Notes under the pieces: generated by a model | Told to the model about the DNA's origin: nothing | What the model saw: only the letters and a program-made list of their open reading frames with translations | The model's database searches: none | Made by a program: the position numbers and the translations under genes | NCBI GenBank assembly: GCA_045132235.1 | Contig: JBGURX010000026.1 | Span: forward strand, 18,175-82,174 | Source: Bacteroidales bacterium | Lineage (GTDB): Bacteria; Bacteroidota; Bacteroidia; Bacteroidales; WCHB1-69 | DNA: 64,000 nucleotides | Reading direction: 5' to 3' | Shown here: one piece after another, positions 1 to 64,000 of the stretch | Layout of the letters: the number at the start of each line of letters is the position of its first letter | Position numbering within the stretch: position 1 is the first letter of the stretch

Positions 1-223
<223 letters not shown>

Positions 224-255
224 TCAAGCATTCTTAAACAACTTTATCATTTATC

Positions 256-1194
256 ATGGCAAAATTAGCAGTGGTCGCTTTCGGAGGAAACGCATTATTG
301 AGAAGCGGCCAAAAAGGAACTTATCAAGAACAGATTCAGAATGTTACGCAGACTTGCGAGTCTCTTTTGGGACTGTTGAAGCAGGATTATAATATTGTCA
401 TCGGTCACGGCAACGGTCCGCAGGTGGGCAACGTGATGTTGCAGCATGAGGCGGGCAACAAGAGCTTCGAGCTCCCCATCATGCCGATGGACTTTTGTGT
501 GTCGGAGACGCAGGGCTCGATTGGTTATCTGATTGAGAAGGCGTTCCGTAACCTCTTCGTCAAGGAAAACATCCAGAAGAATGTGGTCACGTTGGTGACG
601 CAGGTGGAGGTGAATGGCGAGGATCCGATGTTCAAGAACCCCACGAAGCCGGTGGGCCCGTACTACACGGAGGAAGAGGCGGAGGAGTATGCTGCCGAGA
701 CAGGCGCCATCTTCCGCGAGGACCCCAAGGGCAACGGATGGCGCAAAGTGGTGGCCTCCCCAAAGCCGCTGAAAGTGTGCAACATTGAGATCGTGAAGCA
801 GTTGGCCGAAGCCGGCAACGTCGTGGTGACAGTGGGCGGCGGCGGCATCCCGGTGATTGTGAAAGACGGTCTTTTCCATGGTGTGGAGGCGGTGATTGAC
901 AAGGATTTGGCATCCGCACTCACGGCTGTGGAGATTGGCGCCGACGAGTTCTACATCCTCACCGATGTGCCGAAAGTTTATCTTAACTTCAAGAAGCCCA
1001 ACGAGAAAGCCCTTGACACCATCACGGTGGCGGAGGCGAAACAATACTTGGAGGAGGGTCATTTCACCGAGGGTTCAATGGCTCCGAAAATCCGTGCGGC
1101 CATTTACTTCGTGGAGAGTGGCGGTGCCGAATGCATCATCACCGAAGCCGGACAGCTCGGGAATCCCGCTTGCGGTACAAGAATTGTGAGATAA
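256..1194 (+). CDS. arcC: carbamate kinase
   Basis: AFGGNAL, HGNGPQVG, PTKPVGP, GGGGIPV, EAVIDKD, GSMAPK motifs; 312 aa. Confidence 0.95.
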   Translation: MAKLAVVAFGGNALLRSGQKGTYQEQIQNVTQTCESLLGLLKQDYNIVIGHGNGPQVGNVMLQHEAGNKSFELPIMPMDFCVSETQGSIGYLIEKAFRNLFVKENIQKNVVTLVTQVEVNGEDPMFKNPTKPVGPYYTEEEAEEYAAETGAIFREDPKGNGWRKVVASPKPLKVCNIEIVKQLAEAGNVVVTVGGGGIPVIVKDGLFHGVEAVIDKDLASALTAVEIGADEFYILTDVPKVYLNFKKPNEKALDTITVAEAKQYLEEGHFTEGSMAPKIRAAIYFVESGGAECIITEAGQLGNPACGTRIVR

Positions 1195-1318
1195 TCTTCC
1201 AAAAAAATCATCATTTTTCAGGGAGATAAAAGAGGTTATAATCTTTAATCGTTGATTATCAATCAATTAAAGATAAAAATAAAAAACACCAAGGAGTTGT
1301 AAATTCAAAATAAAGTTG

Positions 1319-1326
1319 TAATTTTG
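1319..1326 (+). promoter_or_regulatory. Bacteroidota -7 promoter element of tRNA-Lys
   Basis: TAATTTTG (TAnnTTTG) 16 nt upstream of the tRNA. Confidence 0.7.
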
Positions 1327-1342
1327 CAGCTCCAAAAACGGA

Positions 1343-1415
1343 GTCCCAGTAGCTCAGCAGGTAGAGCACATCCCTTTTAAGGATGGGGTCCTGGGTTCGA
1401 ATCCCAGCTGAGACA
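1343..1415 (+). tRNA. tRNA-Lys(UUU)
   Basis: Cloverleaf: GCTC/GAGC D stem, CATCC-CTTTTAA-GGATG anticodon arm, CTGGG-TTCGAAT-CCCAG T arm; CCA not encoded. Confidence 0.95.
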
Positions 1416-1419
1416 CATT

Positions 1420-1459
1420 AATCGCTCTGACACAATAAGTTAGAGCGATTTTTGTTTTT
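1420..1459 (+). terminator. intrinsic terminator after tRNA-Lys
   Basis: AATCGCTCTGA...TTAGAGCGATT stem followed by a T-rich tract. Confidence 0.8.
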
Positions 1460-1460
1460 A

Positions 1461-1561
1461 GGGCGTGCCGGCTCCCTTCGGTCGCCGTCGGGCTTTCCGC
1501 TTTACTCACTGCCCACGCACCTCCCCGCCCACACGTTCGTGCACGCTCCAATCCCTCACGC
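1461..1561 (+). ncRNA. Flavo-1-like structured RNA / interspersed repeat (candidate)
   Basis: GGGCGTG...GTCGGGCTTTCCGCT...ATCCCTCACGC with terminal GCGTG/CACGC pairing; resembles my recollection of the Bacteroidota Flavo-1 motif. Confidence 0.5.
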
Positions 1562-1613
1562 GACAGAGATAGGTTCCTTTCGCGTCATTCGGTTAGGGGA
1601 GGGGGAAATCTCT

Positions 1614-2402
1614 TTACAGATGTTGTACCGGGAAGGTGAAGTAGGTGTCGGGGTAGGGCTCGTTTTTCAGGGTGAAGTGCCACCACTCCTCATCGTAGGG
1701 CTTGAAGCCGTGGCGCAGCATGGCGCGGCGCAGAATCATGCGGTTCTCGAACTGCTCGGCGGTGATGGTGCGGCCTTGCGTACTGTTGCATTTGCCGGTG
1801 TATTGCCCCGTCTCGGGGTCGCCGCCGAAGTCAGGATGGCTTTCCGGCCCAAACCAGTCGAAGGTGCCGCCCATGTCAATCTCCTTTTCGGTGTTCATGT
1901 CGAAGAGGGTGAGGTCCACGGTGGAGCCGCGTGAGTGACCGCTGCGGCGGGCAATGTAGCCGCGGTCGAACAGCACATCCTTGACGAGGTCCGGATAGAA
2001 GTAGCTCTTCATCAGCGTGTCGGCGAGGTCGGCACCCCAGCGCACGAAGTGGTCAACGGCCATCTGCGGACGGTAGGCATCGTAAATCTTCAGACGGTAG
2101 CCCTGCTCTTTCAGCTCGTCGCTGACGACGCGGAGGCTGTCGGCGGCCTCGCGGGTGAGCAGTGCGGTGGGTTCCAAGTAGCCGTCGATGCGGCTGCCGA
2201 TGAAGTTATAGGTGCTGTAGTAACGGATTTCGAGAATGGCATCCGGCACTACATCGGTAATCACCACAAAACCACTGGCATCGTCGGTGGCAACTGCCTT
2301 CTTCTGAGCAGCATTCCCGCTCTCTTCCGAATGGGTGCAGGCCGCGAAAATTGTGCAGGCCATCACCCCAAAAATAAAGAATAAATTTCTGATTTTTAAC
2401 AT
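1614..2402 (-). CDS. vanX: D-Ala-D-Ala dipeptidase (M15D, VanX/DdpX family), probable lipoprotein
   Basis: DAYRP, SGHSRGSTVDLTL, EWWHF motifs; signal peptide ending IFAAC; ATG at 2402 preferred over TTG at 2423. Confidence 0.9.
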   Translation of the reverse strand: MLKIRNLFFIFGVMACTIFAACTHSEESGNAAQKKAVATDDASGFVVITDVVPDAILEIRYYSTYNFIGSRIDGYLEPTALLTREAADSLRVVSDELKEQGYRLKIYDAYRPQMAVDHFVRWGADLADTLMKSYFYPDLVKDVLFDRGYIARRSGHSRGSTVDLTLFDMNTEKEIDMGGTFDWFGPESHPDFGGDPETGQYTGKCNSTQGRTITAEQFENRMILRRAMLRHGFKPYDEEWWHFTLKNEPYPDTYFTFPVQHL

Positions 2403-2432
2403 ATTAAAAGAAATTGAATTCAATTGTCATGA

Positions 2433-4853
<2,421 letters not shown>

Positions 4854-4892
4854 AAATGTTGTAATTTTGCGACTCAAATTTTAATATCCAAA

Positions 4893-6167
4893 ATGATGAA
4901 AAAACTGGCTGTTGTATTATTAGCGTTGTTATTGGCAACAACGCAAAATTTTGCGTCTTTACAGGCACAGGACTTAAACCATTACAAACAGGTAGTCAAG
5001 GAGCTGGCTTCCGAGAAATACCAAGGGCGCGGCTATGCTTTCGATGGTGCCAACAAGGCGGGCAGATACTTGGAAAAAGAGTATAAAAAAGCAGGCGCTG
5101 ATGAGGTGGTCTGCCAGCCGTTCACCATCAATATCAATACGTTCCCCGGCAAGATGGAACTGTCGGTGGACGGGCGTGCGTTGACGCCGGGCGTGGATTT
5201 CTCCATGCGCGAGTACTCCCCGGGCGTGCACGGCACCTACAAGCTCTATTATGTTGACACCAACAATTTCGATGCCGAAAAGATGTTCGCCGACCTGTTG
5301 AAACCCGAGTACAAGGATTGCTTTGTGGTGTGCGATTTCTTCTTCTCATACAATCATTACCAAGACTTTAAGAAAATATGGGGCGGCGACAGCTACCCCA
5401 ACGCGGGAATGATTCAGACATGGGAGCCGCTGCTGAAGTTCTACAAGGCTTACGGCGAGCGGGTGATGGGCAAACCTGTCATCTGGGCCACCTCCGATTT
5501 TCCGAAAGATGCCAAAAGCATTACCGTTGACATTGACAACAAAATGATGGAGAATGTCGAGCTTTTCAATGTCATCGCCAAGGTGGAAGGCAAGCGCCAC
5601 GACAGCTGCTATGTCTTCACGGCGCACTACGACCATCTCGGCAACCTCGGCAAGGATGTCTATTATGCGGGCGCCAACGACAACGCCTCCGGCACCGCCG
5701 CCATCGTGACACTGGCCGCCTACTACGCTCAGAACCGTCCCGAGTACGACATGTACTTCCTCTCCTTCTCGGGCGAGGATGCCAACCTGCGCGGCTCCGA
5801 GTACTATGTGGAGCATCCCGTCGTGCCGCTGACGCAGATCAAGTACCTGTTCAACATTGACATGATTGGCGACAACAATCCGGTGCAGTACTGCGAGGTG
5901 AGCGACGAGGGACTGCGCGGCTACGACCTGATGGAGACCATCAACAAGGAAAAACGATATTTCAAGGGACTGAACCGCGGGGAGTTGGCCGGCAACAGCG
6001 ACCACTATCCCTTTGCGTTACAGCATGTTCCGTGCATCCTCTTCGAGAACGAGGAGGGCGATGCATTCAAGTACTATCACACCACCTTCGACACTTACGA
6101 GAATTTCCTCATCGACTCCTACGAGCCGATTTTCAGGTTGATAAGGGATTTTGTGGAGAAATATTAA
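4893..6167 (+). CDS. M28 family metallo-aminopeptidase
   Basis: Signal peptide; AHYDHLG, GANDNASG, SGED, NIDMIG, SDH, YHT motifs. Confidence 0.9.
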   Translation: MMKKLAVVLLALLLATTQNFASLQAQDLNHYKQVVKELASEKYQGRGYAFDGANKAGRYLEKEYKKAGADEVVCQPFTININTFPGKMELSVDGRALTPGVDFSMREYSPGVHGTYKLYYVDTNNFDAEKMFADLLKPEYKDCFVVCDFFFSYNHYQDFKKIWGGDSYPNAGMIQTWEPLLKFYKAYGERVMGKPVIWATSDFPKDAKSITVDIDNKMMENVELFNVIAKVEGKRHDSCYVFTAHYDHLGNLGKDVYYAGANDNASGTAAIVTLAAYYAQNRPEYDMYFLSFSGEDANLRGSEYYVEHPVVPLTQIKYLFNIDMIGDNNPVQYCEVSDEGLRGYDLMETINKEKRYFKGLNRGELAGNSDHYPFALQHVPCILFENEEGDAFKYYHTTFDTYENFLIDSYEPIFRLIRDFVEKY

Positions 6168-6184
6168 GAAACAGACGCATTCAG

Positions 6185-6211
6185 AACGGACGCATGCAAT
6201 TCGTCCGTTAC
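6185..6211 (-). repeat. REP-like hairpin between convergent genes
   Basis: Minus strand reads GTAACGGACG-AATTGCATG-CGTCCGTT; its GTAA contains the TAA stop of the FMN reductase. Confidence 0.65.
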
Positions 6212-6765
6212 GGTTCGTCCACGAATGCCACGAATTTGTCGGCCTGGGCTTTCAGTGCGGCGCGTTGTTCGTTGGTGAGGATCATGCGGCCTTCGGTCCA
6301 TGCCTCGGCATTGAGGGTGATGCCCGTTTGCGGGTCGGTCATTACATTGGCTTTGATGAAGATGAGCAACTCGGTGAGTTTTTCGCGGCATTTGCCGGTG
6401 GCCATTTGTCCGCCTGCCCCGCTCAGTGCCACCTTCTTGCCGTTGATGACGGTAGGCGTGGCATAGTCGTTCGCGACAACGGGGCGCGACAGCCAGTCGA
6501 GCACGTTCTTCAGGTGACCGGGGTAGCTGAAGTTGTATTCGGGGGTGAAGATCCAGATGCCGTTGGCCTGGGCCACCGTTTCGCGCAGTTGGGTTACGGC
6601 TGCCGGGGCGGGATGCTCAATGTCCTGATTGATAAAGGGTACATTCGTGTAATTCAGATAGGTTACGGATGCCTGTCCAGCCAAGTATTTCTCTGCCTCT
6701 GCGGCGAGCTGTCGGTTGAAAGAATCTTTTCTCAACGAGCCGACGATAAAAAGGATGTTTTTCAT
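6208..6765 (-). CDS. NADPH-dependent FMN reductase family flavoprotein
   Basis: GSLRKDSFN, TPEYNFSYPGHLKNVLDWLSR. Confidence 0.9.
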   Translation of the reverse strand: MKNILFIVGSLRKDSFNRQLAAEAEKYLAGQASVTYLNYTNVPFINQDIEHPAPAAVTQLRETVAQANGIWIFTPEYNFSYPGHLKNVLDWLSRPVVANDYATPTVINGKKVALSGAGGQMATGKCREKLTELLIFIKANVMTDPQTGITLNAEAWTEGRMILTNEQRAALKAQADKFVAFVDEP

Positions 6766-6796
6766 ATTATATTATTTTTGATAGTTAAATTCTAAA

Positions 6797-7021
6797 TTAT
6801 TCCTCGGATTTGTCCTGTTGGGACGATTTCCTAATTTGTTCAAGCCCTTGGTCAAAGAACCAAAATAAAATGGTAATGATTACGCTGCCTACCACTCCTC
6901 CAATGATGGCTCTACGCAAACTGAGTCCCGAGATCAACCAATCTGCCAGAAAGTATGCCACAGCAAGGACGACAAACATGATGAGGTAAACCACCCAACT
7001 TCTTTTCTTAAAAATATTCAT
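6797..7021 (-). CDS. small membrane protein (2 TM)
   Basis: 74 aa with two hydrophobic helices; upstream TATTTTTG promoter. Confidence 0.65.
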   Translation of the reverse strand: MNIFKKRSWVVYLIMFVVLAVAYFLADWLISGLSLRRAIIGGVVGSVIITILFWFFDQGLEQIRKSSQQDKSEE

Positions 7022-7116
7022 AACAACTATTATTTATGGATTGCAAAAATACGGAATAATTCCGATGAATTTTGGCTACAACTGTGCAAAAATGATGAGT
7101 TATAGACAAAAATAAA

Positions 7117-7362
7117 TTATTCGGGACGTTTGTTGTGTGGCGGACGACAATTTTTTCTGACAATCCATGCCAACAGGCCAATAATCACGACATTGCTTAT
7201 CAGCAGTGCTATTGCAAAACTGTTGATATGCATCCGGTAGTTTTGTTCGGTCAGTGCATATTGCCCGTCAAGTATTGCCGTAATCCACAATATCACTTCA
7301 AGGACGATGCCAGTGGCCAATATGGCAAACGCCAAGAACACAAATGATTTCGGGTGTTTCAT
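7117..7362 (-). CDS. small membrane protein (2 TM)
   Basis: 81 aa with two hydrophobic helices; lies 28 nt downstream of the GNAT gene. Confidence 0.65.
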   Translation of the reverse strand: MKHPKSFVFLAFAILATGIVLEVILWITAILDGQYALTEQNYRMHINSFAIALLISNVVIIGLLAWIVRKNCRPPHNKRPE

Positions 7363-7390
7363 TAGTTTGAGATTTTCTTTTAAAACGCTC

Positions 7391-7933
7391 TCAATGTGGA
7401 TTATATTGCACGTCGCCCCTCTCCAGCCGCATCACCCGCACCGGGCGGTCGGAGCCGATCTGGAGACGGCTGCAGCGGTTGATTGTGCCGGTGTCGCGGA
7501 AGCCGCACTTCTCCATCACGCGGCCGGAGGCGGGGTTGTCGGGGAAGTAGTCGCTCCAGATGGTGCGAAAGCCTTTCTGGTTGAAGCAGTAGTCGATCAG
7601 CAGCTGCAGTGCCTCGGTGCAGATGCCTTGGTTCCAGTAGGGGCGGGCCACCCAGTAGCCCGCTTCGGCATCGTTCTCGCCGATGTCGATGTTGCTCTCT
7701 CTGCAGGTGTAGTAGCCGATGCAGCCGATGGCCTCGCCGGTTGTCTTGAGCTCGATGGCCCAGATGTGGTCGCTGTGGAACACCGTGCGGATGATTTCGC
7801 GGCTCTCTTCCACGCTTTGGTGGGGCGGCCAGCCCGCGCGGAGACCCACCTCGGGGTCGGAAGCATATTGGTACAAGGTCTCGGCGTCGCTTTCACGCCA
7901 CGGCCGGAGCAGGATTCGGGAGGTTTGCATCAT
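7391..7933 (-). CDS. GNAT acetyltransferase, RimJ/RimL type
   Basis: T.RILLRPW..SDA, EAGYW...YWNQGI.TEA, NPASGRVMEKCGF. Confidence 0.92.
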   Translation of the reverse strand: MMQTSRILLRPWRESDAETLYQYASDPEVGLRAGWPPHQSVEESREIIRTVFHSDHIWAIELKTTGEAIGCIGYYTCRESNIDIGENDAEAGYWVARPYWNQGICTEALQLLIDYCFNQKGFRTIWSDYFPDNPASGRVMEKCGFRDTGTINRCSRLQIGSDRPVRVMRLERGDVQYNPH

Positions 7934-8061
7934 TGTTGGTTAGTTTGAGGATGCAAAGATACGATGTTCTTTTGGAAATAATTTATTCTAAAAGAACTAT
8001 AATTGAATCATATTTTAATAATAACTTTTTCAAAAACTTTAACAACTTTTAACCAAAAAAT

Positions 8062-8093
8062 TTTGGCGGTTCAATTTCTTCGTTGTACTTTTG
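8062..8093 (+). promoter_or_regulatory. canonical Bacteroidota sigma-A promoter for the 8161-10448 operon
   Basis: TTTG-N20-TACTTTTG. Confidence 0.75.
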
Positions 8094-8160
8094 CAGTCGA
8101 AAGTTATTGATAATCAAATTATTATTTTATTAAATTATAAAACTATTAAAAATTAGAGTT

Positions 8161-8829
8161 ATGGAAAAACTGATTGAAATTTTGAAAGAATTTGACAAAA
8201 ACCGTACAGCATCAATTAACTTAGGGAAAATATGGGATGAAGTAGAGGTTGGAAAATGTTTTCTCCCTTGTGCAAAGGAAATTCTATGTAATGGATATTT
8301 TCTTATTAACAATGAATACATTCTTGACCTTGGTTCCATTGAACTCTATTATCACGAAGAATATGACGGCGGCATAAAAGACGCAAAAATGTACCACACA
8401 AATGATAATTTACCCAAAAGTTATTGGGATAGAATTAAAAAGTATTCCCCTGAACAACTAACTTTGTTTTACAGGCTTATTATTGAAAACAAGGGATACC
8501 CTTATTTCAAAATTGGCAGCGTCAACCTTCACCAATCTGGAGTTGATGTCACTTTTGAGAAGAAGAAGCAATACAGAGCATCTTTCCTCATTCGCTCATA
8601 CAGAATGATGAAAAAAGAGGATATTAAAAGCAATAATGTTTTGTACGATCCTTGTTCGTCTCACCTATATGACGATATGAATAATGCGGGACTATTGTCT
8701 TTGGCTAATGGAAACACAATCAAATGGGTGGAATATCCAAAGGGTGGAAATGTAATACAATGTCCTCGTCGGAATTTAGACGAAAAACCTTGGCAGTTTA
8801 TGCTTGAGAACTTGAAAGAGATTAAGTAA
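8161..8829 (+). CDS. hypothetical protein, possibly divergent methylpurine-DNA glycosylase (MPG/AAG) fold
   Basis: AT-rich 222-aa ORF; IELYY / D..MYH / ASFLIRS / PRRN..KPWQF match in order the MPG motifs ETEAY / D.A.H / AVLIRA / RIG..PWRF (by eye). Confidence 0.5.
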   Translation: MEKLIEILKEFDKNRTASINLGKIWDEVEVGKCFLPCAKEILCNGYFLINNEYILDLGSIELYYHEEYDGGIKDAKMYHTNDNLPKSYWDRIKKYSPEQLTLFYRLIIENKGYPYFKIGSVNLHQSGVDVTFEKKKQYRASFLIRSYRMMKKEDIKSNNVLYDPCSSHLYDDMNNAGLLSLANGNTIKWVEYPKGGNVIQCPRRNLDEKPWQFMLENLKEIK

Positions 8830-8845
8830 ACATCTTTTTTTTCTT

Positions 8846-9676
8846 ATGCTCCCCGACTCCCTCACCAACACCGTTTTCCTCTCCGAATGGCTGCCGGAAG
8901 TGTGCCCCACGCTGTATCATAATCTTACAAAAGTACTGAAGGACAATGCCGTGTACTATCGGATTCTGGGCAATACCAACGACATCTGGTGCCGCGATTT
9001 TATGCCCATTCAGACCGATGAAAAACGATTCGTTTTCTATCAATACAATCCTGATTACCTGCAAGACAAGCATAAACGGCGATACATTACCAACGTAAAC
9101 CGTGTGCAGAACATCGATTTCCTTCGTCAGGCCGAAACGGCAAATCTGGACCTAGTGCTCGATGGTGGCAACGTGGTGAAATGCGGCAACAAAGTGGTGA
9201 TGACGGAAAAGGTGTTTGTGGAAAACAACAACCGGTCGCGCAACGAGGTGCAACGACTTCTGGAAGAGGCATTCCAGTGCGACATCGTTTTCCTGCCGTG
9301 GGACGAGAACGAGAAGTGCGGTCACAGCGATGGCATTATCCATTATGTGGGCGACAACCGCGTGCTGCTGACCAACTACGACGATCTCGACAAGACTTTT
9401 GCGCAGGCATTTCTGCGGATTTTGGAAAAGCATTTTGAAGTTATCCCACTGAAATACAATGTGAAACGGCAGCACGCCCGCAGTTGGGCATACATCAACT
9501 ACTCGCAAGTGGACAATCTGGTGCTTGTCCCGCAGCTGGGCATTCCCGAGGATGAACATGCTTTGGAGCAAATCAGCAAAGCCCTGTCAAATTGTAAAGT
9601 CGTTGGCATCCCGGCCTTGGAAGCCGTTCGCAAAGGCGGAGCATTGAATTGCATATCGTGGAATATTAAATTGTAG
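8846..9676 (+). CDS. agmatine/peptidylarginine deiminase family (pentein) protein, short type
   Basis: WCRDF, LDGGN, GHSDG, YIN, GGALNCISW (catalytic Cys). Confidence 0.88.
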   Translation: MLPDSLTNTVFLSEWLPEVCPTLYHNLTKVLKDNAVYYRILGNTNDIWCRDFMPIQTDEKRFVFYQYNPDYLQDKHKRRYITNVNRVQNIDFLRQAETANLDLVLDGGNVVKCGNKVVMTEKVFVENNNRSRNEVQRLLEEAFQCDIVFLPWDENEKCGHSDGIIHYVGDNRVLLTNYDDLDKTFAQAFLRILEKHFEVIPLKYNVKRQHARSWAYINYSQVDNLVLVPQLGIPEDEHALEQISKALSNCKVVGIPALEAVRKGGALNCISWNIKL

Positions 9677-9680
9677 AAAG

Positions 9681-10448
9681 ATGGAAAGCAAAAAAACAAA
9701 GAACAACCTCTATTCGAAAATGACCATTAAAGAATTGAAAGTGCTGGCCGAACAAGGCGATGCAGAGGCACAATTCAAGCTTGGAAATCGTTATAAACAA
9801 GGTAAAGGTGTAGGAAAAAACTTTCGGCAGGCTGTGGAATGGCTCACTAAGGCAGCTGAGCAAGGACATTCAGGGGCTCAAAACAATCTTGGAGGATGCT
9901 ATTTGTGCGGAAAGGGAGTGAAAAAGGACTATGCCAAAGCTGTTGAATGGTACACTCAATCAGCGGAACAGGGTGAAATGTTCGCCCAATTCAATTTGGC
10001 TGCTTGTTATTATAAAGGAACAGGAGTTGAGCAAGACTATAAAAAGGCCCTGGAGTGGCATTTCAAAGCGGCTGAACAAGGCGATTCGTGGTCGCAAAAC
10101 GATATCGGAATGTGCTATTTGAATGGATATGGAGTTGAAAAAGACCTCCGGAAAGGCATTGAATGGCTTACCTTGTCTGCTAAACAAGGGTTTTCCACTG
10201 CACAATTCAACTTGGCTATTTGTTTCAAGGACGGTGATGGCGTGGAACAGGATATGAAGAAAGCGGTGGAATTATATAAAAAAGCAGCGAAGCAAGGGAA
10301 TATGTGGGCCCAACACAATTTAGGGTGTTGCTACGAATATGGGGAAGGCGTTAGAAGGAACCACAAAAAGGCGGTGGAATGGTTCACGAAAGCGGCGGAA
10401 CAAGGAAGCAAAAGGGCGAAAAGGATGCTCGGGAAATTTCACAAATAA
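9681..10448 (+). CDS. Sel1-like repeat protein
   Basis: Six 36-aa AQxNLGxCY..GxGVxxDxxKAVEWxxKAAEQG repeats; no signal peptide. Confidence 0.95.
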   Translation: MESKKTKNNLYSKMTIKELKVLAEQGDAEAQFKLGNRYKQGKGVGKNFRQAVEWLTKAAEQGHSGAQNNLGGCYLCGKGVKKDYAKAVEWYTQSAEQGEMFAQFNLAACYYKGTGVEQDYKKALEWHFKAAEQGDSWSQNDIGMCYLNGYGVEKDLRKGIEWLTLSAKQGFSTAQFNLAICFKDGDGVEQDMKKAVELYKKAAKQGNMWAQHNLGCCYEYGEGVRRNHKKAVEWFTKAAEQGSKRAKRMLGKFHK

Positions 10449-10636
10449 TTCACCACCCCGAACACACAGTGGCACACCGTGAAGCCGGCGGCCAGCACCA
10501 CGGCCGGCAGGTTCTTGCGGTCGATGGCAAAAAGGTTGAACGCCAAACAGGGCGGCAGGGTCAGCAGGAAAAGCAGCAGCCCCCAAAAGTCGAAGCCGAA
10601 ACGGTAGCGAGATGTGCGTATAGTATTCATTTTCAA
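10439..10636 (-). pseudogene. internally deleted membrane-protein gene (candidate)
   Basis: Only 65 aa; YRFGFDFWGLLLFLL appears joined directly to a LFAIDRKN...CH..FGVVN C-terminus that I recall from longer homologues. Confidence 0.45.
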
Positions 10637-10668
10637 ATAAATATCTGAGAAAACGATGCAAAATCCAG

Positions 10669-10707
10669 AAAATTATGCTAATAGAATTATTTTAGTAGCA
10701 TAATTTT
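10669..10707. promoter_or_regulatory. perfect 12-bp inverted repeat (operator or terminator)
   Basis: AAAATTATGCTA-N15-TAGCATAATTTT. Confidence 0.6.
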
Positions 10708-10737
10708 ATTGGTGGACTTTTTCCCCTGCACAATCAT

Positions 10738-11331
10738 TCATTCACCGTCATAGAAACAGTCCGTTTCCCATTTCATCGGATTCTGTTCAATGTATAGGGC
10801 AATTCTGTTCATTTCGTTCCTGTTCCTAACAATGCGGTCGTAATACCGCGGTTGCCATGAAAAGGGAATTTGGTTTTCCCGTGCGAAACGTGTGACAGCG
10901 GATTTAATCCCACGAATTACCGCCCCCAAATTCCCCGATTGTGGGCCAAATTTCTGTAGGGACGCACCGCGTGCGTCCGAATCCGAATCACCGCGTGCGT
11001 CCGAATCCGAATCACCGCGTGCGTCAGGAATTAACGGGGACGCATTCAATGCGTCCCTACAGGGGGATATTCGATTGTGAAGGCACACAATCAGATGCAC
11101 ATGATTGGGCATGATGACATACAAGGGGATTGACGCGGTACCGTGACGTAGGTTTTCTGTGTTTTCAATCTCGCGTTTCAAGCATTCCCCCACCAATGTC
11201 AATTGGGTCTGACCATTGCGAACAGTACCGAAATAATGCAGCCAGTTTTTCGTGCAAATGGTCACAAAATATTCTGCGCCGTTGTAGTCGTGCCATTGGG
11301 CCCGTGGAGATTTTCTGTCGTGTAGTTTCAT
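10738..11331 (-). mobile_element. REP-associated tyrosine transposase (RAYT, IS200/Y1 HUH family)
   Basis: RKSPR...DY...YFVTICT, VIMPNHVH (HUH), WQPRYYDRIVR, YIEQNP (catalytic Tyr); REPs inside and beside it. Confidence 0.92.
10954..11062. repeat. REP doublet (REPIN-like) with internal 24-bp tandem repeat inside the RAYT ORF
   Basis: CTGTAGGGACGCA...TGCGTCCCTACAG outer inverted repeat; CACCGCGTGCGTCCGAATCCGAAT x2.5 encoding DARGDSDS repeats. Confidence 0.88.
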
Positions 11332-11423
11332 AATAGTTGGTTTAGCAAAGATTAAATATCATTCATCTAATAGGTTTTTGTGAGATCGCCGTTTGTTGGG
11401 CAACCGTTTGTGGAATTGCCCTT

Positions 11424-11467
11424 GTAGGGCTGCCATATTATGACAGCCCTATATTGTGTACCCCTAC
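11424..11467. repeat. REP palindrome upstream of RAYT
   Basis: GTAGGGCTGCCATATTATGACAGCCCTAT followed by CCCCTAC; 26/29 identical to the inverted copy at 31992-32020. Confidence 0.8.
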
Positions 11468-12081
11468 AATGCGGCAACCCTACGCTGCAACCGCTCCAAA
11501 AACCTCGCCGCGTCGCCGCCGTCCATCTGCACGTGGTGGAACTGGAACGACACGGGCAGCGTGGCCTTGAACCACCTTTTGCGGTACTTGCCCCACATCA
11601 CCATCGGGTTGAGGAACTTGTCGGTGTATTGGTTCACCACGCAGTCGAGCTCGGTCTGGATCATGGCGGAGGTGCCGACAATCATGTAGCCGTCGAGGAA
11701 GCTGCTCTGGCACTCCTCCGCCACTCGGGTGGTCAGCGCCAGGTAGTCGCGGTTGAACTGCTGCAGGTCGGCAGAGAAGGGGATGTCGCATGAGTTGATG
11801 CCGCCCTTGCGGTTGCGCACCACCACGTTGATGGCTATCTGGTCGTAGCGGAACAGTTGGCCGCCCTCGGGCAGCAGGTATAGCTCCTCGGTTTCGGTGG
11901 CCGCCTTGCCGATGCACCAGCACATCAGCGTGTTGAACTTCACGCCGCTCTTCCGGCTGAGCCGCGCCAGACGGCTCACATCCATCGTTTTCACCAAGGT
12001 CACCATCGGCATCGGTGCATTCAGCCACATCTCGAAGGCTAATGCCCGCTTGGTCTCTTCAGGGTTGATTTGTTGTTTCAT
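11464..12081 (-). CDS. CatA-like O-acetyltransferase (chloramphenicol acetyltransferase fold)
   Basis: R..AFE.W...P.P.VT, WGKY....LPVS.QFHHVQMDG. Confidence 0.85.
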   Translation of the reverse strand: MKQQINPEETKRALAFEMWLNAPMPMVTLVKTMDVSRLARLSRKSGVKFNTLMCWCIGKAATETEELYLLPEGGQLFRYDQIAINVVVRNRKGGINSCDIPFSADLQQFNRDYLALTTRVAEECQSSFLDGYMIVGTSAMIQTELDCVVNQYTDKFLNPMVMWGKYRKRWFKATLPVSFQFHHVQMDGGDAARFLERLQRRVAAL

Positions 12082-12145
12082 ATCAATTGTTGAGTGAGGG
12101 GAAAATGTTGTTTATAGGGTTGCAATTGTTGTGTTTTAGTGAATA

Positions 12146-12697
12146 TTATTTGGGAGGTTTCGATTCCCCCGTCTCCACCCGGTGGAACTCCCATGTGTCG
12201 GTGTGGCCGTCAGGATAAGTGTAACTCCATATTAACTCGCTCTCTGTCAGCTTGTCCAAGTGGAACTTGACCTCCCGCGCGATGCCACCGCGTACGTTCC
12301 CGATGATGGTGTTGGCCAGCTCAGTAGCACGATCAGGTTCAAAAAAGTAAACTCCAGCGTTCATTTCCACCACTTCCATGCGGAAACTCTCCTCTATGCC
12401 GGCAAAATAGAAGTCCTCGCCCTCCACGCGCCATCGACTGGGACTGACGTAGTTGAACAGGTATTTAACTTGTCCGCCCACATTCACCACATAAAACTGT
12501 TGTGCAGAATCCAGCGCCGTGCCGTCAGGGTAGAAATCCATCGTGCCGGTCTCGTATGCGGTGATGCGCCCCTCCTTAATGCTGTAGCTCCACCCATGTT
12601 CGTAGGTGTAGTGCCCCACCACCCTGTTGAATGTGTCTTGTGCGGAAAGGAAAAAGGTTGTTGTCAATAAGATGATTGTCAGAAAGATGCGATTCAT
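12146..12697 (-). CDS. secreted hypothetical protein, lipocalin-like beta barrel
   Basis: Signal peptide MNRIFLTIILL; VVGHY...F..DGT...W....KLTESELIW pattern. Confidence 0.6.
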   Translation of the reverse strand: MNRIFLTIILLTTTFFLSAQDTFNRVVGHYTYEHGWSYSIKEGRITAYETGTMDFYPDGTALDSAQQFYVVNVGGQVKYLFNYVSPSRWRVEGEDFYFAGIEESFRMEVVEMNAGVYFFEPDRATELANTIIGNVRGGIAREVKFHLDKLTESELIWSYTYPDGHTDTWEFHRVETGESKPPK

Positions 12698-12740
12698 GGA
12701 TGGGTGTTGTTTTCGGGTTTTTATTTGTTTTAAGCCGAAA

Positions 12741-14177
12741 TTATTTGTGGTTTTCTTCCTCCGTCCTTCTGAAAATCTTGTATCCAATAAAGGCAATGGT
12801 GATGGACATCAGCGGGGAGATGATGTTGAAGAAACAGTAGGGGAGGTACTCCAGCGTTGGGACTTTCAGCACCATCGACTGTGTCATGCCGCAGGTGTTC
12901 CACGGCACCAGCACGGAGGTGACGGTGGCGGAGTCTTCGGTAGAACGGCTCAGCAGGCGCCCTTCGTACCCTTTGTCTTTGTACAGCTGCTTGAAGATGT
13001 TGCCTGTCAGCACGATGCTGAGGTACTGGTCGCCAGTGGCCATGTTGGCAAAGATGCCCGTGCCCACTGTGGAGGTCACCAGCGAGCGGCGGCCGCTGAT
13101 GCCGCGGGCCAGCGCCGCCGTGATGCTCCGCATCATGCCGCCGCCCGTCAGCGCACCGCCAAATGCGGAGGCGCAGAAGATGAGAAACACCGTGCTCAGC
13201 ATTCCCTTCATGCCGCGGGTCTGCACGAGGCTGGTAAGCACGTCGTTGCCGGTGTCGATGGAGGTGCTGCTGTAGTAGGTGAGCATCAGCGCACGGAAGC
13301 TGTTGCCCTCGCCAATCTGCGCCACAATGCCGGGCTGCACCAGCAGCATGACAATGCCTGCCACCAGGGCCGACAGAAACAGGATGATGGCCGCCGGCAG
13401 CCGCAGCGCGATAAGCACCGCCGTGAAGAGCGGCACCAGCAGCAGCCACGGACTGATGACAAAGCTGTTTTGCAGCCCTTCGGCAAACGAGGCCGCCTGC
13501 GTGCTTCCACCGTTGGTGTGTAACAGGCTCGCCACAAGGAAGATGGTCAGGGCGATGACGAACGAGGGGATGGTGGTGATGAGCATGTAGCGGATGTGCG
13601 TGAACAGCGGTACCTCGCCCACCGACGAGGCCAGTACGGTGGTGTCGGAGAGCGGGGAGATCTTGTCGCCGAAGTAGGCGCCCGAGATGATGGCGCCGGC
13701 GGTCCAGCCCACTGAGAAGCCGTGTGCCGTGCCGATGCCGATGAGGGCGATGCCGACGGTGGCCACGGTGGTCCACGAGCTGCCCGTGACGAGCGACACC
13801 AGTGCGCAGATCAGGCAGGCCATGAAGAGGAACAGCGACGGCGTGATGATTTTCATGCCGTAGTAGATCATGGTGGGCACGATGCCGCTCATCATCCAGC
13901 TGCCCGAGATGGCGCCGATGAGGAACAGGATGAGCACGGCGGGACCGATGGTCTTGATGTTGTCGCCGATGGCCTCGTTGATGGTGGTCCACTTCACCTT
14001 GTAGCCGACCATGGCGATGGCCACGGCCACGGCGGCGGCGGCGAGCAGGGCGGTCTGGCTGGCACCGTCGATGGCGTCGGAGCCAAACTGCCGGATGACG
14101 AGCACCTGCAGCGCCACGAGCACGGCAAACGGCACAAGCGCGATGGTCCAGTGTATGCGGGGAGGGGTGGTGTTCAT
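12741..14177 (-). CDS. nhaC: Na+/H+ antiporter NhaC family
   Basis: GSSWTT..TVG, SGAYFGDKISPLSDTT, LSRS.ED..T....LVPW. Confidence 0.92.
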   Translation of the reverse strand: MNTTPPRIHWTIALVPFAVLVALQVLVIRQFGSDAIDGASQTALLAAAAVAVAIAMVGYKVKWTTINEAIGDNIKTIGPAVLILFLIGAISGSWMMSGIVPTMIYYGMKIITPSLFLFMACLICALVSLVTGSSWTTVATVGIALIGIGTAHGFSVGWTAGAIISGAYFGDKISPLSDTTVLASSVGEVPLFTHIRYMLITTIPSFVIALTIFLVASLLHTNGGSTQAASFAEGLQNSFVISPWLLLVPLFTAVLIALRLPAAIILFLSALVAGIVMLLVQPGIVAQIGEGNSFRALMLTYYSSTSIDTGNDVLTSLVQTRGMKGMLSTVFLIFCASAFGGALTGGGMMRSITAALARGISGRRSLVTSTVGTGIFANMATGDQYLSIVLTGNIFKQLYKDKGYEGRLLSRSTEDSATVTSVLVPWNTCGMTQSMVLKVPTLEYLPYCFFNIISPLMSITIAFIGYKIFRRTEEENHK

Positions 14178-14186
14178 ATTTCAGGG

Positions 14187-15695
14187 TTATTCGTTTTCGA
14201 TTTTGGGTAAGAGGAACTGTTCTACCAGCTCCTTGATCCGTTCCTCCGTCAACTTCGAAGGTCCGGTTTCGGTTATCTCGTCGTGTTCCAGAGTGCCCTT
14301 GCGGATGATGTACTTCAACGCCTTGCCGTCGATGGTGGCAAGCAGGTGGTAGTTGCCCTTGAATTGCATCTCCACACGGGCATTTTCAATGCTGTGACCA
14401 GAAGCATCAACGTAGCCTGCTGCGACATCGGCTTCCCCCAGTCCCCATGCATTGAGGTTGTGAGCGAGCGTGTTCTCCACAGCGGAAATCCATCGTCCCA
14501 ACACACCATTCCGTTCGGCAATGGGACGAAATTCCGAAACAGCATCGGCCACTTCATGAATGATGCTTTCTGCCTTGCGGATCCCGTTCTCAGCGGCCAG
14601 TTCCCGGACATCCTCAAGTGTAATGCTCGTGTATTTCCCGTGAATCATCAGGCAATGCTGCGTTTCAGGGAGGAAACCGCCCGTGTTGAAAATGTAGGTC
14701 AAATCGTAAGCAGGGGAAAGCCGCCAGCGCCCCTGTTCATCCATGATGAACGAGAAGTTCTTGTAATGGTCGTCGGTGTTGTTGGCCAAAATGTTGAATG
14801 CCATGCGGCGGAAGACTTCTTCGCAGTCGAGTTCAGAGAGCCGCATCTTGCGGCACACCCACAGCAGGCGCTCGTAGCTGTCGGCTTCGGGATAGAGGGC
14901 GCCCAAGGTCTGAAGATGCAATTTCTTTTCACCGTCACGGTCGAACCTTTGGGTCACGAAATGACGTTCACCTTCAACATCCATCATCCAACACGGCATC
15001 ATTTTTATTCCCGCTTTCGTCGCCATTTCATAGTAGGTCATTTCGAGTTCGGCCGTTGAGCGCTCCTTGATGCCGAATTTCAGGATGCAGTAATCAAATC
15101 CTGTCAGTTCGCCCACCTGTCCGCTGCGGATTTCGCCTGTCTCTCGGTTAATGGCAATGATGGCTTTGGGCTGCCGTCCGCCCGCAGAGGTGCCGACCGC
15201 CATCAATGCCTGCATCGTGAGCGACTGGTCAGGGTCGATGTGCGCATTTTCGCGTTGCGTATAGATTTTGCCTGCCAGCTCAATCAAGGCTTTCAGATTG
15301 ATGTTTTCTTTGGATAAAAAGTTGGAGGTTTCGGGAAAGAATTCCAGTGCTCCCATTGCCCGCCTTCCGATGAACGCCAGCTTGTCGAGCGGGGTAATCT
15401 CTCCCACCTTGATGCCTTGCTGTCTCCGCCATTGCTCAAAGAGCTCGTTTCCCCAAGCATCGGGCAGAGAGTCGGCCAAAAACGGAGGCAGATTTTGGTA
15501 AATCTTCGCCGAAGCGCCATATATCGGTCGCAAGTTCTGCGGCAGTTTGATGGATGCGTCAAGCGGTGAGATGTCGAGGCCTGTTTCTATCCAGTCGCGG
15601 TTGTACTCAAAATAGGGTCGTTTCCGGCGTGGGTCGATGCTCAACCGTCCAACCTCACGGCCCCACAGCATTACTTTCAGTATTTGTGTAGTCAT
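14187..15695 (-). CDS. hipA: HipA family Ser/Thr kinase toxin with C-terminal extension
   Basis: DSLPDAWG, GTSAGGRQPKA, RFDR, NTDDHYKNFSF, LSPAYDL. Confidence 0.93.
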   Translation of the reverse strand: MTTQILKVMLWGREVGRLSIDPRRKRPYFEYNRDWIETGLDISPLDASIKLPQNLRPIYGASAKIYQNLPPFLADSLPDAWGNELFEQWRRQQGIKVGEITPLDKLAFIGRRAMGALEFFPETSNFLSKENINLKALIELAGKIYTQRENAHIDPDQSLTMQALMAVGTSAGGRQPKAIIAINRETGEIRSGQVGELTGFDYCILKFGIKERSTAELEMTYYEMATKAGIKMMPCWMMDVEGERHFVTQRFDRDGEKKLHLQTLGALYPEADSYERLLWVCRKMRLSELDCEEVFRRMAFNILANNTDDHYKNFSFIMDEQGRWRLSPAYDLTYIFNTGGFLPETQHCLMIHGKYTSITLEDVRELAAENGIRKAESIIHEVADAVSEFRPIAERNGVLGRWISAVENTLAHNLNAWGLGEADVAAGYVDASGHSIENARVEMQFKGNYHLLATIDGKALKYIIRKGTLEHDEITETGPSKLTEERIKELVEQFLLPKIENE

Positions 15696-15707
15696 GGCAG
15701 ATTGAAG

Positions 15708-16028
15708 TTATTTGGATTTGGAAGAAGTATGTCGAATGCGTTGGACTTTTTCCCCACTTTCTTTAACAAGATAGGGGGATTCAGGAAGTTCCGGCATCAT
15801 TTCATCAAGACTGTTGATGCAGCCGATGGCCTTCATCAGAAGCAGGAAAGTGCTGAGTGACAGATTCGGTACCCTGCCATTCTCAAATTTGTGGATGGTA
15901 TTCACCGTCAGTCCCGATTGCTCCGCCACCTCCTTCTGCGTCATATTGGAACGCATGCGGTAATCCTTAAAACGGCTGCCCAGCATTTTCACCAACTCAG
16001 GAATCGAATATTCGTAGTAGTCCGCCAT
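15708..16028 (-). CDS. XRE-family HTH antitoxin (HipB-like)
   Basis: MTQKEVAEQSGLTVNTIHKFENG; ends 12 nt upstream of hipA. Confidence 0.88.
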   Translation of the reverse strand: MADYYEYSIPELVKMLGSRFKDYRMRSNMTQKEVAEQSGLTVNTIHKFENGRVPNLSLSTFLLLMKAIGCINSLDEMMPELPESPYLVKESGEKVQRIRHTSSKSK

Positions 16029-16182
16029 ATTCTAATTTATTATAAATTATATGATTAGATAATTTAATAATAAAATTCAGCTATAAATTATCTTGTTATT
16101 GTATTTATCGCGGCAAAAATACAACTTTTTTTAAGAAAAAGCAATAGGGAGAAAAAACTAAAAAAATATTTGGATTCGTGGA

Positions 16183-16770
16183 CTATCTCCGTTTGAACAC
16201 CACCAACTCGGCATCTGCACCGTCCTTGCCGTATTCGCTCACGAGGATGCAGTGTTCGTCGCAAGCGATACCGTAGCAGCGACCGTTCGCACCCTGTTTT
16301 TCGACTTGATTGCCCCAATAAGTGGCATTGTCGTCGAGGAGTTTCACCTTGTTTCCGTTGATGACATACTCCATATTGACGAACGAGCCCTGCAGCACGA
16401 AGAGGTTGTCGATATGCGGCATATCCTTGATTCCCAACGTATTGACCTTATCAATAAGCTGCTGCTTGATGGGCGAGGTGGCGTGCGGCAGCTGGTCGGC
16501 GGGCAGTCGCCAGCGTTTCAGATTTGGGTAATACTGACGCAGGACGTCTTTGTACTCCTCGCGACTGAGGTTTTGACCGGTGTTTTTGTTGTACTCCTCC
16601 ACAAATTGCGCGCAGAATTCCACCATCTCTTCCATGGTGAAGTCGCCGGTGAAGGCACCGTCTTTGTAGCAATAGATGCAGTATTCTTCGTTCTTGCTGC
16701 CGTCGGCGTTCGTGCCGAGGATTTCCGGGGTAAGCGGCATGCCGCAGCTTTGACAAAATTTAGTTTCCAT
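16183..16770 (-). CDS. zinc-ribbon domain protein
   Basis: FCQSCGMPL...YCIYCYKDGAF plus a separate C-terminal domain; ATG at 16770. Confidence 0.85.
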   Translation of the reverse strand: METKFCQSCGMPLTPEILGTNADGSKNEEYCIYCYKDGAFTGDFTMEEMVEFCAQFVEEYNKNTGQNLSREEYKDVLRQYYPNLKRWRLPADQLPHATSPIKQQLIDKVNTLGIKDMPHIDNLFVLQGSFVNMEYVINGNKVKLLDDNATYWGNQVEKQGANGRCYGIACDEHCILVSEYGKDGADAELVVFKRR

Positions 16771-16864
16771 AGTATGAATTGTTTTTAGATAGCAAAAGTA
16801 CGGACTTTTTGAAGAAATCACAAAGGAGGAAATTATTATTTTGTAATCATCACCACACATTGAA

Positions 16865-17248
16865 TCATCTGCAGCATAGCGCAATGATTTTGGGAACGAA
16901 GATGATGAGACCGGTAATCAGAGCGGCCATGGCGCACACCAGGACGGCGGCGGCCCCGAGGTCTTTGATGTCACGTTTCCGGTCATCCCTTTCTGCCTTG
17001 ACAAAATCGGCGGTGCGCTCTAGGGAGGAGTTGATGATCTCAGCCGAAAACACCATCCCGATGACGATGACAACCGCTATCCATTCCATCGGCGAGATGC
17101 GGAAGATGAATCCCATGGCGATGGCGAGCACCGCCGCCGTGGCGTGAATCCACGAGTTGTGCTCCTCGCGGAACAGCACCTTCAATCCCGCAAAGGCATA
17201 AGCGAAACTCTTTATCCGTTTCTTGATGGAGAACTTTTCGTTGTTCAT
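16865..17248 (-). CDS. dgkA: diacylglycerol/undecaprenol kinase
   Basis: SF.YAFAG...E.N..IH, EIINSSLE..D, KDLGAAAV. Confidence 0.9.
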   Translation of the reverse strand: MNNEKFSIKKRIKSFAYAFAGLKVLFREEHNSWIHATAAVLAIAMGFIFRISPMEWIAVVIVIGMVFSAEIINSSLERTADFVKAERDDRKRDIKDLGAAAVLVCAMAALITGLIIFVPKIIALCCR

Positions 17249-17284
17249 GGTTCGTCTGTTTTCGTTCGTTTTAAAGTCATAAAA

Positions 17285-17764
17285 TTAAAACCTCCTCGTT
17301 CTTCGGCAATAATCCTCGTACTCTTCGCCGAAGTCCCGGCGGAGGCGGCGCTCCTCGCTGATGACCTGCGTCATCATGATGGCGAAGAAGAGCACCCACA
17401 CAAGCGCGGCCTGCCAGGTCCACAGCCACACGATGGCGCCGGCGAGGTAGGTGAGCGTGCCGGTGAGCATGGGGTTGCGGTTGAGGCGGTAGGGACCGTC
17501 GGTCATCAGGTGCTGTGTGCGGGGCGCCACCTCGTGCCCGAAAGCGTCCATCGGGTTGCCCTTGCCGCGCCGTTTCATATAGACGATGGTCCATACGCTC
17601 AGCGACAGTCCGCCCAGCATCAGCACGCCGGTGATGGAGGCCCTCAAGGCTCCGATGTGCTCCAGTTTCGGCATCCCCGATGCTAACCACATCACGGTCG
17701 GCATCAGTGCCACAAAAAGAAGTCCGCCAAGGACATAACCGATAATTTCACGCAGTAGTTTCAT
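17285..17764 (-). CDS. isoprenylcysteine carboxylmethyltransferase / PEMT family membrane protein
   Basis: L.TDGPY...RNPM, EE..L...FGEEY..Y. Confidence 0.88.
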   Translation of the reverse strand: MKLLREIIGYVLGGLLFVALMPTVMWLASGMPKLEHIGALRASITGVLMLGGLSLSVWTIVYMKRRGKGNPMDAFGHEVAPRTQHLMTDGPYRLNRNPMLTGTLTYLAGAIVWLWTWQAALVWVLFFAIMMTQVISEERRLRRDFGEEYEDYCRRTRRF

Positions 17765-17795
17765 GGTATAAAAGGTTGAAAGTTACAAGTCTCTT

Positions 17796-19160
17796 TCATA
17801 TGGTTTCCAATTCAGGCAGGATTACGGAGTCCGTGCTATCTTTCTGAAGGAACATACAATAGTAAACAGGCATATATGTCACACCTTTCTTCCGTAGCAC
17901 ACTCCTTTCGTTGGAGAAGACAAGGGCGCGATCAATGCCATATTCCGGCGTATCAAGGAATTTTGTCAAGGCACTGTGTTCAGTGTAGTCTTTACCCGAC
18001 TTCACCTCTATCGGCAATACTTTCAAATGATTGTAATCGTCAATCAGAAAATCCACTTCGCCTTTCTGCTTGTTGTCATAATAATGGAGGTTGAATCCGT
18101 GGGCGTGCAACTCTTGTGCTACCACCGATTCATAAACCGTGCCTAGATTGATGCTTCTGAGATCTTGTAGCACAGCATTGACATTCAGACCATAAAGCAG
18201 ATTTGTCAAAATTCCGACATCGTTCAGGTAAAGTTTGACCAAGCGTTTTTGCTCCGATTCTACCAGAGGGAAGTGTGGGTTGCTGATGGCCAAGACCTCC
18301 AATGCCACTCCCGAATTTGACAAGTATTCAAATTCATCTGCATAATCTGTGAAATGCTTGCCGGTCTTATTTTCTATCTTTTTATAGACCATCCGCTTTT
18401 TTTTGTTTTCCAAGTTGCTCGGTATCAAATCATAAATGCGGCGGATTTTCAGTTTGTGCTCCTCATCGTATTGCGAAGCGTCGATACGGTAGAGTTCGTG
18501 AATGTTGTTGTGGATGCCTCGGACACGCACCATATTCCTGTCCTCCAAATAGGTATTGACTGCCTCTGGAAGCCCACCCACTAACAAGTAATACTGAAAA
18601 CGCTTCAACAAAAGATTGTGGGTGGCCTCATCAAGAGATTCTTCGCTTTGATAATGGTGACGGATATTCTCTATCCATTCTTTGTTGATGCCTGTCGCCC
18701 AAAGAAATTCCTCAAAATCAAGAGGATACATTTGCTTGATTTCTACACTGCCGATAGGCACAGATGGCGTTTGCGCCAAGGCTACTCCCAATTGTGAACC
18801 ACTGGCAATAAAACGGTATCGCCCCTCCTGACAAAGAAATTTAAGCATCGTCAGGAGGTGCGGATAGCTCTGTATTTCATCCAAAAAGACCAATGTGTCG
18901 GATTTGTCTCCCAGGGGCTTTGAGTAATAGTTGCTCAAGCGCATATACAAATCGGTAGTCGAATGTACGGTTGAGAACACTCGTTCTCCCTCTTTGTCCT
19001 CTTTGAGATTGATTTCCACAAAATGGTCAAACAACCGGTTGCCCACATAACGGATCAGATAGGATTTTCCAACCTGTCTTGCCCCATTTACCAACAGAAT
19101 TTTATTGTTCTCTTCTCGGAGAAACTGCTCAAGGTATTGAGTGAATTTGCGTTCCAGCAT
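17796..19160 (-). CDS. AAA+ ATPase (AAA_14) with DUF4143 PD-(D/E)XK-like C-terminus
   Basis: GARQVGKS, FLDEIQ, MYPLDFEEFL, GGLPE, KLYLNDVG, GEVDF..PIEVKSG. Confidence 0.9.
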   Translation of the reverse strand: MLERKFTQYLEQFLREENNKILLVNGARQVGKSYLIRYVGNRLFDHFVEINLKEDKEGERVFSTVHSTTDLYMRLSNYYSKPLGDKSDTLVFLDEIQSYPHLLTMLKFLCQEGRYRFIASGSQLGVALAQTPSVPIGSVEIKQMYPLDFEEFLWATGINKEWIENIRHHYQSEESLDEATHNLLLKRFQYYLLVGGLPEAVNTYLEDRNMVRVRGIHNNIHELYRIDASQYDEEHKLKIRRIYDLIPSNLENKKKRMVYKKIENKTGKHFTDYADEFEYLSNSGVALEVLAISNPHFPLVESEQKRLVKLYLNDVGILTNLLYGLNVNAVLQDLRSINLGTVYESVVAQELHAHGFNLHYYDNKQKGEVDFLIDDYNHLKVLPIEVKSGKDYTEHSALTKFLDTPEYGIDRALVFSNERSVLRKKGVTYMPVYYCMFLQKDSTDSVILPELETI

Positions 19161-19256
19161 AAATTACTATTCTTGTAAAAACGGTGCAAAAATACAACTT
19201 TTTTCAGAGATTTCCACTTATTCCATATTTTCCACCCGTAAAAACACCACTTATTC

Positions 19257-19943
19257 CTATTGAGTGAGTCGCTTGCTAGTTCGGGGCCTTCTGGTCATGG
19301 TTTTCCTTAGCTGCCACTGGTTCTTCCCCACATGGTCGTAAATGCGAATCCTCACCCGTCCCGTGCCGGCAGGAAAGTATTGTGTAACACACTCTTTGGT
19401 GTAAAGGGTGCTTCGTTCGTTGTCCTTCAGCTCCTCAAACTCCACTTTCGCCATCCTATGCGATTTCAAATAACATTGAACTTTTATGTGGCACGGCTTC
19501 AGAACAGCGCTGGGCACTTTGCCGGGGTTCTCCAGTATGCACATGGGTTCAAGATTGACATCCAGTAAAACATCTGTGTTAGAAAATTCACAGTTCGCGA
19601 TAATGATTGTTGTTTGATAGCTGATGTCATCATTGATATTGAAAGTGCCTGCTTTGTCTTGATTGAAACGGACAGCATATTGGCCAGAGCGGATGTCCTC
19701 AATCATATAGCGCCCCATGGTATCGGTTCGCGTGGTAGCAATCAATGTGGCCTTTTCGTCATCAAATCGGGAACTGCCGTCATCGGTGAAGAGTTCAACA
19801 GACACCTCGCTCAAAGGTTGTCCCCACGGATTGGCGACAATTCCGCTGAGTGTTCCCTGGGCGGAAAGGGAGCTTGTTACCATGAGAATCAGGATTATCA
19901 GTAATGAAAGGTTTCTGATGGATGGTAGGAAAGGACTTTTCAT
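19257..19943 (-). CDS. secreted protein with carboxypeptidase regulatory-like domain
   Basis: Signal peptide; GTLSGIV...GQPL..VSV...TRTD..GRY.I..I..GQY. Confidence 0.7.
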   Translation of the reverse strand: MKSPFLPSIRNLSLLIILILMVTSSLSAQGTLSGIVANPWGQPLSEVSVELFTDDGSSRFDDEKATLIATTRTDTMGRYMIEDIRSGQYAVRFNQDKAGTFNINDDISYQTTIIIANCEFSNTDVLLDVNLEPMCILENPGKVPSAVLKPCHIKVQCYLKSHRMAKVEFEELKDNERSTLYTKECVTQYFPAGTGRVRIRIYDHVGKNQWQLRKTMTRRPRTSKRLTQ

Positions 19944-20011
19944 GTCTGCTGAGTTAAAATTCACATGCAACATGGGATTGATATTATTAGCTGCAAAAAT
20001 ACAACTATTTG

Positions 20012-20061
20012 GCAGAAATTTATCCCTTCACAGCAGAAATTTATCCCTTCACAGCAGAAAT
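20012..20061. repeat. 21-bp tandem direct repeat in a divergent promoter region
   Basis: GCAGAAATTTATCCCTTCACA x2 followed by GCAGAAAT. Confidence 0.85.
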
Positions 20062-20116
20062 GTGAACCCTCACTATCTTTTTTTTCTTATTTTTGCATGT
20101 TCAAATTCAGGGTCAC

Positions 20117-21640
20117 ATGAAACGTATCTCACTTTTTCTTTTCGCTTTGTTTTGTGTTTTTTCAATGAAATCGGTAGCGCAAAACGAGAGCACCGTCATC
20201 CCGTTTGCGAACAGCGGTTTTGAAAACTGGTCCACGGGCAACGGCTACAATGTCACCGTGCTGTTTTTCTCGTTGCCTGTGTATGGCAGCTACACCTATC
20301 CGACAGACTGGAACTATCCGTCGTATCCCGTGAACGAGACCCTCGACTACAACGGCATGAGTGTCAATGTAAACACCAACCTCCCACTGCTGAAAGTGGA
20401 GGATGTGACCGATGCGGTGCAGGAGGGCTCCCATGCACTCAGGATGCAAAGTTTCATGCTCTCCGACATTATCAATTCCACCGTGTATGGCCTGGCCCAA
20501 GGCAATTTGGATTCATCGCTCACAACCATGGTCTTTCCCACGGTGTTGTCCACGGGGCAGGTGGACATTGACCAGCTGCTGCCCCTGTTGGAAGAATTTT
20601 CCGACAACCTCGACAGCCTCTCCCATCTGATGACCGTTTTCGAGGATATGGATCTCAATGTCTTGATTAACGGTGGCATTCCGTTGAATGGTGAGAATCC
20701 GGGACGGCTGACTGGATATTACAAATATACCTCCGCAGTCGGCGGCGACAACGGAGGTATTCTGATTCTGGGTTCCAAGTACAATCCCGCCACGCAGCGG
20801 CGCGAGGTGGTGGGCGGCGGCTATACCACGGCGCTGACGGATGTTTCCACTTATACTCCTTTTGAGTTGGAATACAGCCCCCTCTCCGAAATCGACACGA
20901 CCCAACCCTACATAGAAGCTGATTCACTGATCGTGATGATATTCTCGTCGGCCAACGAGGAACCGCAACAGGGCTCGGCCCTCTACCTCGACAACCTTCA
21001 GCTGTGGACTGTCGGCACGCCTGTTATTGAGGACACCACGGCCACCGACACCACTGTTGTTGTGATAGATACCTGCAGTGCGATTTTCGATCTGACGGTC
21101 ATCAGTGTGGACACCACCCACGCCACTCTGAGTTGGAACTACGAGGGCGCTCCAGACCATTTCGAGGCTGAGTTCGGGGAACAGGGCTTTGCGTTGGGCA
21201 GCGGCACTCCCGTCATCGCGGACGACCATACGCTCACCCTGTCGGACCTTGACCCCGACACCGATTACGATGTGTATGTGCGGTGCGTGTGCGACACCTC
21301 GCTCTGGGGCGAGTGGTCCATGGTGACTTTCCACACCGACACTCTGGTACCTCCTGTCATTGACGACACCACGTCCACCGACACCAATGGCATCCATGTC
21401 TATGCCGTTGCCAATTTGCGGGTTTATCCCAACCCCGCGCAGGGATATTGTGTGGTGCAGTTTGACCGCGAGCTGCCCAGCGTGGTTCGGCTTTATTCCA
21501 TCAATGGAGTTCTGCTGATGGAGGCGATTCCCGACAAGGAGCGAATGGAACTGACACTGCCTGCCGAGGGTGTTTTCCTTGTTGTCTGTGAAATGAAAGA
21601 GGGAACAGCGGTGCGGAAAATCGTCAATCTGGGGCGATAA
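20117..21640 (+). CDS. T9SS cargo protein (PCMD/CBM-like domain, Fn3, type A CTD)
   Basis: NSGFENW, LTGYYKY, GSALYLDNL; Fn3 L.PDTDYDVYVR; CTD VYPNPA...G..L.....RKIV. Confidence 0.8.
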   Translation: MKRISLFLFALFCVFSMKSVAQNESTVIPFANSGFENWSTGNGYNVTVLFFSLPVYGSYTYPTDWNYPSYPVNETLDYNGMSVNVNTNLPLLKVEDVTDAVQEGSHALRMQSFMLSDIINSTVYGLAQGNLDSSLTTMVFPTVLSTGQVDIDQLLPLLEEFSDNLDSLSHLMTVFEDMDLNVLINGGIPLNGENPGRLTGYYKYTSAVGGDNGGILILGSKYNPATQRREVVGGGYTTALTDVSTYTPFELEYSPLSEIDTTQPYIEADSLIVMIFSSANEEPQQGSALYLDNLQLWTVGTPVIEDTTATDTTVVVIDTCSAIFDLTVISVDTTHATLSWNYEGAPDHFEAEFGEQGFALGSGTPVIADDHTLTLSDLDPDTDYDVYVRCVCDTSLWGEWSMVTFHTDTLVPPVIDDTTSTDTNGIHVYAVANLRVYPNPAQGYCVVQFDRELPSVVRLYSINGVLLMEAIPDKERMELTLPAEGVFLVVCEMKEGTAVRKIVNLGR

Positions 21641-21652
21641 TCTTGACTTTGT

Positions 21653-22516
21653 CTAAAACCTTACCGAAATAAGCACCACAGCTATCAGGGCGATGGCAAG
21701 CCCCAGATAGTTCTTCCATGTCAGTTTCTCTTTGAATAAAAGCCAGCCGATCAGGGCGGTGAGACTGACCACCCCGATGTTGTAGATGGGAAACAGCATC
21801 ACGTTGCTGAAACAGCGCATGGCATGGAAAATGCAATAGGTGGAGAAAAAGTTGGTGACGCCCAGCACCACGCCGCCGATGATGCTCTTGGTCTGCCATT
21901 TTGATTTGCCGCGAAGGAGTTCGTAGGCCACAAGGATGATGCCAAACACCATGGCAATCAGATAGATGAAGGCAATCATGAAACTCATGTCATCAGCAGT
22001 GTTGCGCTGCTCGTTGAGTTTCATCAGAATGTCGCCCGTGCCGGTGCCGAAGAAAATCAGGAGTGGAAGCCACCAGCGGGTTCTTTTCTTGTTGGCAGAT
22101 GCTGCGTTGCCGCCGCCCACCACCAGCACCAAGGCCACCAACGCCAAGATGATGCCGACGGCGACTTGCCAGCCTAACGTTTCGTGAAAGAGAAGCACCC
22201 CCGCCATGGTGGGCAGCACCACCGAGAGTTTGCTGGATAGCGAGGTGATAGTGACGCCCGATGACTGTGTGGAGGCCGTCATCAGCAAGTAGGTGAAGAT
22301 GAACCAGAAGCCCGTCAGCAGCGACAGTCCGAACCACGACTCGCCGACCAATTCAGGAACGGTGTCAACGCGCCCGCACATCAGGAAACCGGTCACTGTG
22401 GCGAAGACGTAATTCCACATCAATGCTTGGTGATTGTCAAGGTCGAACCGCTTGAAGAAGCGCATGGTGACAAAGACACCGGCAGAAAATAGGATGGCTA
22501 AAACGAGGTAGAGCAT
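21653..22516 (-). CDS. EamA/DMT family transporter
   Basis: About 10 TM helices in two repeats; LLFHE.L and LLFKEKL. Confidence 0.85.
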   Translation of the reverse strand: MLYLVLAILFSAGVFVTMRFFKRFDLDNHQALMWNYVFATVTGFLMCGRVDTVPELVGESWFGLSLLTGFWFIFTYLLMTASTQSSGVTITSLSSKLSVVLPTMAGVLLFHETLGWQVAVGIILALVALVLVVGGGNAASANKKRTRWWLPLLIFFGTGTGDILMKLNEQRNTADDMSFMIAFIYLIAMVFGIILVAYELLRGKSKWQTKSIIGGVVLGVTNFFSTYCIFHAMRCFSNVMLFPIYNIGVVSLTALIGWLLFKEKLTWKNYLGLAIALIAVVLISVRF

Positions 22517-22562
22517 GGTGAGGGAATGGTTCTGTGTTGAAATGCTGAAACCAGGTTGGTTG

Positions 22563-22946
22563 TCACAATTTCGCCATGAATTTGGCGCTCTCCACCACGA
22601 ACCGCTCGTGGATGCCCTCGCCGATGAGGTTTTCTCCCTCGAAGCATCTCACTGCGAACACCAAGCGGCGGCGGTCCACCTCCGTGAGTTCGGCCTCGCA
22701 CCGGATGGTGCTGCCCACGGGACTGGCTTTCAAGTGCTTGATGTTGACGGCGATGCCGACGGTGGTGTTGCCTTCGCCGATCTTGTCGCACACGCTCATG
22801 AGGCAGGTCTTTTCCATGAGGGCAATCATGGCGGGGGTGGCGAATACTTCCAATGCGCCGGAGCCATACACGGCGGCGGTGTCTTTGTGCTCCACCACCA
22901 GCTGCTCGCTGTGGCGGAGGCCTTTCAGGGTTGTAAATTCTGTCAT
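22563..22946 (-). CDS. FlK-like hotdog thioesterase
   Basis: VFATPAMIALME, TVG....KHL.ASPVG, G.HERFVV. Confidence 0.9.
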   Translation of the reverse strand: MTEFTTLKGLRHSEQLVVEHKDTAAVYGSGALEVFATPAMIALMEKTCLMSVCDKIGEGNTTVGIAVNIKHLKASPVGSTIRCEAELTEVDRRRLVFAVRCFEGENLIGEGIHERFVVESAKFMAKL

Positions 22947-22957
22947 GATGGTTATGG

Positions 22958-25063
22958 TTATTTCACTTTCATTCCCAAGTTGTACATGATGAAGCCGTAG
23001 ATGTCGGCTTGCTCCTCCAGCACTTTGGTGAGGGGCTTGCCGCCGCCGTGTCCGGCCTTGGTGTCGATGCGGATGAGCACGGGGTTGCTGCCCTGATGAC
23101 ACTCCTGCAGGGTGGCCGCGAACTTGAACGAGTGGGCGGGCACCACGCGGTCGTCGTGGTCGGCGGTGGTGACGAGGGTGGCGGGATAGGCCGTGCCCGG
23201 CTTCAGGTTGTGGAGCGGCGAGTAGCCGTACAGGTACTCGAACATCTCCTTTGAATCCTCACTGGTGCCGTAGTCGGAGGCCCAGTTCCAGCCGATGGTG
23301 AACTTGTGGTAGCGCAGCATGTCCATCACGCCCACCTGCGGGATGGCCACACGGAACAGGTCGGGCCGCTGCGTCATGCACGCCCCGACAAGCAGTCCGC
23401 CGTTGGAGCCGCCCACGATGGCCATTTTCTCCTTGGAACTGTATCCTTCGCTGATGAGCCATTCCGCCGCGGCGATGAAGTCGTCGAAGACGTTCTGTTT
23501 CTGCATCTTGGTACCGGCGATGTGCCACTCTTCACCGTATTCGCTGCCGCCGCGCAGGTTGACCTGCGCGTAGATGCCGCCGTTCTCAAGGAAGGGGATG
23601 CGCATGGCCGAGAAGCCGGGAGGCAGCGAGATGTTGAATCCACCATAGCCGTACAGGAACACGGGATTGCTGCCATCGCGCTTCAGCCCTTTCTTGTAAG
23701 TCAGGAACATGGGGATGCGCGTGCCGTCCTTGCTCAGGAAGAAGACCTGCTCGCTGACATAGTCATCCTGCTTGAATTTGACGTTGGGGGCGGAGTAGAG
23801 CGTGCTCTCGTTGCGCTCCATGTCGTAGCGGTAGATGGTGCCGGGCTGGGTGAACGAGGTGAAGGTGTAGAAGCACTCAGGCTCTTTCTTGTCGCCCGTA
23901 AAGCCTACGCTGCCCACTGAAGGTAGTTTCACCTCGTGACGCAGTTTCCCGTCGAGGCCATAGACATACGCGTGGTCGGAGGCATCCTGCTGGTAGGTGA
24001 GGATGAACTGGCGGTTGATGACGCTGACACCGCTTAGGGGGTTCTGCTGCTCGGCCACCAGCACCTGCCAGTCGGTCACGCCCGGCCGGTGGATGTCGGC
24101 GGTCATGATGCATCCTTTGGGTGCACCGTAGTTGGTGTAGAGATAGAGCCTGTCGCCGTCGGTCAGCACGGGACTGTACTGGTAGTCCATGTCGGCGGTC
24201 ATCTGGATGAACTGCGAGTTGGGCTGGCGCAAGTCGCGCACGTACAGGTTGTTGCCGGCTCCTGCACCGCTCTCGTAGAGGAACATCATGGTCTCTTCCT
24301 CGTTGACGCTCACCTCATAGAAGCACTTCGGGCGGGCAGGGTTCTGGTAAAACAGCACATCGGCCGACTGGGGGGTGCCGATTTTGTGGTAGTAGATTTT
24401 GTGGTTCTCGTTCACATTCGAAAACTCCTTGCCCTCCACAGGGGCGTCGTAGGCGCTGTAGTAGAAACCGTCGCCGCACCATTCCGCGCTGGAGAATTTG
24501 GCCCACTCGATATGGTCGTTGGTGAGCTGGCCGGTCTGTAGGTCAATGACATAGAACTCCTGCCAGTCGCTGCCCGACCGCGAGATGCTGTAGGCTGCCC
24601 AGCGGTTGTTGTGCGAGAAGAACACCCCCTGAAGTGCCACGGTGCCGTCGCTGCTCAGCGTGTTGGGGTCGAGAAACACGCGCGGGGTGCCGCCCAGCTG
24701 ATCCGTCACATACAGCACGCTCTGGTTCTGCAGTCCGTTGTTTTTGTAGAAGTACCATTGTCCGTTGCGCTTGCGCGGGGCGCCGATCTTCTCGTAGTTG
24801 GCGAGCTCGGTCAGCCGTTTCAGCAGCTTCTGCCGGAAGGGAATCTTGGCGAGATAGGCGTTGGTGACCTTGTTCTCGGCTTCCACCCATGCGGCGGTCT
24901 GCGCGCTGGTGTCATTCTCCAGCCAGCGGTAGGGGTCGGCCACTACGGTGCCGAAATAGGTGTCGGTAGTGCCGTCTTTGACGGCTTTGGGATACTGGAT
25001 GTTTTGTGCCATAAGAGTTGTCGTGGCCATGGAGACCATCATGAAAAGGATTGTTTTTTTCAT
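22958..25063 (-). CDS. prolyl oligopeptidase (S9A), secreted
   Basis: DPYRWLE, GGSNGGLL, DHDDRVVP, AGHG catalytic triad motifs. Confidence 0.95.
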   Translation of the reverse strand: MKKTILFMMVSMATTTLMAQNIQYPKAVKDGTTDTYFGTVVADPYRWLENDTSAQTAAWVEAENKVTNAYLAKIPFRQKLLKRLTELANYEKIGAPRKRNGQWYFYKNNGLQNQSVLYVTDQLGGTPRVFLDPNTLSSDGTVALQGVFFSHNNRWAAYSISRSGSDWQEFYVIDLQTGQLTNDHIEWAKFSSAEWCGDGFYYSAYDAPVEGKEFSNVNENHKIYYHKIGTPQSADVLFYQNPARPKCFYEVSVNEEETMMFLYESGAGAGNNLYVRDLRQPNSQFIQMTADMDYQYSPVLTDGDRLYLYTNYGAPKGCIMTADIHRPGVTDWQVLVAEQQNPLSGVSVINRQFILTYQQDASDHAYVYGLDGKLRHEVKLPSVGSVGFTGDKKEPECFYTFTSFTQPGTIYRYDMERNESTLYSAPNVKFKQDDYVSEQVFFLSKDGTRIPMFLTYKKGLKRDGSNPVFLYGYGGFNISLPPGFSAMRIPFLENGGIYAQVNLRGGSEYGEEWHIAGTKMQKQNVFDDFIAAAEWLISEGYSSKEKMAIVGGSNGGLLVGACMTQRPDLFRVAIPQVGVMDMLRYHKFTIGWNWASDYGTSEDSKEMFEYLYGYSPLHNLKPGTAYPATLVTTADHDDRVVPAHSFKFAATLQECHQGSNPVLIRIDTKAGHGGGKPLTKVLEEQADIYGFIMYNLGMKVK

Positions 25064-25239
25064 TATTGTTTATGTATAAAATGGTGTTGTTCAGAATGGT
25101 TTTTTCATGCCTGCATCAGATTGGGCGTGCAAAGATACGACATTTTATCTTACAGGGAAGGGGAATGACGTTTTCAAAAAAAATGTGTATCTTTGCCATT
25201 TGAAAAATTTTTATCTTGATAATTTATAAATTATTGATA

Positions 25240-26979
25240 ATGAAGAAAATATTCTTACCTATCTTATTGTTTACGGCAGTTTTAGGCCTTCGGGCACAAA
25301 ACCAGAACGATGTTTTGGTGACGATTGGAAACGACAAGGTCACAGTGGAGGAATTTGCAAAGGCATACGGCAAGAACAACAACCTCGCCACCGCCACCGA
25401 GAAAGACCTCCGCGAGTATCTGGATCTGTTCATCAATTTCAAGATGAAGGTGAAGGAGGGCGAGCTGCTGCAACTCGACACTTCCCGCCAGTTTAAGATG
25501 GAGCTGAAGCAGTATCAGAACCAGTCGGCACAGCAATTCCTCATCGACAAGGAGGTGACCAAGGAGCTGGAGGATGAGGTGCTGACCCGTGCCATGAGCG
25601 ACATCCGTGCTTCACATATCCTCGTGAACTGCAGCGAGATGGCCAAGCCGCAGGACACGCTGGCTGCTTACAACAAAATCATGTCCATCCGCAAGGAAAT
25701 CATGTCGGGTGCTATCAGTTTTGCCGATGCGGCCGTCAAGTACTCCGACGACCCCTCCGCCCGCGACATGGTGAACCCGCAGACTCAGCGCCTGCATCCC
25801 GGCAACAAGGGCGACCTTGGCTATTTCACGGTCTTCGACCTGATCTATCCTTTCGAGACGGCCGCCTACAACACGCCGGTCGGTCAGGTGTCGCAGCCGG
25901 TGCGCACGCAGTTCGGCTACCACATCATCTACGTGCAGGACCGCATCGACGCCATTCAGGAGATCACCATCGAGCAGGTGTATGTGTCTGACTCGCTGGC
26001 GAAGAACGGCAACAAGCTGCCCACCACCACCTACAAGCTCACAGCCGCCCAGCAGGCCCTGCAAAGCGGCACGCCTTTCGGCGACGTGGCCCGCCAGTAT
26101 TCAGAGGACAACGATGTGGCGGTGACCGGAGGCCTGCAGGAGCCTTTCGCCCCCAACCGCCGTCAGGGCGACTTCGTGAAGGCCATCCTCTCGCTTAAAG
26201 AGGGTGAGGTTTCGCAGCCCATCGCCTCCCAAAATGGCTGGCACATCATCCGCGTGGTCAACATCAAGCCGTTTGTGCTGGACGAGGACTCGCGTTACAC
26301 GCTCATCAACCGCATCTCGCGCGACAGCCGTTCCCACAAGAGCAAAGGCGCGTTCATTGATAAGTTGAAACGTGAATACAACTACAAAGAGCCCGGCCGC
26401 GCCAAGGCCATGAAGGCTTTCTTGAAGAATATGCCCGCCGAGTTCTTCCAGAACAAAGAAGCCGACCTCTCCACCATCAAAGGCATCGAGAAATTCGCTC
26501 CCATGGCCACTTTCGCCGATGTGGAGATCACCGCCGAGGAGTTCGCCAAGTATATCAACCGCTTCAAGGGGATGCGCCTCACCCAAGATGAGTTTGCTCC
26601 CTTCCTCGAAGAGCGTTTCGACATGTTTGTCCAAGACAAGATGAACCGATACGAGAATGCGCATCTGTTGGAGAAATATGCCGACCTCCGCGACCTCGTG
26701 CAGGAGTTCCACGACGGCATGGTGCTGTACGAAATCAACACCTCCAAGGTGTGGGCCGCTGCCGTGCAGGATTCCACGGGTCTGGAGAAATTCTACGAGG
26801 AGAACAGTAGCCGCTACCTCGACCCCGCCACGCAGCAGCCCAAGCCGCTCGCCGAGATCCGTGCCATCGTCATCACCGACTTCCAGGAGTACCTCGACAA
26901 GCAGTGGATTCTCGAACTGCGTGAAAAGTACCAGCCGGTCATCAACGAAAAAGCTTTATCTACCCTCATTCAAAAATAA
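25240..26979 (+). CDS. parvulin/SurA-type peptidyl-prolyl isomerase
   Basis: RASHIL, FA.AA.KYSDD, GDLGYF...PFE.AAY, RTQFGYHII; second rotamase domain. Confidence 0.9.
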   Translation: MKKIFLPILLFTAVLGLRAQNQNDVLVTIGNDKVTVEEFAKAYGKNNNLATATEKDLREYLDLFINFKMKVKEGELLQLDTSRQFKMELKQYQNQSAQQFLIDKEVTKELEDEVLTRAMSDIRASHILVNCSEMAKPQDTLAAYNKIMSIRKEIMSGAISFADAAVKYSDDPSARDMVNPQTQRLHPGNKGDLGYFTVFDLIYPFETAAYNTPVGQVSQPVRTQFGYHIIYVQDRIDAIQEITIEQVYVSDSLAKNGNKLPTTTYKLTAAQQALQSGTPFGDVARQYSEDNDVAVTGGLQEPFAPNRRQGDFVKAILSLKEGEVSQPIASQNGWHIIRVVNIKPFVLDEDSRYTLINRISRDSRSHKSKGAFIDKLKREYNYKEPGRAKAMKAFLKNMPAEFFQNKEADLSTIKGIEKFAPMATFADVEITAEEFAKYINRFKGMRLTQDEFAPFLEERFDMFVQDKMNRYENAHLLEKYADLRDLVQEFHDGMVLYEINTSKVWAAAVQDSTGLEKFYEENSSRYLDPATQQPKPLAEIRAIVITDFQEYLDKQWILELREKYQPVINEKALSTLIQK

Positions 26980-26981
26980 CC

Positions 26982-27815
26982 GTGAAGCGCGCCTGCCTTC
27001 TTTTCCTGCTTTCGCTCTGTCTGTTGACCAGTTGCCGGCACAAAGACCGTGTGGTGGCCGAAGTGCACAACCACAAACTCTATGCCTCTGAGGTGGGACA
27101 GTTGGTTCCGTCAGGACTGAGTGCCGCCGACAGCGCCGACTATGCCAAGCACATCATCAACGACTGGATTATGGAGCAGGTGATTTTGGCGGAAGCTGAT
27201 AAGAATTTGTCTGTCAAAGAGAAAGTGTTTGACAAAGAGTTGGAAGAGTATCGCAAGACGTTGCTCAAGAACCGCTATTTCGAGAAAATCACTTCCGACC
27301 CTGAGCAATTCAAGGTGAGCGATGCGGAGGTGAAGGAAATCATCAAGCAGAGCAAGGTCAGTCTCGTGCCCGACAAGGAGATTGTGAAGATCAACTATGT
27401 GAAGCTGCCCCGTCAGTCGGCGGTGCGCGAGGAGCTGAAGGAGATTCTTTTCGACGAGACCCGCCGTCTCACCGAGAAAGAGCGCGTGGCCGAGTTGTGC
27501 GCCGACTCCATCGAGTACTTCATCGCCGACGACCAGTGGCTCTTCTGGGAGGACATCCAGCTGGAAACCGGCATCACCCTCGATCGCAACTTGCAGGGAC
27601 TGGACTTTCCCCTCACGATGGAAAAGGTGGTGAACGAAGATGAGTATCTGATGGTGGTCATTGACTTCCGGTCGGAATCCACCGGCGAGGAGTCGAAAGA
27701 CTACTTCGAGAGCGTTCGCACCATGCTCATCCAGAAAAAGAAAAATGAATTCATCCAAAAAAAGATGAAAGAGTTATACCAAGAAGCAGATAAAAAAGGT
27801 AAAATCAACCAATAA
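26982..27815 (+). CDS. PPIase-associated lipoprotein
   Basis: Lipobox LLTSC; VA.V...KLY..E; typical neighbour of the Bacteroidota SurA-like gene. Confidence 0.75.
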   Translation: MKRACLLFLLSLCLLTSCRHKDRVVAEVHNHKLYASEVGQLVPSGLSAADSADYAKHIINDWIMEQVILAEADKNLSVKEKVFDKELEEYRKTLLKNRYFEKITSDPEQFKVSDAEVKEIIKQSKVSLVPDKEIVKINYVKLPRQSAVREELKEILFDETRRLTEKERVAELCADSIEYFIADDQWLFWEDIQLETGITLDRNLQGLDFPLTMEKVVNEDEYLMVVIDFRSESTGEESKDYFESVRTMLIQKKKNEFIQKKMKELYQEADKKGKINQ

Positions 27816-27820
27816 TCACC

Positions 27821-29434
27821 ATGACATTATCCTATACTGCAGTTATTATTATCTCCATCATACAAGTCGTCGGCTTCCAGCTCGGTCTGTGGACCATCTT
27901 CAAGAAGGCAGGGCTGAAGGGGTGGCTTTCCATCATCCCGGTATATCGCACGTGGCTCTGGCTGCGCAAAGTCATCGACCGCCCCTGGTGGTGGATGATC
28001 TTCTGGGTCATGCCCTTCATCGGCGTGTTTATGGTGTATTATATGATTTGGGAGACGATAAGATGTTTTAACAAAAGAAGTTACCTCTATCTTATCCCGG
28101 GCACATTCTTCTATTTCTTTTATCTTCCTTATTTAGGATTTGCAAAAAAAGAGATTTATACCCCCAAGTCGGAGCAGCCGGAATACAAGAAATCGTGGGC
28201 ACGCGGCTGGGGCGATGCCATTATCTTTGCGGTGGCCGCAGCCTTCATCGTGCGCTCCTTCATCTTCGAGCTTTACACCATCCCCTCCTCCTCCATGGAA
28301 GGCACCATGATGGTGGGCGACTACTTGGCGGTGAGCAAGCACCACTACGGACAGCGCATCCCGCAGACCGTTTTCGCACTGCCCTTCATGCATCATACGC
28401 TGGTGCTCACCAAGACCGTTCCCTCGTATGTGGACTGGATTGAGCTGCCCTACATGCGCATTCCGGGGACTTCTTCCGTGAAGAACAACGACCCCATCGT
28501 CTTCAACTATCCCGACGGCGACACGGTGGCCATTGAGAGACAAGACCGCAGCTATTACGCCATCGTGCGTGATTTCGATGAGGTTATGAATCCCAATGTT
28601 GATTTGGACAGGGCGAACAGTCTGGCCATGCGTTACGGCCGTAATTTGGACGCCGCCACTTTGCGCTCGCAGTATGCCGGGCAGTCGGGCCACGATGTGG
28701 TGGCTAAGCTGTTCACGGTGCGGTACCGTCCCACCGACAAGCGCGAGAACTATGTGAAGCGTTGCATTGCCATCCATGGCGACAAGTTGGAGGTGAAGAA
28801 CGGCGTGGTGTATATCAATGGAAAGAAGGCACCGGTGCCCGAACGGCGCCAGTTCTGCTATCAGGTGCCCGGTGGCGGCATTTCCGCCCGTACCATCAAG
28901 AAGATGCGCATCAACGCACAGGATGTGGAGGAGATTGGCGGCGACCAGTATCTCTATCTCTCTGATGAGCAGGCTGCCACACTCCGCGATATGGGAAAAA
29001 TCCTCAACTTGCAACTCGAGCCGAGAGGGGTTTATTCCTCCGAAATCTTCCCCCATGACCCGCGCTACAAGTGGAACAAGGACAATTTCGGTCCGATCGT
29101 TATCCCCGAAAAGGGGGCGACAGTTCAGCTCAACGACTCCACCATCGTGCTGTACGACAGGATTATCAAGAATTATGAGTTGAATGATTTGGAGGTGAAG
29201 AACGGCAAGATTTACATCAACGGGGAGGTGGCGACGAGCTACACCTTCAAGATGGACTACTATTTCATGATGGGCGACAACCGCCATAACTCCGCCGACT
29301 CGCGCTACTGGGGCTTTGTGCCGGAAGACCATATTGTTGGAAAGCCTGTGTTTGTGTGGATGTCGTTGGACAAAGACCGCACGTGGGGCGATGGCAAAGT
29401 GCGGTGGAACAGAATGTTCAAAATCTGTAAATAG
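27821..29434 (+). CDS. lepB: signal peptidase I with N-terminal membrane domain
   Basis: IPSSSMEGT (Ser), YVKRC (Lys), MGDNRHNSADSRYWGFVP. Confidence 0.95.
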   Translation: MTLSYTAVIIISIIQVVGFQLGLWTIFKKAGLKGWLSIIPVYRTWLWLRKVIDRPWWWMIFWVMPFIGVFMVYYMIWETIRCFNKRSYLYLIPGTFFYFFYLPYLGFAKKEIYTPKSEQPEYKKSWARGWGDAIIFAVAAAFIVRSFIFELYTIPSSSMEGTMMVGDYLAVSKHHYGQRIPQTVFALPFMHHTLVLTKTVPSYVDWIELPYMRIPGTSSVKNNDPIVFNYPDGDTVAIERQDRSYYAIVRDFDEVMNPNVDLDRANSLAMRYGRNLDAATLRSQYAGQSGHDVVAKLFTVRYRPTDKRENYVKRCIAIHGDKLEVKNGVVYINGKKAPVPERRQFCYQVPGGGISARTIKKMRINAQDVEEIGGDQYLYLSDEQAATLRDMGKILNLQLEPRGVYSSEIFPHDPRYKWNKDNFGPIVIPEKGATVQLNDSTIVLYDRIIKNYELNDLEVKNGKIYINGEVATSYTFKMDYYFMMGDNRHNSADSRYWGFVPEDHIVGKPVFVWMSLDKDRTWGDGKVRWNRMFKICK

Positions 29435-29463
29435 AATATTGTTTTTCAATAAATTATAGATAG

Positions 29464-31044
29464 ATGGCCTCCAAGTTCAAAATTCCGCACACCTTCACCA
29501 TCGTGTTTTTCATTGTGGTGGCCTGTGCCATTCTGACTTGGGTGGTGCCGGGCGGCGAGTTCCAGCGCGATGCGGCCGGCAACGTGGTGGAAGGAACCTA
29601 CCATCAGGTGGAGAGCCAGCCGCAGACTTGGCAGGTTTTCACCGCCTTCTTCGCCGGTTTCAAAAAAGCCGCCGACATCATCGTCTTCATCCTGATGATT
29701 GGCGGTGCCTTCTGGGTGCTCAACGAGACCAATGCCGTCACGCGGGGCATATACTCCTTCTTAGACTTTACGCAAAAGCTGCAGCGGTTCAAACCTTTTG
29801 AAAAGATGGGGGTGAACAATCTCGTCATCATTCTCATCATTCTGCTGTTCAGCTCCTTCGGGGCCATCTTTGGCATGAGTGAGGAGACGCTGGCCTTTGT
29901 GGCGATTTTCGTGCCGCTGGCCATCTCCATGGGTTACGATTCGGTGACGGGCGTGCTGATGTGTTATGTGGCGGCCCATGTGGGCTTTGCCGGCGCGCTG
30001 TTCAACCCGTTCACCATCGGCATTGCGCAGGGATTGTCGGGACTGCAGCCCTTTTCCGGCTTGGGCTACCGTTTGATTTGCTGGCTTCTGCTCACTTTGA
30101 TAGCCATCCTCTTCACCTTGTGGTATGCGAACCGCGTGAAGCGCCATCCTGAAAAGTCGTTCATGCACGAGGCCGACTCGTACTGGCGCGACAAGGTGTT
30201 GCAGCAGCAGGATCAGGAGCATCACCGCTCGAACTATGCCACATGGATTGTCTTTGGTTTGGTAAGTGCTTTGTTGCTCTTCTTGTCGATACGTTTCCCC
30301 TTCACCGACATTACGTTAGGCGGGCACAAGAGCCATTTGCTCATCTTCCCCGTCATCGCGGTGCTGTTCACAGCATGGGGGGTGTTCGCAGCCATCCGGT
30401 CGGCGCACAGCTACATCATGTCACTGCTGTTCCTCACCATTGTGATGCTGGTGGTGGGTGTTCTGGGGTATGGATGGTATGTGAAGGAGATTGCCGCCCT
30501 CTTTTTCGCGATGGGCATTGCGGCGGGATTCGCCTACGGGCTTCGTTTCGACAAAATCATCCGCCAGTTCTTGGAGGGATGCAAGGATATGCTGAATGCG
30601 GCGTTGATTGTGGGCATGGCGGGTGGAATCATCATTATTTTGCAAGAGGGACATATTGTAGATACCCTGCTGTACGGCTCCTCCACGGCGGTGGCGAACA
30701 GCGGCAAGGAGGGCGCGTTGGGCGGTATGTATCTGATTCAGAACCTGCTCAACCTCATCATTCCGTCGGGCTCTGCCAAGGCTGCGCTCACCATTCCCAT
30801 GATGGCTGAGTTCTCCGACCTTATCGGCATCTCGCGGCAGACCAATGTGCTGGCTTTCCAGTTCGGCGACGGCTTCACCAACATGATCACCCCGACCTCC
30901 GGCGTGCTCATCGGCGTGCTGGGCATCGCCCGCATTCCTTACGCCAAATGGGCGAAATTTATTTTTCCTTTTATCTTATTCCTGATAATTGTAGGATTTT
31001 TGTTACTTTTGCCGACCATTTATTTACCTTTAGACGGATTTTAA
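29464..31044 (+). CDS. yfcC: YfcC/DcuC-type transporter (putative arginine/ornithine antiporter)
   Basis: IPHTF, GM.EET, NPFTIGIAQG, IPSGSAKA, AFQFGDGFTN..TPT. Confidence 0.88.
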   Translation: MASKFKIPHTFTIVFFIVVACAILTWVVPGGEFQRDAAGNVVEGTYHQVESQPQTWQVFTAFFAGFKKAADIIVFILMIGGAFWVLNETNAVTRGIYSFLDFTQKLQRFKPFEKMGVNNLVIILIILLFSSFGAIFGMSEETLAFVAIFVPLAISMGYDSVTGVLMCYVAAHVGFAGALFNPFTIGIAQGLSGLQPFSGLGYRLICWLLLTLIAILFTLWYANRVKRHPEKSFMHEADSYWRDKVLQQQDQEHHRSNYATWIVFGLVSALLLFLSIRFPFTDITLGGHKSHLLIFPVIAVLFTAWGVFAAIRSAHSYIMSLLFLTIVMLVVGVLGYGWYVKEIAALFFAMGIAAGFAYGLRFDKIIRQFLEGCKDMLNAALIVGMAGGIIIILQEGHIVDTLLYGSSTAVANSGKEGALGGMYLIQNLLNLIIPSGSAKAALTIPMMAEFSDLIGISRQTNVLAFQFGDGFTNMITPTSGVLIGVLGIARIPYAKWAKFIFPFILFLIIVGFLLLLPTIYLPLDGF

Positions 31045-31050
31045 CCAACC

Positions 31051-31956
31051 ATGAAAAGATACGTATTTCTGATAGCCATTTTGTTGTTCACCACGGCTTA
31101 TCGCGCTTATTCACAATATGATAATTATTACTTCTACCATGGCTTTGAAGCATGGGAAGGCGGATTGAATTTTGGTGTGAACTCTTTTTACGGAGACATC
31201 AATGACAACACCAACAAGATTTTTCCCGCCACACCTTTCCAGGCCTCGTTCTACAAGGACCGCCATTTTGTGGTGGGCGGCTATTTCGGCAAGCGCATGA
31301 CCCCCTTCTGGACCCTTGCCTTGGACATGAAATTCGGGCGTGTTTCGGGAAAAACCAAATATGGCATTGATGAGCATTCTGCGGTGGCGTTTCGCACGTC
31401 GTGGAATACGGAAATGGTGATTTCCAATACGTTGGATATACTTTCCATGTGCAATCTCAACACCAACTGGTCGGTGTATCCCAAGATTGGCTTTGGGGTG
31501 TATGCCTTCCGTTCCACGTTGTGGGATGTGAACAGCGGGGAGGTGTTGGGGGCTTTTCCCGAGGAGGCCGTTTTCAACAGCAAACGCAACGAGTGGCTGG
31601 CCACGGGTTACCATGCGGTGTTTGCCATGCCGGTGATGATAGGCGCAAGTTTCCGTCCGCTGCCGGAGCTGCGTGTGTTTTTCGAGACCGGCATCACGTG
31701 GACCTGCACCGACATGCTGGACGCCTACCAGTCGAATGCGCGTGCCTTCGAGGGGGTGTGGAACACGATGATTGGGGTGAGCTATCAGTTTGATTTCCGT
31801 CCCTACATGCGGGGCAATCCGCGCAACAACACCGCCAACGATGCTTTGAAAGACGATGGCGTGACGAAGAAGTACAAGAAGATGCGTTACAAGTCGAACC
31901 TCGGCACGGGCAAGCCGCGCTACAGCAAGAGCAGCGCGATGAAGAAGCACCAGTAG
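31051..31956 (+). CDS. outer-membrane beta-barrel protein (DUF6089-like)
   Basis: Signal peptide; G.NSFYGDI, alternating beta strands, TD.LDAY, IGVSYQF; basic tail. Confidence 0.65.
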   Translation: MKRYVFLIAILLFTTAYRAYSQYDNYYFYHGFEAWEGGLNFGVNSFYGDINDNTNKIFPATPFQASFYKDRHFVVGGYFGKRMTPFWTLALDMKFGRVSGKTKYGIDEHSAVAFRTSWNTEMVISNTLDILSMCNLNTNWSVYPKIGFGVYAFRSTLWDVNSGEVLGAFPEEAVFNSKRNEWLATGYHAVFAMPVMIGASFRPLPELRVFFETGITWTCTDMLDAYQSNARAFEGVWNTMIGVSYQFDFRPYMRGNPRNNTANDALKDDGVTKKYKKMRYKSNLGTGKPRYSKSSAMKKHQ

Positions 31957-32039
31957 GGCTTCATACATTGCAGGGTTGTGATAATATGGATGTAGGGCTG
32001 TCATACTATGGCAGTCCTACAAGGTGTTGGCAGCCCCAC
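31953..32039. repeat. cluster of intact and degenerate REP palindromes
   Basis: GTAGGGCTGTCATACTATGGCAGTCCTAC (31992-32020) plus partial copies; the first GTAG contains the upstream TAG stop. Confidence 0.8.
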
Positions 32040-32101
32040 GAATGCGGGATTTGTGCGGTGGAAAATCGAAGGTCAGCGGCCTGCGGGCAAAAAAATATTA
32101 G

Positions 32102-32671
32102 TTAACAGTTCCATGCCGATTCCAGCCGAGGTAAATAAATTACAGATTTCTTGTCATCAAAAGATTTATCAATATAGCCATTTTTCTTTCCATATTTCAG
32201 AATGTTCTTATAAGCAAACGTTTTTAACGCTTCTCGTTTGTCTTTCTTGGTTTTTGACTCACCACATTGACCTTTCTTTGGTTTTGCATAATGGTACAGA
32301 TAGAAAAAATAAAGTTGCACATCATCATTACTAACGATGCTAGTAATATCATATTTGAAAAAACTGAACTCCTTTTTTGTGATTATGTGATTCTTTTTTA
32401 AGTATAATATATACTCATAATACGAAAGGAACTGATCCATTTCGCCTTCCAGTTTGCTTTTGTGAAAGGACTCATCGTACCAATGTTTGTTATAATCTAT
32501 CTTATACAACATACTCAATTGTCTTACATCTCTCCTGAGTACATTAATAAGATTTGACAGTTTCTCTGCCCTTTCCGACTGGACCTTTTTCCACCATTGA
32601 TAGCATGAAAACACAAATCCGATGATTGCCACAACCATTGTGACACAGCCTATTATTTCATTTGAACTCAC
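32102..32671 (-). CDS. AT-rich hypothetical protein with N-terminal TM helix
   Basis: 189 aa, GTG start, one TM helix then a helical region. Confidence 0.7.
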   Translation of the reverse strand: MSSNEIIGCVTMVVAIIGFVFSCYQWWKKVQSERAEKLSNLINVLRRDVRQLSMLYKIDYNKHWYDESFHKSKLEGEMDQFLSYYEYILYLKKNHIITKKEFSFFKYDITSIVSNDDVQLYFFYLYHYAKPKKGQCGESKTKKDKREALKTFAYKNILKYGKKNGYIDKSFDDKKSVIYLPRLESAWNC

Positions 32672-32749
32672 TTGTTTATAGTTTTTAAGTTCTCGCCGAC
32701 TCTCTTACGGCTTTTCGGCTGCCGCCATTATTTATTATCTACTTGATAT

Positions 32750-35700
32750 TTAATCTCTTATACAACGCACTGAACGCGCAGAAAAGTCCGTCAGAGATCC
32801 TGTGCTACTACTTTCAAAAACTATGGGTGAAGCATAATCAAAATAGAAATACTTACGATAACCATTCAACCAAAAAGAAGCACGTTTCCCAAAGTCAGCA
32901 TAATTGGCTCCATGATTGGTGAAATTGTTATCGTCAACCCAGTAATAACTTCCTGAAGCTTTCGCATTGAAGCCTATAGCATTATTGTCAGAAGGAGTAT
33001 TGCCTACTGCGCAGACAATATCGCTGGTAGTCCAGCTTGTTGTAGAAGCAAATGCTTTGGCAAAATATGTGCTATCGTTACCGCATATATAATCACTCTG
33101 GCTGCTTACATAATCAATGAGTTGTGAAAACTCTACAACACTGGGCAAATGCCATCCCGTTGGACAGACATAATTTTTTGCTGCTGAGCTATACAGAAGT
33201 CCAAATGTTGTTTTGTTGGAGGATTGGTTGTTCGGATAGTACCAATATCTGCCACCTGAAGGGTCGTTCGCATTCCCTTGAGAAATGGAAGTGCCATTAG
33301 CTTCCTTCGTGGTACGTAGGTTCTCTCTCATCCAGCACTGTGAGCCAATCTGCACAGCATGATAGATATTGCCGTCACAGTCAGTGACGGTAATATCATT
33401 ACAATTTTCGTATACAAACGAAAATTGTTCACCATACGTAGTTCCTAAAGAGTTAGTGGCGTATGCTCTCACAAAATAAGTAACACCCGCTTCAAGACCT
33501 GTGAGGATTGCAGTGTACCCACCATTCCCCGTGCCTGCGGCTATGTAGCTGTCGAATACAGTGGGATTTGGGTAGGTGCTGTAGCAGAAACCTCGCTCCG
33601 TCACCTCCAAGCCGCCATCAGAAGCCACATTGCCCTGACAAAAGCCTAATTCAGTTGCACTTACAGTCATCACCACTGGCGCTGTGTTGGCCAGAGTGGT
33701 CACCTCCATCTGCTCGCTGTAGGCAATGCCCACGCTGTTGATAGCATAGGCCCGCACGTAGTAGGTGGTGTTGGGTGTGAGTTCGGAAAGCGTGGTGGAG
33801 AAACTGCCAATGCCGCTCCCCAATGCCACATACGAGTTGGAAATGGTGGGATTGGGTGTGGTGGCGTAGCAAAGACCACGGGCAGTTACTGCGTAGGTAC
33901 CAGAGTCAGTTACATTGCCACCGCAAGTGAAAGAATAATAGGAAATGTTGGTAGCAGACACTGCCTCCACAGTGGGAACAAGGTATGGCAGTGTGGTAAA
34001 GGTGCGTTCCTCTCCATAGTCGGTGCCCACGCTGTTGGTAGCATATGCCCGTACATGGTATGTAGTATTGGAAAACAGACCTGTGAGTTCGCCTGTGAAA
34101 GCACCCACACCCGTGCCTCCTGCAATAATGTTGTCTTCAATGGTCGGATTCTCGGAAGTGCTGTAGCACAGTCCTTTCGCTGTTACCGCCGCACCGCCTG
34201 CGTAGGTCACTGCACCGCCGCAGGATGCACTGGTCTGTGTGATATTGGTTACGTTGTTGGTGGTCACGCCCGGAGGCGTGGTGGAAGAGGTGAAAGAAGT
34301 TTCTTCGCCATATACCGTACCCACGATGTTGGTGGCGTATGCCCGTACATAGTATGTGGTGGTAGGTGCCAGCGTGGTAACAGTGGACTCAAATACACCG
34401 GCAGTGGTGCCATCGTTAGTATGGTCACCCTCAACGGTAGGGTTGTGCGATGTGCCATAGCAGAAGCCACGGGCAGAGAGCATCGCGCCACCATTCGATA
34501 CCACTTCACCATGGAAAGTGGCGGTGTGCGGCAGAATGTCAGTCACAGGACTGGTCGTGACAACGGGAGCAGTGGGAATCACGGTGGTGAAACTACGCAC
34601 CTCGCCGTAAGAAGTGCCAAGCGCGTTGGTAGCGTAGGCACGCACATAGTAAGTGGTTACAGAATTTAGTCCGAGAATTGTGGTAATGAACTCGCCTGTA
34701 CCCGTACCGTCTGTGGTCACATTGTCAGCTACTGTGGGAGTAGGGTTGGTGCTGCTGTAGCAGAGTCCGCGTGCCGTCACTGGCAGACCGCCATCGGTGA
34801 GCACATTGCCTCCACAAACGGCACTGCTGGCCAATACGTCACTCACAGCGGAAGTGGTTACTACGGGCATTTCGCTGGCGAGGGTGGTGAAGTTTACCAC
34901 TGCACCATAAGCCGTACCCACTTCGGTGGTAACGTAAGCACGCACATAGTAAGTGGTACCAGCCGTCAGTCCCGAAAGCGTACTGGTGAAACTGCCGAGT
35001 GAATAACTGTCAGTGGTGACATTGTCAGCGATTGTGGGAACGCTGGTTATTCCGTAGCATACGCCAGCGGCCAAGATGCTGGAGCCACCATTGGCAACCA
35101 CTTCGCCACTGCAAACAGCAGTAGTGTAAGATATTTCACTTGCCGTTCCAGTGGTTACCGTGCCAAGCGTGGGATTCAATTGGAGGTTCAGCTCTTCAAT
35201 CACAGTCTGCAAACTGTCAATGGTATGGTATATTCCATTAAGGATATTCTGCAACTGTACATCCGTGATATAGCGAGCATCGTTTTCAAATGCAGACACT
35301 TGTGTCGGGATATTGGCCGCCTGCTGCACAGTGGCGGCGGTCAGGTAGCCCGCATCGTTCTGAAAGGAACTGACGGTGGTGGGTACAGTTGGAATTGTAG
35401 GTTTGTTTAGAATTTGCGCCGTACCGCTGGTAGCATTCCAGTCGGCGTTCACCTGTGCGGGAACCTGTGCGGCAGTAATATAGTTGGCATCATTGTAAAA
35501 ATAGCTCACGTTTGTGGGTATGGTCGGAATGGAACCGATGGTGGCATAGTTGGAAAGGGTGACATTCATTACCGACTGTGTCACATAGTTCATATCGTTT
35601 TGGAACGAACTGACCGTCGTGGGGATGTTAGGTATCGTAGGTTTGTTCATTATCTGCGCGACACCGCTGGTGGCATTCCAGTCGGCGTTCACCTGTGAAG

Positions 35701-36490
35701 GGACCTGTGCCAATGTAATGTATCCTGCATCGTTGGTGAATGCACTCACGTTAGTGGGGATGTCCGCCTCAGTCACGTAGTTATTGGTAATCAGGTCGTT
35801 TTGCGTGATATAGTTCTCGGTAGTCAGCGTGCTTTCCGTCACATAGCCAGCATCGTTCACGAAAGCACTCACGTTGGTCGGTACCGTCGGTATTTCAGGA
35901 ATGGAATCCATCGTGATATATCCAGCGTCATTGGTAAAAGCCGAAACGATGGTGGGCACAGTCGGAATCTCCGGAATAGAGTCCATTGTGATGTACCCTG
36001 CATCATTATTGAAAGCACTTACATTTTCAGGAATCTGCGGAATATCGGGCTGGTCAGTCAAGTCGTTGTAGCTGCCGCTGAAACTGTTAGCGGCATGACC
36101 CGCATACAGCGCATACGGTACACTCAATAGTTGCTGTGTGCCCTCGATGGTGTAGTTGGTGCCACCATTCGGATCGGTCTCGGTTTTCAGAAAATACGGA
36201 CCGGTCGCCCAGTCAATAGCTGCGAATTCACCGCTCAGCACGGTGCCACCGCCTACTTGCAGCGTCATCAATCCGTTGGCGTTGGTGGTCGTGGTGTGGG
36301 TTTCCATGTAAACCACATCGCCGTTCACCCCGCCCTGCAGGATGGAGATGCGTACGCCCACCACACCGCGCACGAGGGTGTTGCTTTCGTTGCGAACCAC
36401 CGCCTGATAGGTGAATTTCTGCGGGGCTTGGGCGAAAGCCACCGCCAACATGCTGAAAAACAGCGTCAAAGTGATAAGGATTCTTTTCAT
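32750..36490 (-). CDS. large secreted fibre-like protein: NDAGY repeats, ~6 Fn3-like repeats, C-terminal FISUMP (Fib_succ_major) domain
   Basis: QAPQKFTYQAVVRN...LLSVPYALYA; VSAFTNDAGYIT and NADWNATSG repeats; TTYYVRAYATN repeats; D.DGN.Y..VQIG.QCWM.ENL...CPTGWHLPS...SVRCIRD. Confidence 0.9.
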   Translation of the reverse strand: MKRILITLTLFFSMLAVAFAQAPQKFTYQAVVRNESNTLVRGVVGVRISILQGGVNGDVVYMETHTTTTNANGLMTLQVGGGTVLSGEFAAIDWATGPYFLKTETDPNGGTNYTIEGTQQLLSVPYALYAGHAANSFSGSYNDLTDQPDIPQIPENVSAFNNDAGYITMDSIPEIPTVPTIVSAFTNDAGYITMDSIPEIPTVPTNVSAFVNDAGYVTESTLTTENYITQNDLITNNYVTEADIPTNVSAFTNDAGYITLAQVPSQVNADWNATSGVAQIMNKPTIPNIPTTVSSFQNDMNYVTQSVMNVTLSNYATIGSIPTIPTNVSYFYNDANYITAAQVPAQVNADWNATSGTAQILNKPTIPTVPTTVSSFQNDAGYLTAATVQQAANIPTQVSAFENDARYITDVQLQNILNGIYHTIDSLQTVIEELNLQLNPTLGTVTTGTASEISYTTAVCSGEVVANGGSSILAAGVCYGITSVPTIADNVTTDSYSLGSFTSTLSGLTAGTTYYVRAYVTTEVGTAYGAVVNFTTLASEMPVVTTSAVSDVLASSAVCGGNVLTDGGLPVTARGLCYSSTNPTPTVADNVTTDGTGTGEFITTILGLNSVTTYYVRAYATNALGTSYGEVRSFTTVIPTAPVVTTSPVTDILPHTATFHGEVVSNGGAMLSARGFCYGTSHNPTVEGDHTNDGTTAGVFESTVTTLAPTTTYYVRAYATNIVGTVYGEETSFTSSTTPPGVTTNNVTNITQTSASCGGAVTYAGGAAVTAKGLCYSTSENPTIEDNIIAGGTGVGAFTGELTGLFSNTTYHVRAYATNSVGTDYGEERTFTTLPYLVPTVEAVSATNISYYSFTCGGNVTDSGTYAVTARGLCYATTPNPTISNSYVALGSGIGSFSTTLSELTPNTTYYVRAYAINSVGIAYSEQMEVTTLANTAPVVMTVSATELGFCQGNVASDGGLEVTERGFCYSTYPNPTVFDSYIAAGTGNGGYTAILTGLEAGVTYFVRAYATNSLGTTYGEQFSFVYENCNDITVTDCDGNIYHAVQIGSQCWMRENLRTTKEANGTSISQGNANDPSGGRYWYYPNNQSSNKTTFGLLYSSAAKNYVCPTGWHLPSVVEFSQLIDYVSSQSDYICGNDSTYFAKAFASTTSWTTSDIVCAVGNTPSDNNAIGFNAKASGSYYWVDDNNFTNHGANYADFGKRASFWLNGYRKYFYFDYASPIVFESSSTGSLTDFSARSVRCIRD

Positions 36491-36510
36491 GATTTATTGG
36501 ATTTTTGATT

Positions 36511-36582
36511 ATACGATTATGCGGGGATGCGGGGATGCGGTTATAATGGTATGCGGGGATGCGGTAATGCGGTTATACGGGG
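36511..36582. repeat. degenerate octamer tandem array
   Basis: Nine units of consensus ATGCGG(G/T)(G/T). Confidence 0.8.
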
Positions 36583-36629
36583 AGAGAGGATAGGATTATG
36601 CGAATACGCGTATTCCCTCATTCTCGTCA

Positions 36630-37109
36630 TCATCTCGCCAACTTGATGACCTTGAATGTCTTCAGCACCTGCTGCCCCTGACAAACATTCACAAAGTACG
36701 CGCCTGCGGAAAGGTCTGACATCGGAATTTCGGTATTTTCTCCCTCTATCTTCTTCACAAACAAAAATTTACCATTCATATCAAACACTTTCACTTCCCC
36801 TTCCAATTGTTCATCGTTAATTGTCAATTGTACATTTCCAATCGTGGGATTCGGAAAAACTACAGCATTCAGCGTAATGCCCGGATAGTTGTCAATCCCG
36901 ATAATCTGGATTTCATACGGCTGCTGCACTCCTTCATAGATGGTAGTGCTGCCGTCGCTATTGGCCTGCACGGCAACTTGTCCCACGGTGTACGAAACCG
37001 TGAAACCACCGTCAGTGGCATCACCGCCAAAAGGCACGATGACGGACTGGGCGGAAAGACCCATCACTGACAATATCATCAATGATAGAAAACTGTAAAA
37101 ATTTTTCAT
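36630..37109 (-). CDS. small T9SS type A CTD protein, partner of the fibre gene
   Basis: GG.....VSYTVGQ...EGVQQPYEI then VFPNPT...LSAGAYF...KTFKVIK. Confidence 0.88.
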   Translation of the reverse strand: MKNFYSFLSLMILSVMGLSAQSVIVPFGGDATDGGFTVSYTVGQVAVQANSDGSTTIYEGVQQPYEIQIIGIDNYPGITLNAVVFPNPTIGNVQLTINDEQLEGEVKVFDMNGKFLFVKKIEGENTEIPMSDLSAGAYFVNVCQGQQVLKTFKVIKLAR

Positions 37110-37354
37110 GTATTTGTTTTTATGTTTGAATTACTTGAATTTCAATCTGTTGTAAACCGTTTCCGCTCTTCAGTCACAAACATAAAAAATCGTGAACTTC
37201 ATTTTATTTGCATCAGAGGTTCTGCAATACCTGTATCACAAATAAAGAAAGCTCACGATAACTCGTGAGCATTTCCGTCCTTCTTTTTGTGATACATTTG
37301 AAATTTGCAGATTTCTGATGCACAAAGAAAAGCGAAAACGCTTTATTATAAATC

Positions 37355-37408
37355 TGTTGAGACAACGCATGCGGTATATTGTTGAGACAACGCATGCGTT
37401 GTCTGTAC
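37355..37408. repeat. REP-like palindrome with a partial tandem copy
   Basis: GTTGAGACAACGCATGCGTTGTCTGTAC preceded by a 19-nt duplicate TGTTGAGACAACGCATGCG. Confidence 0.75.
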
Positions 37409-37535
37409 TTATTTTTATTCTATTCTATAGGCGGGTAGATTGGTGAATATTTTGTTGATTATTTCAAGTGGCAAATATACAAATAAATTGGAAATTGAAA
37501 AGTGAAAATGGGAATTTTTTGAGAAGGATGCTCCG

Positions 37536-38399
37536 TTACTTCCACTCGAACTTCACCGGCTCCACGGTGTACCCTTTCTTGCGGAGCAGCGCGATGACAC
37601 CCTTTTCGCCGCCGAGATGCGCGGCCCCCACCACACAGAACAGCGTGTGCTCGAGGGCGATCTTCTCGAAGTTGTTGGCCATCCCCACATTGCGGTCCAC
37701 CAAGAAAATTTTGTTGAACTTCTTCGGCATGGAGGGATCGTTGCTCATCACCAGCATGGTGTCCAAGTTGAACGACAGGTAGGCCTCCAGCAGCCCGTCT
37801 GTCATGCTCTCGCCCGAGTCGGTTGTGGTGGTGTCGTTGATGGCCTGCAGCAGCATGGACACTTGGTCTTTCAGCTTGATGGCATCGATGGCGCCCATCT
37901 GGGTTGAGTATTTCTCTACTCCATAGCAGAATTTGTTGGCCTCGCGGGCTTTCTTCAGAAAGAAAATGTCCAATGCATCCTCTTGATCCTGAGAAAATTC
38001 GGATTGCTGGAGCAGGCTCATCACAAAGAAGGGTTTGATGGTGTTGAGCAGATAGGCTGAGGTGTGGATTTTCTTCTTGCAAACGCTGTCCAGCTTGTGG
38101 AAATCGCTCTCCGACATCATCTTAGACAGCAATTTTCCCTTCGGCATATAGGTGAAGGCTTTCGCATCGGCGGCATCGATTTCGTCCATGAGAATCTCCA
38201 TGGCGAAGGCATCGCACGAGTAGAGGGCTGTGAGCACGGTGGTGTCGAACGCGAACACGCGCTGGTCCTGTATGTGGATGCTGCCGTACAGGTAGGAGGG
38301 CTCTTTCAGGTCTTTGCCGGTCACTTTCCAGAGCAGCGACTGCGGGAAGGCGGTCAGGGAAAAAAGGAGAAGGATAAGGGAGAGGAACAATTTTTTCAT
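37536..38399 (-). CDS. TraB/GumN family protein
   Basis: SLLWKV.G....PSYLYGSIH, GVE...Q, DRN..MA, VGAAHLGG..GVI.LLR. Confidence 0.92.
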   Translation of the reverse strand: MKKLFLSLILLLFSLTAFPQSLLWKVTGKDLKEPSYLYGSIHIQDQRVFAFDTTVLTALYSCDAFAMEILMDEIDAADAKAFTYMPKGKLLSKMMSESDFHKLDSVCKKKIHTSAYLLNTIKPFFVMSLLQQSEFSQDQEDALDIFFLKKAREANKFCYGVEKYSTQMGAIDAIKLKDQVSMLLQAINDTTTTDSGESMTDGLLEAYLSFNLDTMLVMSNDPSMPKKFNKIFLVDRNVGMANNFEKIALEHTLFCVVGAAHLGGEKGVIALLRKKGYTVEPVKFEWK

Positions 38400-38496
38400 A
38401 GTGGATTGAATTTTGCGTGGCAAAAATAGTAAAAAATCGCAAAAAATCTCGTATTTTTGCACTCTGAATTTTGAGGATTATCATTAAAGCGAATTT

Positions 38497-39750
38497 ATGG
38501 CACAAGAGAAGATACCCGTCCGTCTGTTTTCCGAAATTGGTCGATTGAACGCCGTGCTGCTGCACACTCCCGGTCCCGAGATAGAGGCCATGACTCCGGA
38601 GAACGCTTCGGAGGCTCTTTACAGTGACATTCTGAATCATAACATTGTGACGGATGAGTACCGCTACTTCCGTGGCGTGTTCGAGAAATGCACCCGTGCC
38701 TATCAGGTCCGCGATCTGCTGGCGGAGGTGCTGTCCGACCCTGCGGTGGCCGAGCCGCTGGTGCGCCAGAGCTGTGCCATCGACGGCTGCGGCTTCCTTG
38801 CCGACGAGCTGCTGGATCATACTCCCGAAGTGTTGGCCGGCGAGCTGATTGAGGGCTTCCGCTATCGTGCCGGCGTGGATCCCCGTGAGTTCGAGCAGGG
38901 GCGTTTTCTGCTGAAACCGCTGTACAACCTCTTCTTCACCCGTGATGCTTCTTCGTGTGTGCACGACCGCGCCCTTATCCATACGATGGCCTTCCAGGTG
39001 CGCAAGCGCGAGTCGCTGATTTATCGCGCCATCTTCGAAAACTTCTTCGGGGCGCCGGTATATTGTGCGCAGGATGCCTGTCCGACCGCCCGTACCGAAG
39101 GCGGAGACGTGCAGATTGTGCGCGATGACCTGCTCTGCGTGGGCAACGGCATCCGCACCAACCGCGAGGGCATCGACTACCTCATGCAGGCACACGCCCA
39201 CAAGGGAAAATTCGCCATCATCGCGCAGCAACTGCCCCACCATCCCGAGTCGTTCATCCACCTCGACATGGTGTTCACCTTCCTCGGCCCCCATACCTGC
39301 ATGGCCTATGAACCGCTGCTGCGCAAGAGCGGCATCTTCAGCGGGATGGCTACCACGTTGATTACCAGCGACAACGGCAAGGTCTCTTGCCGCGAGTATC
39401 CCGATATCCTGAAGGCTCTGCAGTCACAGGGCGTTGATTTGGAACCGGTGATCTGCGGCGGCACCGACGAATGGATGCAGCAGCGTGAACAGTGGCACAG
39501 CGGAGCCAACTTCTTCGCATTGGGCGAGGATCATGTTATTGGCTATCGCCGCAACAGCCACACCATCGAGGCACTCGACAGGGCCGGTTTCACCATTATG
39601 AAGGCTGAGGATGTAGTGGACCGCGGTGTCAATCCGTTCGACTACCAGAAGTGTGTGGTCACCTTTGCCGCTTCGGAACTTCCGCGCGGCGGCGGCGGCG
39701 CCCGCTGCATGACCTGCCCCATCAACCGTGAGGACACCTGCTACCAGTAA
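38497..39750 (+). CDS. arcA: arginine deiminase
   Basis: SEIGRL..VLLH.PG.E, NLFFTRD, EGGD, HLD, EQW..GAN, ELPRGGGGARCMTCP. Confidence 0.92.
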   Translation: MAQEKIPVRLFSEIGRLNAVLLHTPGPEIEAMTPENASEALYSDILNHNIVTDEYRYFRGVFEKCTRAYQVRDLLAEVLSDPAVAEPLVRQSCAIDGCGFLADELLDHTPEVLAGELIEGFRYRAGVDPREFEQGRFLLKPLYNLFFTRDASSCVHDRALIHTMAFQVRKRESLIYRAIFENFFGAPVYCAQDACPTARTEGGDVQIVRDDLLCVGNGIRTNREGIDYLMQAHAHKGKFAIIAQQLPHHPESFIHLDMVFTFLGPHTCMAYEPLLRKSGIFSGMATTLITSDNGKVSCREYPDILKALQSQGVDLEPVICGGTDEWMQQREQWHSGANFFALGEDHVIGYRRNSHTIEALDRAGFTIMKAEDVVDRGVNPFDYQKCVVTFAASELPRGGGGARCMTCPINREDTCYQ

Positions 39751-39781
39751 ATCTCATGGCAGTGCCCGCACCGCCGCTACT

Positions 39782-39855
39782 TCATCCTCTCATCCTCGTA
39801 TCCTCTCATCCTCGTATCCTCGTATCCTCCATTCTCCATTCTCCATTCTCAATTC
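39782..39855. repeat. octamer + heptamer tandem array between convergent arcA and radC
   Basis: (TC/GT)ATCCTC x6 then CATTCTC x3, running into the radC stop. Confidence 0.85.
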
Positions 39856-40558
39856 AAATCACCCCCTCCGCCAGAAAGCTGTAGCCGTTGGACTTGCTGA
39901 TGATGACGTGGTCGCGTACCTCGATGTTGAACAGGCGGGCGGCTTTGCGGATGTTGAGGGTTAGCTCGATATCTTCTTTGCTGGGGCGCACATTGCCTGA
40001 CGGGTGGTTGTGGCACAGTATCAGACTGACGGCTCCGAGGTCCAGTGCCTTCCTCACAATCTGGCGCACATCCACCTGCGTGGAGCTTAGTCCGCCGCTG
40101 CTGATGCACTGGATGTGCAGGATGAGCGAGGCGGTGTTCAGGAAGATGGTCCAGAACTGTTCGTGGGTGGCATCTGCCAGCCGGCTCTGCATCAGCTCGA
40201 TGACATCCTCCATGCAGCTGATTCTCTTGCGCTGTTCCACGATGGCGGCCCGTCGCCGCCGGCCCAGCTCGAAGGCGGCCTGTAGCGTCACAGCCTTCAC
40301 CTTGCCGATGCCGCGGATGCGCGTCAGCTCCTCGATGGTCATCTCCGCCAGCCGGTTCAGATCGTTGCCGGTGGCGGCGAGGATGCGTTTGGCGAGATCC
40401 ACCGCCGACTCCTGCGCGGTGCCGGTGCGCAGCAGGATGGCCAGCAGCTCGGCATCGCCCACATGGTCGGCACCACGGGTAAGGTACTTTTCTCTCGGAC
40501 GGTCGGAAACCGACCATTCAGGGATGGATAGATTGGTAGGAGGGTATTTTGCACACAT
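39854..40558 (-). CDS. radC: RadC (JAB/MPN domain) protein
   Basis: DRPREK, ELLAILLRTG, GIGKVKA, HNHPSG..PS..D, DHVII. Confidence 0.93.
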   Translation of the reverse strand: MCAKYPPTNLSIPEWSVSDRPREKYLTRGADHVGDAELLAILLRTGTAQESAVDLAKRILAATGNDLNRLAEMTIEELTRIRGIGKVKAVTLQAAFELGRRRRAAIVEQRKRISCMEDVIELMQSRLADATHEQFWTIFLNTASLILHIQCISSGGLSSTQVDVRQIVRKALDLGAVSLILCHNHPSGNVRPSKEDIELTLNIRKAARLFNIEVRDHVIISKSNGYSFLAEGVI

Positions 40559-40626
40559 GGCATTTTCTTCAATGTGTCATGGGGAAGAGGGTGTGAGTGG
40601 TGGAGTAGAAAAAGAAAGAGGGATGC

Positions 40627-41562
40627 TTAGTATGCTTTTTGGCGCTTCAGTACGTAGGGTAGCAGAATTTGGTCGAAGCCTTTGGTGATGTCGCAGGGTA
40701 TCAGGTCGATCTGGTACTGCCCGCACTTCACCTTCAGCTCGTTGAAGTAGTCACCGATGGTGGCTTTGTAGTAGTCGCGGATTTGGTTGGCATGGATCTT
40801 CAGCTCGTCGCCCGACTCCATGTCGATGAATTTGTAGAGCCGGTTTTCCAATGCGAAATCAAACTCCAGCTTTTTGTGGTAGGTGTGGAAGAGAATCACC
40901 TCGTGCTTGTTGTGCTTGAGGTGCTGTAGGGCGAGCAGCAGTTCTTCGGTGTCGGCGCAGCTTTCCAGCATGTCGCTGAAGATGATGACCATGGAGCGGC
41001 GGTGGATCTGTTCGGCGATGCGGTGGAGGGTGTCGGTCACCATCGTCTTTCTCCGCACCTCGTTGGAGATGGGCCGCAGCAGTTTCTCCAGCTCGCGGTA
41101 GATCATCTTCTGGTGCATGTCGCCGCCCCGCGACTGGGTGTGCAGCTCGAGGGTGTCGGAGAAGACACTCAGTCCGACGGCATCGCGCTGGTTCTTCAGC
41201 ATCTGCATGATGGCTGCCGCCGCATAGATGGAGAAGAAGATCTTGTTGGGCGAGGCCAGGGTGTAGCTGTTCTGCAGCGGAAAGTACATGGAGGAGGAGT
41301 TGTCGAGGATGAGGTGGCATCGCAGGTTGGTCTCCTCTTCGTAGCATTTGACAAAGAGCTTGTCGGTTTTGGCATACAGCTTCCAGTCGATGTGCTTGGT
41401 GGGCTCGCCGGCGTTGTACTGGCGGTGTTCGGCAAACTCCACCGAGAATCCGTGCATGGGACTCTTGTGGATGCCGGTGATGAAGCCCTCCACCACCTGT
41501 TTGGCCACGAACTCCAGATTGTCGTATTGCGTTACTTTCGAAAGGTCCAGCTTGTATTCCAT
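40627..41562 (-). CDS. DUF58 (vWA-like) protein
   Basis: G.HKSP.HGFSVEFAEHRQY, IDWKLYA.TDKL.VK.YEEETN. Confidence 0.92.
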   Translation of the reverse strand: MEYKLDLSKVTQYDNLEFVAKQVVEGFITGIHKSPMHGFSVEFAEHRQYNAGEPTKHIDWKLYAKTDKLFVKCYEEETNLRCHLILDNSSSMYFPLQNSYTLASPNKIFFSIYAAAAIMQMLKNQRDAVGLSVFSDTLELHTQSRGGDMHQKMIYRELEKLLRPISNEVRRKTMVTDTLHRIAEQIHRRSMVIIFSDMLESCADTEELLLALQHLKHNKHEVILFHTYHKKLEFDFALENRLYKFIDMESGDELKIHANQIRDYYKATIGDYFNELKVKCGQYQIDLIPCDITKGFDQILLPYVLKRQKAY

Positions 41563-41625
41563 AGTGTCTCTGTCAAGGGTTGTGCAAAAAGCGTGCAAAG
41601 GTACGATTATTTTATGAATTGGCGC

Positions 41626-43296
41626 TCATCGAAGAAAGCGGCTGATTTCATGGCGCGCTTCCGGCCGCACGGTGCTTTGTGTCGGGTCGTCGGGAAACAG
41701 CTGGCTGTCGGACAGCACCGTCGCGCTGCCCGTCGCCGTATCGATGAGCAGCACCAGCGGGTAGTGCGGATTCCCGAGAATCTGCTCGAACTTTTGGTCG
41801 TCGGCAGCGCGCACATACAGCGGGGTGAACGGTATGGTCAGCTGCCGGCGCACTTGTTGCCGCCGTTCCTGTTGGCACAACGGGTCGGGACATTTGCGTT
41901 CGGCGATGTACAGCGCACTGCCGTCCACCGCCAGACTGTTCAGGCAGGCGTAGAGTCCCTCCTCGCAGGCGTGGCACTGCGGCGGGCTGTTCACAACCAG
42001 CACGGTGCGACGGTGCGGCAGCGTGTCCCAGCGGAAAGGAGCACCTTTGCCGTCCACTATCGGCAGCTCGCGGCAGTCCACCTGCGGGAGGTCGGGTTTC
42101 ATCCTCAGTACTCGTATCTTCATCACTGGCGGGTGGTCGGCGAAAAAACGCTGCTGCGCCTCCTCGTAGTCGCTTTGTGTACGGCCGGTATAGGGTTCGG
42201 GCGAGCTTTTTACCACCTGTACGATGCAGCGGTTGCCGCCGACCATCAGGGCGAGGGCGCGATGGGCGTAGTAGAAAGGGAACTCGTCTTCCGTGAGGAG
42301 GTGGTCTTTCTCAAATTCACTGGTCAGCTGCACATTCTCTGTTTCTCTTCCCGCTCTGTCGGTGCGCAGCAGAAGCAGCGGTGTCTTCAGAATGTCGGCC
42401 ATGCTGTCGAATTGGTGGTAGGTGATGAGGAAGGTGGTGCCATCGAGCACGTACAGCTCCAACGGGAAGGAGTAGGGCGTGCTGGTCTGGAAGATGTGCA
42501 TGGCTCGTGCCCCACTGTAGGGCATGGCTTGCACCTCCCGGATGTAGTCGTCGGGCAGGGGCTGCCAACCGGGCGGCTCCCATGAGGTTTCAGCCTGTTG
42601 CTTTCCTTGTGCATCGAGTTTTAGCAGTTGAGGCAGAGGCGTGGGGATGAAGAACAGCTGGTTACCATACGGCTTGAGCAGTGCGTTGGGACGGAACTGT
42701 AGCAGGAAAGGGGCGGGCAGCGGCAGGTGTGCCACCGAGTCCAGACGCCCGGCGGCCGGTTCCAGCAAAGTGAATCCGGCATCATTCACCTGCGCGACAG
42801 CCTTTACGCCGTGACTGTCGAAGTAGCCGAAGTCGGCATCGGGGAAGGAGTAGGCGTGCAGCAGCCTCGCGTCGCCGTTGCGCGCCAGCTCGTATTCCAG
42901 CAGCTGGTCGGAGGTGGTGAGCAGCAGCCGTTGGCCGTGCACTGCGATGGCATAGAGCCAGTAGCGGTTCTGCATCAGTGCGTGGCCTTTGCGCGGGGGC
43001 AGCGGCACCTTGTGGGTGGTGGCGGTCATGGTGGCAAGGTCCCAACGCTCCACGGTCGCCACACCGCCTTTCTTGCGGGTGCCGATGACTTCGGCATTGC
43101 AGAGGTACAGCGCATCCTCATCCATGCAGCCGATGAGCTTGCCGAGTTGTGCCGCACAGGAGCTCTCGGGCAGGTCGGTTTCGCTTTCCAAATAGAAGTA
43201 GTGCGAGAGGGGTTCTTGCGCACTCCCTCGCGAGGGCGCGAGCAGCAGCCATAGCAGGATTGTCAAGAAGAGAGGGTGGAGGAGTTTCGTTTTCAT
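41626..43296 (-). CDS. secreted hypothetical protein: beta-propeller-like N-terminus, thioredoxin-like CxxC C-terminus
   Basis: Signal peptide; LPIVD.KG...W.....TVLVV...QCHACE...YPLVLLID. Confidence 0.6.
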   Translation of the reverse strand: MKTKLLHPLFLTILLWLLLAPSRGSAQEPLSHYFYLESETDLPESSCAAQLGKLIGCMDEDALYLCNAEVIGTRKKGGVATVERWDLATMTATTHKVPLPPRKGHALMQNRYWLYAIAVHGQRLLLTTSDQLLEYELARNGDARLLHAYSFPDADFGYFDSHGVKAVAQVNDAGFTLLEPAAGRLDSVAHLPLPAPFLLQFRPNALLKPYGNQLFFIPTPLPQLLKLDAQGKQQAETSWEPPGWQPLPDDYIREVQAMPYSGARAMHIFQTSTPYSFPLELYVLDGTTFLITYHQFDSMADILKTPLLLLRTDRAGRETENVQLTSEFEKDHLLTEDEFPFYYAHRALALMVGGNRCIVQVVKSSPEPYTGRTQSDYEEAQQRFFADHPPVMKIRVLRMKPDLPQVDCRELPIVDGKGAPFRWDTLPHRRTVLVVNSPPQCHACEEGLYACLNSLAVDGSALYIAERKCPDPLCQQERRQQVRRQLTIPFTPLYVRAADDQKFEQILGNPHYPLVLLIDTATGSATVLSDSQLFPDDPTQSTVRPEARHEISRFLR

Positions 43297-43313
43297 CGTG
43301 CAACAATGGGGTG

Positions 43314-43353
43314 TAAAAGGGCATGTCGATACATGCAGACGGTGACATGCCCT
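43314..43353 (-). terminator. intercistronic intrinsic terminator / stabilising hairpin
   Basis: Minus strand AGGGCATGTC-N16-GACATGCCCT followed by TTT. Confidence 0.7.
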
Positions 43354-43377
43354 GTAACGTATTATTGATCAGAATGA

Positions 43378-43884
43378 TTAGTGTGAACTGTCTTGAAGCA
43401 TATTGTTGTCATCGGTCTCGATGGTGATGACAATTCTGCCTTCGGAGCAGTTGCGGGAGTTGTACTGCCAGCTGGCTTTGATGAAATACAGCGTGGACTT
43501 GCGGCCGTCGCTGATGGCCACCTTTTTGCTGGCGGTTCCACGATAGCTCGACTTCTGAATTTGTTGCTCCGACATTTCAATCAGGCTGTTGATGGCTCTG
43601 ATGACAGTAGGGTTGGATAGTATGTCGTGGTTGGGAACTGCGTAGCAGGAGGAGCCGATCTCGCGGGAGGCACGGCACCAGTTGAAACCGCCGCCTTCGC
43701 AGTCTAACCGCACCTGCGTTACGCCATTCTCCACGCCGAGGAAGGAGGTGGTGACGCGCTGGTAGCAGTTGAACAGATTCTGCCACGACGAGCCTTCCTT
43801 GTTCACTTCAATCACGACAACTTTTTTGCCGAAAGAGGTGAACACGGCCATACATAAACAAAGGATAAGGATAATTCGTTTCAT
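43378..43884 (-). CDS. secreted Cys-containing hypothetical protein
   Basis: Signal peptide MKRIILILCLCMAVFTSFG; LDCEGGGFNWCR; 168 aa. Confidence 0.75.
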   Translation of the reverse strand: MKRIILILCLCMAVFTSFGKKVVVIEVNKEGSSWQNLFNCYQRVTTSFLGVENGVTQVRLDCEGGGFNWCRASREIGSSCYAVPNHDILSNPTVIRAINSLIEMSEQQIQKSSYRGTASKKVAISDGRKSTLYFIKASWQYNSRNCSEGRIVITIETDDNNMLQDSSH

Positions 43885-44297
43885 AAGATAGATTTTTAGT
43901 TGATAGTGAGTTTATTAACACTTTCGCAGTTGGCATCCTTCCGATGCTTATCCGCGTCAATCGTTGGATTGAAGTTCGGTTTCTGTTTTGGCTGTTTTGT
44001 TTTTGAGTTTTACATGATGAGCATTTTTAGATTTTGAGTGGCAGGGGTTGCCGGCCCCTGTTTTCGTTTCTGACATCGCAAAGATACTATGCACGGCAGG
44101 TCATTTTCAACCTTTTTTGAAAAATCTTTTAAAATTATTTTATTGAATATCAATATTTTATATATTATGCCAATTAATTTCATTGAAAAATCCCTGCTTT
44201 TTTCGGAGTTTTTGTTGTTAAAATTTTGTATTTTTGCAACTTCTTAATGGATGGATGCTTTTATATTGAGGGGCTTTTCTTATATAAATATTGTACG

Positions 44298-44996
44298 ATG
44301 TTTGTCTTTTACTGCACTGAAATTCAAGGAAATACCATAACACTATCGGGTGATGACGCCCGCCATTGCGCCAAGGTGCTGCGCAAGCGTCCCGGCGACC
44401 CCATCCTGCTGACCGACGGACGTGGCACGCTGGCCAAAGCCTCCCTCACCCACGTGTCTCCTTCCGACTGCGTGGCGGAGGTGCTGGAACGCAACACGAT
44501 ACCGCCCCGCCGCATCGCTCTGCACCTCGCTGTCGCACCCACCAAGAACGCCGACCGCATGGAGTGGCTGACAGAAAAAGCCGTGGAATTGGGTGTGGAA
44601 CGCATCACCTTCATCATCTGCGACCACTCCGAACGGCGCAAAATCGACCTTGACAGGATGCACCGCATCGCCATCGCCGCCCTCAAACAGTCGCAAACCG
44701 CCTGGCTGCCAGAACTGCAATGCGTTGACTTTCAGGATTTCATCAAACAAAACAAAGACATTCCCTGCCGCTACGTGGCTTGGTGCGACGAGCACAACAC
44801 CGTGCAGTTCGCCGATGAGCAATGGTCGGAAGGAGAGATTCTCCTGCTCATCGGTCCCGAAGGCGACTTCTCCACAGAAGAAATCAACCTCTGCAAATCG
44901 CTCGGTTACAAGGAGGTTAAATTAGGAAGCCGCCGTCTCCGTACGGAAACAGCGGCTCTATTTGGCTGTTTTACAGTCGCTTTGCGCAATGCGTAG
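44298..44996 (+). CDS. rsmE: 16S rRNA m3U1498 methyltransferase
   Basis: HC.KVLR, EKAVELG, AALKQS, LIGPEGDFS..E, LG.RRLRTETA. Confidence 0.95.
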   Translation: MFVFYCTEIQGNTITLSGDDARHCAKVLRKRPGDPILLTDGRGTLAKASLTHVSPSDCVAEVLERNTIPPRRIALHLAVAPTKNADRMEWLTEKAVELGVERITFIICDHSERRKIDLDRMHRIAIAALKQSQTAWLPELQCVDFQDFIKQNKDIPCRYVAWCDEHNTVQFADEQWSEGEILLLIGPEGDFSTEEINLCKSLGYKEVKLGSRRLRTETAALFGCFTVALRNA

Positions 44997-44998
44997 GG

Positions 44999-46882
44999 TT
45001 ACATCATCTCCACGCTGCGCTTCACAAATTCGCTGAGTTTTTCGCCCGTCAACAGGTTCTGCGACAGCAAGGCCAAGTCGATGAGCTGATGCGTCATCTG
45101 CTCTTTCGCGGCTTCGTCCTGCTCGGCAAGGATTTTGGCCGCTAACGGATGGTTGCCGTTGACCACCAAGTTGTAGTGGTTGAAATCTCCGTAAAATCCC
45201 TGCTGGCCAGAGAGTTTCTGCATGTCTTTGAAACGGCGCATGAACTCGTTCTGCGTGATCATGATGGGCAGCTCGCTCTCGCTGAGGTTCGACACCATCA
45301 CGGTGAACATTTCTTTGTCGGCGCATTTCTCAAAGGTCTCTTTCAGCGTTTTCTGCTCATCCTCAGAAAGTTTGGCAGGCATCACTTCGTCCTTCTCAAT
45401 CAGTTTCTCCATCACGTCGGCATCCACCCGGGCGAAACGGCACTTCTCGATTTTCGGCTCCAACAGGTTGATGAAGTGGGTGTCGAGGAAACCGTCCATC
45501 AACAGCACATCGTAGCCGCGCTCCTTGGCCGACTGGATGTAAACGTGCTGTGTGGCAGTGTCGTGCGCGTACAGATAGACCACCACATCGTTCTTGTCTT
45601 TCTGTAAGGTCTCGATATGAGTACGGTATTCGTCCATCGTGAAGTATTTGCCATCCACATTCTTGAAGAGGATGAAACTCTTGGCACGATCGTAGAATTT
45701 CTCGTCTGTGAGACAACCGTATTCGATGAAAACTTTGAGGTCGTCCCACTTTTTCTCGAAGTCTTCGCGGTCGTTCTTGAACATCTCTTCCAGCTTGTCG
45801 GCCACCTTTTTGGTGATGTGTGAGGAGATTTTCTTCACGTTGGCATCCGATTGCAGGTACGAACGCGACACGTTCAGCGGAATGTCGGGCGAGTCGATGA
45901 CGCCGTGCAGCAGCATCATGAATTCGGGAATCACGCCTTCCAGCTGGTCGGTGATAAACACCTGATTGCAATAGAGTTGCACTTTGTTTTTCTGGATTTC
46001 CAGCTGGTTGCGCACCTTCGGGAAGTAGAGGATGCCGGTGAGGTTGAAGGGGTAATCTACGTTGAGGTGGATCTGGAACAGCGGCTCCTCGAAGGTCATC
46101 GGGTAGAGTTCGCGGTAGAAGTTGAGGTACTCTTCGGGTTTGATGGTAGAGGGCGACTGCTTCCACAGCGGCTGCGTGTTGTTGATGATGCGGGGCACTT
46201 TCACCTCCACCTCTTTCACCTCTTCGCCCTCTTTGGGTTCCACGCCTTCGGGTTTCTCCCACTTGCTCTCCTCGCCGCACTGAATCGGGATGGGCAGGAA
46301 GCGGCAGTATTTGCGAAGCAAAGCTACAATCTTCTGTTCATCAACAAATTCCAAAGCATCTTCGGCAATGTGCAGCACAATGTCGGTGCCGCGATCTGCC
46401 TTCTCCGCCTCTTCCATCTCGTAGTCGGGCGAACCGTTGCAGCTCCACTTAACAGCTTTTGCATCAGGCTGGTAGGAGCGAGTGAGAATGTCCACGCGGT
46501 CGGAGACCATGAAGGCGGAGTAGAAACCGAGACCGAAGTGTCCGATGATATTGCCTTCCTCCATTTTGAATTTCTCCAAAAATTCCTCCGCACCCGAGAA
46601 AGCAATCTGGTTGATGTATTTGTCCACCTCTTCGGCAGTCATGCCGATGCCGCGGTCGCTCACGGTGATGGTTTTGGCCTCCTTGTCCACCTTCACTTGG
46701 ATGGTCAGGTCGCCCAGCTCACCCTCGAATTTGCCCATCGTGGCAAGGGTTTTCAGCTTCTGTGTGGCATCCACTGCGTTGGAAATCAGCTCTCTGATGA
46801 AAATGTCATGTTCGGAATAGAGGAATTTTTTGATGACCGGAAAAATGTTCTCGGTCTGTACATTGATTTGTCCTTTGCTCAT
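44999..46882 (-). CDS. htpG: molecular chaperone HtpG (HSP90)
   Basis: IFPVIKKFLYS..IFIRELISNAVDA, DRGIGM, IGHFGLGFYSAFMV, DIPLNVSRSYLQ. Confidence 0.97.
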   Translation of the reverse strand: MSKGQINVQTENIFPVIKKFLYSEHDIFIRELISNAVDATQKLKTLATMGKFEGELGDLTIQVKVDKEAKTITVSDRGIGMTAEEVDKYINQIAFSGAEEFLEKFKMEEGNIIGHFGLGFYSAFMVSDRVDILTRSYQPDAKAVKWSCNGSPDYEMEEAEKADRGTDIVLHIAEDALEFVDEQKIVALLRKYCRFLPIPIQCGEESKWEKPEGVEPKEGEEVKEVEVKVPRIINNTQPLWKQSPSTIKPEEYLNFYRELYPMTFEEPLFQIHLNVDYPFNLTGILYFPKVRNQLEIQKNKVQLYCNQVFITDQLEGVIPEFMMLLHGVIDSPDIPLNVSRSYLQSDANVKKISSHITKKVADKLEEMFKNDREDFEKKWDDLKVFIEYGCLTDEKFYDRAKSFILFKNVDGKYFTMDEYRTHIETLQKDKNDVVVYLYAHDTATQHVYIQSAKERGYDVLLMDGFLDTHFINLLEPKIEKCRFARVDADVMEKLIEKDEVMPAKLSEDEQKTLKETFEKCADKEMFTVMVSNLSESELPIMITQNEFMRRFKDMQKLSGQQGFYGDFNHYNLVVNGNHPLAAKILAEQDEAAKEQMTHQLIDLALLSQNLLTGEKLSEFVKRSVEMM

Positions 46883-46974
46883 GGTTATTATTGTTTTTAT
46901 TTCATTAATTATCAATAAATTATAAATAATAAATGATGGGAAAAGAATATTTTTCGCACATCGCCATTCCGATA

Positions 46975-47015
46975 TGCAATTCCCGTGCCAAAATACAAAT
47001 CTGACAAATTGTCAG
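46975..47015 (-). promoter_or_regulatory. sigma-54-like -24/-12 element plus upstream palindrome before htpG
   Basis: Minus strand CTGACAATTTGTCAG-N10-TGGCACGGGAATTGCA. Confidence 0.7.
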
Positions 47016-47017
47016 CC

Positions 47018-48559
47018 TTATAATTCGGATGAATCAGTGGCGAAGAGGAAAAAGGAGTTGAAAAGAAGGAAAAGGTTGATGCCCGTGACGGTCTCGAGGG
47101 TGTCTTCGAACAGCATGGATACCAAAAGGCAGCACCAGAAGATGACGTACACGAGGGTGATTTTGCGTTTGCAAAGGAAAAACGGAAGGATAAGCACTGC
47201 GACAAAAACCAATGCCAGTGCTACGCCGCCGGCAAGAAGGTAGGTGAGGAACTGGTTGTGCGCCCCCATGTCATCCTTGAGGGTGGAGTTCTGCTCGTGC
47301 AGCACCCCGTTGATGGCTTTCTTGTTGTGCCCCAGCCCGTAACCCCGCCATGGATGCCTTCCGATGGCCTTGGAGCTGGCTTTCCACAGCTCCACTCTTT
47401 GCAGAAGTGAGGAACTGCTGGTGGTGCCGTTCAGCTGGTACAGCGAGAAGGTGAAGTAGCTGGGATACAGCATTTTCTTCAGTCCAAAAGGCTGCAGATA
47501 GGCTTTGTTGGCGATGCCGTTTTCGATGTGCTTCACATCCTCGTCGTCTAATTTCGACAAACCTTTGGCATCTTTGGTCTCGCCGATGGAGTTGAGATAG
47601 CGGATGAGGGTTTTCTGGATGCTGTCGTAGGGTTCGTCGCTGCGTTTGGGCCACTCTTCCTTCAACTCAGCTTCACAGAGATAGAGACCGATTTTATTTC
47701 CATTTTCAATAATTTGTCCGTCAGGGAGTTCCTTTGGAAGATGGGTATAGGGAGTGCCCTTTTCGGTGCAAGTGGGCAGATTGTTTTCAACAGTGCTGTC
47801 GTAGTGATAGTATTGGTAGGTGATGATGGAGAAAGCGGCGGCGATGACAATGCAGATCGTGCCGCTGATGGTGAGGATGAGGATGCGACCGCCTTTTTTT
47901 TCTCTTTTTATAAATAAATAGTAGAAGAAGATGATGAGGAAGGTGACGGCTAAAAGGAGGATGCCGGTGCCTATCTGCACGGCGAAGAGGTAGGCGAAAA
48001 GCCAGATGGCCATGAGCAGACAGCCCAATTGGATGGGGATGGAGTAGCTGCCGTTTTTGATAAGAAAATGAAGACAGAAAACAATCGACAGCACCGCGCA
48101 GATGCTGAACCGGATGTGCGAGATGAACAGTCCGTTGTCGCGGATGTCGTACACTCCTTTGGTCTGCATGATGATGACGCTGATGGCGGCGGCCACGGAG
48201 GTGGTGATGGCGAAAGCCAGCAGGAGAAAGCGCTGCCAGCGTATCTTCGGAGGCTCTGTAGAAGCCAGTATGACAGGGAAATAGAGAAATGGTGTTTTGG
48301 TGAGCCAGTCGCGCCAGCCGATAGCCGGATTTTCCGCACCGAAAATACTTATTGCCAAAAAGAAGAAAAAGAAGGCGAATGGAATGACGGCAGGATGCTG
48401 TTTCAGCCGTTCCCACTTCTGCTTCCAGTTCCACTCCAACAGCCAGTTGCCTACCAGCACGCCGCCCAGCACATTGGGCAACGCCACCGACACGGGTATC
48501 GAGATGGCCAGCAAAATCAGGGTGATGGTGTAGATGTAGCGGTGGGCTTTGCCGAGCAT
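47018..48559 (-). CDS. O-antigen ligase (Wzy_C) family membrane protein
   Basis: Multi-TM; S..QRVELWKAS..I..HPW.GYGLG, AHNQFL. Confidence 0.82.
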   Translation of the reverse strand: MLGKAHRYIYTITLILLAISIPVSVALPNVLGGVLVGNWLLEWNWKQKWERLKQHPAVIPFAFFFFFLAISIFGAENPAIGWRDWLTKTPFLYFPVILASTEPPKIRWQRFLLLAFAITTSVAAAISVIIMQTKGVYDIRDNGLFISHIRFSICAVLSIVFCLHFLIKNGSYSIPIQLGCLLMAIWLFAYLFAVQIGTGILLLAVTFLIIFFYYLFIKREKKGGRILILTISGTICIVIAAAFSIITYQYYHYDSTVENNLPTCTEKGTPYTHLPKELPDGQIIENGNKIGLYLCEAELKEEWPKRSDEPYDSIQKTLIRYLNSIGETKDAKGLSKLDDEDVKHIENGIANKAYLQPFGLKKMLYPSYFTFSLYQLNGTTSSSSLLQRVELWKASSKAIGRHPWRGYGLGHNKKAINGVLHEQNSTLKDDMGAHNQFLTYLLAGGVALALVFVAVLILPFFLCKRKITLVYVIFWCCLLVSMLFEDTLETVTGINLFLLFNSFFLFATDSSEL

Positions 48560-48566
48560 CGGGGTG

Positions 48567-50210
48567 CTATTTGAGGTTCAGGATGGATTTGTAGCGGTTC
48601 CGGTCGTGGAGAATTTCCTTGGCCGTAGCGATGTCAGGGTCGATGGAGAGGTCGTGGATAAGGCGACCCTTCTGATAGTAGTAGCGCACGGCAATCTCGG
48701 AGGCGAGGTATTCGCAAATCTCCTGTTTGTGCGTCTGCAGGTCGGCGGCCTTCTCGCGCTTCAGCTGCTCCTCCAGCTGCTGGTACAGCGGAGCAATCTT
48801 CTCATAATAACCGTCGTATTCGGCCGCCTCCTTGAGGTCCTTCATCACCTCCTCGCTCTCGGTGGTATAGGAGTACTCTTTGTTCTGCACAAACTTGACA
48901 AAATCATCAAAAGTGTCGTCGTCAATGGTGAACTGGTCGGCGGGCGGAATTGTGGTGTGCGTGGCATGGTACTGGTTGGCGAAGTCGAAGATGTGGTGGT
49001 TGAGGATGAGCGCGGTGAGCACGCTGCTGATGTAGTCCACGGGGGTGGCCACGTCGGGTTCGATGCCGCCCTTGTCATACACGGTGCGGCCGTTTTTGGT
49101 CTTGAAGGCCACGGCCAGCGAGTCGGGAATGACGTGCGCCTTGGTGGAGTCCTTGCTGAAGTATTCGATTTTCTGCACGCAGCGGCCGCTGGGGATGTAG
49201 TATTTCGAGACGGTGAGTTTCATCGAGCTGTTGAAGCTCAGCGGCACGATGTTCTGTACCAGACCCTTGCCGTAGCTCTTCTTGCCCACGATGACGCCGC
49301 GGTCGAGGTCCTGGAACGCACCCGACACGATCTCGGAGGCGGAGGCGCTGTTTTCATTCACCAGCACCACCACGGGAATCTCTTTGTCGATGGGCTGCGC
49401 CGGCGTGCGGAAAATGTGGTTCTGCTCCTCAATCTTGCCTTTGGTATAGACAATCACGGTGCCCTGTTCCACAAAGATGTTCATGATTTTCACCGCTTCC
49501 TGCAGCAGACCGCCGCCGTTGTTGCGGAGGTCGAGGATGAGGGCGCTCATGCCTTTGCCCTTGAGGTCGGTGAAGGCATCCTTCACCTCTTTGCCGGCCT
49601 TGTCGGTGAACTGGTCGAGTTTGATGTAACCTACTGATTCATCGAGCATTCCGTAGTAGGGGATGTTGGGCAGGGTAATCTCCTCGCGGGTGATGTTGAA
49701 GGTGAAGGTCTTGTTCTTGCTGGGACGGAACACCTCAAGGCTGACGGTGGTGCCGGGCTGCCCGCGCATCGCCGAACTTACATCGGTGGAGTTCTTGCCC
49801 GCCGTGGTTTTGCCGTCCACTTTGGTGATGATGTCGCCGGCCAGCAGACCGCTCTTCTGGGCGGGACAGTTCTCGTAGATTTCGGAGATGGCCACCTTGT
49901 CATCCGTGTACTGCTGGATGAGGGCGCCGATGCCGCCGTACTGTCCGGAGGTGATCATCTTCACGTCTTCAATCTCATTTTCAGTGTAATACACGGTGTA
50001 GGGGTCGAGACTTTCGAGCATGGCGTCGATGGCCGTGCGGGTGAGGTCGCCGGGCGTGATCTCGTCGGCATACTTGGCGTTCAGCTCGCGCAGCACCGAG
50101 ATGAAGATATCCACATTCTTGGCAATCTCAAAGTCGTTCTGGGCACGGGCAGGCAAAATCATCGCACCGCACAAAACAACGACAGCTATAATGGTTTTAA
50201 TTTTTTTCAT
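48567..50210 (-). CDS. S41 carboxy-terminal processing protease
   Basis: LDPYT, YGGIG, PDZ domain, LDLRNNGGGLL, SASASEIV.GA.QD.DRG, SYGKG.VQ. Confidence 0.95.
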   Translation of the reverse strand: MKKIKTIIAVVVLCGAMILPARAQNDFEIAKNVDIFISVLRELNAKYADEITPGDLTRTAIDAMLESLDPYTVYYTENEIEDVKMITSGQYGGIGALIQQYTDDKVAISEIYENCPAQKSGLLAGDIITKVDGKTTAGKNSTDVSSAMRGQPGTTVSLEVFRPSKNKTFTFNITREEITLPNIPYYGMLDESVGYIKLDQFTDKAGKEVKDAFTDLKGKGMSALILDLRNNGGGLLQEAVKIMNIFVEQGTVIVYTKGKIEEQNHIFRTPAQPIDKEIPVVVLVNENSASASEIVSGAFQDLDRGVIVGKKSYGKGLVQNIVPLSFNSSMKLTVSKYYIPSGRCVQKIEYFSKDSTKAHVIPDSLAVAFKTKNGRTVYDKGGIEPDVATPVDYISSVLTALILNHHIFDFANQYHATHTTIPPADQFTIDDDTFDDFVKFVQNKEYSYTTESEEVMKDLKEAAEYDGYYEKIAPLYQQLEEQLKREKAADLQTHKQEICEYLASEIAVRYYYQKGRLIHDLSIDPDIATAKEILHDRNRYKSILNLK

Positions 50211-50245
50211 TTATATAATTTTCAAATTTCACTCTAAACTCTTAA

Positions 50246-50488
50246 CTATGGTACAGGATCGTACCCGCTTCCGCCCCACGGGTTGCACGACAGCACCCGT
50301 TTCAGTGTGAGCCATGAGCCCTTGAACGGACCGTGTTTTTTCAATGCCTCGATGCCGTAGTTGGAACAGGTGGGGGTGTATCGGCAGGCCCGTCCGATGA
50401 GCGGCGACAGCGTCCACTGATATATCTTGATAAAGAATATCAGGACGTAGGCTAATGCTTTCTTGAAAAATTCGTAAGCTTTTTTCAC
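50246..50488 (-). CDS. yidD: membrane protein insertion efficiency factor
   Basis: YQ..LSP....[14 protein letters not shown]...[13 protein letters not shown]. Confidence 0.95.
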
Positions 50489-50907
50489 AGGCCTTCCGTT
50501 GGGTTTGCTATGGTTAAACGATGCAGGATTTCGATTATTTTGTCTTCCACCAATTTATAGGGGGAAATTTCGTTCGAAATATAGGTGATGAGCAGTTGTA
50601 CGCGCTGTCCCCGCTCTCGCAGCACGGGATCGAGGATGTCGCGGTGGTGCAGCCGGAAAGCCTCGCGGATAAGGCGCTTCACGCGGTTGCGATCCACGGC
50701 ATGCTTGAAGAAGCGCTTGGGTACACTGACAACAATCTGGCACACAGGTTCTTCCTCGGTGCAAGGCAGGAAAATGTAATGGCATTTAAGGGGATGGCAG
50801 AAAATTTTCTGCCGGTTGCGCAACAATGCAGCGATTTGTATTTCGGAGCAGAGGCGTTCCTTTTTGGAAAATGTAAGATGCTCGTTGTTAGCGTTTTCTG
50901 GTGGCAT
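50485..50907 (-). CDS. rnpA: ribonuclease P protein component
   Basis: [33 protein letters not shown]. Confidence 0.95.
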
Positions 50908-51652
50908 GTTCTTTCAAGAAGGCGTCCATGGCGGAGGTGATGGACTGGTGTTCCTTGGTGGGGGCTTGAACATGGAGGGTGAAGCCGGCGTTGGTGACGG
51001 CGGCGCAGGCGGGGGCTCCGAGAGCGCCCATGGCCACCTCGCCCTGCTCGAAATCAGGGTAGTTCTCCTTCAGCGAGGCGATTCCCGACGGACTGAAGAA
51101 GATGATCATGTCGTACTTGTTGATGTCGATGGAGGACTTCAGGTCGGCGGGCACGGTTTTGAAGATGACGGCCTGCGAGAACTGGATGTTGTGCTCTTGG
51201 AAGAAGTCGGCATACTGGGTGGCCATGGAGTCGGCACCGCAGGGAATCAAGTACTTGTATTCGGGATTCTTCAAAAACAGATCGAACACGCCTTTCGGGT
51301 TGTTGTTCTTGTTGAAGAAGATTTTGCGTTTGCGGAACTGGATGTATTTCTGGAGGTAGAAGGCCACCTGGTCGGTCGTGCAGAAATACTTCATCTCTTC
51401 CGGAAGTTCGCAGCGCAGCTCTTTCACCAGACTGAAGAAATAGTCCACGGTGGTCTTGCTGGAGAAGACGACCGCGCTATGGTCGAGAATGTTGATGTGG
51501 GCTTCCCTGAACTCGCGGGAAGGGATGCCTTCGATACGGAAGAACTTGAAGAAATCGATGTTGATGCTGTATTTCCGGGTCAGGTCGGCATAGGGCGACT
51601 TGTCGAATTCGGCGGGGGCGTTTTGGGAGATGAGGATGTTTTTTACTTTCAT
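50888..51652 (-). CDS. hemD: uroporphyrinogen-III synthase family protein
   Basis: MKVK.ILISQ..P...SPY, YLQKYI.FRKRKI, FFSPSGI.SL. Confidence 0.85.
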   Translation of the reverse strand: MKVKNILISQNAPAEFDKSPYADLTRKYSINIDFFKFFRIEGIPSREFREAHINILDHSAVVFSSKTTVDYFFSLVKELRCELPEEMKYFCTTDQVAFYLQKYIQFRKRKIFFNKNNNPKGVFDLFLKNPEYKYLIPCGADSMATQYADFFQEHNIQFSQAVIFKTVPADLKSSIDINKYDMIIFFSPSGIASLKENYPDFEQGEVAMGALGAPACAAVTNAGFTLHVQAPTKEHQSITSAMDAFLKEHATRKR

Positions 51653-51696
51653 AAACCGCAAAATTGGTGTTTCAATATTGTGATGTAAATCCCTGA

Positions 51697-52401
51697 CTAT
51701 CTGAAAGAAATCATCATTTTAACGATGACCAGAAAAGGTAGAATTTCAATCGTGCAAAAGTACAAAAAAAATTCGAAGTAATTGAAGCGGGCTGATTTTA
51801 AATTGAGGGTCCTGAACCAAGCGAAACCGTAGCAGGCGAGGTAGAGGATGCCGTAGAGCAGCAGCCATGAGAGCTGGGCGGTGTAGGCGGCGGCGAGGGC
51901 GAGGGGAAGGAGGGCGAGCGAACAGCAGGTGGTGCAGAAGAAACGGTTCTGCTCGTGGGTGGCGCGGTCGTCGTCGCAGTCGAAGATGAAGGCGAGGAGG
52001 TACAAGTTGGCAGTCTTGAGGAAGTAGAAGGCGGCGGCAACGGCGGCGCAGGCAAGGAAGAGCAGGGGCGGGGAGAAGTGGGCGCTGATGGCAGGCAGGT
52101 AGGCCGACACCAGCAGGTAGAGTGTCATGCCGATCACGAGGAAGTCGTAGAGGAAGAGGAAGGCGTAAATCCACTCGGCGAGGGGCTTGCTCTCGCGCAA
52201 AAGCTGGTTGCGGCTGCGCGGCGAGAAAAGCGCCCGTACAATGTAAGTAAACTTGCGTCGGCCGTTCACAATGATGAGCGTCAGCAACACCAAAATGCCA
52301 CAAAATGCCCATGTGGTCCAGTCGGCCACGCGCCCCATAGCCGGCATGGGCAGCGGCTCAATGTTGAGGGGTGTGTTGTAAAATGCTGACAATAAGCTCA
52401 T
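51697..52401 (-). CDS. DUF4271 membrane protein
   Basis: Multi-TM; C-terminal FFLYFCTIEILP; conserved position upstream of hemD. Confidence 0.8.
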   Translation of the reverse strand: MSLLSAFYNTPLNIEPLPMPAMGRVADWTTWAFCGILVLLTLIIVNGRRKFTYIVRALFSPRSRNQLLRESKPLAEWIYAFLFLYDFLVIGMTLYLLVSAYLPAISAHFSPPLLFLACAAVAAAFYFLKTANLYLLAFIFDCDDDRATHEQNRFFCTTCCSLALLPLALAAAYTAQLSWLLLYGILYLACYGFAWFRTLNLKSARFNYFEFFLYFCTIEILPFLVIVKMMISFR

Positions 52402-52518
52402 TGTGAAAATTGTGCGACCGACTTTTTTGCGCTGCAAAATTACAAGAAAAAATTTTCTCTACAGGCTATGGGCATACGAAAAAATCATGTATTTTTGCAC
52501 GCTCAAAAAAGCACCGAT

Positions 52519-52602
52519 GCCCAGGTGGCGGAATTGGTAGACGCGTCGGTCTCAAAAACCGATGAGGTAACACTCGTGCCGGTTCGATCCCGGCCCCGGG
52601 TA
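52519..52602 (+). tRNA. tRNA-Leu(CAA)
   Basis: GGCGGAATTGGTAGACGC D arm, TCGGT-CTCAAAA-ACCGA anticodon arm, long variable arm, GCCGG-TTCGATC-CCGGC T arm. Confidence 0.95.
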
Positions 52603-52610
52603 CTGGGGGG

Positions 52611-52649
52611 ATCCCGATGATTTGGTTTTCAAATTGTCGGGATTTTTTT
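52611..52649 (+). terminator. intrinsic terminator after tRNA-Leu
   Basis: ATCCCGATGATTTG...CAAATTGTCGGGAT followed by a T tract. Confidence 0.8.
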
Positions 52650-52680
52650 GTATTTTTGCCCCACTTAAAATTCCATAGTG

Positions 52681-54345
52681 ATGAAAAAAATTCTGTTCAT
52701 CGGGATAATGCTGATCCTGACAGGAGCGATCAGCGCCCAAAACGATTCCTACCTCCGTGTGCTGCAGCATGTACCCGACAGCTGCAACTCGGTAAAGATC
52801 CTCTATCTGGATTCTCTCGCCGAACAGTTGGAACTTAAGAAGTTGAACGACAACCACCTGATTGATGCCGTGAGTCAACTCTTGGGTAATAAATCCTTGA
52901 ATGCAGGAATTAATGATTTGATTCACAGTTGGATAGAGAAAGACGACAAAATCGGCGTGGACTTCACTGCTGCTGCTGCACTTGTCAACGACGGTTTACT
53001 GTTCATCCCGCTCAACAATGAAAAGAATTTCGAAAAGGAACTTTTTAAGATTATTGGTAGAAAAATTCCCTGCCAAAACATCAAAAAGAAAGGCATCAAA
53101 ATCTACAACCTGAGAAATACAAGCCTTCTCTGCATGGGCGATTGGGCTCTGCTGGATTTGGATGGTGTGTTTTTTGATGTGCCGCAGGAACAGATTCCCA
53201 ATTTGGTTGCTCCCACCTGTTTTATGGAAAGCCAATACTACAAAACAATGGTGCAAAAAGGCATGACCAGCTGCTCCGTGTCTTTTTACGATGCGCTTTC
53301 CGTAGGCAAGTTAATGGATCAGTTTAGTGTGTTCGGCATGGCAGGATTCATTCCTGTCTATGAGTTCATGAATGATAGGGTCATCTTTGCGAGGACTGAG
53401 ATGGGAAAAGAGAGGATACGCTATGTGCGCGAAATGTACCACAATGATGGCGCGATGACACCGATGACCTACGATGCATCGATCCTCCATCCCGAAAAGC
53501 TGGAGAAGCTGCTTCCTTACGTGACAGAGCATCCGAGGGGGGTGGTGAGCTCCTTCATCAGTAGCAATGTTCCTTCGAAAAGCACTCCTTATATTGATAT
53601 TGCTATGCCTTCCTTTTATTTTCTCTCTACAAGACTTAGTGATCTGGTCGGGTATCAGCCATGGCTGGTGAATTATTGTGAGAATAATAAGTATCTGTTG
53701 GCCAGTATGGTGGAGGATTCTGTGGATTTTCCTCATTTTTTGGAAAATTTCGTTGAAAAGAACAACCGCTACATGGATTCCATTCATCATGTTGAAATCG
53801 AATATGATGGAGAGCCGGAGAGAGTCTCCTTGATAAATTTGGAAGATGGAACGGAGTGGATCAGTCAGGAGTATGGAACGGAATATGACGAGCAGGATGG
53901 AATGAAGCAGCTTGTTCGTGAACGGTATGGCGACTGGGATATGTATCTTATTATTACACAGAAAAAAGAGCTGAAAATGGATGGGGAGCTGTTGGGCGAT
54001 TATTCCATGCGCTGGTCGCTGGAGCGCGATACGGCGTATGTGCTGTTGGAGGGCGACAAGTTCTTTTGCACCGACGATACGACCTGTTTCGAGCAGATCC
54101 GCCACCCGCGGATTCCGGAGTGGCTCCCTGTGGAGCGGATGCTGCACTCACCGGTTTACATGATAAATGATGTTAGGGCTTCAATCAAGGAGGATGTCGC
54201 CTTTTTTCCCGCTGAAAAGTTGGAGATTTATGTGCAGGATAACCGGATTATCTCTGACCTCCATGCCGCTGCCGGTCTGGAGAACAGTATTTGGTATGAA
54301 ATAGTGAAGTGCTTCGCAGACAGGATTCTCAAGATGGGGTTCTGA
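52681..54345 (+). CDS. secreted hypothetical protein (N-terminus DUF4836-like)
   Basis: Signal peptide; YL...VPD.....L.LDSLAE...IGVDF; more AT-rich than its neighbours. Confidence 0.55.
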   Translation: MKKILFIGIMLILTGAISAQNDSYLRVLQHVPDSCNSVKILYLDSLAEQLELKKLNDNHLIDAVSQLLGNKSLNAGINDLIHSWIEKDDKIGVDFTAAAALVNDGLLFIPLNNEKNFEKELFKIIGRKIPCQNIKKKGIKIYNLRNTSLLCMGDWALLDLDGVFFDVPQEQIPNLVAPTCFMESQYYKTMVQKGMTSCSVSFYDALSVGKLMDQFSVFGMAGFIPVYEFMNDRVIFARTEMGKERIRYVREMYHNDGAMTPMTYDASILHPEKLEKLLPYVTEHPRGVVSSFISSNVPSKSTPYIDIAMPSFYFLSTRLSDLVGYQPWLVNYCENNKYLLASMVEDSVDFPHFLENFVEKNNRYMDSIHHVEIEYDGEPERVSLINLEDGTEWISQEYGTEYDEQDGMKQLVRERYGDWDMYLIITQKKELKMDGELLGDYSMRWSLERDTAYVLLEGDKFFCTDDTTCFEQIRHPRIPEWLPVERMLHSPVYMINDVRASIKEDVAFFPAEKLEIYVQDNRIISDLHAAAGLENSIWYEIVKCFADRILKMGF

Positions 54346-54374
54346 GGTCAGAAGGCGGTCGCTACGTTTTTTCT

Positions 54375-57300
54375 TTACTGCTTCGTGAATTTCTTTACGA
54401 CGACGCTGTCGCCGCTGATGATGCGGGCGAAGTAGATTCCGGATTCCCAGTCGCTCACGTTGATTTCCATCTTGTTAACTTCGGCATTGCTGCGGAAGAC
54501 CACGCGGCCGGTGGCGTCGTAAACAGCCGCCTCCTTCATTGTGGCCCCGTTGCCGTCAGCCTGCAAGGTGACGGTGTGCGTGGCCGGATTCGGGAAGAGG
54601 AGGATGCCGCTTGCGTTGTCGTAGTCGCTCACCGCCGTGTTCACCTGAACCGTCGTGCTGGCCGTGCCGGTGCAGCCATGCTCGGTGGTGCCGGTCACGG
54701 AATAGGTGGTGTTGCTGGTGGGTGACACAGTGATGTCAGCCGTGGTTTCTCCCGTGCTCCATTCGTAGCTGTCGGCTCCGCTGGCCGTCAGTGTGGTGTT
54801 GCTGCCGACGGTGATCTGCGTGTTGCCAGTGATGGTGACATCGGGTACGGGATGGATGGTCAGGTGGAGCGTCACCACACTGTCGCAACCTGCTGCATTG
54901 GTGAGGGTTACGGTATGGTCGCCGCTGGTGGTGAAAGTCTGCCCCTCGTAGCTGTACGAGCCGCAAGCCTCGTCGGTGAGCTCGCCCTCGGTGGGCTGCA
55001 GCACCGTCAGGATGAGGGTGACCACACTGTCGCAATGGCAGCTGGTGGTGAAAGTCTGTGTGTAGGTTCCGCTCTCGCTGTAGGTGGAGTCGTTCCACGT
55101 GTAGGGACCGCAGTGGCTCAGCTCGACTACCGGTGCAATCGGCTCGCCGATGTTCACGATGAGGGTTAATGAACTGTCGCAGCCCTCCATTGTGGCGTGC
55201 GGAAAGTAGAACTCGTCGGAAACAGCCTCTTCGTCAAAGGTCACATTCTCAGCTTCGTAGGTGTACGGCAGTTCGGTGCGGCAGAGGTTGAGGGTTTCGG
55301 TGCGCGTATAGACGGGATGGATGGTGAGGTGCAGTGTCACGATGCTGTCGCAGCCGTTGGCAGCGATGAGGGTTTGTGTATAATCTCCAGATTCATCGTA
55401 AATTTCGTCGTTCCATGCATATTCACCGCAGGCCTCGGCGCTGAACTCGAAGGTGGAATGGAATTTTTTGGTCACATTCATGGTGATGACGCTGTCGCAA
55501 CCGCCGCCGAAGGTGATGGTGACGATTTCGGTGCCCTCATCGTCGAAAGTCACGCCGTGCCATGTGAATGGGAAATCGTCTTCGCAGACTGCCGTGTCAA
55601 GCGTCAGCGCCACATCGTCGCAGGCATAGCCGGCAATGCAGATGTTGAATTTCATGTTGTTGCGAGTTCCCGGCACGTAGTAGTCGGGGGTGGAGAGGGT
55701 GGCGGCATTGAGGGCGGTGCTGCTCTCGGTGATGAGGCATTTGCGCCCGGTGGCACTGTGGCACACGAAGCATCCTTGCGAACCGCTGGTGGTCACTGCT
55801 GTGCCTGAGTTGTTGAGCACCGCCACAACGAGACTGGAGGTGCCGTCGTAGAAGAAGGGGTTCTGGAAGGTGATTTCATTCCATGTCATGTTGCCGCTGT
55901 GCAGCTGGATAGGACCGGAATAAACGAGGGTCATCTCATTGACAGGGATATAAGTATATACGAAAGTGTCAATCTGGGCGTGGCCGACATAGATGGAGAT
56001 GTTATTAATGGTTTGATTGGCAAGTTGATAGCTTTGGAAGGAAACGGAGTTGATTTTGGCCGCCGCAGTGATGCCCAACGCATTCAGCTCGCTGCGTGAG
56101 AAAAGCTGCTGGGAATAAGAGTAGAGGTAGCTGCTGCTTGATAAGTCGATGGGGAAGTAGTAGGTTCCGCTGTTGCCTACGGTGCTGGTGACGGTGCGGT
56201 TGTTGTCGTCGTTGCAGCGGATGCGGGTGGAGAAGGAAGCCACCGACGACCAGCCGCTGAGGGTGTCTTCGCCGCACACGGCCTGCACATACACGTCGTA
56301 GGGATGTTCGGCGGTGAGGTTCTCGAAGGTGTATGGCGACTGCACATCCGTGAGGAGCGTGCCGGTGCCGGGGGTGAAGCCGGCAGGACCGTACTCAAGG
56401 TTGTAGCCTATCGGAGTGCCGCCCGAACTCCACGACAGGGTGGCTTCCTCCTCATCAATGTCGCTGATAGTCAGGTTGATGGGGTAGGGGCATTCGGAGC
56501 AGGCGTAGTTGACCGAGAAGAAGCGGCCGGGGGTGGGATTGCCGTCCACATAGTGCAGTGTGTCGTTGTCGGCGTTGCGGATGAGGATGCGGCACACGGC
56601 GTCGTTGCTGCCGGGGTACCATTCAAAGTGCAGGGAGTCCTCGCACACCCCGAAGGTGTAGGTGTTGCTGTGGAGGGTGGGCAGCAGGGTGATGCCCTTG
56701 ATGGCCTTGTCGCCTTGATATACCACCATATAGCCTCCGTTCCAGCCGTTGCCGTTGCTGGTGTTGTTGGACACTTCGATGGTGATGGTGCAGCTTTCGC
56801 CGTCGCACACGGGCTTGTTGGGACGGATGCCGAAGATGGCGGCTTGGTAGGAGGTGTATTCGTGCACGCCGGTGCCGCTCACGGTGAAGAAGCCGTCGCC
56901 GCTGCCACCCCAGCCGAAGTTGAAGTGGAAGTAGTTGGTGTTGTCGTAGCCGTCGCAGAGGAAGGCATGGCCGCCTTCGCTGCTGGATCCGCTGTAGGAG
57001 AGCGGCAATCCTTGGTCGAGGTTGGCTTTCAGTATGTTATTCCACTGGTTGACAGAGTATTGTGAAAGGTATAGTATGCCGTCGCAAGAGTAGTCGAAAT
57101 AGTTGGCGAATGCGTAGGGCAGGTCGCTGGAGAAGGCGCCGCTGCCATTGTAGCCGTACGACATGTCCACGGCCACGCCGCAGTGGTACGAGAGACGGGC
57201 CACCTGTGTGCGCATCAGCGAATGGGTGCCGGCGTCGATGGAGGTGGGCATGAGGTCGTAGAGGTAGATGGTGTTGCCGAAGTCGGCGGAGAGGGTGCCG

Positions 57301-57995
57301 AGGTCCACGGGGTTACTGTCCATTGAAATGGCTTGGTAGCTGTGCGAGCCGTTGCCGCGCACGGGCCATTCCCAGTAGCGGAAGAGCTGGGCGGTGGCGG
57401 TGGCCACGCAGCCGGTGACAGCCTGCACGGTATAGCCGCTGTACTGATACACAGGGCACATGCTGTTATAGTAGGGGTATTGGTTCCATGTAGTCTGGAT
57501 GATGGGATCCACCACCACGGTACGGGTGCTGCGCTGTGGTTGGTCAATGGCAGCCCACTGTGCGGACACCTCGGCAGTGGCCGGGTGCTGCTGGCTGATA
57601 GCGCTGCCGATTTCGTGGCGGTAGCCTTCGAGTATGTCGTGCAGACCGGCGGGCACAGCGTCGGGGTTGAAGGCGCCTTCGGTGGAGTAGGCGAGCACGG
57701 GGAGGGCGCAGTCGTCGGCGGAGACGATCACATAGCCCTCGCTGCCCATGTTCATCACGTAGAAGCAGGTGACCTCCTGTGCGTGGGCATGGCGGGTAGC
57801 TGGCGTGGCCGTGTAGGTGGCCTGATAGGCAATGGCGGGCTGGGTGCCACGGAGCGGCTGCTGCGACACCGAGCTGTAGAAGTTCGCCGCCACGGCTTTG
57901 GCGCGGGCCGTGTCGATGGGGTTGGCGGTTGCGATAGAGAGGGTAGCCGTGAAGCAGAGCATCAGGGCGATAATGGCGTATAGGATTCTTTTCAT
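54375..57995 (-). CDS. C10 (streptopain-like) cysteine protease with Spi-like prodomain, Fn3, repeats and T9SS CTD
   Basis: GYVIVSADD..PVLAYS, W.Q..PYN, TGCVATA (Cys), GGHAF.CDGY (His), GCDS.VTL.LT repeats, LFPNPA...KKFTKQ. Confidence 0.93.
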   Translation of the reverse strand: MKRILYAIIALMLCFTATLSIATANPIDTARAKAVAANFYSSVSQQPLRGTQPAIAYQATYTATPATRHAHAQEVTCFYVMNMGSEGYVIVSADDCALPVLAYSTEGAFNPDAVPAGLHDILEGYRHEIGSAISQQHPATAEVSAQWAAIDQPQRSTRTVVVDPIIQTTWNQYPYYNSMCPVYQYSGYTVQAVTGCVATATAQLFRYWEWPVRGNGSHSYQAISMDSNPVDLGTLSADFGNTIYLYDLMPTSIDAGTHSLMRTQVARLSYHCGVAVDMSYGYNGSGAFSSDLPYAFANYFDYSCDGILYLSQYSVNQWNNILKANLDQGLPLSYSGSSSEGGHAFLCDGYDNTNYFHFNFGWGGSGDGFFTVSGTGVHEYTSYQAAIFGIRPNKPVCDGESCTITIEVSNNTSNGNGWNGGYMVVYQGDKAIKGITLLPTLHSNTYTFGVCEDSLHFEWYPGSNDAVCRILIRNADNDTLHYVDGNPTPGRFFSVNYACSECPYPINLTISDIDEEEATLSWSSGGTPIGYNLEYGPAGFTPGTGTLLTDVQSPYTFENLTAEHPYDVYVQAVCGEDTLSGWSSVASFSTRIRCNDDNNRTVTSTVGNSGTYYFPIDLSSSSYLYSYSQQLFSRSELNALGITAAAKINSVSFQSYQLANQTINNISIYVGHAQIDTFVYTYIPVNEMTLVYSGPIQLHSGNMTWNEITFQNPFFYDGTSSLVVAVLNNSGTAVTTSGSQGCFVCHSATGRKCLITESSTALNAATLSTPDYYVPGTRNNMKFNICIAGYACDDVALTLDTAVCEDDFPFTWHGVTFDDEGTEIVTITFGGGCDSVITMNVTKKFHSTFEFSAEACGEYAWNDEIYDESGDYTQTLIAANGCDSIVTLHLTIHPVYTRTETLNLCRTELPYTYEAENVTFDEEAVSDEFYFPHATMEGCDSSLTLIVNIGEPIAPVVELSHCGPYTWNDSTYSESGTYTQTFTTSCHCDSVVTLILTVLQPTEGELTDEACGSYSYEGQTFTTSGDHTVTLTNAAGCDSVVTLHLTIHPVPDVTITGNTQITVGSNTTLTASGADSYEWSTGETTADITVSPTSNTTYSVTGTTEHGCTGTASTTVQVNTAVSDYDNASGILLFPNPATHTVTLQADGNGATMKEAAVYDATGRVVFRSNAEVNKMEINVSDWESGIYFARIISGDSVVVKKFTKQ

Positions 57996-58189
57996 TACTA
58001 TATTATATTGTAAATATGTCGGGTGCAAAATTACGAAATTTGGCCTGATTTCATGGGGGTGTCTTGCTAATGTTTTTCTGCGAGTTGCTGAATATTTTTT
58101 TTCTTCGTGAAAAAAATATTTTTATTTTCAGTGAATTAATCAAATTATTTTGCTACTTTTGCAAATTATTCAGTGAAACGAAATTTATA

Positions 58190-58252
58190 ATGAAAAAAAT
58201 ATTGTTAGGACTACTGCTCATTGTGCTTTTTATAATTGGATTGTTCAGTTGA
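58190..58252 (+). CDS. 20-aa hydrophobic peptide or truncated signal-peptide gene
   Basis: MKKILLGLLLIVLFIIGLFS* downstream of a TACTTTTG promoter. Confidence 0.35.
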   Translation: MKKILLGLLLIVLFIIGLFS

Positions 58253-58446
58253 AGTTGTTAGTAATTAGTGTTTTGGTTTCATGACGTGGAGGGCTCTTCG
58301 TGGGCCCTCCTGACATGATGGTTCAACCAACTCTTCCGGCGCAGAGTGCGTGTCAAGTGAAAAAATATTTACTATTGTTCCTTTTTTGATTTTTGTTCCC
58401 CATTGTTTCTTCCATTTTATTATTGGTAGAATGAAAGAAAAGTTGT

Positions 58447-58510
58447 ATCTTTGCAACGGCAAAGTCGGGTGGAGGCTTCCATTAGGATTTTGTGGCATAA
58501 CGACCGATAG
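58447..58510 (+). promoter_or_regulatory. upxY promoter and structured leader (ops-like pause site candidate)
   Basis: TATCTTTG followed by GGCAAAGTCGGGTGGAGGCTTCCA...ACCGA with hairpin potential. Confidence 0.55.
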
Positions 58511-58523
58511 GGAATGAAATACA

Positions 58524-59222
58524 ATGACAGAAATTCCTGACGGACAGTGTATTAGTATGAATGCTGGAGCTAAAAGAAATGTTCCGGTCAGTTCCGTTTT
58601 TGCAAATGCCAAAGACGGGAAGTCGGTAGAGTATGCCCCCGCCGCGGCGCCTCTCCATTGGTTCCCCATCCGCGCCACCTACCACCGCGCACAGAAAGTC
58701 TATGACCGGCTGGTGGAACTCAACGACGGCCGCTACGAGCCCTACCTCCCCACACTTTGCAGCATCGAGTGCGCCGACGGCGGCAAAACCGGTCATCCGG
58801 AGCCGCAAGTCCGTACGGAGCCGCTCGACAAAGGACTGCTGTTCGTGCGCGCCTCGCTGCCCGACTACCGCCGGCTGTTGGAGACCGCATCGCAGGTGCC
58901 CGGACTGACACCCTATTACAACCACTTTGCCACCAACGAGTTCGGCCGCAACGAGCTGCTGATCGTTCCCGACCGCCAGATGGAGAGCTTCCGCATCATC
59001 GTCGAGTCACGCAACCATGACATCCTCGTTAACCAGACGCAGGTGCCGTCCCTCATCGAGGGCGACCATGTGGTGGTCACCGGCGGGGCCTTCGCCGGCG
59101 TGGAGGGCATCGTGATGAAATACCGCCACCAGAAACGCGTCTTCGTGCAGCTGCAGGGTGTCGGCACCTACGCCACCGCCTACATCCCCAGCGCCTTCTT
59201 GGAACGGAAAACGGAAAACTGA
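58524..59222 (+). CDS. upxY: UpxY / NusG-family transcription antiterminator
   Basis: HWF.IRATY.R, PL...LLFV, L.VPDRQMESF, KOW GD.VVVTGGAF.GVEG...KRVFV. Confidence 0.88.
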   Translation: MTEIPDGQCISMNAGAKRNVPVSSVFANAKDGKSVEYAPAAAPLHWFPIRATYHRAQKVYDRLVELNDGRYEPYLPTLCSIECADGGKTGHPEPQVRTEPLDKGLLFVRASLPDYRRLLETASQVPGLTPYYNHFATNEFGRNELLIVPDRQMESFRIIVESRNHDILVNQTQVPSLIEGDHVVVTGGAFAGVEGIVMKYRHQKRVFVQLQGVGTYATAYIPSAFLERKTEN

Positions 59223-59258
59223 AAACGGAAAATGTAAAGACGCAGTGCACTGCGTCTC
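59203..59258 (+). repeat. heptamer array + REP (left cassette boundary)
   Basis: AACGGAA AACGGAA AACTGAA AACGGAA AAT then GTAAAGACGCAGTGCACTGCGTCTC. Confidence 0.85.
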
Positions 59259-59268
59259 ATAGAAAATC

Positions 59269-61089
59269 ATGGGCCTTTACATCAACATAGGGAATGACGG
59301 CTTTCGCGCGGCGCGAAACGGTGAGTACATTGACAAGAGCGATTTGATTGAGCTTGTCAATGGTTCGCTGAATTCCGAGCGGCAGTTCATGTGCGTCAGC
59401 CGTGCCCGCCGTTTTGGCAAGTCGATGGCGGCAAAGATGCTGAACGCCTACTACGACCATTCGTGCCAATCCGAAGAGCTGTTCCGTGATTTGAAGATTG
59501 CCAAATGTCCTTCCTTCCCTCAGCATCTGAATAAATATCCTGTGCTGTATGTGGATATGACCAATTTCATCACCCGCTACAGGAATAGTGGTGATATGGT
59601 GCAACATATCCAGTCCGATATTCTGGCGGAGTTGAAAGAGGCCTATCCCAATGTGAAATACGGTACGAACGATGACTTGCTCTCGGCGTTGTATACCATT
59701 GTGCAACAGGCAGAACCGTCCAAGTTCATTATGATTGTGGATGAGTGGGACGCCATTCTGCGCGAACCCAACGCTGAATGTGATGAGGGCGAAAGGTATG
59801 TGGATTTTCTCCGTCTGCTTTTCAAATCGGGCAACTCGTTGTCGGTCTTTGCCGGGGTGTATATGACGGGAATTTTACCCATCAAGAAATACAAAACGCA
59901 GTCGGCGTTGAACAATTTTGAGGAATACACCATGATCTCGCCGGGTGAGATGGCGGCTTGTTTCGGCTTTACGGATGAGGAGGTTTCAGATTTGTGCAGT
60001 CGCCATAAGATTGACAAAGAGCAAATCAAACTATGGTATGACGGCTATCGGATCGGCGGTCAAGCATCAATCTACAATCCTTTGTCTGTGATCCGGGCGA
60101 TTCGCCGTCGGTACTGTGAAAGTTACTGGTCCAATACAGGTACGTACGAAACGGTGTCGCATTACATCAAGATGAATTTCGAGGGGTTGAAGGATGATGT
60201 GATTAAGTTGCTGGCGGGGGAACGCTGTAACGTGAATACCAAGAATTTCCAGAATGACCTGAATGTCATCAACAGCAAGAACGACATTTTTACGGTGCTG
60301 ATTCATTTAGGTTATCTTTCATACGACAGGGATACGAACGAGTGCTCCATCCCCAACAAGGAGATTGGCTTGGAGTTTGAAAATGCGGTGGAGGACACCG
60401 GATGGAATGTTATTTCGGATGCTTTGAAACAATCCGAGCAGTTGCTGCAATGGACGATTGCCGGCGATGCTGAACGGGTGGCCGATGCCATAGACCGCAT
60501 CCATTCCGACAATACCGGCATCTTGCAGTACAATGATGAAAATTCGCTGGCGTGTGTGCTTGCTTTGGCGTATTATGCGGCGAAGAACAAATATGCAATC
60601 ATTCGGGAACTGCCGACAGGCAAAGGTTTTGCGGATTTGGTGTTGGTTCCTCGCCGGGAAGTGGATATGCCTGCTATCGTCCTTGAATTGAAATACAATC
60701 ATTCTTCCAAAACCGCCATTGACCAGATCAAGGACAAACGCTATACCGATTTGCTTATGGACTATGTGGGAGAGGTGGTTTTGGTAGGGGTGAACTATGA
60801 CAAGCGAAGCAAGCGGCACCAGTGTAGCATTGAGAGGGTTGCAAAAGGATCCCAAAGCGTAGGTTGTAATGTCCCTGAAAATGTCCCTGAAAATGTCCCT
60901 GAAAAAAGACAAAGGATGATTATAGAAAAGATTCAATCTGATCCTTTCGTTACCATTCCAAAATTAGCTATGATTTGTTCTGTGAATGAAAAAACCATCA
61001 AAAGGGATATTCAACAACTCAAATCTCTCGGTCTTCTCACCCGCATCGGCCCGGCCAAGGGCGGCTGGTGGAAGGTGGAGAAGAATTGA
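59269..61089 (+). CDS. AAA-ATPase-like protein with PD-(D/E)XK nuclease domain and C-terminal wHTH
   Basis: YIDKS, SRARRFGKS, VDEWD, WYDGY, YNP.SV, GFADLV...LELKY; tail TIKRDI..LK..GLL.RIG..KGGWW. Confidence 0.9.
   Translation: MGLYINIGNDGFRAARNGEYIDKSDLIELVNGSLNSERQFMCVSRARRFGKSMAAKMLNAYYDHSCQSEELFRDLKIAKCPSFPQHLNKYPVLYVDMTNFITRYRNSGDMVQHIQSDILAELKEAYPNVKYGTNDDLLSALYTIVQQAEPSKFIMIVDEWDAILREPNAECDEGERYVDFLRLLFKSGNSLSVFAGVYMTGILPIKKYKTQSALNNFEEYTMISPGEMAACFGFTDEEVSDLCSRHKIDKEQIKLWYDGYRIGGQASIYNPLSVIRAIRRRYCESYWSNTGTYETVSHYIKMNFEGLKDDVIKLLAGERCNVNTKNFQNDLNVINSKNDIFTVLIHLGYLSYDRDTNECSIPNKEIGLEFENAVEDTGWNVISDALKQSEQLLQWTIAGDAERVADAIDRIHSDNTGILQYNDENSLACVLALAYYAAKNKYAIIRELPTGKGFADLVLVPRREVDMPAIVLELKYNHSSKTAIDQIKDKRYTDLLMDYVGEVVLVGVNYDKRSKRHQCSIERVAKGSQSVGCNVPENVPENVPEKRQRMIIEKIQSDPFVTIPKLAMICSVNEKTIKRDIQQLKSLGLLTRIGPAKGGWWKVEKN
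60868..60903 (+). repeat. 12-bp in-frame tandem repeat (NVPE x3)
   Basis: AATGTCCCTGAA x3 in the linker before the HTH. Confidence 0.9.
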
Positions 61090-61171
61090 AAATTGAAAAC
61101 GGAAAATGTAGAGACGCGATTTATCGCGTCTCACGGAGAGACGAACGTAAAGACGTGCTGTAGCGCGTCTC
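61084..61171 (+). repeat. heptamer array + two REPs (right cassette boundary)
   Basis: AATTGAA AATTGAA AACGGAA AAT then GTAGAGACGCGATTTATCGCGTCTC, and GTAAAGACGTGCTGTAGCGCGTCTC. Confidence 0.85.
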
Positions 61172-61172
61172 A

Positions 61173-61298
61173 TTGAAGAACGACGAACTGCGGAAGAAGT
61201 ATGGCTCGACAGCGGCAAAACAATTGGCAGACCTAAAGAAGAAGAAGTTGGTTGAATACCGCGGTGCCAATAAGACCGGTGGATATTATGTGAAATAA
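61173..61298 (+). pseudogene. remnant of a C-terminal winged-HTH tail
   Basis: LKNDELRKKYGSTAAKQLADLKKKKLVEYRGANKTGGYYVK*; begins right after the REP. Confidence 0.65.
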
Positions 61299-61537
61299 CC
61301 TGAACGTATGGCCGATAGGTATTGATTCCCCACCTCAGCCGATGTTATTCGCAACTTCCCCGTTGCGCAGTGAATGATAGCCAAAAATGTTGTATTTTGC
61401 AGAATTTAATTGAGTTATAAAGTGCAATGCTTTTAGATTTTGTTTAACGGACTTCGCAATGTCTGAAAGTATAACGTGAAAATATTAAAAATAGAAGTCG
61501 CCTAAATTATTTTTCTCCTCTTCTTTGTTATTTATTT

Positions 61538-62330
61538 ATGGATAAGAAATATAAATGAAAGCACAAGAAGACTATATTTGTCCGTCCAAAACAAGTGTGG
61601 CAAACTTTCTGATATGGTAGATTAGACAACGATGAGAAAAAGACAACTCTATCACCAATTAGATGGAAAGATTCAAGAACCCATAGATGCATTCTATGAG
61701 TATAGCATATCAAAGTTATGTCCTTATCATGGAGGGAGAAGTCTTTTCAACTGGTTACATGTGATGTTTCAATTGGAATTGATTATATGTACAGTACTAT
61801 CTTTGATATGGATTTTCAAGGAAATCTTGTAAAAATGAAAAAAACACATATCACTATTTCCACCTAAATTTTATGATAAAACCCTCTGAAAATTTGGACG
61901 ATTAAAAATATTTAGCTATAAAAACAGTTCCCAGCATTGGCCAATCATCACATATGGCATTATTAACCAAGAAAGAGAAAGTTTAAACTCTTCTATTAAC
62001 AGAACACCTACATATAAGATTGACAATGTGCCTCAGTTAAGATATGTTACAGAAAAAAATCCCCATGGGTTTGATGGTTTATGAGGCATTAACTAAAATG
62101 CTTGACAAAGACTGTTCAGTCTGCACTGAAATCATTGACATGCATAATATAAGGTTTAATGAAGATATTCGAGTTAAAGTCTCCAATTTAGTAGGTTTGA
62201 TGCAGAACACATGAAGAATTTCCTGTTTAGAAAGTTGTGGAAAATGATTAAGAACATTTGGGAAAATATTGGAGAGTTCAGCTTGTATTTGTTTTGGACT
62301 CATTGGATGTATTTGATTTGTAATGAATGA
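61538..62330 (+). pseudogene. decayed AT-rich gene (multiple frameshifts and stops)
   Basis: Successive protein-like plus-strand fragments in different frames, leading up to the phosphoesterase start. Confidence 0.4.
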
Positions 62331-62339
62331 CACGCTCGT

Positions 62340-63770
62340 ATGAAAAAACACTTCACAATCTTACACATTTCCGACTTACATAAGCCAAAGAATTGTAACC
62401 TTAAAAATCTGTTTTATTCTCTACAGACTGATTGTGAGGCTTATACAAAAGATGGCCTATCCAAACCGGAAATAGTAGTAATCAGCGGTGATATTGCCGA
62501 AGGATCAAAAGATGTTGGCTTCAAAGCCAAAGCCTCTATCAAATCCCAATATGCAGAAGCAAAAGTGTTCTTGGAAAAACTAACGGATTATTTTTTAGAT
62601 GGCGACCGAAGCAGGTTAGTGATGGTGCCTGGCAATCATGATTATTGCTATAAGGATTCTAAAGAAAGCATGACACTTTCACCGGAGATAAATGCTAAAG
62701 ACGACTTTAATAGATTTAAAACAGCAGACCCTGAGGTAAGATGGAATTGGGAGGATAAACATTTCTATCATATTACTAACAATGTACCTTATGAGGCTAG
62801 GTTCGATTTGTTCAAGGAATTTTATAATGACTTTTATGCTGGAATAAGAAAGCTGCCGGTGGATTTGGATAGGAATTCATATATCGTTGAGTTAAACAAT
62901 TATCAGATTGCCTTTATATGTTTCAATAGTTGTCACCGTCTTGACCATCTTAACCCGATGGGATGTATTTGCCCTGATGCTATCGCTCAAGTTCATCCTA
63001 AATTGGTTAACCTAAAAAATATGGGATTCTTGTTGGTGGGAGTTTGGCATCATCATGTCTCAGGGTTACCTGTAGAGAACAACTACATGGACCATCGCAT
63101 ATTGGATGCGATGATGAGAGAGGATATCAAAATGGGGATGTTTGGCCATCAGCATGTCAGTACGGCCATCCAAGAGTATAGTGACATAACCTCGAAACGA
63201 AGCATTTTGTTGATTAGCAGCGGTAGCCTTTATGGCAATCGACATCAGTTGGTGACAGGTGTGCCACGGCAATACAATGTTGTCGGAGTTGAGTTCGACA
63301 ACGAAGAGGTGACAGTACAATTAAATGTTAGAAAAGATAATAGCCAGTATGGTTATGACATCCCCCAATGGATGCAATCGCCCATCGGAATAAAGAACCT
63401 TCCCAACTACGAGCATAAGCTACGCATAGAAAAGCCAAAGATTGAGTATGTTGTTGAAGATATTGAGAAGATGGTAATGAACACCCAAAACTATGATTTG
63501 GCTTGTGTGCGGCTGAAAGGAACGGGGTTGGATAACGAACTGGTGCTGAAATATTTCGACAATTACATATCTAAGGTAAATGACAAAGCATTACTTAAGA
63601 AGCTTATCATTGAGCCAAGGACTTCTGTTCAATATTTGACAGCACTTGATACGGCTGTTTCAAATAAAGACAAGGAATGGACATTGGCGTTATTGAAACT
63701 TGTTGAGTTTCAAACAAATACTTCTCCTTATGTGAAAGAATTGTTGAAACAAGCCAAAAAACTTATTTGA
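62340..63770 (+). CDS. calcineurin-like metallophosphoesterase with C-terminal helical extension
   Basis: HISDLH, SGDI, PGNHD, WHHH, FGHQH; AT-rich. Confidence 0.9.
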   Translation: MKKHFTILHISDLHKPKNCNLKNLFYSLQTDCEAYTKDGLSKPEIVVISGDIAEGSKDVGFKAKASIKSQYAEAKVFLEKLTDYFLDGDRSRLVMVPGNHDYCYKDSKESMTLSPEINAKDDFNRFKTADPEVRWNWEDKHFYHITNNVPYEARFDLFKEFYNDFYAGIRKLPVDLDRNSYIVELNNYQIAFICFNSCHRLDHLNPMGCICPDAIAQVHPKLVNLKNMGFLLVGVWHHHVSGLPVENNYMDHRILDAMMREDIKMGMFGHQHVSTAIQEYSDITSKRSILLISSGSLYGNRHQLVTGVPRQYNVVGVEFDNEEVTVQLNVRKDNSQYGYDIPQWMQSPIGIKNLPNYEHKLRIEKPKIEYVVEDIEKMVMNTQNYDLACVRLKGTGLDNELVLKYFDNYISKVNDKALLKKLIIEPRTSVQYLTALDTAVSNKDKEWTLALLKLVEFQTNTSPYVKELLKQAKKLI

Positions 63771-63771
63771 T

Positions 63772-64000
63772 ATGGAAGAGAATTCAAAATTCAAGATACA
63801 ACTCGACAGGGTGCTTGAGGTGCTGTGTAGTCAGATTTACGACTCGCCTCTGGCCTTGCTGCGTGAAAATGTCCAGAATGCATACGATGCCATTCTGATG
63901 CGACAGTATGTTGACAAGTCGGATACGTATAAGCCACAGATAATAATAACAATCGATGCCAATCAGCTATCTATTAGCGACAACGGAATAGGAATGAATT
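63772..64000 (+). CDS. HSP90-like GHKL ATPase, 5' part (truncated by the window; absent from the ORF track)
   Basis: MEENSKFKIQLDRVLEVLCSQIYDSPLALLRENVQNAYDA...ISDNGIGM; starts 1 nt after the phosphoesterase stop. Confidence 0.88.
   Translation, partial: MEENSKFKIQLDRVLEVLCSQIYDSPLALLRENVQNAYDAILMRQYVDKSDTYKPQIIITIDANQLSISDNGIGMN

Follow-up and report, generated by a model that had tools for sequence, protein, structure and literature searches.

A horizontally mobile Bacteroidales cassette joining a compact pentein with an AAG-like protein and a Sel1-repeat protein

RESULTS

Organization of the locus

Three co-directional genes follow each other closely in the window, i.e. the whole 64 kb stretch of Bacteroidales DNA that was analysed (Table 1). 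The intergenic gaps are 16 nt (ORF1–ORF2) and 4 nt (ORF2–ORF3). Both flanking genes are on the opposite strand, in agreement with an earlier reading made from the sequence only, which described three tightly spaced genes set against their neighbours. That reading also called ORF1 strongly AT-rich, and its GC content is indeed 0.347, compared with 0.514 for the window; the values for ORF2, ORF3 and the upstream spacer are 0.496, 0.44 and 0.22, respectively.

Table 1. Features of the cassette and its surroundings (positions in the window)
Feature	Position	Strand	Description
Variable segment	7065-10664		small membrane ORF, GNAT gene and the three-gene cassette
GNAT gene	7391-7933	-	flanking gene
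Promoter candidate	8062-8093	+	Bacteroidetes type; -33 TTTG, N20 spacer, -7 TACTTTTG
ORF1	8161-8829	+	222 aa; divergent AAG/MPG-superfamily protein, putative base-excision enzyme (A1 type)
ORF2	8846-9676	+	276 aa; compact PAD_porph-family pentein hydrolase
ORF3	9681-10448	+	255 aa; Sel1-repeat protein with 6 repeats, predicted cytoplasmic
Y1_Tnp-like ORF	10738-11331	-	flanking gene

The promoter that had been proposed ahead of the cassette was recovered as a match to the TTTG / TAnnTTTG consensus, which we take to be the Bacteroides type of promoter. The pattern TTTG-N19-21-TAnnTTTG has two perfect matches in the window, one of them the candidate listed in Table 1, against a mean of 0.52 in shuffled sequences; since at least two matches were reached in 10 of 100 shuffles, this candidate is suggestive and statistically not strong. 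The segment, together with the first ∼25 nt of ORF1, is 92% conserved in a congener that carries a different partner gene. A scan for sigma-70 promoters and terminators stayed at chance level, with eight sigma-70 sites versus 6.0 ± 2.3 expected. In RNA run X1 two short contigs, 95–99% alike, cover positions 9913–10413, inside ORF3 only. Co-folding of ORF2 and ORF3 with ORF1 as partner yielded a score of 0.00, a value uninformative on binding.

ORF1, a divergent AAG-like protein

No family match was found for ORF1 in Pfam, NCBIfam (E ≤ 0.1) or PADLOC; the gathering score of PF02245, the AAG/MPG family, was not reached. The AF2 model had a pLDDT of 92.6. The best eight Foldseek matches of the model were all to human AAG (probability 0.84–0.99), and its comparison with 1ewn_A gave a VIA Z of 10.6 with rmsd 3.6 over 147 residues, while the next unrelated fold had Z of 4.6. 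ORF1 is thus predicted to adopt the AAG fold (a curved mixed β-sheet, FMT-C-like).

Profile comparison by hhalign points in the same direction through an intermediate family. The profile of the ORF1 type (A1) matched the profile of a second AAG-like family (A4, ‘type-2’) with 95% probability (P = 2.5e-8) and A4 matched MPG with 65% (P = 6e-5), with P-values of 0.16–0.53 for unrelated controls; the direct comparison of A1 with MPG was weak (probability 3.7%, P = 0.011). HMMER comparisons of canonical MPG with the partner proteins found nothing in either direction, a profile built from 25 canonical Bacteroidota MPGs recovered no partner protein, and sequence searches of solved structures with ORF1, the A1 profile and the A4 profile had no meaningful match. 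A search of PHROGs with ORF1 and ORF2 gave sub-threshold matches only. The nearest named cluster to ORF1 in the ESM Atlas was MPG (0.80), which we treat as a lead only. The direct sequence link is weak, and the case for ORF1 as a relative of MPG rests on the fold match and the two-step profile chain.

Residues E61 and Y63 do not vary across 33 sequences, and the profile alignment places them opposite the catalytic Glu and Tyr of the MPG motif ‘TETEAY’, presumably Glu125 and Tyr127 of human AAG. Other motifs are collinear: LIR145 (R145 being its Arg) corresponds to ‘LIRA’ and PR203...W211 to ‘PRIGI...WRF’. Fold and profile comparison therefore uphold two points of the sequence-only reading, the MPG-like order of motifs, including the Glu of IELYY (E61), and the expected MPG match of the ORF1 structure, where AAG came out on top with the catalytic Glu retained.

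Differences from AAG/MPG were also seen. Besides having no PF02245 or HMMER match, ORF1 may not conserve the wedge Tyr: in the wedge segment Y-x-Y-x-x-Y-G a variable residue, I118, is opposite this Tyr, and YPYF (113–116) is opposite YVYF of MPG, both in a low-confidence extension of the hhalign alignment. If this alignment holds, the variable wedge position suggests that the substrate of ORF1 may not be duplex DNA. The family also has invariants of its own (E66, E67, K73, D74, S126, G127, D129, T131, F132, E133, D163, S166, H168 and D172). In addition, ORF1 is an accessory, AT-rich and pentein-linked gene, while the canonical MPG of the same genome is encoded elsewhere, away from the cassette. 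We characterize ORF1 as a putative, very divergent base-excision enzyme of the AAG/MPG superfamily.

ORF2, a compact pentein

Penteins are Cys/His/Asp hydrolases acting on guanidino or amidino groups. ORF2 scored 92.1 bits against PF04371 (PAD_porph; cut-off 25), and its AF2 model (pLDDT 96.1) had VIA Z of 27.4 against 2ewo, with 269 of its 276 residues aligned, and of 26.8 against 5ak7, the Porphyromonas PAD structure. The full pentein fold of agmatine deiminase (AguA) and Porphyromonas PAD (PPAD) is therefore shared (Z 26–27, 254–269 residues aligned), agmatine deiminases being the nearest solved structures. Residues D51, H160, D162, N218 and C269 are invariant across 35 relatives, so that ORF2 is modelled as a complete PAD_porph pentein with an intact Asp/His/Asp/Asn/Cys set; the Asp/His/Cys motifs noted earlier are among these residues (D51, H160, D162 and C269).

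As the sequence-only reading implied, ORF2 is not an ordinary AguA. The solved agmatine deiminases are ∼60–90 residues longer, and the scores of ORF2 against the AguA equivalogs TIGR03380 and NF010070 are far under the cut-offs (56.1 bits versus 381.8 and 58.1 versus 483, respectively). The polyamine genes aguB and speA were found neither among genes of the window nor among the 145 neighbours of 22 related loci (L001–L022 of the 38 loci), which extends the earlier remark that polyamine-pathway neighbours are missing here. Unlike AguA, the pentein adjoins or is fused with DNA-acting enzymes and has no polyamine genes nearby. RefSeq names the plasmid homologues ‘agmatine deiminase family protein’ and gives them a GO term for putrescine biosynthesis, which is probably a misannotation of this pentein subfamily. 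The same genome also encodes a secreted T9SS PPAD-like protein, from which ORF2 differs in being predicted cytoplasmic.

ORF2 retains both guanidinium-binding Asp residues of agmatine and peptidyl-arginine deiminases; a terminal guanidino group (arginine, agmatine) would then fit the site at least as well as a nucleobase. An arginine of a protein brought in by Sel1 would be as good a candidate substrate as an amidino-modified purine.

ORF3, a Sel1-repeat protein

ORF3 matched PF08238 with 244.6 bits over six stretches, above the threshold. Its sole matches in PADLOC-DB 2.0 were to the N-terminal, repeat-bearing part of PtuA models. At the 33 loci with linked genes (see below) Sel1 repeats were encoded by a separate gene (12 loci), fused to the pentein (8) or not seen (13). 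The earlier suggestion of a cytoplasmic Sel1 protein stands, given that inspection by eye found no signal peptide; its proposed role as a sensor or scaffold did not find such backing, as Sel1 is missing from 13 of the 33 linked loci, and we treat it as an inference.

Linkage and gene fusions in other genomes

The pentein adjoins an ORF1 homologue on the same strand at 33 of 38 loci, many of which, being from related rumen MAGs, do not count as independent (two, L007 and L008, have identical sequence). At 26 loci the two genes overlap or are separated by ≤42 nt, and either gene order is found. No further neighbour family, among 386 called genes, occurred in more than four of the 38 loci. Intact ORF1-like genes with no pentein were present at two loci (L018 and L033).

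Fusions corroborate the co-occurrence of the genes in other genomes that the sequence-only reading had put forward for checking. The A1 domain is fused to the pentein in L082 (496 aa) and P0215 (487 aa), the type-2 AAG-like domain is fused to it in L104 (514 aa), and the pentein is fused to Sel1 at 8 loci. One A1 domain (P0244) is fused to a PD-(D/E)XK nuclease.

Exchange of the enzyme next to the pentein

The partner of the pentein was classified at 29 loci. It was of the A1 type at nine loci, type-2 AAG-like at 10, a PacI-like HNH protein at six, a TIGR04274-like deoxyinosine glycosylase (UDG) at one (E = 6.4e-13) and a DUF6508 protein at one; no class was assigned at two. The PacI-like class was identified by the A5 profile, which matched 3ldy_A (PacI, a type II HNH restriction endonuclease) with E = 8e-11, the A5 HMM match having E = 3.7e-20. 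With glycosylases of two different folds and PacI-like enzymes as alternatives, the partners suggest that DNA is the target.

Mapped onto the tree of the pentein, the partner labels require nine changes (minimum four), and the four HNH rows represent four separate changes, forced by well-supported branches. The exchange is seen within a genus as well: two congeners have ORF2 identities of 93% and 76% and ORF3 identities of 94% and 94%, and their partner genes have no significant similarity to ORF1. The pentein is the constant part of the cassette, often accompanied by Sel1 (separate or fused), and an enzyme predicted to attack DNA is the exchangeable part.

Bacteroides phage DAC16 and its relatives, where an HNH gene is located beside a full-length PAD_porph gene, were excluded from this set: the HNH gene adjoins the portal gene, an arrangement typical of HNH genes for packaging, and the pentein is of the long form.

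Mobility and distribution

The variable segment (Table 1) is missing from a same-genus genome, G041, where the counterparts of 6762–7064 and 10665–10707 are 96 bp apart, versus 3.6 kb here. The low GC of ORF1 also speaks for mobility. The pentein was detected in 46 of 401 Bacteroidales genomes (37 of 237 genera). Copies of the cassette are carried, beside Rep/ParAB genes, by Prevotella and Flammeovirga plasmids; on the two Flammeovirga plasmids the partner is a PacI homologue, and the Prevotella copy also adjoins genes for an S24 peptidase, a Y-family polymerase and a RecD-like helicase. One more copy is located on a TraG-bearing contig of conjugative type and another beside a Mob_Pre relaxase and an integrase in an IMG/VR contig (an integrative element). 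The three genes thus form one self-contained, horizontally mobile cassette, one member of a larger, so far undescribed family of Bacteroidota cassettes built around a pentein. It is common among Bacteroidales of the rumen and gut.

Defence context

No model of PADLOC-DB 2.0 matched ORF1 or ORF2 at E ≤ 1, so that the cassette could not be assigned to a known defence system. The idea of a location near defence genes fared no better. The 145 neighbours of the 22 loci scanned are mostly housekeeping genes, with scattered accessory ones (ORF6N, AAA_14-DUF4143, Fic/PIN, YhcG and Schlafen-AlbA2), which gives no clear island signal, and the defence-island argument was dropped.

A full-text literature search found no paper that connects a pentein or deiminase with HNH nucleases, with glycosylases or with defence against phages, and nothing on DUF6642 or DUF6508. 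A term search of the DefensePredictor paper (PMC13092281) found no mention of a deiminase.

DISCUSSION

Comparison with described systems

In the literature and PADLOC searches the combination of genes matched no described system. A close parallel in logic is the Brig3-BapA operon, which, in the accessible part of the report, combines an anti-phage glycosylase with a base-modifying enzyme (bioRxiv 10.64898/2026.02.25.707755). In both cases there would be two genes, a glycosylase and an operon partner whose chemistry on the target lets the glycosylase act. As far as that part goes, BapA is a glucose hydrolase and not a pentein, and Brig3 defends alone, while here the pentein is constant and the glycosylase exchangeable; the comparison is one of descriptions, not of sequences. 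Brig3, whose shape is described as AAG-like, is placed in the UDG superfamily in the same text, for which reason homology of ORF1 to Brig3 was dropped; the fold matches of ORF1 are to AAG, not UDG.

Another parallel is offered by Dag, defence glycosylases against phages with 7-deazaguanine (Dag1/2), all of which, in the accessible part of the report, are HhH or UDG-like single genes (bioRxiv 10.1101/2025.10.29.685425). Like ORF1, these genes are small, highly divergent, AT-rich, horizontally moving and detected by fold rather than by sequence; unlike the cassette, Dag as described there has neither the AAG fold nor a pentein. As to PacI, homologues are partners of the pentein on the Flammeovirga plasmids as well as at six of the 29 loci. 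The present window has no PacI-like gene; elsewhere the nuclease comes with no methyltransferase, and the pentein takes that place.

Possible functions of the cassette

With modest confidence we lean to the view that the cassette is an undescribed DNA-targeting conflict or defence system, serving anti-phage or anti-plasmid defence and possibly also as an addiction module. The order of action that we infer would begin with the pentein hydrolysing a guanidino or amidino group on a base of invader DNA or on a DNA-associated protein recruited by Sel1. This reaction would expose or create the substrate of the partner enzyme; ORF1 would then flip out and excise a purine-type base via a water activated by Glu61, and the abasic sites left behind would block replication. 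A defence role has precedent in the Dag and Brig glycosylases and in the Brig3-BapA operon, as far as these are described in the parts of the reports cited above. The linkage, fusions, partner exchange and mobility of the genes speak for this view, as does the A1 domain joined to a PD-(D/E)XK nuclease. Against it stand the missing PADLOC match, the mostly housekeeping neighbours, the weak direct sequence link between ORF1 and MPG, the variable wedge position, the guanidinium-binding Asp pair of ORF2, and the loci where an ORF1-like gene has no pentein or where Sel1 was not seen.

The sequence-only reading had proposed a system for modified purines. DNA-acting partners agree with it in part, and the tie between the pentein and amidino-modified purines such as deoxyarchaeosine (dG+) has no counterpart in our results. 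In this specific form, where the pentein would turn the formamidino group into an amide and leave the product or the modified base for excision by the AAG-like enzyme, the proposal seems unlikely. The chemistry of penteins on amidino and guanidino groups and the complete catalytic set of ORF2 speak for it, as does the handling of purine lesions by the AAG fold; so do the accessible accounts of Dag1/2 acting against 7-deazaguanine phages (bioRxiv 10.1101/2025.10.29.685425) and of BapA remodelling a modified base for Brig3 (bioRxiv 10.64898/2026.02.25.707755). On the other hand, no result here ties the cassette to 7-deazaguanine chemistry, the Dag enzymes described are of HhH or UDG-like type and none is AAG, frequent fusion with Sel1 suggests a protein ligand, and repeated swaps to PacI-like HNH enzymes are hard to reconcile with one modified base. 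A further reading, in which the pentein is itself a nucleic-acid deiminase, appears decidedly unlikely. Its Cys would attack the amidine or guanidine carbon of an invader purine (adenine, guanine, 2-aminoadenine or formamidino-deazaguanine could be candidates) to produce a hypoxanthine- or xanthine-type base, the partner would excise this base or cut beside it, and Sel1 would act as infection sensor. To our knowledge, the pentein fold has never been known to modify nucleic acids. Two unrelated hypoxanthine-type glycosylase folds (AAG-like and TIGR04274-like UDG), as well as nucleases, serve as partners of the pentein.

Swapping of partners is also typical of toxin–antitoxin families, and addiction modules are usually found beside plasmid Rep/ParA/ParB genes, as is the cassette on the two Flammeovirga plasmids. 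The DNA-damaging partner could be the poison and the pentein with Sel1 an enzymatic antidote or regulator (citrullinating, for example, the toxin or a host factor), with loss of the element killing the cell; the pairing of PacI-like homologues with a pentein where a methyltransferase is expected, and HipA-HTH and Fic/PIN genes near some loci, are consistent with this. We still hold such a module to be fairly improbable: a near-unchanged pentein (93% identity) serves unrelated partners in one genus, which argues against specific recognition of a toxin protein, L018 and L033 keep an intact ORF1-like gene with no pentein, and ‘toxin’ and ‘antidote’ are covalently fused in L082, L104 and P0215. 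A DNA-repair module for one class of lesions (guanidino-bearing oxidised guanines or deaminated purines), processed by the pentein and removed by the glycosylase, is very doubtful. Hypoxanthine-type lesions are classical repair targets of AAG/MPG and TIGR04274-type glycosylases, and the neighbours of the Prevotella plasmid copy would suit such a function. Yet the genome already encodes a canonical MPG, and the patchy spread, presence and absence within a genus, carriage by mobile elements, low GC and a glycosylase that can give way to restriction-type HNH nucleases are unlike housekeeping repair. Most improbable is ordinary metabolism, with ORF2 as an agmatine deiminase of putrescine synthesis and unrelated neighbours: the RefSeq label of the homologues and the closest solved structures would favour it, but equivalog scores of 56–58 bits against cut-offs of 382–483, the failure to find aguB or speA in the loci scanned and the conserved linkage and fusion with DNA enzymes go against it.

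Significance

The defence repertoires of rumen and gut Bacteroidales are poorly charted. A role of the cassette in defence or conflict, if borne out, would make penteins a new enzyme superfamily in prokaryotic immunity, with a constant deiminase and interchangeable DNA-attacking partners, and AAG a third immune glycosylase fold beside UDG and HhH. The system would then test how general enzymatic target remodelling of the BapA-Brig3 kind is; should the pentein turn out to deaminate nucleic acids, prokaryotes would have in this cassette a counterpart to the APOBEC-UNG route of vertebrates. Whether the pentein acts on a base, on a protein bound to DNA or on a metabolite is a clean biochemical question either way.

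The pentein is the constant gene of the cassettes

The pentein gene (ORF2) is the constant gene of the cassettes. Of 401 Bacteroidales genomes sampled, 46 encode ORF2-like proteins (37 of 237 genera), and classes of the partner, the gene beside the pentein, were counted in 29 fetched loci. The partner was of the ORF1 type (family A1) in nine loci, including a 496-aa fusion (L082), and a type-2 AAG-like protein (family A4), with invariant E-x-E-x-Y, G-x-D and LIR motifs and a later Arg (R144), in 10. Six loci had a PacI-like HNH nuclease (profile A5 versus 3ldy_A, E 8e-11), one a TIGR04274-like DNA-deoxyinosine glycosylase (E 6.4e-13; 49 bits, under the cut-off of 80) and one a DUF6508 protein; two partners (L084 and L097) received no class assignment.

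On a maximum-likelihood pentein tree (35 rows; the label of L084 was taken from its identical twin L006), the partner labels require nine changes, the minimum being four. All four HNH rows nest separately among AAG-like rows, a placement forced by well-supported branches. Two congeners carry close relatives of ORF2 (93% and 76% identity) and ORF3 (94% and 94%); upstream of these, both have genes for different type-2 AAG-like proteins, neither of them significantly similar to ORF1. At the DNA level, ORF1 similarity to relatives was confined to one 72-nt piece among the matches listed. Fusions were found as well: a type-2 AAG-like protein with a pentein (514 aa, L104) and an A1 domain with PAD_porph (database protein P0215).

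Cassette organization and linkage

The sequence-only reading described three tightly spaced genes opposed to their neighbours, the first of them AT-rich. This arrangement was confirmed: the intergenic gaps are 16 nt (ORF1/ORF2) and 4 nt (ORF2/ORF3), flanking genes on either side lie on the − strand, and GC content is 0.347 in ORF1, 0.496 in ORF2 and 0.44 in ORF3 versus 0.514 in the window. The promoter candidate upstream of ORF1 fits the Bacteroidetes pattern perfectly, as does just one other site in the window, with 0.52 perfect matches expected from shuffles (two matches were reached by 10 of 100 shuffles); a sigma-70 promoter scan remained at chance level.

Linkage of the first two genes recurs in other genomes: an ORF1 relative was located at 38 species-representative loci, and at 33 of these a pentein gene lies on the same strand. 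Independence is overstated by such counts, since several of the contributing MAGs are related and L007 and L008 are identical. The two genes overlap or are ≤42 nt apart in 26 linked loci and are separated by a Sel1 gene in two; in four (L003, L005, L011 and L019) a gap of ∼400 nt is occupied by a small ORF of ∼115 aa, probably the conserved acidic ORF without known family that separates partner and pentein in some cassettes. On Prevotella plasmid pE2-28 this acidic ORF is fused to the pentein N-terminus. ORF1 comes first at 26 loci and the pentein at seven. Sel1 is a separate gene in 12 linked loci, fused to the pentein in eight and not seen in 13. Three of the five pentein-less loci (L027, L036 and L037) are truncated by contig ends; L018 and L033 genuinely have no pentein, and their ORF1-type motifs are intact.

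Clustering of 386 called genes produced no further family in more than four loci, and Pfam-scanned neighbours (145 proteins, loci L001–L022) were mostly housekeeping, with scattered accessory genes. In one cassette subtype, an IMG/VR contig copy included, a DUF6642 gene lies immediately 5′ of the ORF1-like gene.

Coordinates of the cassette and associated features
Feature	Location	Strand	Remark
Promoter candidate TTTG-N20-TACTTTTG	window 8062–8093		upstream of ORF1
ORF1	window 8161–8829	+	222 aa
ORF2	window 8846–9676	+	276 aa
ORF3	window 9681–10448	+	255 aa
GNAT acetyltransferase	window 7391–7933	−	within variable segment
Repeats, ∼90–145 bp	window 10560–10710		just 3′ of ORF3
Weak Y1_Tnp/IS200-like ORF	window 10738–11331	−	beside repeats; internal ‘ARGDSDSD’ tandem repeat
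Repeat, ∼30 bp	window 11422–11454
Chloramphenicol-acetyltransferase-like gene	window 11464–12081	−	just beyond variable segment; kept in congeners
HipA-like kinase (HipA_C + Couple_hipA), adjacent HTH_3 protein	window 14190–16028	−	∼4 kb from cassette
AAA_14-DUF4143 ATPase	window 17799–19160	−
AAA_14-DUF4143 ATPase	L003 8997–10178; L016 11393–12586; L067 3225–4562
Arginine deiminase, PF02274	window 38497–39747		further pentein of own genome
PAD_porph protein, 599 aa	own genome (G000), contig C42 (L105 1234–3033)		further pentein of own genome
Acidic ORF, ∼115 aa	L067 1145–1495; L098 2468–2812; L099 1005–1349; L101 6566–∼6900		between partner and pentein
DUF6642 gene	L064 7402–7980; L073 306–884		53 bits each; L064 also weakly CHAT-like
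DUF6642 candidate	L074 2939–3517		assigned from position and length only

ORF1 has a predicted AAG fold

ORF1 had no family match in Pfam, NCBIfam or PADLOC and no PDB sequence match, profile search included. A survey of 1.84 billion proteins yielded 348 representatives of its family. Of 524 candidate clusters, 320 passed E ≤ 1e-3; none has a name other than ‘hypothetical’, and those with a named taxon are from Bacteroidales.

The AlphaFold2 model of ORF1 is confident (pLDDT 92.6; alignment of 33 sequences), and its top eight Foldseek matches are all AAG (prob 0.84–0.99). In exhaustive VIA alignment human AAG reached Z 10.6 (rmsd 3.6, 147 residues) versus 4.6 for the next fold. Judged by the model, human alkyladenine DNA glycosylase is the only clear structural relative of ORF1, in agreement with the MPG-like character first read from the sequence.

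HMMER gave no direct similarity of the ORF1 family to MPG, and alignment of A1 with a profile of 25 canonical Bacteroidota MPGs was weak (prob 3.7%, P 0.011) yet collinear. Family A4 bridges the two, aligning with A1 at 95.2% (P 2.5e-8) and with the MPG profile at 65% (P 6e-5, about 145 columns); unrelated control alignments gave P 0.16–0.53. The A4 HMM also picks up 32 of 37 clustered A1-type proteins. In the profile alignments E61 and Y63 of ‘IELYY’ align with Glu and Tyr of MPG ‘TETEAY’, R145 is opposite ‘LIRA’, and R203 and W211 are opposite ‘PRIGI...WRF’. All five residues, including the Glu singled out earlier, are invariant across the family; the position corresponding to the MPG wedge Tyr appears variable. 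The own genome encodes a canonical MPG at another site (205 bits).

ORF1-type domains also occur fused to a PD-(D/E)XK nuclease (PDDEXK_4, P0244), an RlaP nucleotidyltransferase, a SMEK_N domain and a C-terminal domain of ∼300 aa without identified family (fusion proteins listed: P0244, P0154, P0146 and P0121).

ORF2 and ORF3

ORF2 matches PF04371 (92 bits) and scores only 56–58 bits against AguA equivalog models (cut-offs 382–483). Its model (pLDDT 96.1) resembles agmatine deiminases (Z 27.4, 27.0 and 26.2) and Porphyromonas PAD (Z 26.8). Since 254–269 of its 276 residues align with solved penteins, ORF2 is a complete pentein with trimmed loops, not a fragment. The deiminase motifs noticed in the sequence are indeed retained, with D51, H160, D162, N218 and C269 invariant in 35 relatives, and polyamine genes are, as claimed, absent nearby, both in the window and among 145 neighbours of loci L001–L022. 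The same genome encodes two further penteins: the arginine deiminase of the window and a secreted 599-aa PAD_porph protein that resembles Porphyromonas PPAD, bearing a signal peptide and, at its C-terminus, a T9SS-type tail. ORF3 contains six Sel1 repeats (244.6 bits), with no signal peptide by eye.

ORF2 matches were also found in Bacteroides thetaiotaomicron phages DAC16/19/20/22/23 and SJC03. In DAC16, the sole phage examined, a full-length 350-aa PAD_porph protein adjoins an HNH endonuclease and a portal gene (L108 4848–6528).

Mobility and genomic surroundings

Congener G041 has 96 bp in place of window 7065–10664. Pentein cassettes are present on one Prevotella plasmid and two Flammeovirga plasmids; on the latter they adjoin Rep/ParA/ParB, and these plasmids encode at the same place an RNase_T-like exonuclease as well as a PacI-like HNH protein. 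A further cassette shares its contig with a gene for a TraG coupling protein, and one, on an IMG/VR contig, adjoins genes for a Mob_Pre relaxase, DUF5906 and a tyrosine integrase.

The HipA-like kinase and HTH_3 genes are a HipBA-type toxin–antitoxin pair; HipA genes are also close to the cassette on a Flammeovirga plasmid. AAA_14-DUF4143 ATPase genes were found near the cassette repeatedly, at several loci, and in congener G045 one is immediately 3′ of the Sel1 gene. Both repeats downstream of ORF3 recur on many own-genome and genus contigs; together with the Y1_Tnp/IS200-like ORF they look like REP-type repeats and a RAYT-like gene.

Possible function

The cassette genes are very probably functionally coupled. 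Defence glycosylases are known from the UDG and HhH superfamilies (Brig1–3 and Dag; bioRxiv 10.64898/2026.02.25.707755; bioRxiv 10.1101/2025.10.29.685425), and in Brig3–BapA the glycosylase is aided by a base-modifying operon partner (bioRxiv 10.64898/2026.02.25.707755). A full-text literature search, with bioRxiv supplements outside its scope, found no pentein linked to defence-glycosylase systems.

ORF2 has the active site of agmatine/peptidyl-arginine deiminases in full and is often accompanied by Sel1; both points speak for a substrate with a terminal guanidino group, which may be part of a protein. The bolder idea that the pentein deiminates a base is kept alive by the presence among the partners of two unrelated folds of hypoxanthine-type glycosylase. 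Tight linkage, independent fusions, recurrent exchange of the partner for other DNA-attacking enzymes and the location of cassettes on mobile elements are all hard to account for if the genes do not jointly target nucleic acid as part of a conflict. A DNA-targeting role of the cassette in defence or conflict appears slightly better than an even prospect.

Follow-up and report, generated by a model that had tools for sequence, protein, structure and literature searches.

A metallophosphoesterase gene paired with a dedicated HSP90 paralogue: a mobile two-gene candidate for anti-phage defence

The locus and its cassette

The window, that is the whole 64,000-nucleotide stretch of Bacteroidales DNA analysed here (C26:18175-82174), ends inside a group of genes that continues on the extended contig stretch, for which L002 coordinates are used. 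The following features are found there:

61889..62339, no strand: AT-rich non-coding 5' part of the cassette, GC 0.32-0.37, which holds the probable left boundary
62340..63770, + strand: metallophosphoesterase (MPE, P0001), 476 aa, of Calcineurin-CE type; predicted effector
63772..64000, + strand: HSP90-like GHKL ATPase (P0002), first 76 codons of 771 aa; the gene reaches L002:6262, equivalent to window position 66087
L002:6272-6871, beyond the window in the same cassette: P0003, 199 aa, Mrr_cat-like
L002:6875-7327, beyond the window in the same cassette: P0004, 150 aa, DUF3226/DUF4276 TOPRIM-like protein

The initial annotation had described, in AT-rich DNA, a 476-aa MPE with all five metal motifs and, one nucleotide later, an ORF with GHKL motifs of which 76 codons were visible. 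All of this holds. The ATPase ORF begins at 63772, 1 nt past the MPE stop, and is still open at the window end; extension of the contig recovered a complete HSP90-type ATPase of 771 aa; and the GC content of the cassette is 0.33-0.43, against 0.45-0.61 in its flanks.

The two genes are part of a 5.4-kb low-GC four-gene cassette together with the Mrr-like nuclease and the TOPRIM protein. Window position 61889 is its probable left edge: a contig of run X3 matches our sequence rightwards from this point (L002:2064) and diverges before it, and in that run, where contigs were compared and stretches without cover carry no weight, the cassette sits in a different context. The right boundary lies near L002:7421. 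In the AT-rich 5' part (61889..62339) no Rfam family was found and promoter-like sites did not exceed the shuffles. The counts for regulatory signals were 20 promoter-like sites against 21.9 in shuffled sequence, and 6 terminator-like sites against 4.8, which were likewise taken as no excess.

The insertion point is flanked by a NusG/KOW-like gene on one side and by genes of capsule biosynthesis on the other, and the pair is embedded in polysaccharide loci not only in the genome of the window, but also in two related loci (L003 and L033). It might thus be supposed that the pair has an accessory function of the capsule locus, in polysaccharide synthesis or its regulation. We consider this extremely unlikely, as most of the 80 related loci that were compared have neighbours unrelated to polysaccharide, with no neighbour family recurring in more than 5 loci, while DNA similarity to L093 and L003 stops exactly at the cassette genes and run X3 shows another context. 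A role in capsule synthesis was rejected on this neighbour diversity and on the break of similarity at the cassette genes.

The two downstream genes were likewise considered as core components and rejected, since none of the 80 genome loci has them; two lineages are known in which an Mrr_cat-like and a TOPRIM protein accompany the pair. The MADS set comprises a methyltransferase, the MAD3 ATPase and the MAD4 nuclease, among several genes. P0004 was rejected as a part of it, as it matches the PADLOC mad4 model at only 1.1e-5 and none of the four cassette proteins matches mad1-3 or mad5-8, so that the multi-gene set is lacking here.

The phosphoesterase and the HSP90-like ATPase

The Pfam Metallophos domain covers residues 5-273 of the MPE (E 1.9e-10), and its five metal motifs (D12/H14, G50-D51, G98-N99-H100-D101, H237-H238 and G269-H270-x-H272) are all present and invariant in 23 homologues. 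The C-terminal ~130 aa beyond the catalytic match are poorly conserved, P426 being the only invariant residue past position 344. Only two NCBIfam models match the protein, DS9_1_antiphage (6.9e-14) and DS8_antiphage (1.1e-13), in both cases with scores far under the cut-off (51.5 vs 420 bits for DS-9A, 49.9 vs 790 bits for DS-8). The first of these models is matched by all 23 family members (best E 9.9e-21) and the second by 15 of the 23, and PADLOC PDC-S60 matches the MPE at 2.4e-10. By sequence, the anti-phage MPEs DS-9A and DS-8 come closest to our MPE, which is predicted to be a catalytically intact effector of Calcineurin-CE type. The family is large, with 721 representative clusters at E <= 1e-30.

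The ATPase matches Pfam HATPase_c_3 at 5.7e-12, and no other domain was found in it by the Pfam scan. Against the PDB, its profile finds the N-domains of HtpG, TRAP1 and Grp94 at 4e-19 and weaker. The GHKL motifs are invariant (E32, N36, D70 and GxxGxG at 104-109), and R306 is the putative catalytic arginine of the middle domain. The AF2 model (mean pLDDT 79.7) aligns from residue 8 to ~558 with full-length HSP90s (VIA; Z 23-24, ~480 aligned residues), and Foldseek matches it to full-length Hsc82 at E 3.9e-22. The residues ~560-771 constitute an extra domain of ~210 aa. This domain is conserved: the last 212 residues can be aligned in 27 loci from many phyla, with a mean column identity of 50% and 18 invariant columns. 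No usable structural match to it was found, either by Foldseek (best E 0.09), by the wide VIA search (best Z 3.6) or in the Atlas (best score 0.75). As judged from the model, the ATPase is a complete HSP90 fold, with N-terminal ATPase, middle and dimerisation domains, followed by an extra C-terminal domain.

The claim of the initial annotation that this ATPase is distinct from the housekeeping htpG was borne out by the comparison with the HtpG-like ORF of the same genome (45002-46915, - strand), to which it is 22% identical over 211 aa of the N-domain only; the equivalence of the ATP-binding residues is visible in this alignment. NCBIfam models for HtpG and for the HSP90 family PRK14083 match only ~200 N-terminal residues, with 71.7 bits against a cut-off of 371 and 92.6 against 455, respectively, so that the curated HtpG score is not reached. 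The three-domain fold and the ATP-binding motifs are common to this protein and to housekeeping HSP90/HtpG, whereas the ATPase described here is accessory, mobile, always paired with an MPE, and carries the extra domain of ~210 aa.

A different mechanism of defence has to be weighed here, namely one directed at nucleic acids. The MPE would attack phage DNA or RNA as a nuclease of Mre11/SbcD or PolD-DP1 type, with the HSP90-like dimer serving as an ATP-gated clamp on nucleic acid, as in GHKL proteins of the MutL/MORC type, and the Mrr-like and TOPRIM proteins, joined to the pair in two lineages, would add further nucleases. A nucleic-acid target is possible because 8 of the 23 MPE family members weakly match the NCBIfam model of the PolD small-subunit exonuclease; weak PolD small-subunit matches are also all that the MPE profile finds in the PDB (6knb, E 0.001), where a single-sequence phmmer search gave 0 matches. 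Moreover, passages of a recent preprint (10.64898/2026.09.30.754977) describe GHKL defence proteins such as Tiamat and MORC as working on DNA together with nucleases. However, the best and most consistent match of the MPE is to the nucleotide-targeting DS-9A/DS-8 clade (23/23 vs 8/23), the ATPase appears to be of HSP90 type in three domains and not of MutL/MORC type, and the Mrr and TOPRIM genes are those missing from all 80 genome loci. We thus regard the nucleic-acid mechanism as unlikely. What our ATPase has in common with Tiamat and with MORC/paraMORC is a GHKL-superfamily ATPase in a defence context. PADLOC TmtA matches it with 19.4 bits over residues 14-124 only, and membership in Tiamat was rejected, as the Pfam scan revealed neither the DUF3684 nor the C-terminal NOV_C/PD-(D/E)xK nuclease domain of Tiamat; past the N-terminal ATPase, the modelled fold is that of HSP90 and differs from Tiamat and MutL.

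Conservation of the pair, its mobility and its neighbours

In 76 of 80 related loci, the gene directly upstream of the ATPase gene has the same orientation and encodes an MPE, and the remaining four end within 1.1 kb at contig ends. These loci span Bacteroidota, Acidobacteriota, Proteobacteria, Planctomycetota, Patescibacteria, Bacilli, Dehalococcoidia and an archaeon, and the pairing is far beyond chance; the family is abundant, with 251 genome stretches. The two ORFs abut or overlap. Among the 76 loci with an MPE, 42 passed the filter for a full MPE C-terminus, and in all 42 of them the ATPase ORF starts between -26 and +9 nt from the MPE stop, with a 4-nt overlap in 19. No third core gene is conserved among 579 neighbour ORFs.

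Prediction of the MPE-ATPase complex gave a median score of 0.52 (runs 0.55, 0.32 and 0.52), with 0.00 for the best of three controls; the median lies in the band where most calls of the tool are wrong, except for pairings that were likely beforehand. The partner pLDDT is not below 81, and 52% or more of the contacts recur between the runs. In calibration, 116 of 157 solved complexes passed the mark, as did 2 of 215 mismatched pairs; scores up to 0.60 comprised only 18 of the 157 solved complexes plus both passing mismatches. Modelling thus weakly supports the formation of a complex by the two proteins.

The neighbourhood of the pair is rich in defence genes. Matches to PADLOC families were obtained in 29 of 65 loci and for 46 of 126 neighbours; they include restriction-modification, Gabija, pAgo with TIR, Hma, RdrA, PtuA, DrmD, DpdF and AbiEii. 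In a control drawn from one genome only, 3 of 41 window proteins matched (Fisher p 2.8e-4), and among the 126 neighbour ORFs there may be false calls made in GC-rich DNA. In 36 of the 65 loci there is no neighbour with a PADLOC match. The pair is horizontally mobile and its distribution is patchy: among other genomes, 2 of 151 of the family and 0 of 18 of the genus carry homologues, and five loci lie on viral contigs, one of them inside a Mu-like prophage (Gp27, Mor, GemA, Gam and Mu transposase) and another next to a phage portal gene.

It was plausible to ask whether the pair might be a housekeeping or stress chaperone-phosphatase pair acting on cellular clients, by analogy with eukaryotic PP5-HSP90, with no role in conflict. 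The predicted HSP90 architecture is complete, the HSP90-PP5 complexes 8gae and 8gft are among the structural matches of the ATPase, and protein phosphatases do occur among calcineurin-like enzymes. Nevertheless, we find this idea very unlikely. It fits poorly with the very patchy distribution (2/151 other family genomes), with the low-GC DNA, the carriage by prophages and mobile elements and the defence-rich neighbours, and the genome already possesses its own HtpG-like gene, while the MPE is nearest, by its sequence, to anti-phage MPEs.

The initial annotation had proposed a candidate defence system, and this reading, which rests on comparative data, is supported by the conservation of the pair, by its defence context and by the outcome of the model searches. 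All the computational checks that the annotation had suggested spoke for it, the complex prediction weakly. In PADLOC v2 and NCBIfam release 20, no model claims the pair, and annotation relying on these two collections therefore misses it. The further remark that the pair was not recognised as a named system stands in so far as no model of these collections describes it. The kind of system, though, has been predicted before, as passages of citing preprints indicate.

Relation to known systems and proposed mode of action

Nicastro, Burroughs, Iyer and Aravind reportedly predicted, in 2023, HSP90-like and HSP70-like NTPase systems with nucleotide-targeting effectors (Calcineurin-CE, HD-CE). According to passages of two preprints which cite this work as Nicastro et al. 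(10.64898/2026.09.30.754977 and 10.64898/2026.10.19.760177), HSP90-like NTPases coupled to calcineurin-like effectors had already been predicted there; in these passages the effector is the N-terminal domain of the HSP90-like protein, and the C-terminal domains are fast-evolving and modular. Our pair resembles this kind in having a calcineurin-like effector of the CE clade with intact metal ligands and an HSP90-like NTPase as the proposed switch in place of a STAND NTPase. In both, an anti-phage role is predicted, in our case from gene context. Judging by the same passages, it differs in two respects. First, the effector is a separate gene and not an N-terminal domain: MPE and ATPase are separate in all 76 loci with upstream DNA present, and no fused form was found among the top 150 MPE representatives (all <=520 aa), among 120 ATPase homologues listed (none >784 aa, where a fusion would have ~1250 aa) or in a search of longer homologues (1351-3855 aa). 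With the MPE first and the HSP90 second, the genes follow the order of the domains in the fused form. Second, the C-terminal domain of the ATPase is conserved, and the variable part is the C-terminal tail of the MPE. We judge the pair to be a member or a variant of the already predicted kind, set apart from it by the description which the citing passages give. In one of them, the Tiamat preprint of October 2026, "putative antiphage Hsp90-like proteins" is still the term used (10.64898/2026.09.30.754977). Our literature search found no experimental test of such a pair, the citing preprints being the only relevant texts.

Known systems come close on the side of the effector. DS-9, found by DefensePredictor, has been validated as an anti-phage system. 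In DS-8 as well as in DS-9A, defence requires the catalytic residues of the metallophosphatase (PMC13092281). The PUA-Cal-HAD module of E. coli ECOR28 is described, in an excerpt, as depleting dNTPs; we read DS-9 and PUA-Cal-HAD as the same system, an equation stated in neither text in the parts considered. It joins a metallophosphatase of Calcineurin-CE type to a HAD phosphatase partner, and the MPE domain is homologous to ours, with metal ligands intact in both. Our pair, however, lacks a PUA domain (of the 486 profile positions, the match spans 194-447), and the partner is an HSP90 paralogue, with no conserved HAD gene; in the 14 loci covered by the neighbour Pfam scans, no HAD family was found. 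The MPE domain is also homologous to those of PDC-S60 and of DS-8, a single metallophosphatase-NACHT protein of ~990 aa. The logic, too, is shared, in that an MPE as the effector is coupled to an NTPase as the switch. In our pair, however, this NTPase is of GHKL/HSP90 type and has a gene of its own, in place of a fused NACHT P-loop domain, and our 476-aa MPE matches positions 1-286 of the 994 of the DS-8 profile only.

Taken together, the MPE and its dedicated HSP90 paralogue probably constitute a self-contained, horizontally mobile two-gene anti-phage conflict module, in which the MPE would be the effector and the HSP90 paralogue an ATP-driven switch or sensor. One plausible scenario is that the two proteins form a complex in which the HSP90-like dimer holds the phosphoesterase inactive. 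A cue of infection might be sensed via the extra C-terminal domain of the ATPase or via the variable tail of the phosphoesterase; a role as a sensor of phage proteins fits the extra domain less well, because this domain is conserved and not fast-evolving. An ATP-dependent conformational change would then free or activate the phosphoesterase, which may hydrolyse nucleotides (dNTP/NTP or NAD+) and so halt phage replication, the outcome being probably abortive infection.

A more far-reaching version, which seems quite unlikely, would make the private HSP90 an immune chaperone and the toxic nucleotide-degrading MPE its latent client, released when the C-terminal domain binds a small molecule of infection or a conserved phage component; capsule type and module would be switched together in Bacteroidales. 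The latter idea arises because capsule operons of Bacteroidales repeatedly contain the module, which has the orientation of the operon and follows the NusG/KOW-like gene. If this version is true, immune activation would follow a chaperone-client logic that differs from those of STAND, CBASS and TA systems.

HSP90 is among the best-studied chaperones. We know of no experimental proof that an HSP90 paralogue takes part in prokaryotic immunity, where the class is a prediction of comparative genomics. The pair offers a compact two-gene and abundant model, with intact active sites, for testing this prediction, and it could reveal what a Calcineurin-CE effector degrades and whether an ATPase of chaperone type can take the place of STAND NTPases as the immune switch.

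Conservation of the gene pair

The initial annotation had read two abutting ORFs, the second of them incomplete in the window. Extension along the contig (locus L002, whose coordinates are window coordinates minus 59825; window at C26:18175-82174; source genome of 2.42 Mb in 64 contigs) gave the second ORF in full, and it begins 1 nt past the stop codon of the first.

The pair
62340-63770, + strand: metallophosphoesterase (MPE) ORF, 476 aa
63772 to the window end (76 codons; L002:3947-6262), + strand: HSP90-like ATPase ORF, 771 aa in full on the contig

GC content is 0.32-0.43 over about L002:1500 to 7500, versus 0.45-0.61 in the flanks. Relatives of the ATPase were sought in one genome per prokaryotic species (251 stretches, 80 loci kept). 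An MPE homologue stood directly upstream on the same strand at 76 of the 80 loci, and at the other four no more than 1.1 kb separates the start of the ATPase gene from a contig end; the pair, whose conservation the initial annotation had proposed to check, is real and conserved. In all 42 loci which, of the 76 with an MPE, passed a filter for its full C-terminus, the ATPase ORF starts between -26 and +9 nt relative to the MPE stop, with a 4-nt overlap in 19. When 579 neighbour ORFs were clustered, no third gene proved to be conserved; type I R-M subunits formed the largest cluster, in 5 loci. The MPE is split into two ORFs in L013, L025, L027, L034, L042, L048, L054 and L055, and the ATPase in L056 and L061; these copies could have undergone frameshifting or decay, or the splits could be assembly errors.

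Complex prediction, performed with ATPase residues 250-771, the whole MPE and three controls, gave a median of 0.52 (runs 0.55, 0.32 and 0.52; best control 0.00), with partner pLDDT of at least 81 and agreement between runs in at least 52% of contacts. The score mark is attained by 116/157 solved complexes and 2/215 mismatches, but values up to 0.60 count as weak. The models lend weak support to MPE-ATPase association.

Two protein families

MPE residues 5-273 match Pfam Metallophos (E 1.9e-10). The five metal-binding motifs noticed earlier in the 476-aa protein are indeed present and, in an alignment of 23 homologues taken from related loci, invariant (D12/H14, G50-D51, GNHD 98-101, H237-H238, GHxH 269-272), with low conservation in the last ~130 residues. 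At E <= 0.01 NCBIfam gave only DS9_1_antiphage ('anti-phage phosphoesterase'; 6.9e-14, 51.5 bits, cut-off 420) and DS8_antiphage (1.1e-13, 49.9 bits, cut-off 790), and the PADLOC candidate PDC-S60 matched at 2.4e-10. DS9_1 was matched by 23/23 members of the alignment (best 9.9e-21), DS8 by 15/23 and, weakly, the PolD small subunit by 8/23. Passages of PMC13092281 report the experimental validation of two anti-phage systems, DS-8 (metallophosphatase-NACHT) and DS-9 (metallophosphatase + HAD), both requiring the metallophosphatase catalytic residues. Taken with these matches, this places the MPE, judging by sequence, in a distinct subfamily of the same clade as the DS-8/DS-9 conflict effectors. 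The PUA-Cal-HAD module of E. coli ECOR28 has the architecture of DS-9; neither text equates the two systems. Searching 1.84 billion representatives with an MPE profile gave 721 clusters at E <= 1e-30; none of the best 150 is longer than 520 aa and, accordingly, none of these is fused.

The ATPase matches Pfam HATPase_c_3 at 5.7e-12. Its sequence match to HSP90 proteins is limited to the N-terminal ~215 residues: in NCBIfam, the HSP90 family (2.1e-26) and HtpG (4.3e-20), each well short of its cut-off, and in the PDB, HtpG, TRAP1 and Grp94 (from 4e-19). Its ATP-binding residues are invariant. The genome's own HtpG-like ORF (45002-46915) is 22% identical, in the N-domain only, which bears out the earlier view that the ATPase is distinct from housekeeping htpG. 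An AlphaFold2 model (mean pLDDT 79.7, 14-sequence alignment) matched full-length HSP90s both in Foldseek (E 3.9e-22 over ~650 columns) and in VIA (Z 23-24; residues 8 to ~558 aligned, chains up to ~690), and the ATPase therefore contains all three HSP90 domains: N-terminal, middle and C-terminal dimerisation. Residues ~560-771 are an addition beyond this part, with mean column identity of 50% across 27 loci of many phyla and a confident fold when modelled alone (pLDDT 85.3); they found no solved match in Foldseek (best E 0.09), VIA wide (best Z 3.6) or Atlas (0.75).

Defence neighbours, mobility and a composite cassette

Defence-island enrichment, another check suggested by the initial annotation, was seen: PADLOC families were matched at E <= 1e-5 by 46 of 126 neighbours, in 29 loci. 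Among 41 control proteins encoded elsewhere in the window, with a minimum length of 180 aa, 3 gave a match (Fisher's exact test, p 2.8e-4; the control is one genome only). The neighbours, likewise 180 aa or longer, are encoded no more than two genes away from the pair at 65 loci (1/127 dropped on size; some ORFs may be spurious), and their matches include R-M, GajA/GajB, pAgo with TIR-APAZ, HmaC, RdrA, PtuA, DrmD, DpdF, AbiEii, SoFic and several PDC/HEC candidates. The control scan also showed a 454-aa protein (17799-19160, - strand) matching PADLOC candidate PDC-S01 at 9.5e-183.

Homologues at E <= 1e-60 occur in 2/151 other genomes of the source organism's taxonomic family (44-45% identical) and in 0/18 genomes of the genus; metagenomes contain copies 94% identical. 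The ATPase gene is also present at five viral-contig loci; the MPE lies upstream in three, and two are cut at the start. On one (L088) the pair, at 6496-10331, is cargo in a Mu-like prophage, with Gp27 on one side and Mor/GemA/Gam/Mu transposase on the other; another has it near a portal gene, and one adjoins serine recombinase and ParB/RepB genes.

Two further genes follow the pair past the window end, spanning L002:6272-7327 (window-equivalent 66097-67152).

Downstream cassette genes
from L002:6272, downstream of the pair, same cassette: P0003, 199 aa, Mrr_cat-like via homologues
to L002:7327, downstream of P0003, same cassette: P0004, 150 aa, DUF3226/DUF4276, TOPRIM-like

P0003 has no Pfam match of its own; PF04471 (Mrr_cat) occurs in 14/75 of its homologues, one of them named restriction endonuclease. 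P0004 weakly matches DUF3226/DUF4276 and PADLOC mad4, AbiLii and HEC-01B, and by eye has TOPRIM-like E-G-x-x-D and D-x-D motifs. Both genes are absent from the 80 genome loci. The four-gene arrangement recurs, with its order kept, on two metagenome contigs (L093, L094), which resemble L002 in DNA sequence over exactly 2514-7323; for locus L003 the similarity spans only 2514-6263. In metagenome locus L095, P0003/P0004 homologues lack the pair and adjoin an AAA_21 ABC ATPase. Contigs of sequencing run X3 cover L002:2064-4589 and 6034-7421 and are unlike L002 past both outer ends; run X2 contigs continue into the cassette flanks. The four genes therefore act like a two-module composite, ~5.4 kb. 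P0003 and P0004 are neighbours in 4/4 metagenome loci with a clear P0003 homologue, and seem to be a small nuclease module in its own right, without its customary ATPase partner in the window's genome. On either side of the L093 cassette stand genes for a TIR_2 protein and for a Schlafen AlbA_2/HATPase_c_4 protein (L093:694-1269 and 7194-8603).

Polysaccharide-locus setting and prior prediction

Genes upstream of the cassette
58524-59222, + (cassette strand): NusG/KOW-like gene, weak Pfam matches
59269-61089, +: AAA-ATPase_like/PDDEXK_9/HTH gene, 606 aa, between the NusG/KOW-like gene and the cassette

The second product matches AAA-ATPase_like (3.2e-25) and PDDEXK_9 (7.5e-08), with a DeoR-type HTH at its C-terminus. 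Capsule-type biosynthesis genes (FdtA, hexapeptide transferase, DegT, flippase, NeuB and others) lie downstream of the cassette, and one strand is kept throughout. Bacteroidales polysaccharide loci repeatedly hold defence-type genes on the operon strand: the window locus (58524-64000 and L002:7695-17940, the cassette lying between the NusG/KOW-like gene and FdtA/DegT/NeuB), L003 (GT4, DUF6016, pair, PDC-M30A, DUF5131, DegT, AAA_21+RloB), L033 (LicD, GT2, pair, DUF6016, Schlafen-like gene, DegT, Bac_transf) and L095 (Epimerase_2, Mrr-like gene, TOPRIM, AAA_21). Such genes may be co-expressed with the capsule genes. A 15-nt AT-rich inverted repeat (58091-58105 / 58355-58369; 87% complementary, arms 249 nt apart) stands upstream of the NusG/KOW-like gene and may be a chance occurrence. 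Bacteroides is known to have invertible capsule promoters.

Passages of two preprints indicate that the kind, an HSP90-like NTPase coupled to a calcineurin-like effector, is already predicted in print: the Tiamat preprint (10.64898/2026.09.30.754977) cites Nicastro et al. 2023 and terms these proteins 'putative', and the ParA preprint (10.64898/2026.10.19.760177) describes tripartite immune architectures in which an HSP90- or HSP70-like NTPase can replace the STAND NTPase. The present pair departs from the kind as described in the citing passage: the effector has a gene of its own, and the C-terminal domain of the ATPase is conserved. Our literature search found no experimental test of such a pair. 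The abstract of the original prediction is said to agree with both preprints. We conclude that the pair very probably serves as a mobile defence module of the predicted kind, in which the MPE and the ATPase would form a complex, a trigger would set off the module and nucleotide depletion may be the mode of action.
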